A stretch of 64,000 bases of DNA, taken from assembly GCA_964036045.1 (NCBI GenBank), contig OZ038378.1:190712001-190776000 (forward strand), given 5' to 3'. The notes beneath the pieces were generated by a model. It was not told the DNA's origin and made no database searches. It saw nothing but the letters and a program-made list of their open reading frames with translations. Positions 1-64,000 of this stretch are shown here, piece by piece. Position 1 is the stretch's first letter. Each line of letters begins with the position of its first letter. Source of the stretch: Eutreptiella sp. 'Long Island Sound 2002' (lineage: Eukaryota; Protista; Euglenida). The translations under genes and the position numbers were made by a program.

Positions 1-299
1 GCGCCCTGCGGCGCTGCGGCCAGTTTGGGAAACCCGCCTAATTTGTGGAGCTTTTTAGATTCCACCTTGTTGTGCTCCCCGGGGGGCTTGGGGCCCGGTT
101 TTACCATATAGTATGGCCCTTTTATGTAGCCATATTGATCTCTCCCTACCATGGGGACCTCGAGAAGGCACGGATTATGTTACGGGGTGTCAACCCGGGG
201 GCAGGGGTTAGGTAGCCACTATGCCCACATGTGGGCCATTTCTGATTTTGTCCCCGTGCTGAGCATTGGGAGCCATTGATTTGTCCCCAGTAGCGGGGG

Positions 300-1480
300 A
301 CACTTGTTAAATGCAATCGTTAGCCCGCGGACAAGGGGCCCCTGGCGCGGGCCGCCGCCACCCACATTGAGCATTGTGTCCGATCCATCTACTCTCCAGG
401 CGGAGCCGCTGGCCTTGCTGCGCTAGTGGAACAGTCTGCAATAAAACAGGTTTCTCAAACCCTGCGGCGCCTGCGGCGCACCTGCGGCGCGCAGAAAGTG
501 TTCTCTGTGACCGATGCATGTGCTGCTTGCCTACCTGTGAGGCGGTCCATGTGGCACCGGTCAGCAACCCTCGAAGCATGGACAGCTATGTTTCCCTGCT
601 GAATTGCTCCAATCCCGTGGTGCACCCGCGTCTGCCGATGGCGCGTACCAGCCATCCGAATGTGTGGGGTTGGCCTGCCTCAAGCTGTCACAATGCCGCA
701 TGCGAGGCTGCCCTCAATGCGGTGTCAGAACAATTCCGGTCCTCCGCGACCAAGTTGAGCTCCTTGTGCTTGCTTGGCACTACCTACCGCCACTAGCAGC
801 CTCCCAGCGGCGCCCACGCTGGCAACCAAGCCAGTTTGAGCGCTGCCAAATGGGCCGTGTAGCGGCGGAGATGCTCCGCACTCCCAAATCGCTTGCAGGA
901 TGACTTGTGTGGCCCTGGGCACTCACGCAACCTTGGCTAGCCACCCAGTTGCTGATACTTGATGGGCATGACCGGGGACGTTCTATGCCCGGGAGATGGG
1001 AGGCAGCAAACGAACTCCTTTGCCCGACTTGGCCGCGTGGGTCTCCGGATGGCGCAAAGCGTCCGCATCTCCAGGCGGACTAGGTCCAAGTGTGATGCCT
1101 CCACTAGTTCCACACCGTGGAGTGCCGCCATCGCTAGCAAACTTGCGACCGCAGAGCAAGCGCCAAAAGATGTGGAAACAGCACCTCCTGTTGCTATGAC
1201 ATGGGCGTTGCTCTCGCAAGTGGTGGCGGGGGGGTAACCTCCCTCATCTAAGGTGCATGTGCATATTGATGGCATGAACGGCATGATGGCAAAAAGGCGT
1301 CAACTTGGAGATGAATCGACCCGGATTATGCCATTCTGCTAGGGGGGACTGTTCACCAAAAAGGTTTGGAACAAGACGGTAACGACTGGTGTCATTTCCC
1401 CATCTTCACAAACCCTCCTCCCTCTTTGTTGGTGACGCCATCCGTTGAGACCCAAACAAAACTCATGGATCCAAACCTCT
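300..1480 (-). mobile_element. Degraded non-LTR retrotransposon remnant (post-RT region, possible RNase H start)
   Basis: Broken minus-strand frames read LEMRTLCAIRRPTRPSRAKEFVCCLPSPGHRTSPVMPIKYQQLG, MLRGLLTGATWT and VDGS (392-381), with stops between them. From memory these resemble the C-terminal half of protist LINE ORF2; no search was run. Confidence 0.45.
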
Positions 1481-2088
1481 TCCTGATCCTCAAGACAACG
1501 TGCCTGAAAGTGCCCAACCCTGGAACACAGCAGTGTCCATGTTTGTTGGCGCACAGGCACGATAACGGCCTCTAGCCGCTTCCGCTTGTCGTGTTGTTGT
1601 GTTCAAGGGGCGCATGGCAGTGGTCTTCCGGGCTAGACAGATGACAAAAGTCTCGCAGGTGGGGGGATAGATCACTCACAAGGGCATACAAGGAAGCTGG
1701 CATATGCGGCCAGTACACGCACAAGGCCATTTTCCAGTCAAGTTGGGCAAATTAGTTTGGCCGGCAGACAGACAGTGTGGACGGACCCTCTCCAGATCAC
1801 TGACCCTTTCGTAACAAAGACGTCCACAGGGACCTTCAAGACCCGGTTCCCTCAGAGGCAAGTTACTGCGGCACGGCGGAGGGGGGGGCGGGCAAAAGCT
1901 CAGCAAGTTTGCCGGTTGGGACCTCCGGATGTGCATAATTGTGACAGTTTTGGAGAGGAAGTTGCAGACACTGTTTGTCCCCAAACGGCTGGGAACCGTA
2001 TTTTGGTACATGAGAGTGGGACAGTGGTCCCGCTGCTCGGGAGTGCTGCTTCTGCCCCCATCGCGTCCCCTCCACTATGCAGTCATTT

Positions 2089-42778
<40,690 letters not shown>

Positions 42779-43679
42779 CTGTGAGACGATAAAGGATTGG
42801 GGCTTCACTGCTTTAGGGAGAAAAGTCTCCGCGTGGCCACCTAACGGGCCATGACATGACACTGCTCCGCTGACCGCCCCCTTCAAACTAACCTCCCTGC
42901 CCCCTCTCTGGGGCCCTCTGGGCCCAATTGTAGTGTTGGGCGAGTCGGACATAGACCTGTTCAGACCCAACCTCCGTGGGGCAATACAGCCTCCACGGCC
43001 AAAATAGGGGGCTTGTGGGCCACATTGCGGATTGGGTGGGGCTGGGTTGCAGAAGGGGCAGGAAGGTGGAATAGGGAGGCACAAGGTCAACGCCAGTCAA
43101 CAAATGTCAACAAGGCATTGCAACCTGTGTATACGGCCTACAGGGGATCCTTTGAGCAGGACCATGAGGTGTTTTTACACCTGTTGTTTCGCTGAGGTGT
43201 TTTGCTACCTTGTTCTAGCCCACCTATGCTCGGAGTCCATGGCATGACCTCAAGGCGTGAGCTGGTAACACTGACATCAGTGCTACCACCCGAGCTCCAC
43301 AACTCATCCCCCTCCACCCACCCCCCGCTTCTTGCCTCGCCCCTCATCTTCCCCGGAATCTGTCTCACTGGACCCCATTTCACTGCCTCTGAAGTCCCCA
43401 CTAGGGCCCATTGCATGCAGGCATAGGGGGACTGTGGCAACAGTCAAGACAGCTCAACCACCCAAAAGCGATGGTATTGCCGCTGCCTTGTGACCCTCCA
43501 TGGCAAGAGTGGCACTTTGTCAATGATTTGGTTCAGCTAACAACCAGAACTCAATTCAAGCGCTCCTTCCAAAAGAGTCCGAGTTTATCACAGCTGCCAA
43601 TATCCATTGCATGCAAGCATGCATGAACCGAGGAGGAAGGAGGCAGACTCACAATGAGAAGTTGCCATCTATGTTCAAT

Positions 43680-44640
43680 CAATGGCCATTTTCAGCCTGT
43701 TCTTGGCCGTTTCGTGAATCATTTTGAGAATTCAAGTCGGAAACTTTTTGCCAAGCTACTGCTTCCAAATGGGGCCATTGTTTTTCGACAATGAATGGGA
43801 CATGAAAGGATAGCGAACAAAGCATTGAGGACGCATATTTCATGACACGCATGACTCTGCAAAGACTCCGCAAAATTGGCCATTTTAGTGGTAAAAAACA
43901 TCATTTTCAGCCATGTTTCAACCGCAGAATTCCGGACAGTGACTGCTGCATCAAACTGGTGCTTTCAAATGGAGCCATTGGTATTTCAACATGATCGTGA
44001 CATACAGGCAATGCAAATGGGCACAGGGAAGATGTGAGAAGGAGGAACAAGGAGGGACAGGAGGACTTTTTGGGTTCGGTTACGTCCCTTCTAGACCTCA
44101 TTAAAGTCCAGGAGCACTTATGTAATAATAACTTTGTAAGCATTACTAACAACTCCCAAGAACTAAGAACTTTTCGCAAGATAATAAACTAATTCTTCCA
44201 AGATACCATTTGAAATTTGAAGCACGATTGCTTCACATCGATTGCCATACTAATGGGCAACTTTTCCCCAATCAGTTTACCAAACAGATATGTTGGCAGC
44301 TCTTGATGGCCAAAAGAAGAGGGCCAAAAATGGCCATTTTCAGCTTGCTTTTGGCTTTTTCATCTTGGAATTCAGGACAAAGGCTGGTGTACCAAGCAGG
44401 TGCTTCCAAACGGAGTGTTTCCCATTCGACAATGACTGATCCATAAAAGGAATGCAAAACGCGAAAGAATAAGCCAATTCCAAGATGTGGCCCCATGCTA
44501 GGGCTGTTTCGGTGGTCAAAAACAGCCGTTTCATTCCTAGATTTCATGACGATTCAGGACTTCTAATGGTGTGCCAAGCAGGTGCTTCCAAATAGAGCCC
44601 TTCCTGTTCCGCAATGATTGGGCTCTGAAGAAAAACCAAA
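43680..44640. repeat. Degenerate dispersed repeats (GCTTCCAAATGGRGCC core x4), probably a non-autonomous DNA element
   Basis: Core near 43762, 43960, 44401 and 44583, with CCATTTT motifs. Confidence 0.55.
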
Positions 44641-45644
44641 TGGGAGGAGAAACAACGACAACGACAATGACAATGAGGAGGAGGACAGGACTGCTGCCAG
44701 GATTGGTGCCAACACTCAATGCAAGGTCGAGTCCTGCAGAGAGCCTAGAGGGATTGGCACAGACTGGGCCCCAGTATACTGCCCCCGTCAGCTGCCACTT
44801 CATCGTTGTGGCCCCACACCACTGCCTATGTGTGGGCGCCTGGACTAAGGCCCTGCACAGGTGCTGCGCTGTAGGAGGTCCATGCAGCAGCATTTTGTGT
44901 GGCAGCATTGCGGTTAAGGTCTGGAGGGGTGTGGGGTGGGTTGGGCCACAGCATGGTTCCGGCATTTGGGTGTGTAGAAGGGGTGGGGGGACCATAAATA
45001 GCGGGGAAACCAGGATGGGTCAGCAGGGTCAGGTACGCCTTTTGGGTGCCCCGATCATATCCAGGCCAGTGGCCTTCGGTCCCCAGCAGATCCGGGGTCC
45101 TGCGCCTAGGCCCTCACCTTGGTGGGCAGAGCGGGGTGGGCTACATGTGGTTAGTTGGCACTGAAAGGGCAGGTGGGTTTGGGGCTGGAAGCAGCAGACC
45201 TGTGATCATGGCTGGTGGGGGCAGCAAGGCAACACACCGTAGCACAGCAACAGTAGCGCACTCAGGCCAATGCCACATGTCTTCATGTGGCACAATCACT
45301 GTCCGCCAAGCACCATCTTTGTGAAAGAAAACCCCTGAAAAATAAGTGGCAAGCGGCATGTCAAAGCGCCCTGTCCTCTGGTGCCTGCATGCCTGCAAGC
45401 CCTGTGCACCTGTCCGCTTTCACAGGAGCATTTGACACCATCGTTCTGCTATTGGAGACCCCTTTTCAGACCTTCATCCATGCCACCATTTGAGAGGGAC
45501 TCAAGCAGAGACAGGGCCAAAGAAAAGCGTACAATGGGGCATTGTACAGGCCCTTTGCCTCAGCGTACTTCTTGAAGAAGTGCACCGCGCTCCGTGAGCA
45601 TGTGCGCGTGCTTCTGCCCACGTAAGAGGTGCGGCAGTTCTTAT

Positions 45645-47830
45645 GTATCATATCTGTTTCCTCACCACCATTGATGATTTTGTTGCATCATATCTGTTTG
45701 CTCACGGGCATTGATATTTCTTCTGCTTCTGTCCGTTTCCTCATGGCAAATGATGGTTCTTCTACATCATAGTTGTCTCGTCACGGCCATTGATGGCTCT
45801 TGTGCATCATATCAGTTTCCTCACAACCATTAATGGTTCTCCAGGTTCTTCTGCGGCATACTTGTTTCCTCACGGCCATTGATGGTTCCTTTGCATCATA
45901 TCTGTTTCCACACTGCCATCGATGATTCTTCTTCATCATAACGGTTTCCTCGCCGCCATTGATGGTTCTTCTGCTTCATATTTGGTTCCTCACATCCATT
46001 GATGGTCCTTCTGCATCACATCCGTTTCCTGAGGGCCATTAATGGTAATTCTGAATCATATCCGTTTCCTCGGGGCCATTGATGGTCCTTCTGCATCGTA
46101 TATGTTTCCTCATAGCCGTTGATGGTTCCTTTGCATTATATGTGCTTCCTCATGGCAATCGATGGTGCCTTTGAATCTTGGGGGGGGGGATTATGTGCTC
46201 AGCCGCAACAGGAAAAAATGTGGCAAAAATGTGGTGTTATGTGGTATTATGTGGTAATACGTGGTAAAATATGTGGACTTCTGCCCATCAAATTTTTTCC
46301 AAACACATGGCCCTGGATGGCCAGCCATTAGATCCTGAGGGGTTCCATGCATGCTATGAATCTCTGGCGTTCAATGGACATAAGCAAACCACAACACTTT
46401 CAGTCTATGTGAAGCCCACATCAGTCTTTACTCCAATCGTCCTTCAAATCTCCATTATAGTGTGTCATGAAAGCTTGCCAGCGGCCATTGCCATCCAGAC
46501 CATGTCCCTGGTCTAGACCATGTCCCTGGTCTGTATCTGTGTACTTGGCAAATGAAAAAAAGCGCTCAACACTGCCAGTCCCCATCACCATGGTGATCCT
46601 ACTGTGACACATGACATGGAACATTTGATGCAACAAGCAAACAGCAAACAAACAAACAGTAAGGACCACAACACTGCTCACAAGCACAACGGTAACCATC
46701 ATTCCTCAGTGACTTTAACCTAAGGGACCATCAAGAAAGATGTGCAAAATATGTGCAAATATGTGCACCACATAATCCCCCCCCCAGAATTTGAATCCTA
46801 TTTGTTTCCTCCCATTGACCATTCTTATGCATTATATTTGTTTCCTCAGGACCATCAGTCATTCTTGTGCATCAAAAATGTCTCCTCACAGCCATTGTTC
46901 ACTATTCCGCATCATATCTGTGACCTCACGTTCATTGATCATTCTTCTGCATCATACCTATCACCTCACGGCCATTGATGTTTCTTCTGCATCATGTCCA
47001 TGATGCTTCCTCGTGGCCATTGATGGTTGGTTTGCATCGTATGTGCAAGCATTAATTAAACACCGGCCCAAAGCTTTGCGGCCAGTGGCCAATAGAATGT
47101 AAATTTCAGTGTAAATTTTTGTTTCTTTCACATTTCTACCGCTTTTCTTGCTACAAGCCTTATTCTTCCCACCCCTTCCCCACCTGTTTCATAAAAGACC
47201 ATTGGTTTATTCATGCATGTGACGTGCACAACAAATGAGTAGGCAAAAGGGAGCAGAAGACAATATTCGTCAAAGACCACAAACTGTTGCATTGTGCAAC
47301 GGCGCATCTCCCCAGCTGCGGGTGAAACAAAACCTGTCACAGGGGACAGTCCAAACGCATCCATGTGTGCCCGCTCAGACTGGGTTGGCCACGCAATGTA
47401 TGCTCAGGTCATTGATGATTCTTTTGCATCATATATGTTTCCTCACAGCAAAAGGGAACATGCATGGTGCAGAGGAACCATCAATAGCCGTGAGGAAACT
47501 GATATGATGCACAAGAACTCACAGCAATAGAATTCATGGATGGTTCTTTTGTGGCATATCTCTTTCCTCGTGGCGCCATTGATGGTTCTTCTGCATGACA
47601 TGTGTTTGCTCACGGCCATTGATCGTTCTCATGTGTTTCCTCGTGGGCATTTCATGTTTCTTTTGCATCATATCTGTCTCCTCAAGTCCGTAAATGGTTC
47701 TTCTGCATCCTATTTGTTTCCCCACATCCATTGATGGTTTCTCTCGATCATACCTATTTCCTTACAGATGTTAATGATTCTTACAACCATTGATGTTTCC
47801 TCTGCATCATATCCTCACAGCTGTTTGTGT
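45645..47830. repeat. Diverged ~40-bp satellite in three blocks
   Basis: Consensus GCATCATATCTGTTTCCTCACGGCCATTGATGGTTCTTCT at 45645-46170, 46800-47040 and 47400-47830. One unit is inverted near 47474-47515. Confidence 0.9.
46421..46600 (-). mobile_element. Candidate hAT transposase C-terminal dimerisation fragment
   Basis: GTGSVERFFSFAKYTDTDQGHGLD...WQAFMTHYNGDL resembles the S-x2-ER-x-FS motif; carries an internal 18-bp duplication. Confidence 0.5.
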
Positions 47831-50546
47831 GGGGATGTTGAATGTCCACCACCATTTTCTGAAGGTTTTGAAGACACATGAGCATTGGCCACATGTCTAA
47901 CACCACCAGGGGGGGGTGGCTTGGGGGGATATGACTCTCCTCCTTGCAAACTGATTAAATTCCTTTGAACATTGCTTTGGATTGTTGCTGTTACTACCGG
48001 CTAAGCTCTAGATGATTGCGGTTATTTCGTGCTGGCCTCTAATGGGTTGCTATTGTTTCTTGATGGGCTTTGGATGGCCGCTTATATTGCCTGGCCAGCT
48101 CTGGATGGTTGGTGTTACTACTTGATGGGCTTTAAAGGTTGTTGCTGTTGGTTCCAGGTGAGGTCTGGATTGTTGCTGTTCACCCTCCCTGCTTCAGAAG
48201 AGTCACAGGATGCAATTAACATAAAACAATGCATATAATTCCCACACATGAATCACTCCAAGCAAGTCAAATGCATGACAGGAGAATATCCTCTGCCTCT
48301 GAGTCACTGTGTTCATCAAACTTTTTCCGTTTTGTGCCTTTGTCCTTATGTGCAGCCCCCCATCTGCAGTTGCACTTCTTGCATCACAACTCAAACAGAT
48401 GGTCAAAAACAGTCAAGAATACAAGCGTTCAACCATTTTTACCACAACATTTTTACCCCGACACCATGCGCACATACAGAGCCCACCAAGCACAAAACTA
48501 TTGAGTAGCATCACCTGTTGGCAGTGGACAAGAAGAGATGCGATGCATCATATGGCACATCATTGGTTCCGGAACACCGGAGCAAAATTTTCTGCATTGA
48601 CCATATGCCAATTTTCAGACATGCCAGAAAGGTGTACACATGTCCCCAGGTCTGGAGGTCCGCGGGTCCAGACAGGCATCAGTTGCAACCCAATAAATAC
48701 TCTGTGGGCACCAAAGCAAGCAACAATCACCGAAACATTCAAAACACATGTCGGCTTCCATGTCTTTGTTTTGGTTTACATCCGCTGCCACTGCCACTGG
48801 CACTATCACATTCAGTGTCACTTTCACTGTCACTGTCACTGTCACTGTCACTGTCACTGCTGCTGGAACAGCAGCAAGTACACAACTACAGGGACCCTGA
48901 GACATGTCCACGGGTAGCCAACCCCCCCACCCCACCCAAGCCCTGACCTGGCGTGATTCTTATTGGCATCCCTGGGGTGGATTGGTGCTTGTGTGTTGTT
49001 CCTTGTACAGAAAAATACTGCCAAGGTCGCCCTGTGACACTTTGTGTTGCAACAGGGCCAGGCTGGTGTTGCCATACTTTTGTTTGGGCAGTCCACCTGT
49101 CCTGATGGCAGGAGTGGGCCCATCTGGGATTGTTTGTGTGGGGATGGTGAATGTCCACCACCATTTCCCAGAGGTCTTGAAGAAGGGTGTCCAGAACCCC
49201 TTGCATAAAGGTTGAGGATGAAAATGCTATGTGTGCATTACCCACATGTCTAACGCCACTGTTCCTGTAAAGCTAGGGCCAGAAAATGAGAAAAGAGTTT
49301 GTTTGTGCATCCATCACATGCACAAGGAGGGACAGCATGTTCTGCTGCTCCCGTAAGACAAGAAGGAACAGCTACCCACGTTTTTGCACAGCTGTCTTCA
49401 GAAAGCCCCTCATTTTAGGGGTGAGCCTGGGCCCTTGTAAATTCACGTTGGGGGTGGGTAGTGGGGAGGGTGATGCCAGCCCTGAGTGTAACTGTGGTCT
49501 GTGATTAAGGGAGGGTGCCGGGGAGGGGGCTAAGTTTGATTTACACAAACTGGGGGTGAAGCCCCGTTCCCCATTCACCAGGAGTGAAAATGCATGCACA
49601 TGCTGCAGCAACACTGCATCACGGGGACCTCCTGTTGGAATCCTGCCTGGAGGCCCAAAAGACCCATTGTGACTCCTGCAGCTCCAGCCTCAACTCAAAC
49701 ACCACCATGTCCAGAGGAGCACCATACCCCATGTACGAGGCACCATTGCAGCGTGGTTTCATGGCCCAAACAGAAAGTTGCATGCCTGATGCGTTTGTGC
49801 ACATTACCAAAGTGCTTCGCTCCTTTGATGTGGGGGTTGCCACACTAACATGCATTTTCACCGCCAATGGCGGCACTACTCAAAGTCCAAGCGGTTAAGC
49901 TGTCGCTCACACTACCATCTGAGTGATTCTTACCACATGCACGAAATTGAACCCGCAAAGTGTTTCAGTACATATCGAAAGTGCAGGATCCCCTGCCTCT
50001 TTGTTTACTAATCACATGATTTTACCCAAGGCCTCTGATCCTGACATGGTGGCCGATATGGATGCCAGCATGTCTTGGAATGATCTACATTTGAGACCTC
50101 CAATAACAGGTTCCTGTAATGTTACCTGCATGGCGTGATGCAGTACAGAAGATGTGTGGCACAATGCTGCATCTCGGCCATGCAACTTAGTGCTGTCCAT
50201 CTTTTTCGCAGTCAGCGGGGAGCAAGTGGGTACAAGCTGCACTGCACCTGCACGTCCACCGAGTCCAATGTCAGCCAACCAAAGGGTCTCAACCAGTAGT
50301 CCGAACACAGTGAGCCATGCCCATGTGCTGTTGAGGCTTCAGGTGTGGAATTGCCCATACCCATACAATTTGGCATCAGACGCTCCTTCGGATTTCCAGA
50401 CCGGCAGGGGTCACAACGGACTGCACAATTGCTACCATCCCACAGCACAATTTCCGGTACTTCCCTTGCACACTTCTGCCCAGCACCGCAATTGCCCCCG
50501 AAGTGAATGCACTTCGGCAGGCACGTCCGCAAGAAATCTAAGGGAC

Positions 50547-50651
50547 TTACGCTGGCTGCATGCCAGAGAGCAGCTGCTGCAAGTTCGCCTGCATCCGTGG
50601 TGCAACACTCTGCAGAACCCGCTGGTAGCCCTCGGGATGGGCAGCGTGCAT
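50547..50651 (-). CDS. IPO7: Importin-7/8-like terminal exon (MHAAHPEGYQRVLQSVAPRMQANLQQLLSGMQPA*)
   Basis: ccacgcag|atg, phase 0; amphipathic helix followed by TAA. Confidence 0.75.
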   Translation of the reverse strand: MHAAHPEGYQRVLQSVAPRMQANLQQLLSGMQPA

Positions 50652-53600
50652 CTGCGTGGAAATGAATATACGACGGGCAAGGGTAGCGGAGACGGCTCAA
50701 CAGGCTGGAGGGCCGCAAAGAGGAGGCATGAAGGATGCAGACGGGAACTATAGGCAGCGTCCTGGGGATTAGGTCAACTCACACCAAGGAAATACCCAAT
50801 ACGCATACCCCCCCCGCTTGATATCTCGCCCCCCCAAAGGGAATGGGAGGGGACGGTCATGAAGTGACGCCCCCCCCCCACCGCCGAAGGGAGATTGCAC
50901 CACACAACAGTAGCACTAATACTGCAGCAGTTCCAGTATGACCTCAAAAAAATTTTCTTTGGCACCTTCGGCGCGTACTATTTCCTATGCTTTTGAGGCC
51001 AAACGACGGTTGCAAAGGGGGGGGGGGGATTTCAAGGGGGGCGGCAGGTACAATCTCACACCGAGGCCTGTGCTGGAAGCAGGGGGCAAATAGAGACACC
51101 TCAAACAGGTGACTGCTCCAACCTCTGTCAACTGCCCTCCGACCATTCACTAGCCGCCCTCCCCTGCGCTTCCAAATGCCAATACTGCGTTCTGCCACAG
51201 CCGTTGACTACATCCCTCCCTCGAGCGGAAGGCCCCTGACACGTCTTGCGGCGCCATTTCCAGCCCTTGTACAAGCCTTCAGAACTGATGCCCCCCACAC
51301 ACGGACCTGCGCACGCGCAACATCCGCCCTCATGCAACGGCCCCGAACCCTAACCAGCAACGCCCCACAGACACAAGCCCTCACGCAGAGCACCTGCGCC
51401 AGACAATCCCGCAGAAGCGCGCTCTCGCTGATGTGAAGCACAGGGCAGTCACGGGCCTCGTTGGGCAGTTCAGCACCCAGAGCCCGTGCGAGGGAGATGG
51501 CCTGGTCCAACTGCCGCTGCTGAATCCCCTGCGGGGCTGTGGGGGGCTGGTCAATGGTCTGCGGCCGGGAGTCGCCATCAGGGATGCACACAGCCTCGCC
51601 GCTCCATTCCTCGTCCTCTTCCCACTCCTCATCCTCGTCACCATCCTCCGCTGCATCCCAGTCCTCAGAACCGTCCCAGTCTCGGCCTTCATCCTCGTCC
51701 TCATCCTCCTCTTCTTCATCTCCGTCCGCATCGTAAGCCTCAGCCGCCTCTGCTGCGAGGGCTGGACACTGTGCCACAAGTGAGACCACAGCGCTGGTGA
51801 CTAGCGCCACGGCCTCGGGAGGAAACCACTGCCCGTGCCAAATGCTGCTCTGGAGAACACATACGAGTGCAATTGCATTCAATTTTGCGTCGTAGTGACG
51901 CGTGTACTGAGGAACAAGGTCGGCCCATTGCGTGAGGATGGGACCGAGGAGGCCTCTGTGGTGCAGCCACTGCAGCGCAGCGCTTGTGTTGCAGAACAGC
52001 CCACAGGCCACCGCATTGAACCACAGCACCCGAAACCCGAGGCCCAGATCCTGCGCGCGCAACGCGCCTGGCGGCTGCGCGTGCGGCTGCAACACCCACA
52101 ACACATCATAGCACTGGGGCAGGAACGCCTCTATGCCCGGGCAGGGCTTGCAGTACTGCAGTGCACTGTCCAGAGCCCTGGGCACAACATGGTACGTAGC
52201 CCTGAGGTCTGGGTCATTGGCCACAGTGCTGAGCAGCCGCAGGAACATATCGCTGTACTTTTCTCGTTTCACGGGGCAGACGCCCTGCAAAAAGCCATTG
52301 GGGTCACGGGCCAAGTAGAGGTCCAGACACGGTAGGCACTGCGCCACACCATCAAGGCCATAGTGCTGCAGGTACGAGAGCAGGGCCCCGAAGGCGGCCC
52401 ACAGTCCCACAGAGACAGAGGGGCTGCAGCGCACGAGCGTCTCCAGCAGCTCCACGGTCTCGTCCCAATAGTCCTCCCTTTGAGGCGTGAGCAGGTGCTG
52501 CAACAGCGTCACGACGTCCTGTTCCAGGGCCTGGTACATGTCTTGCCCTTTGAGAGCCACAAGAAGCGCCGCAAGGGCTTGCAGACTTGCGGCTGCCGCA
52601 AGAGCCTGATTCACTTCCGCGTCATCGCCAGGGTCGTCTCCCCCAGCATCGGCCGCGGTCCTGACGAAGTACTCGCAGAGCATCGTGCATAAACGCGGTG
52701 CCGCTGACCTCATCTCTGCGCCATAGTTCCGGATGAGCACCTGCGCGAACACCAGCCCAAGCCTGAGCGCAGTGCGAAGGACAACCCCCCTCCAACCCAA
52801 AACGAACGCATCAGCAATGCCCCGTTGGGCTCCCACTGCCTCTCCAAAGCCACGAGCCACCCGCTGCTTCTGGAGTCTCACCAAGGAAAGCGCAGGTCAT
52901 GTGCAGAAAAAAGCGTGAGTCGCGTACTTTTTTTTTTTCGCGTAAATCGCGTGCACTTTTTGCTTAGTGGAGGTCGCGTATCAAAATAAGCGACAAAAAA
53001 TTTTTCGCATAAATTGCGTGCATTTTTTTGGCACAATTTGCGTACAATCTTTTGTCCAAAAAAAAAACAGAGAACGACAAGAACCACCCAAGAACCGCCA
53101 TTGCTACCGGAGGAGGTGAAGGATATCGCCCCAACAGACATTTTGGGTGTCACCAGCATGGCATGGATAAAGCAATGGAGCCGTGCGTGAAAGGTGACTT
53201 GGGAGGAGAGGAGAGAAGAGGAGAGGAGCGAAAACAGGAGCAGAATGTGCTACAAAACATGCAGCATTTTCAGTTTTTTTCCACACGCGACTTACACCCA
53301 TAAAAAAAGGCATGCGGCCTATAGCAAACAAAAAAATCCATCTGACGCTTGACACTCTTACACCAGCTGCCTGCAGTGTCATCAACCAAATGTCTGCCCA
53401 GAGCCGAGGCCTGATGTGCAAAGAGCAGCCTGCCACAGTGCACTGGGTGTCCCCAAAGGTCGGAAAAGAGTGTCACCTGCTGTAGCGCAATCATTCACTG
53501 GTCCATTTTCTTAACCTGTATGCTTCATCCCCCTCTTCTTGCACGGTGGCTTCCTGAATAAAACTGGCAGGACCACTGATGGAATAAAGTGCGTAGCACT

Positions 53601-55569
53601 GACTGGAAAAAACCCCCTTTGGGTAGAGGAGTACTACAGCATCAGGGCAAGGCTGCTTGCTGCACTTTGCCGTGAGCTGTGGACCCACAGGGTTTCGCAC
53701 CTGAGTTCCTGTGAAAAGAACAGTTTGACACATATGTCCCAGAATGAATAGTTCCCAGCCCCAGCAACTCTGTGGAACTATAAATTGGTGTCAATACCAG
53801 ACCAATCTCCAGATGAGTGCGCCGGGGCCTGTGGTCTGGTTTGCAATGTATCATGTGGTCCATTGACGTCTCGGCATGTTCTTGTCCAAATAAGGCCCTT
53901 CGGTCCCCGAAGTTTGACATTATGTGGGCCCAGAATCAGGCCCAGACAATGGGGGGGGGGGGGGGCTGCCTGCTTGCCGCACGAGGAAGTGAAAGCCTCT
54001 GCAATGCAATTTCCCCCAAACTTCCCAAATTGCACTATCACGGATCGAAATGCCCCAGTTGGACATTCTTTCCAACTTTTCTCCAAGAGATGCTGCATGT
54101 TGATCTGTTGACACTATCGCTTTCCACAAGGAACGCAGGTCCACATCGGAGTGCTGATGCATGCGCCAGCACGTCATCAGAGATCATTAAACAAAAGGTG
54201 TGGACAGAAAGGCCCTAAAATTTGGCAACACACATATATGGAAGAATTGCATAGGACCAATCGTAGTAAATGTAGGAAAGGATGAGGGGACTGTAGCACG
54301 CCACGTGTTGTCCCTACAGCGATGTCCATGTGGCACAAAGGCGCAACCAAATCATATGCCCCCCCATGACTCCAAAATGAGGAGTTTTACTCAGCGCCAA
54401 GTTGCCAAAAGAATCTACACTTCTGATACTGGAAGGCTTCTCTTCCGCAGGTGCGCTGCAAGTGCGCCGCAGGCGCACTACAGGGGCCGTAGGGGAACAG
54501 AGGACGGCAGCTTTACCCCTTGTAGTACCTGCTGATGGCACAGGCCCACATTGGGGCTAATAGGCGTCTATAGGACGCCAATCTGTGTGATTGGGCACCG
54601 CTGCCAATGTGCGGTTGGCCGTGGAATGGCTGCCTATTGTGGCTGTACTTGTGCCACATGGGATTGATAGGCAGATAAGAGTGGCCCGGTCCTCAGGTGC
54701 TTTGAGTCAGGCCTCCCTCCCCATTGAGGCAGCACACTCGAGAAGAATGCGCCACCTCCCACCTGCTGTTGCACTTCGCCCCCTCTCGCACACATCCGGC
54801 ACATGCCCTTCCAGAACAGCTCTGCACTCGGCCGAGTGTCACACGTGCTCCGTTCAGACAGTTATGGGTCACCCCGGCCGGGCTCGACAGGGCCCCTGCC
54901 TGCGGGACGCGACTTCCTGATGGCCTCAACACACAGACCGCTGTTGGTACGGCAAAAGAAGGGTCGTCCTGAGGCAGCCCTGAAACGTCCCGCCACAATG
55001 CACCGCCCTGTACTCTGCATCACTGTGCAAAGGCCTGCGCCCTGTCATACAGTACCACAGACCTGCAAGGGCTCGATCACGGAGTCGAAGGCAATGTCCC
55101 GCATCAGCGCAAAGTGCGCCAGAACGACGTGCTCCAGCTGCGGCCGGACCCACTGGGCGCTGGGCCTGTGCCGGACCCAGGCCGTCATGCAGACGCCCGC
55201 CTGCACCCGCACGGGGAGCTCCGGGTCCCGCATGAGGGCCACCGTCCCCGCGACCACGGAGCGGTGGTGCTCCGGCACCCGCCACTGCACCCGCCGGTAC
55301 TGCGCGCACACCCACACCGCCCGCGCCCGCAGGTGCCCGTGGGGGCTGCACAGCTGCGGCAGGACGTGCTGCACGAGCGCGGCCTCGACGCGCGGGCGCC
55401 ACCCCGGGGCCGCGAGGAAGCGCGCGTGCAGCACGCCCAGCGCGAACAGGGCTCCGTCCTGCGTCGCGGGGTCGCACGCGCGCCCCGCGGTGTCCAGGGC
55501 CTGCGCGACGCACGCCAGGACGTGCTCCCGCAGGTCGGCTCGGTGGAACGGCTGCACGCGCTGTGCGAC
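50547..55569 (-). CDS. IPO7: Importin-7/8 family karyopherin (SAD2/Nmd5-type), 3' three exons; N-terminal exons not found in the window
   Basis: Exons 55569-55063 (507 nt), 52740-51394 (1347 nt) and 50651-50547 (105 nt, TAA), all GT-AG phase 0. Motifs QDGALFALGVL, VQHVLPQLCSPHGHLRARAVWV, LMRDPELPVRVQA and an acidic C-terminal loop. The symbol is family-level only. Confidence 0.9.
51394..52740 (-). CDS. IPO7: Importin-7/8-like exon (HEAT repeats plus acidic loop)
   Basis: cgcgcag|gtg ... cag|gtgctc. Confidence 0.9.
55063..55569 (-). CDS. IPO7: Importin-7/8-like exon
   Basis: cctccag|gtc ... cag|gtctgt. Confidence 0.9.
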
Positions 55570-56009
55570 CTGGAGGAACGGCGGGATTGGCCGGGAAGAA
55601 GAAGCGCGGCCCTAAATCGAGGGGTGGGGGGGGGTTGCGATCAGGGAGGGTCCAATCCGGTTGCGAAAAATTGTGGGGAAATTGCGGGGGAAAAATTGTG
55701 GTGCCGCAACCAAACCTCCCGAAGCCTTGGGGAGCAACACTTCTGCACAGCTCAGGATATTTCTGTGTCTCTTCAAACAAAAAATTTACGAAGAATTGCA
55801 GAAAATTGCGAAAAATTGCGAACCGCAATCCCCCCCCCCCCCCCGCCTACACCCTCACAAGCAAAGCGCGGGGGACCATCCCACGCAGTTGTCAAAATAC
55901 ACCCATTTCAGTGGCCGAGTGCCATGGGCAATTATGAGGAAGAAGAGCAAATGCGCAGTGGATCTGTTTGGGGTTGAACTCACCCCTGACCACCTCAACA
56001 ACATTCACC

Positions 56010-56017
56010 CGCACACC

Positions 56018-56058
<41 letters not shown>

Positions 56059-56159
56059 ACACACCCACACACACCCACACACACTCACACACTCACACAC
56101 TCACACACTCACACACACTCACACTCACACTCACACTCACACTCACACTCACACTCACA

Positions 56160-56256
<97 letters not shown>
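56010..56256. repeat. (CA)n/(CACACT)n microsatellite
   Basis: Directly visible. Confidence 0.97.
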
Positions 56257-56258
<2 letters not shown>

Positions 56259-56689
56259 CGTGCGGGAAAACCAGTGGGGACCAAACGCGGGGCACAACGT
56301 CAGTGAAGACGAAAGCAGGCGAAGGCAGAGCACTGGTCACCGAGACAATTTCATCAGGCCATTAACAAAAAGGTAGGCAAGGTCCTTTCTGAGACAGGAG
56401 TGACGGTGTACAGGAGTTTGTTCTCACAGTGCAAGTTGCGCTGATCACTACAGACCCTGCCCACTGCCCGGCCCTGTCTAGCCAATGATTGTATGATCTG
56501 TTGAAAACCGCAGCGCTACTTACATGCCTACTCTGGAGGTACTTAGCTGGAGACGGGTGTAACCACCCGCTCACACACACACAGACTCCAAGGGGGGCCG
56601 TCATGGTCAGTGAATCCGACGCCTTTCGCTGTCGCTTTGTGGCGCACACCGTGGCGTGTCGTGGTGTTGGTGTTTTCTTGCTGTGGTGT

Positions 56690-56755
56690 GTGCTACCCCA
56701 GCGGTTGAATCGCTGGGCTCGTGCCGTGAAGGCGCCGGTTCGATTCCCGCTGTGC
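56690..56755 (+). mobile_element. tRNA-like Pol III promoter head (+)
   Basis: Degenerate A box TACCCCAGCGG at 56694 and B box GGTTCGATTCC at 56737; 43-nt spacing. Confidence 0.45.
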
Positions 56756-57014
56756 GCATGGCTGCACTGCCGAAGAGAAGACTCGCTGCAGGAGCCCGGC
56801 TGCAGCGAATGCGCCCCCCTCGCCACGCTGCCGGGGTTCAAGACGCGCAAGCGGCGCGCGCTGCCGGAGGGGGCGGTGGTGCGTTTTTGTGGGGCGCGTG
56901 TAGGGGGTCGGGGGTTTGGGGGGGTTGCCTGAAAAAGCGAGGCGCACCGCCCGCTGCCGGTGCCCGTGGACTCGCTGGCCGCGTGTGCTGTTGTAGGGGG
57001 CGGTGGTGCGTTTA

Positions 57015-57090
57015 CGACGATAGGAGGATTCGAACCTCCGCTATAGGCAGACGAGTCTATGTCGCTGACCACTGGTCCACTCCAAGCCTC
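57015..57090 (-). mobile_element. tRNA-like Pol III promoter head (-)
   Basis: A box TGGACCAGTGG at 57079-57069 and B box GGTTCGAATCC at 57036-57026; 43-nt spacing; no acceptor stem. Confidence 0.6.
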
Positions 57091-57282
57091 TTACATGTCT
57101 GTGGCACGAACATGCACATTCATGGGTTACACACACATTGTCTCCCAAGGGGGGCAGTCATGGTTGCTGGGTTTAACTTTGGCGGCGTGGAGGTGGAGGA
57201 TTTCCCAGTCTCCGCACCAGAAGCCTGTGGTTCCGTCCGGTGACAGGGATGGGTCCAGGTGCCAACTGCTGTAGCTGTCCCC

Positions 57283-59383
<2,101 letters not shown>

Positions 59384-59689
59384 GGGGGTGGCGGGGGGTA
59401 GTCCAATGGCAGTTGTTGTCTGTGGACCACTCTGTTTGTTCCTGCCACTTCCCGTCAGTCCGGCCCGAGTGTGGCTCACGGCGCCGGTGGGGCAGCCACT
59501 CATGGTTTCAGAGTGGCGTGTGCTGACAAACGGTGGGGCCACCTCCTCTGGTAAGGTATTGGTATTGGTTCAGTTTCTCTCAGTTTTCCCTTCCACGCTC
59601 TCAACCAGGGTCCACCCCTCCCTCCTTCCCTTACAACCCCTGCCCTCTCATTTCGTTCCTCCCTCCCTCCCTCCTTCCCCCATCCCAGC

Positions 59690-59785
59690 ACATCACTGAA
59701 GGAAATCCCAGAGGTTCAGAAGTATTATGCCCAGTTTGGAGATCGTGTTCCTGTTGAGCTGACGCAGGCTATGGAGAATGCTGGT
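59690..59785 (+). pseudogene. PCK: C-terminal fragment of GTP-dependent PEP carboxykinase
   Basis: LKEIPEVQKYYAQFGDRVPVELTQ matches the PEPCK-GTP C-terminal F-G-D-R-x-P-x-E-L helix. Confidence 0.7.
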
Positions 59786-59918
59786 ATGGGCATGAAGAGT
59801 GCTGGCAACATCAGCTTTGATCTGGCAGTGACGACCTTCATTGGATCGCTGCTGAGTGACGATCTGACTGCATTCATGGATTGTGCAAACGCGAGTGATC
59901 TTTTCCTCTGCCTCAGCG

Positions 59919-60947
59919 ATGCCGTTTGAACCTGGACCGCCCCCGTTCACACCTCCAGGGGTCGCCTTCTCGGAGGCATACAAGCCCCTTTGGCATTTCT
60001 TTCGTTTCCAGGATGATGAGCAGGAGGCGCAGTATCGCCAGACATTTGATCAACTATCGCGTTTTGCTGGCCTCATCTGGTGTATCTTCCACATCATTAT
60101 AGCGGTGCTGGTTCCATCACTCGGGGTTTCTCAAGGTCACGACAGTCGTTCCTACCTTGCATTCGCGCCCAGTCTTGGGGGGACCCTGCTGACCTCCATG
60201 GCGCTCTTTCTGCCCAGCTTGATGCGTCACACAAAGACGATTTGTAGCCTAGCAACGGTGCTGCTGGCGGCGTGTCAGGGGTGGATCGTGCACACCCATA
60301 CCTCTGTCGCAGCGGCTGATCTTGAGCGACATAGGCTCTAGTTGACGCTGGACAAGCTCTCTGGCGATACAGCTGCAATGCATCAATTGGATGCATATGT
60401 CCAAGAATCCACTGGAACCCATGTTCTGGATGTTCAGCTGATGGTCTGTATCTCACATTGCATTGTGCTATTCATCGTAGGCTTTTGCCCCTCTTCTGTG
60501 GTCTGCTGTCTATTCTTGCCCATCAGCATTTGCATTGTGCATCTTTTCAGTCCGCTCGTTCCAGTACAACCCGTCCTGATCCGATTGGGCGTTTCTGCAT
60601 TGGTGGGTTTGTTCCTGCTGGCGGGTACTGGCAGCTTCACGTCGAAGCGCCGGAGCTTCTTTCTGCTGTTGGACCACTTTGAGTCATCTCTGCACAAAGC
60701 AGTGGCTGCCTCACAAAAGGCCGATAATATTCTGAACCACACGCTCAAGACTAACATGGCAGACGTGTGTGCTGAAATAGACCTGTTCCCCGCAAACAAC
60801 GACTGCACCGACCAACTCCATGCTCTCAATGATCTCCACCACGCCAACGGCCTGCCGAAGTGCCCGCAGGCTGTTGCGGCACCACCTCCCGGCACACGCG
60901 CTAACAACACGGCTTCATGTGTATGGGGGGAGCGTGCAGAGGTAGCG
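59919..60947 (+). pseudogene. Intronless fragment of a multi-TM sensor with His-kinase-like H-box, interrupted by a TAG
   Basis: ATG at 59919; FRFQDDEQEAQY followed by several hydrophobic segments; TAG at 60339; coiled segment and [18 protein letters not shown] (His near 60738). Confidence 0.65.
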
Positions 60948-63900
60948 GAGAAGACGCCGTTCCTGAAGTACCTGCACTCTGTGGGCGAGCCTGTGACACC
61001 AGGTGCAAAAGATGTTCCCTGGCCATGCAACTCTGACAACCGCTGGACTGTGCACTTCCCTGATGAACCCAGTGTGTGGTTGTTTGGCAGTGGATATGGA
61101 GACAACACATTGCTGGGCAAGAAGCGATATGCCCTGCGCATTGCATCCACCATGGCCCGCAAAGAGGGCTGGCGGGCAGAGCATTGCTTGATTTTGGGGC
61201 TGACATCACCAGAGGGCAAGGAATACTACATTGTTGCAGCCTTCACGAGTGCCAATGGCAAGACCAATCTTGCAATGCTGGTTCCGTCCGTTCCCGGCTA
61301 GAAGATGGTGATGTGTGGTGGGAGAGCATGACCAAGACCGCCTCCGAAGGCCTGATTGTTTGGACTGGCCAACCGTGGACCCCAGACTGTGGTCACAAGG
61401 CTGCACATCCAAATGCGCGGTACACGACGCCTGCATCTCAATGCCCTGTGATCGATCCTGAGTGGGAGAATCCGCAGGGTGTGCTCATCTGTGCCATTCA
61501 GTTTGGAGGTCGCCGCCCGAACCTGGTGCCATTGATGACGGAAGCTTTCAGCTGGAAGCATGGTGTGTTCATGGGATCCATCATCGGCTATGAGCCATGA
61601 GCTATGAGCTATGAGCTCATCAGCGGTGACGTGGTGACATGGTTGAACTGGTGACAGGGTGTGCCCATCAGTGCTTTTCTGTTTGGAGGTCAGGAATTAA
61701 CAGCACCCATCGATCCTGACATGGTGACGACGAACAATTGGGGCTGATCCTGTGGAGATGAAGAAGAAGCTGATTGGACTATTCAAGGGATGCATGGAAG
61801 GGCGCACCATGTACGTGATTCCATTCTGCATGGGACCCCTTGGATCACCATACTCCAAATTTAGTGTTGAGATCACGGACTCTGCATAAGTGGTGGTGAA
61901 CATGAAGTTCATGTGCCGCATTGGCACCAAGGTGCTGCGTCTGATTGACGAGAAGACGCCGTTCCTGAAGTATCTGCACTCTGTGGGCGAGCCTGTGACA
62001 CCAGGTGCAAAAGATGTTCCCAGGCCATGCAACTCTGACAACCGCTGGACTGTGCACTTCCCTGATGAACCCAGTGTGTGGTTGTTTGGCAATGGATATG
62101 GAGACAACACATTGCTGGGCAAGAAGCGATATGCCCTGCGCATTGCATCCACCATGGCCCGCCAAGAGGGCTGGCGGGCGGAGCATTGCTTGATTTTGGG
62201 GCTGACATCACCAGAGGGCAAGGAATACTACATTGTTGCAGCCTTCACGAGTGCCAATGGCAAGACCAATCTTGCAATGCTGGTTCCGTCCGTTCCCGGC
62301 TAGAAGATGGTGATGTGTGGTGGGAGAGCATGACCAAGACCGCCTCCGAAGGCCTGATTGTTTGGACTGGCCAGCCATGGACCCCAGACTGTGGTCACAA
62401 GGCTGCACATCCAAATGCGCGGTACACGACGCCTGCATCTCAATGCCCTGTGATCGATCCTCAGTGGGAGAATCCGCAGGGTGTGCTCATCTGTGCCATT
62501 CTGTTTGGAGGTCGCCGCCCGAACCTGGTGCCATTGGTGACGGAAGCTTTCAGCTGGAAGCATGGTGTGTTCATGGGATCCATCATCGGCTATCTGAGTG
62601 CAATGCAGACACTGGAGAAGAACTCCATCTTCGCAAACGCTGCGCTGACCCCAGATGGTGGTGGGTGATGGGAGAGCATGACTAAGACCGCCTCAGAAGG
62701 CCTCATTGATTGGACTGGCCAGCCGTGGACCCCAGACTGTGGTCGCAAGGCTGCACATCCGAATGCACCGTACACGACGCCTGCATCTCAATGCCCTGTG
62801 ATCGATCCTGAGTGGGAGATCCGAAGGATGTGCCCATCTGTGCCTTTCTGTTTGGAGGTCGCTGCCCGTACCTGGTGCCATTGGTGACGGAAGCTTCCAG
62901 CTGGAAGCATGGTGTGTTCATGGGATCCATCATCGGCTATCCGAGTGCAATGCAGACACTGGAGAAGAACTCCATCTTCACAAACGTTGCGCTGACCCCA
63001 GATGGTGATGTGTAGTGGGAGAGCATGACCAAGACCGCCTCCGAAGGCCTGATTGTTTGGACTGGCCAGCCGCGAACCCCAGACTGTGGTCGCAAGGCTG
63101 CACATCCGAATGCGCGGTACACGACGCCTGCATCTCAGTGCCCTGTGATCGATCCTGAGTGGGAGAATCCGAAGGGTGTACCCATCTGTGCCATTCTGTT
63201 TGGAGGTCGCTGCCCGTACCTGGTGCCATTGGTGACGGAAGCTTCCAGCTGGAAGCATGGTGTGTTCATGGGATCCATCATCGGCTATCTGAGTGCAATG
63301 CAGACACTGGAGAAGAACTTCATCTTCGCAAACGCTGCGCTGACCCCAGATGGTGATGTGTGGTGGGAGAGCATGACCAAGACCGCCTCCGAAGGCCTGA
63401 CTGATTGGACTAGCCAACCGTGGACCCCAGACTGTGGTCACAAGGCTGCACATCCGAATGCGCGGTACACGACGCCTGCATCTCAGTGCCCTGTGATCGA
63501 TCCTGAGTGGGAGAATCCGAAGGGTGTGTCCATCTGTGCCATTCTGTTTGGAGGTCGCCGCCCGAACCTGGTGCCATTGATGACGGAAGCTTTCAGCTGG
63601 AAGCATGGTGTGTTCATGGGATCCATCATCGGCTATGAGCCATGAGCTATGAGCTATGAGCTCATCAGCGGTGACGTGGTGACATGGTTGAACTGGTGAC
63701 AGGGTGTGCCCATCAGTGCTTTTCTGTTTGGAGGTCAGGAATTAACAGCACCCATCGATCCTGACATGGTGACGACGAACAATTGGGGCTGATCCTGTGG
63801 AGATGAAGAAGAAGCTGATTGGACTATTCAAGGGATGCATGGAAGGGCGCACCATGTACGTGATTCCATTCTGCATGGGACCCCTTGGATCACCATACTC

Positions 63901-64000
63901 CAAATTTAGTGTTGAGATCACGGACTCTGCATAAGTGGTGGTGAACATGAAGTTCATGTGCCGCATTGGCACCAAGGTGCTGCGTCTGATTGACGAGAAG
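60948..64000 (+). pseudogene. PCK: Nested tandem array of intronless, inactivated GTP-PEPCK fragments (runs off the window)
   Basis: Motifs [54 protein letters not shown] and FGGRR..VP. A 348-bp unit has junctions at 62591, 62938, 63286 and 63634, inside a 2,045-bp repeat (61589 to 63634). Stops and frameshifts are present. Confidence 0.95.

Follow-up and report, generated by a model that had tools for sequence, protein, structure and literature searches.

The window, a stretch of 64,000 nucleotides from the euglenid Eutreptiella sp. 'Long Island Sound 2002', ends within a composite, non-autonomous and non-coding repeat cassette, the left third of which occupies positions 59381-64000. The cassette is 13.4 kb long at this locus and ~18 kb in its fullest copies, and its right end was found at window-equivalent position 72802, 8.8 kb past the window end. 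Between 59696 and 64000 lie disordered pieces of GTP-type PEPCK, accompanied by fragments of two other genes (118 nt of one, and 1 kb of one for a membrane protein), by fillers of (GCTATGA)n and by an array with a 348-nt period (table 1). An intact parental unit, compared by tblastn and blastn, served to place the PEPCK pieces in window coordinates. A sequence-only reading of this DNA had described a mosaic of PEPCK and other gene fragments, with repeat filler and tandem amplification. Every item that it listed was recovered, with Pfam and BLAST matches far beyond chance; the start of the unit, which it had put at 59690, lies at 59381.

Table 1. Features of the cassette and its left surroundings in the window
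Feature	Position	Strand	Remarks
17.9-kb local tandem duplication, in-window part	55272..64000	+	window-equivalent 55272-73182, repeated once
Compound microsatellite (CA)n-(CACG)n-(CGAC)n-(GACA)n-(CA)n, left cassette boundary	57283..59380	.	TRF
Cassette left end 'R2'	59381..59688	+	first ~220 nt a dispersed repeat family; final part pyrimidine-rich, terminal CAG
PEPCK C-terminal fragment, parental aa 562-589	59696..59784	+	97.8% nt identity to C3 unit A
118-nt mid-ORF piece (WGMKSAGNISFDL) of a gene in the C2:14.25 Mb repeat array	59780..59897	+	97.5% to open frame at C2:14252821
Multi-pass membrane / receiver-domain-like gene fragment	59897..60947	+	96% to C20:31920961, with 456-aa ORF at C20:31920983
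PEPCK, parental nt 1279-1635, aa 160-281	60948..61304	+	TGG-to-TAG stop at 61299
PEPCK, parental nt 1817-2101, aa 341-435	61305..61589	+	181 nt missing at left seam 61304/61305
Filler: (GCTATGA)n, other sequence, PEPCK snippet	61590..61727	+	TRF and comparison with parent
Second truncated PEPCK unit, parental nt 1058-1635 and 1817-2101 (aa 88-281 and 341-435)	61728..62591	+	93.8-95.1%
Three further copies of the 348-nt PEPCK segment, parental nt 1754-2101, aa 321-435	62592..63634	+	head-to-tail
Second filler copy	63635..63772	+	(GCTATGA)n at 63632-63662
Third truncated PEPCK unit, start (parental aa 88 onwards)	63773..64000	+	runs past window end

The Pfam matches in the window were strong (PEPCK_N, E = 3e-23 to 2e-26; PEPCK_GTP, E = 2e-37 to 4e-78), and they covered only parts of the domains, namely positions 85-218 of PEPCK_N and 1-43 and 87-200 of PEPCK_GTP. 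No open frame for a functional GTP-dependent PEPCK, with both domains complete, was present in the window. The seam at 61304/61305 is seen again at 62306/62307 and is common to all truncated units, and with the 181 nt deleted there the GDDIAW and NPE-GFFGVAPGT segment of PEPCK is lost. The second truncated unit is a 1002-bp direct repeat of 60948-61589, and the 348-nt segment forms a tandem array at 62305-63636 (3.8 copies, 94%, TRF). The first filler contains (GCTATGA)4.4 at 61587-61617 and the snippet QGVPISAFLFGG (36 nt, 61656-61691), which agrees with the parent at 33 of 36 positions and was rightly noticed before as a differently worded PEPCK micro-fragment. Two near-full PEPCK pseudogenes lie in the cassette part beyond the window. 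They are broken by a frameshift near aa 176 and by a TAA, lesions that recur in such units at every locus, and all cassette copies carry identical frameshifts and stops. There were no inverted repeats within 59400-64000 and no inverted PEPCK copies.

The PEPCK parents are intron-free, in-frame, head-to-tail concatemers. One, at C3:13956072-13977551, is a single stop-free frame of 7,247 aa with ~12 PEPCK units, and the second, on C4, is a single open frame of 4,829 aa with ~8 units. The cassette fragments are 93-98% identical to unit A of the C3 concatemer and only 77% to the C4 array; unit A is the dominant donor. Because the parent is built in this way, two arguments of the sequence-only reading prove little. 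The lack of introns, which it took as a sign of cDNA origin, is a property of the parent itself, an outcome that it had named in advance as refuting its view, and much of the shuffled order is accounted for by the head-to-tail arrangement. The fragments crossing parental exon junctions that it proposed to look for were not found either, since the parents are intron-free where sampled. This parental structure also suits a purely DNA-level origin, in which a piece of the C3 PEPCK array moved, was scrambled by slippage in replication, unequal crossing-over and template switching at microhomologies (FoSTeS/MMBIR type), and took up snippets from other loci. The cassette would then have been dispersed between (CA)n tracts, either as part of segmental duplications or through excised circles that reinserted. 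From such a parent, deletions alone yield a later piece followed by an earlier one. We consider this origin possible, if rather doubtful, in view of the seams described below. Multi-unit GTP-PEPCK proteins of ~1,800 aa are also found in Porphyridium purpureum, chytrids and MMETSP transcriptomes; like the euglenid parent they are in-frame concatemers of complete units, but they have three units against ~12 and ~8 per euglenid frame, and this comparison concerns the parent gene and not the mosaic.

At least five donor genes contributed to the cassette (PEPCK, C2, C20-type, C21 and C13), all in sense orientation, and every non-PEPCK fragment falls within one open frame of its parent. The identities were 97.5% for the C2 donor, 97% for C21, 96% for C20/C5/C1 and 93% for C13. 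The piece that had been left unassigned in the sequence-only reading was traced to the C2 gene, whose frame is open for 399 aa and matched no Pfam family. The membrane-gene fragment is composed of a 22-nt 5' UTR and ~aa 1-312, with a 621-nt internal deletion near 60855 followed by ~100 nt of a receiver-like part, and it has an in-frame TAG at 60339. The order of its parts agrees with that of an intact 742-aa paralogue, P0256, in which the parts before PEPCK are contiguous; the inversion sits in the C20 copy. Of its former description as a multi-TM/H-box fragment, the multi-TM part stood, while the 'H-box' is a likeness at motif level only: no significant Pfam family was obtained for the fragment, the 456-aa parent or the 742-aa paralogue. 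The identity as a histidine kinase was rejected for the same lack of a significant match, the C21 paralogue giving only HATPase_c_2 at E = 0.03.

The cassette leader of 1,564 nt occurs, at 98-100% identity, 15 times in the assembly; the 15 cassette copies are distributed over at least 10 contigs and lie between (CA)n tracts. At the position equivalent to the left boundary in the window, a (CA/CACG)n tract of 263 bp is present in the C5 copy and (CA)n in the C20 variant. The C5 copy is flanked by (CA)n on both sides, its right end being (CAATAA)3 followed by (CA)n. Its left flank is single-copy over 6.4 kb apart from an old repeat, and for this reason homeologous or haplotype copies were rejected as the cause of the multi-locus presence. 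At the window locus, 15.9 kb of the local duplication (period 17.9 kb) aligned at 99.0% with an offset of ~17.85-17.9 kb. Positions 2-220 of R2 as query matched ~12 other loci at 81-88%, all with the identical start base, and this repeat family always adjoins a (CA)n or (TACA)n tract. A long hairpin was predicted for the first 72 nt of R2, with a fold z-score of only -1.8, and the cassette left end had no match in Rfam at the gathering or E-value threshold; a ribozyme or other known RNA was rejected on these grounds. For the neighbouring repeat R1 a tRNA-derived SINE was rejected, as ARAGORN found no tRNA.

The region is highly repetitive and two of the copies lie on small unplaced contigs (C1312 and C2125), as might be expected if repeats had been collapsed or mis-joined in the assembly. 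Such an artefact is hardly credible, however, since the C1 and C5 copies have an identical fine structure, including 3.8 x 348-nt units, within different single-copy flanks, and for a chimeric frame of 319 aa, which joins membrane and PEPCK pieces, 12 near-identical members were obtained from another assembly, in ENA, where they are spread over at least 7 long contigs (0.45-2.1 Mb). At least 12 copies keep this frame open, and it could in principle encode an expressed chimeric protein; the sequence-only reading had thought of a gene-fragment shuffling system or of a regulatory RNA against PEPCK. We regard a functional unit of either kind, chimeric protein or regulatory RNA, as very improbable. 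Because the copies are 98-100% identical, the open frame says nothing about selection. It begins with TTG just after a stop, ends at the new TAG and has no catalytic PEPCK segment, and the chimera matched assembly-derived ENA entries only and no transcriptome-derived protein. The PEPCK pieces are all on one strand, so no hairpin RNA is possible, and the lack of inverted PEPCK copies together with the identical inactivating lesions in all copies goes against both earlier suggestions. As far as the sequence tells, the cassette has no evident function, the 181 catalytic nt being deleted and stops and frameshifts being common to the copies.

Maize Helitrons and rice Pack-MULEs carry gene-fragment cargo, and the fragments of several genes, in the same orientation within a mobile multi-copy unit, recall these elements, as the sequence-only reading had proposed. 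Nevertheless, capture by a DNA transposon of the Helitron, Pack-MULE or CACTA type with later amplification is most unlikely. A comparison of the two ends of the C5 copy (800 nt on the left, 820 nt on the right) gave no TIRs or LTRs, only chance matches of 8-9 nt. The cassette ends are ACTGGGGG... and ...CAATAACA(CA)n and not the TC...CTRR with hairpin of a Helitron, and (CA)n stands at the flanks where A/T or a short TSD would be expected. The lack of inverted repeats in this part of the window points the same way. Moreover, capture from genomic DNA would not yield splice-type seams. At the far boundary, which had been suggested as a place to search, no TE termini, poly(A) or visible TSD were seen, the ends compared being those of the C5 copy.

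Several of the seams between the pieces are of splice type. The C2 and membrane-gene pieces are joined exactly as a GT donor to an AG acceptor, the acceptor lying in a 5' UTR: the next bases of the C2 parent are GT, and the membrane-gene fragment starts directly after the parental ttgttgtctccAG, a polypyrimidine-AG 22 nt upstream of the ATG. The parental borders of the 181-nt PEPCK deletion are exactly GTGCGT...CCCCAG, the C21 fragment ends before GTATGT, and the first base of the near-full pseudogenes follows a polypyrimidine-AG in the C20 variant. A truncated spliced-leader stump of 10 nt, ATTTTTTTCG, lies exactly where the C21 fragment meets the piece that follows; it holds the sole run of at least 7 T on the + strand of the cassette. 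GT and AG are common dinucleotides, and at one of the seams the placement is ambiguous by 2 nt, so that its GT-AG reading has a chance expectation of roughly 1% and is not proof. The remaining seams have 2-5 nt of microhomology or filler: GCTGG (5 nt) joins the PEPCK C-terminal fragment to the C2 piece, CTGC stands at the 621-nt deletion, GAG joins the membrane-gene fragment to the PEPCK piece at 60948, and TC (2-3 nt) joins the 348-nt copies head to tail. Seams with microhomology and filler are equally typical of replication-based DNA template switching.

Based on the splice-type seams, the start at an acceptor, the leader stump and the uniform sense orientation, we infer an RNA intermediate, and we hold with moderate confidence that the cassette is a chimeric retro-pseudogene that was secondarily amplified. 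The joining of cDNA-derived fragments by RT template switching, as suggested before, is thus retained on these grounds and not on the argument from introns. The DNA-level origin has in its favour the microhomology or filler at most seams, tandem duplications on four scales, (CA)n on both sides, and the absence of poly(A), a full spliced leader and a visible TSD; yet it leaves unexplained why the start of a fragment should coincide exactly with the polypyrimidine-AG acceptor of a 5' UTR, why a deletion should have exact GTGCGT and CCCCAG borders, why the only T-run should be leader-like and located at a seam, and why all five donors should be in sense orientation. The same absences speak against an RNA origin. 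Runs of A or T in the cassette are all shorter than 9 nt, a full-length spliced leader was absent from the entire cassette, and the C5 copy flanks had no common motif that could be a TSD, which (CA)n on both sides would mask. The Euglena spliced-leader 24-mer occurred 5,458 times genome-wide against 0 for the control, with 0 copies in the window, where the DinoSL pattern was also absent; the genome is accordingly that of a euglenid, and a dinoflagellate origin was rejected. For one retrotransposition event, 18 kb with internal minisatellites is a long unit.

The anatomy of the cassette, its donor genes, the sequences at the seams, the number of copies and their common lesions are observed facts; the order of events that follows is a reconstruction. 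If the cassette is indeed a retro-pseudogene, the starting templates would have been aberrantly spliced mRNAs, including one with an inter-gene GT/AG join onto a spliced-leader acceptor, and their reverse transcription would have proceeded with template jumps at short microhomologies. Internal tandem duplications, at periods of 348 nt, 1 kb and ~6 kb, may then have enlarged the product, and it would have reached at least 10 contigs, each time between (CA)n tracts; at the window locus, one more duplication would have included the cassette together with 4 kb of flank. The spread may have been a ride on a (CA)n-seeking LINE or a microsatellite-mediated DNA duplication. Neither the right tail of the C5 copy nor R2 was similar to the one candidate LINE locus compared (with a 1.6-kb (TG)n tract), at which no reverse transcriptase domain was detectable. 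A wider idea, which we consider unlikely, is that euglenid spliced-leader acceptors occasionally take a cryptic donor from another pre-mRNA and that the chimeric mRNAs are reverse-transcribed, so that spliceosome and RT would form a heritable route of exon shuffling, whose products may become large non-autonomous elements spread by (CA)n-seeking LINE machinery.

As a kind of system the cassette is not new, and there is no hint of a function. Template jumps of LINE RT give rise to chimeric retro-pseudogenes of two or three parts, as in U6/L1 of mammals (PMC4476161) and in a tripartite pseudogene of Magnaporthe (PMC2104539). In these, as in the cassette, different cellular RNAs are fused directly in one orientation, with seams at template 5' ends or microhomologies, and the products are dead on arrival. 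However, the cassette has at least five donors, some splice-type seams and no poly(A) or visible TSD, and its internal amplification and its dispersal as an 18-kb unit with (CA)n flanks came later. In dinoflagellates, retrogenes carry DinoSL relics (PMC6050394, PMC5585692, PMC12014239), and in both cases the hosts use SL trans-splicing and leader remnants persist in mRNA-derived DNA copies; but the cassette belongs to a euglenid, its 10-nt stump stands at an internal seam only and not at the 5' end, and its copies are fragmentary and non-functional.

Among microsatellite-targeting elements, Waldo and Mino are insect non-LTR retrotransposons of the R1 clade. The cassette resembles such elements in its location between two stretches of one microsatellite and in its single orientation, but it has no reverse transcriptase and no end sequence in common with the compared LINE locus.

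The biology of Euglena nuclear genomes is poorly charted, and in the 2.37-Gb Euglena assembly a third of the genome was classed only as unknown repeat (PMC11252322). We found no description of retro-copied trans-spliced mRNAs in euglenids in the literature searched. If our reading is true, abundant mRNAs were mis-spliced, chimerised, written back and amplified to ~15 copies of 13-18 kb, and the cassette could serve as a marker by which cryptic splicing and the activity of reverse transcriptase might be studied in a protist with trans-splicing. Such a process would inflate gene-family counts (132 PEPCK_GTP and 153 PEPCK_N domain matches were obtained genome-wide) and mislead gene prediction; the 319-aa chimeric 'protein' is already in a public collection.

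Whole-genome searches with PF00821 and PF17297 gave 132 and 153 matches, among which two PEPCK loci, on C3 and C4, were intact. Translation of the array locus L001 showed PEPCK units that are directly contiguous, with no stop and no intron between them. Because three-unit PEPCK proteins (~1,800 aa) occur in Porphyridium, chytrids and MMETSP transcriptomes, the concatenation is a real architecture; the Porphyridium and chytrid proteins have three units, whereas the C3 and C4 arrays have ~12 and ~8, and arrays of this length look unusual. Two unit variants alternate in both arrays (L001-L024) with a 3.6-kb period.

The mosaic was mapped by tblastn and blastn against one intact 598-aa parental unit from the reverse strand of L001, and GTP-type PEPCK pieces were confirmed by Pfam at 60342-63934. 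These searches bore out every item in the list of pieces given by the sequence-only reading. The PEPCK pieces matched unit A of the C3 array at 93-98% identity, against only 77% for the C4 array. The same reading had argued for a cDNA origin from the lack of introns, an argument that fails, since the parents are themselves intron-free in these parts, the very condition that this reading had named as refuting it; intron absence is therefore uninformative. The order in which a later piece precedes an earlier one is unremarkable as well, because the PEPCK parent is arranged head-to-tail.

Coordinates of the parental arrays, mosaic pieces and pseudogenes (C numbers are contigs of the assembly; unlabelled positions are window positions; window-equivalent, numbering continued past the window end)
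Feature	Position	Strand	Details
PEPCK parent	C3:13956072-13977551		one open frame, 7,247 aa; ~12 units
PEPCK parent	C4:158533526-158547802		one frame, 4,829 aa; ~8 units
1,564-nt copies	59382-60945		C1 two, C3, C4 two, C5, C7 two, C10 three, C11, C18, C1312, C2125
PEPCK aa 562-589	59696-59784	+	tblastn/blastn vs parental unit
118-nt piece	59780-59897		parent mid-ORF at C2:14252821; 97.5% identity
Non-PEPCK sequence	59785-60947	+	tblastn/blastn map
Membrane-gene piece	59897-60855		parent 456-aa ORF at C20:31920983; 96% identity; paralogues C5, C1
PEPCK aa 160-281	60948-61304	+	tblastn/blastn
PEPCK aa 341-435	61305-61589	+	tblastn/blastn
Filler with (GCTATGA)n	between 61589 and 61728
PEPCK aa 88-281 plus 341-435	61728-62591	+	tblastn/blastn
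Three more 348-nt copies, PEPCK aa 321-435	up to 63634	+	tblastn/blastn
Second filler	between 63634 and 63773
PEPCK aa 88 onwards	from 63773	+	tblastn/blastn
Near-full PEPCK pseudogene 1	window-equivalent 64868-66659		frameshift near aa 176
Near-full PEPCK pseudogene 2	window-equivalent 71016-72802		frameshift near aa 176

Comparison with P0256, the intact 742-aa paralogue of the membrane gene, showed that the ~100 nt after 60855 come from the same gene beyond a 621-nt deletion. Two pieces lie in the 407 nt ahead of each near-full pseudogene: 179 nt from a related gene on C21 (97%) and 175-181 nt from a tandem gene on C13 (93%). All five donor genes are in sense on the + strand. The non-PEPCK donors had no significant Pfam match, and the "H-box" named earlier amounts to a motif-level resemblance. 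The C20 "parent" locus is itself rearranged, because part of its receiver-like region (L033:2881-3026, C20:31922581-31922726) is inverted relative to P0256.

Several seams resemble splicing products. At the PEPCK seam 1635/1817 the parent reads ...GGAAG|GTGCGT... and ...CCCCAG|ATGG..., and the mosaic ...GAAG|ATGG...; the missing 181 nt open with GT and close with AG, both in a sequence context good for a donor and an acceptor, and their loss shifted the frame and took out the GDDIAW and NPE-GFFGVAPGT segment. Because 2 nt (AG) are ambiguous, this seam can be placed in three ways, and a GT-AG reading would arise by chance with a probability of ~3/256. In their parents, the C2 piece is followed by GTGGTG and the membrane piece is immediately preceded by ...ttgttgtctccAG. 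The membrane piece starts 22 nt ahead of its ORF's ATG, which is the position where a spliced-leader acceptor would be expected, and the joint of the two pieces in the mosaic is the exact donor-acceptor product. The near-full pseudogenes start at CACATTCC, and in a variant cassette at C20:40066370 this start base is preceded by a pyrimidine tract plus AG. The C21 piece stops just before a parental GTATGT and is followed by ATTTTTTTCG, which equals the leader's final 11 nt with one T missing, then by 17 nt and the C13 piece. Nowhere else on the cassette's + strand is there a run of at least 7 T, and ~0.01 chance occurrences were estimated at the cassette's base composition. The 24-mer of the Euglena spliced leader has 5,458 occurrences genome-wide (control, 0); on C1 it is scattered on both strands rather than confined to tandem SL-RNA gene arrays. 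The dinoflagellate leader was absent from the window, and on these two results we regard the genome as that of a euglenid close to Euglena gracilis.

Splice-type seams, a leader stump and uniform orientation are not easily explained by DNA breakage alone. The combination fits the proposed origin by template switching of a reverse transcriptase, although its no-intron basis has fallen away, and we consider it moderately probable that mis-spliced and chimeric mRNAs were reverse-transcribed with template jumps. The remaining seams show GCTGG, CTGC, GAG or TC microhomology, or filler including a 36-nt PEPCK snippet, and replication-based DNA template switching produces such seams as well. The usual marks of a retrocopy are lacking: neither poly(A) nor a full leader was found in the cassette, and no TSD was visible. 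Reverse transcription with template jumps is the known mechanism behind chimeric pseudogenes made by LINEs (PMC2104539, PMC4476161), and dinoflagellate retrogenes show it together with leader relics (PMC6050394).

The finished cassette is dispersed. Of the 1,564-nt stretch 59382-60945 there are 12 complete copies and 3 with internal deletions (98-100% identity), and every copy has the identical start base adjoining a microsatellite. Base-level reading covered the C1 copies and parts of those on C5 and C20, while the others were placed from coordinate tables. Because the 6.4 kb that flank the C5 copy on its left are single-copy, homeologous segments are ruled out as the source of the copies. 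A common right end, an (ACAC)185 tract ~18 kb from the left border, is found in the C5, C4, C11 and C2125 copies; the C1 copy is without this tail. An ENA assembly has 12 records of a 319-aa membrane-PEPCK chimeric frame, spread over at least 7 contigs (0.45-2.1 Mb), which argues against local mis-assembly.

Capture by a Helitron or Pack-type element had been proposed, but no TIRs, LTRs or Helitron ends were found in the cassette. (CA)n adjoins both cassette ends, and the first 220 nt are part of a repeat family; its other members, at C6, C3 and C20, are oriented the same way and likewise sit next to (CA)n or (TACA)n. At one candidate (CA)n-associated LINE locus, nothing resembled the cassette ends and no RT was detectable. 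The first 72 nt (59381-59452) and their C6, C3 and C20 relatives are well conserved and form a long G-rich/C-rich hairpin with no Rfam match.

No function is indicated for the cassette. Its coding content is nothing besides dead fragments, with lesions common to different loci (stops at 60339 and 61299, frameshifts, and TAA in near-full units); the youth of the copies is the sole reason why the 319-aa frame is still open. A regulatory RNA against PEPCK had been suggested, but all PEPCK pieces lie on one strand and no inverted repeats were found, so the locus cannot by itself give a hairpin RNA.

Reading 50 kb past the window revealed more truncated units, the two near-full pseudogenes and minisatellite spacers. 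The spacers between the PEPCK pseudogenes (L026:2600-5000 and L032:1-2720) consist of 20-nt (CACAGCGCCAAACACAGGGC) and 59-nt units; arrays of these units also occur at C7:8.06 Mb, C18:1.20 Mb, C19:20.5 Mb, C12:25.7 Mb and C26:9.86 Mb. The block at window-equivalent 55272-73182 has one further tandem copy at 99% identity. The junction of this 17.9-kb duplication falls within a ~386-nt repeat (L028:6764-7149, C1:190802763-190803148) whose copies at 9 or more loci elsewhere, on other contigs, share 99-100% identity. The left breakpoint of the duplication (55272) lies within a 170-aa open frame at 55045-55557 (- strand), by eye a putative HEAT-repeat importin-type exon (...GHLRARAVWVCAQY...).

The locus L035 (C20:40065701-40067200) holds a different PEPCK chimera with the same (CA)n plus R2 (59381-59688) left end; after a pyrimidine tract and AG, PEPCK aa 1-100 are fused to an unrelated coiled-coil-like frame, and L035:121-240 is similar to a TTAGGG-bearing element at 25340-25430. 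The neighbouring ~1-kb repeat R1 (56006-57282) has at least 40 copies (94-98% identity) and carries T-arm-like motifs, GGTTCGATTCC near 56737 and its complement near 57026; ARAGORN called no tRNA in it. It is flanked here by (AC)n on the left and, on the right, by a 2.1-kb compound microsatellite (57283-59380) whose unit shifts along its length from CA through CACG, CGAC and GACA to CA, and whose C5 counterpart spans only 263 bp.
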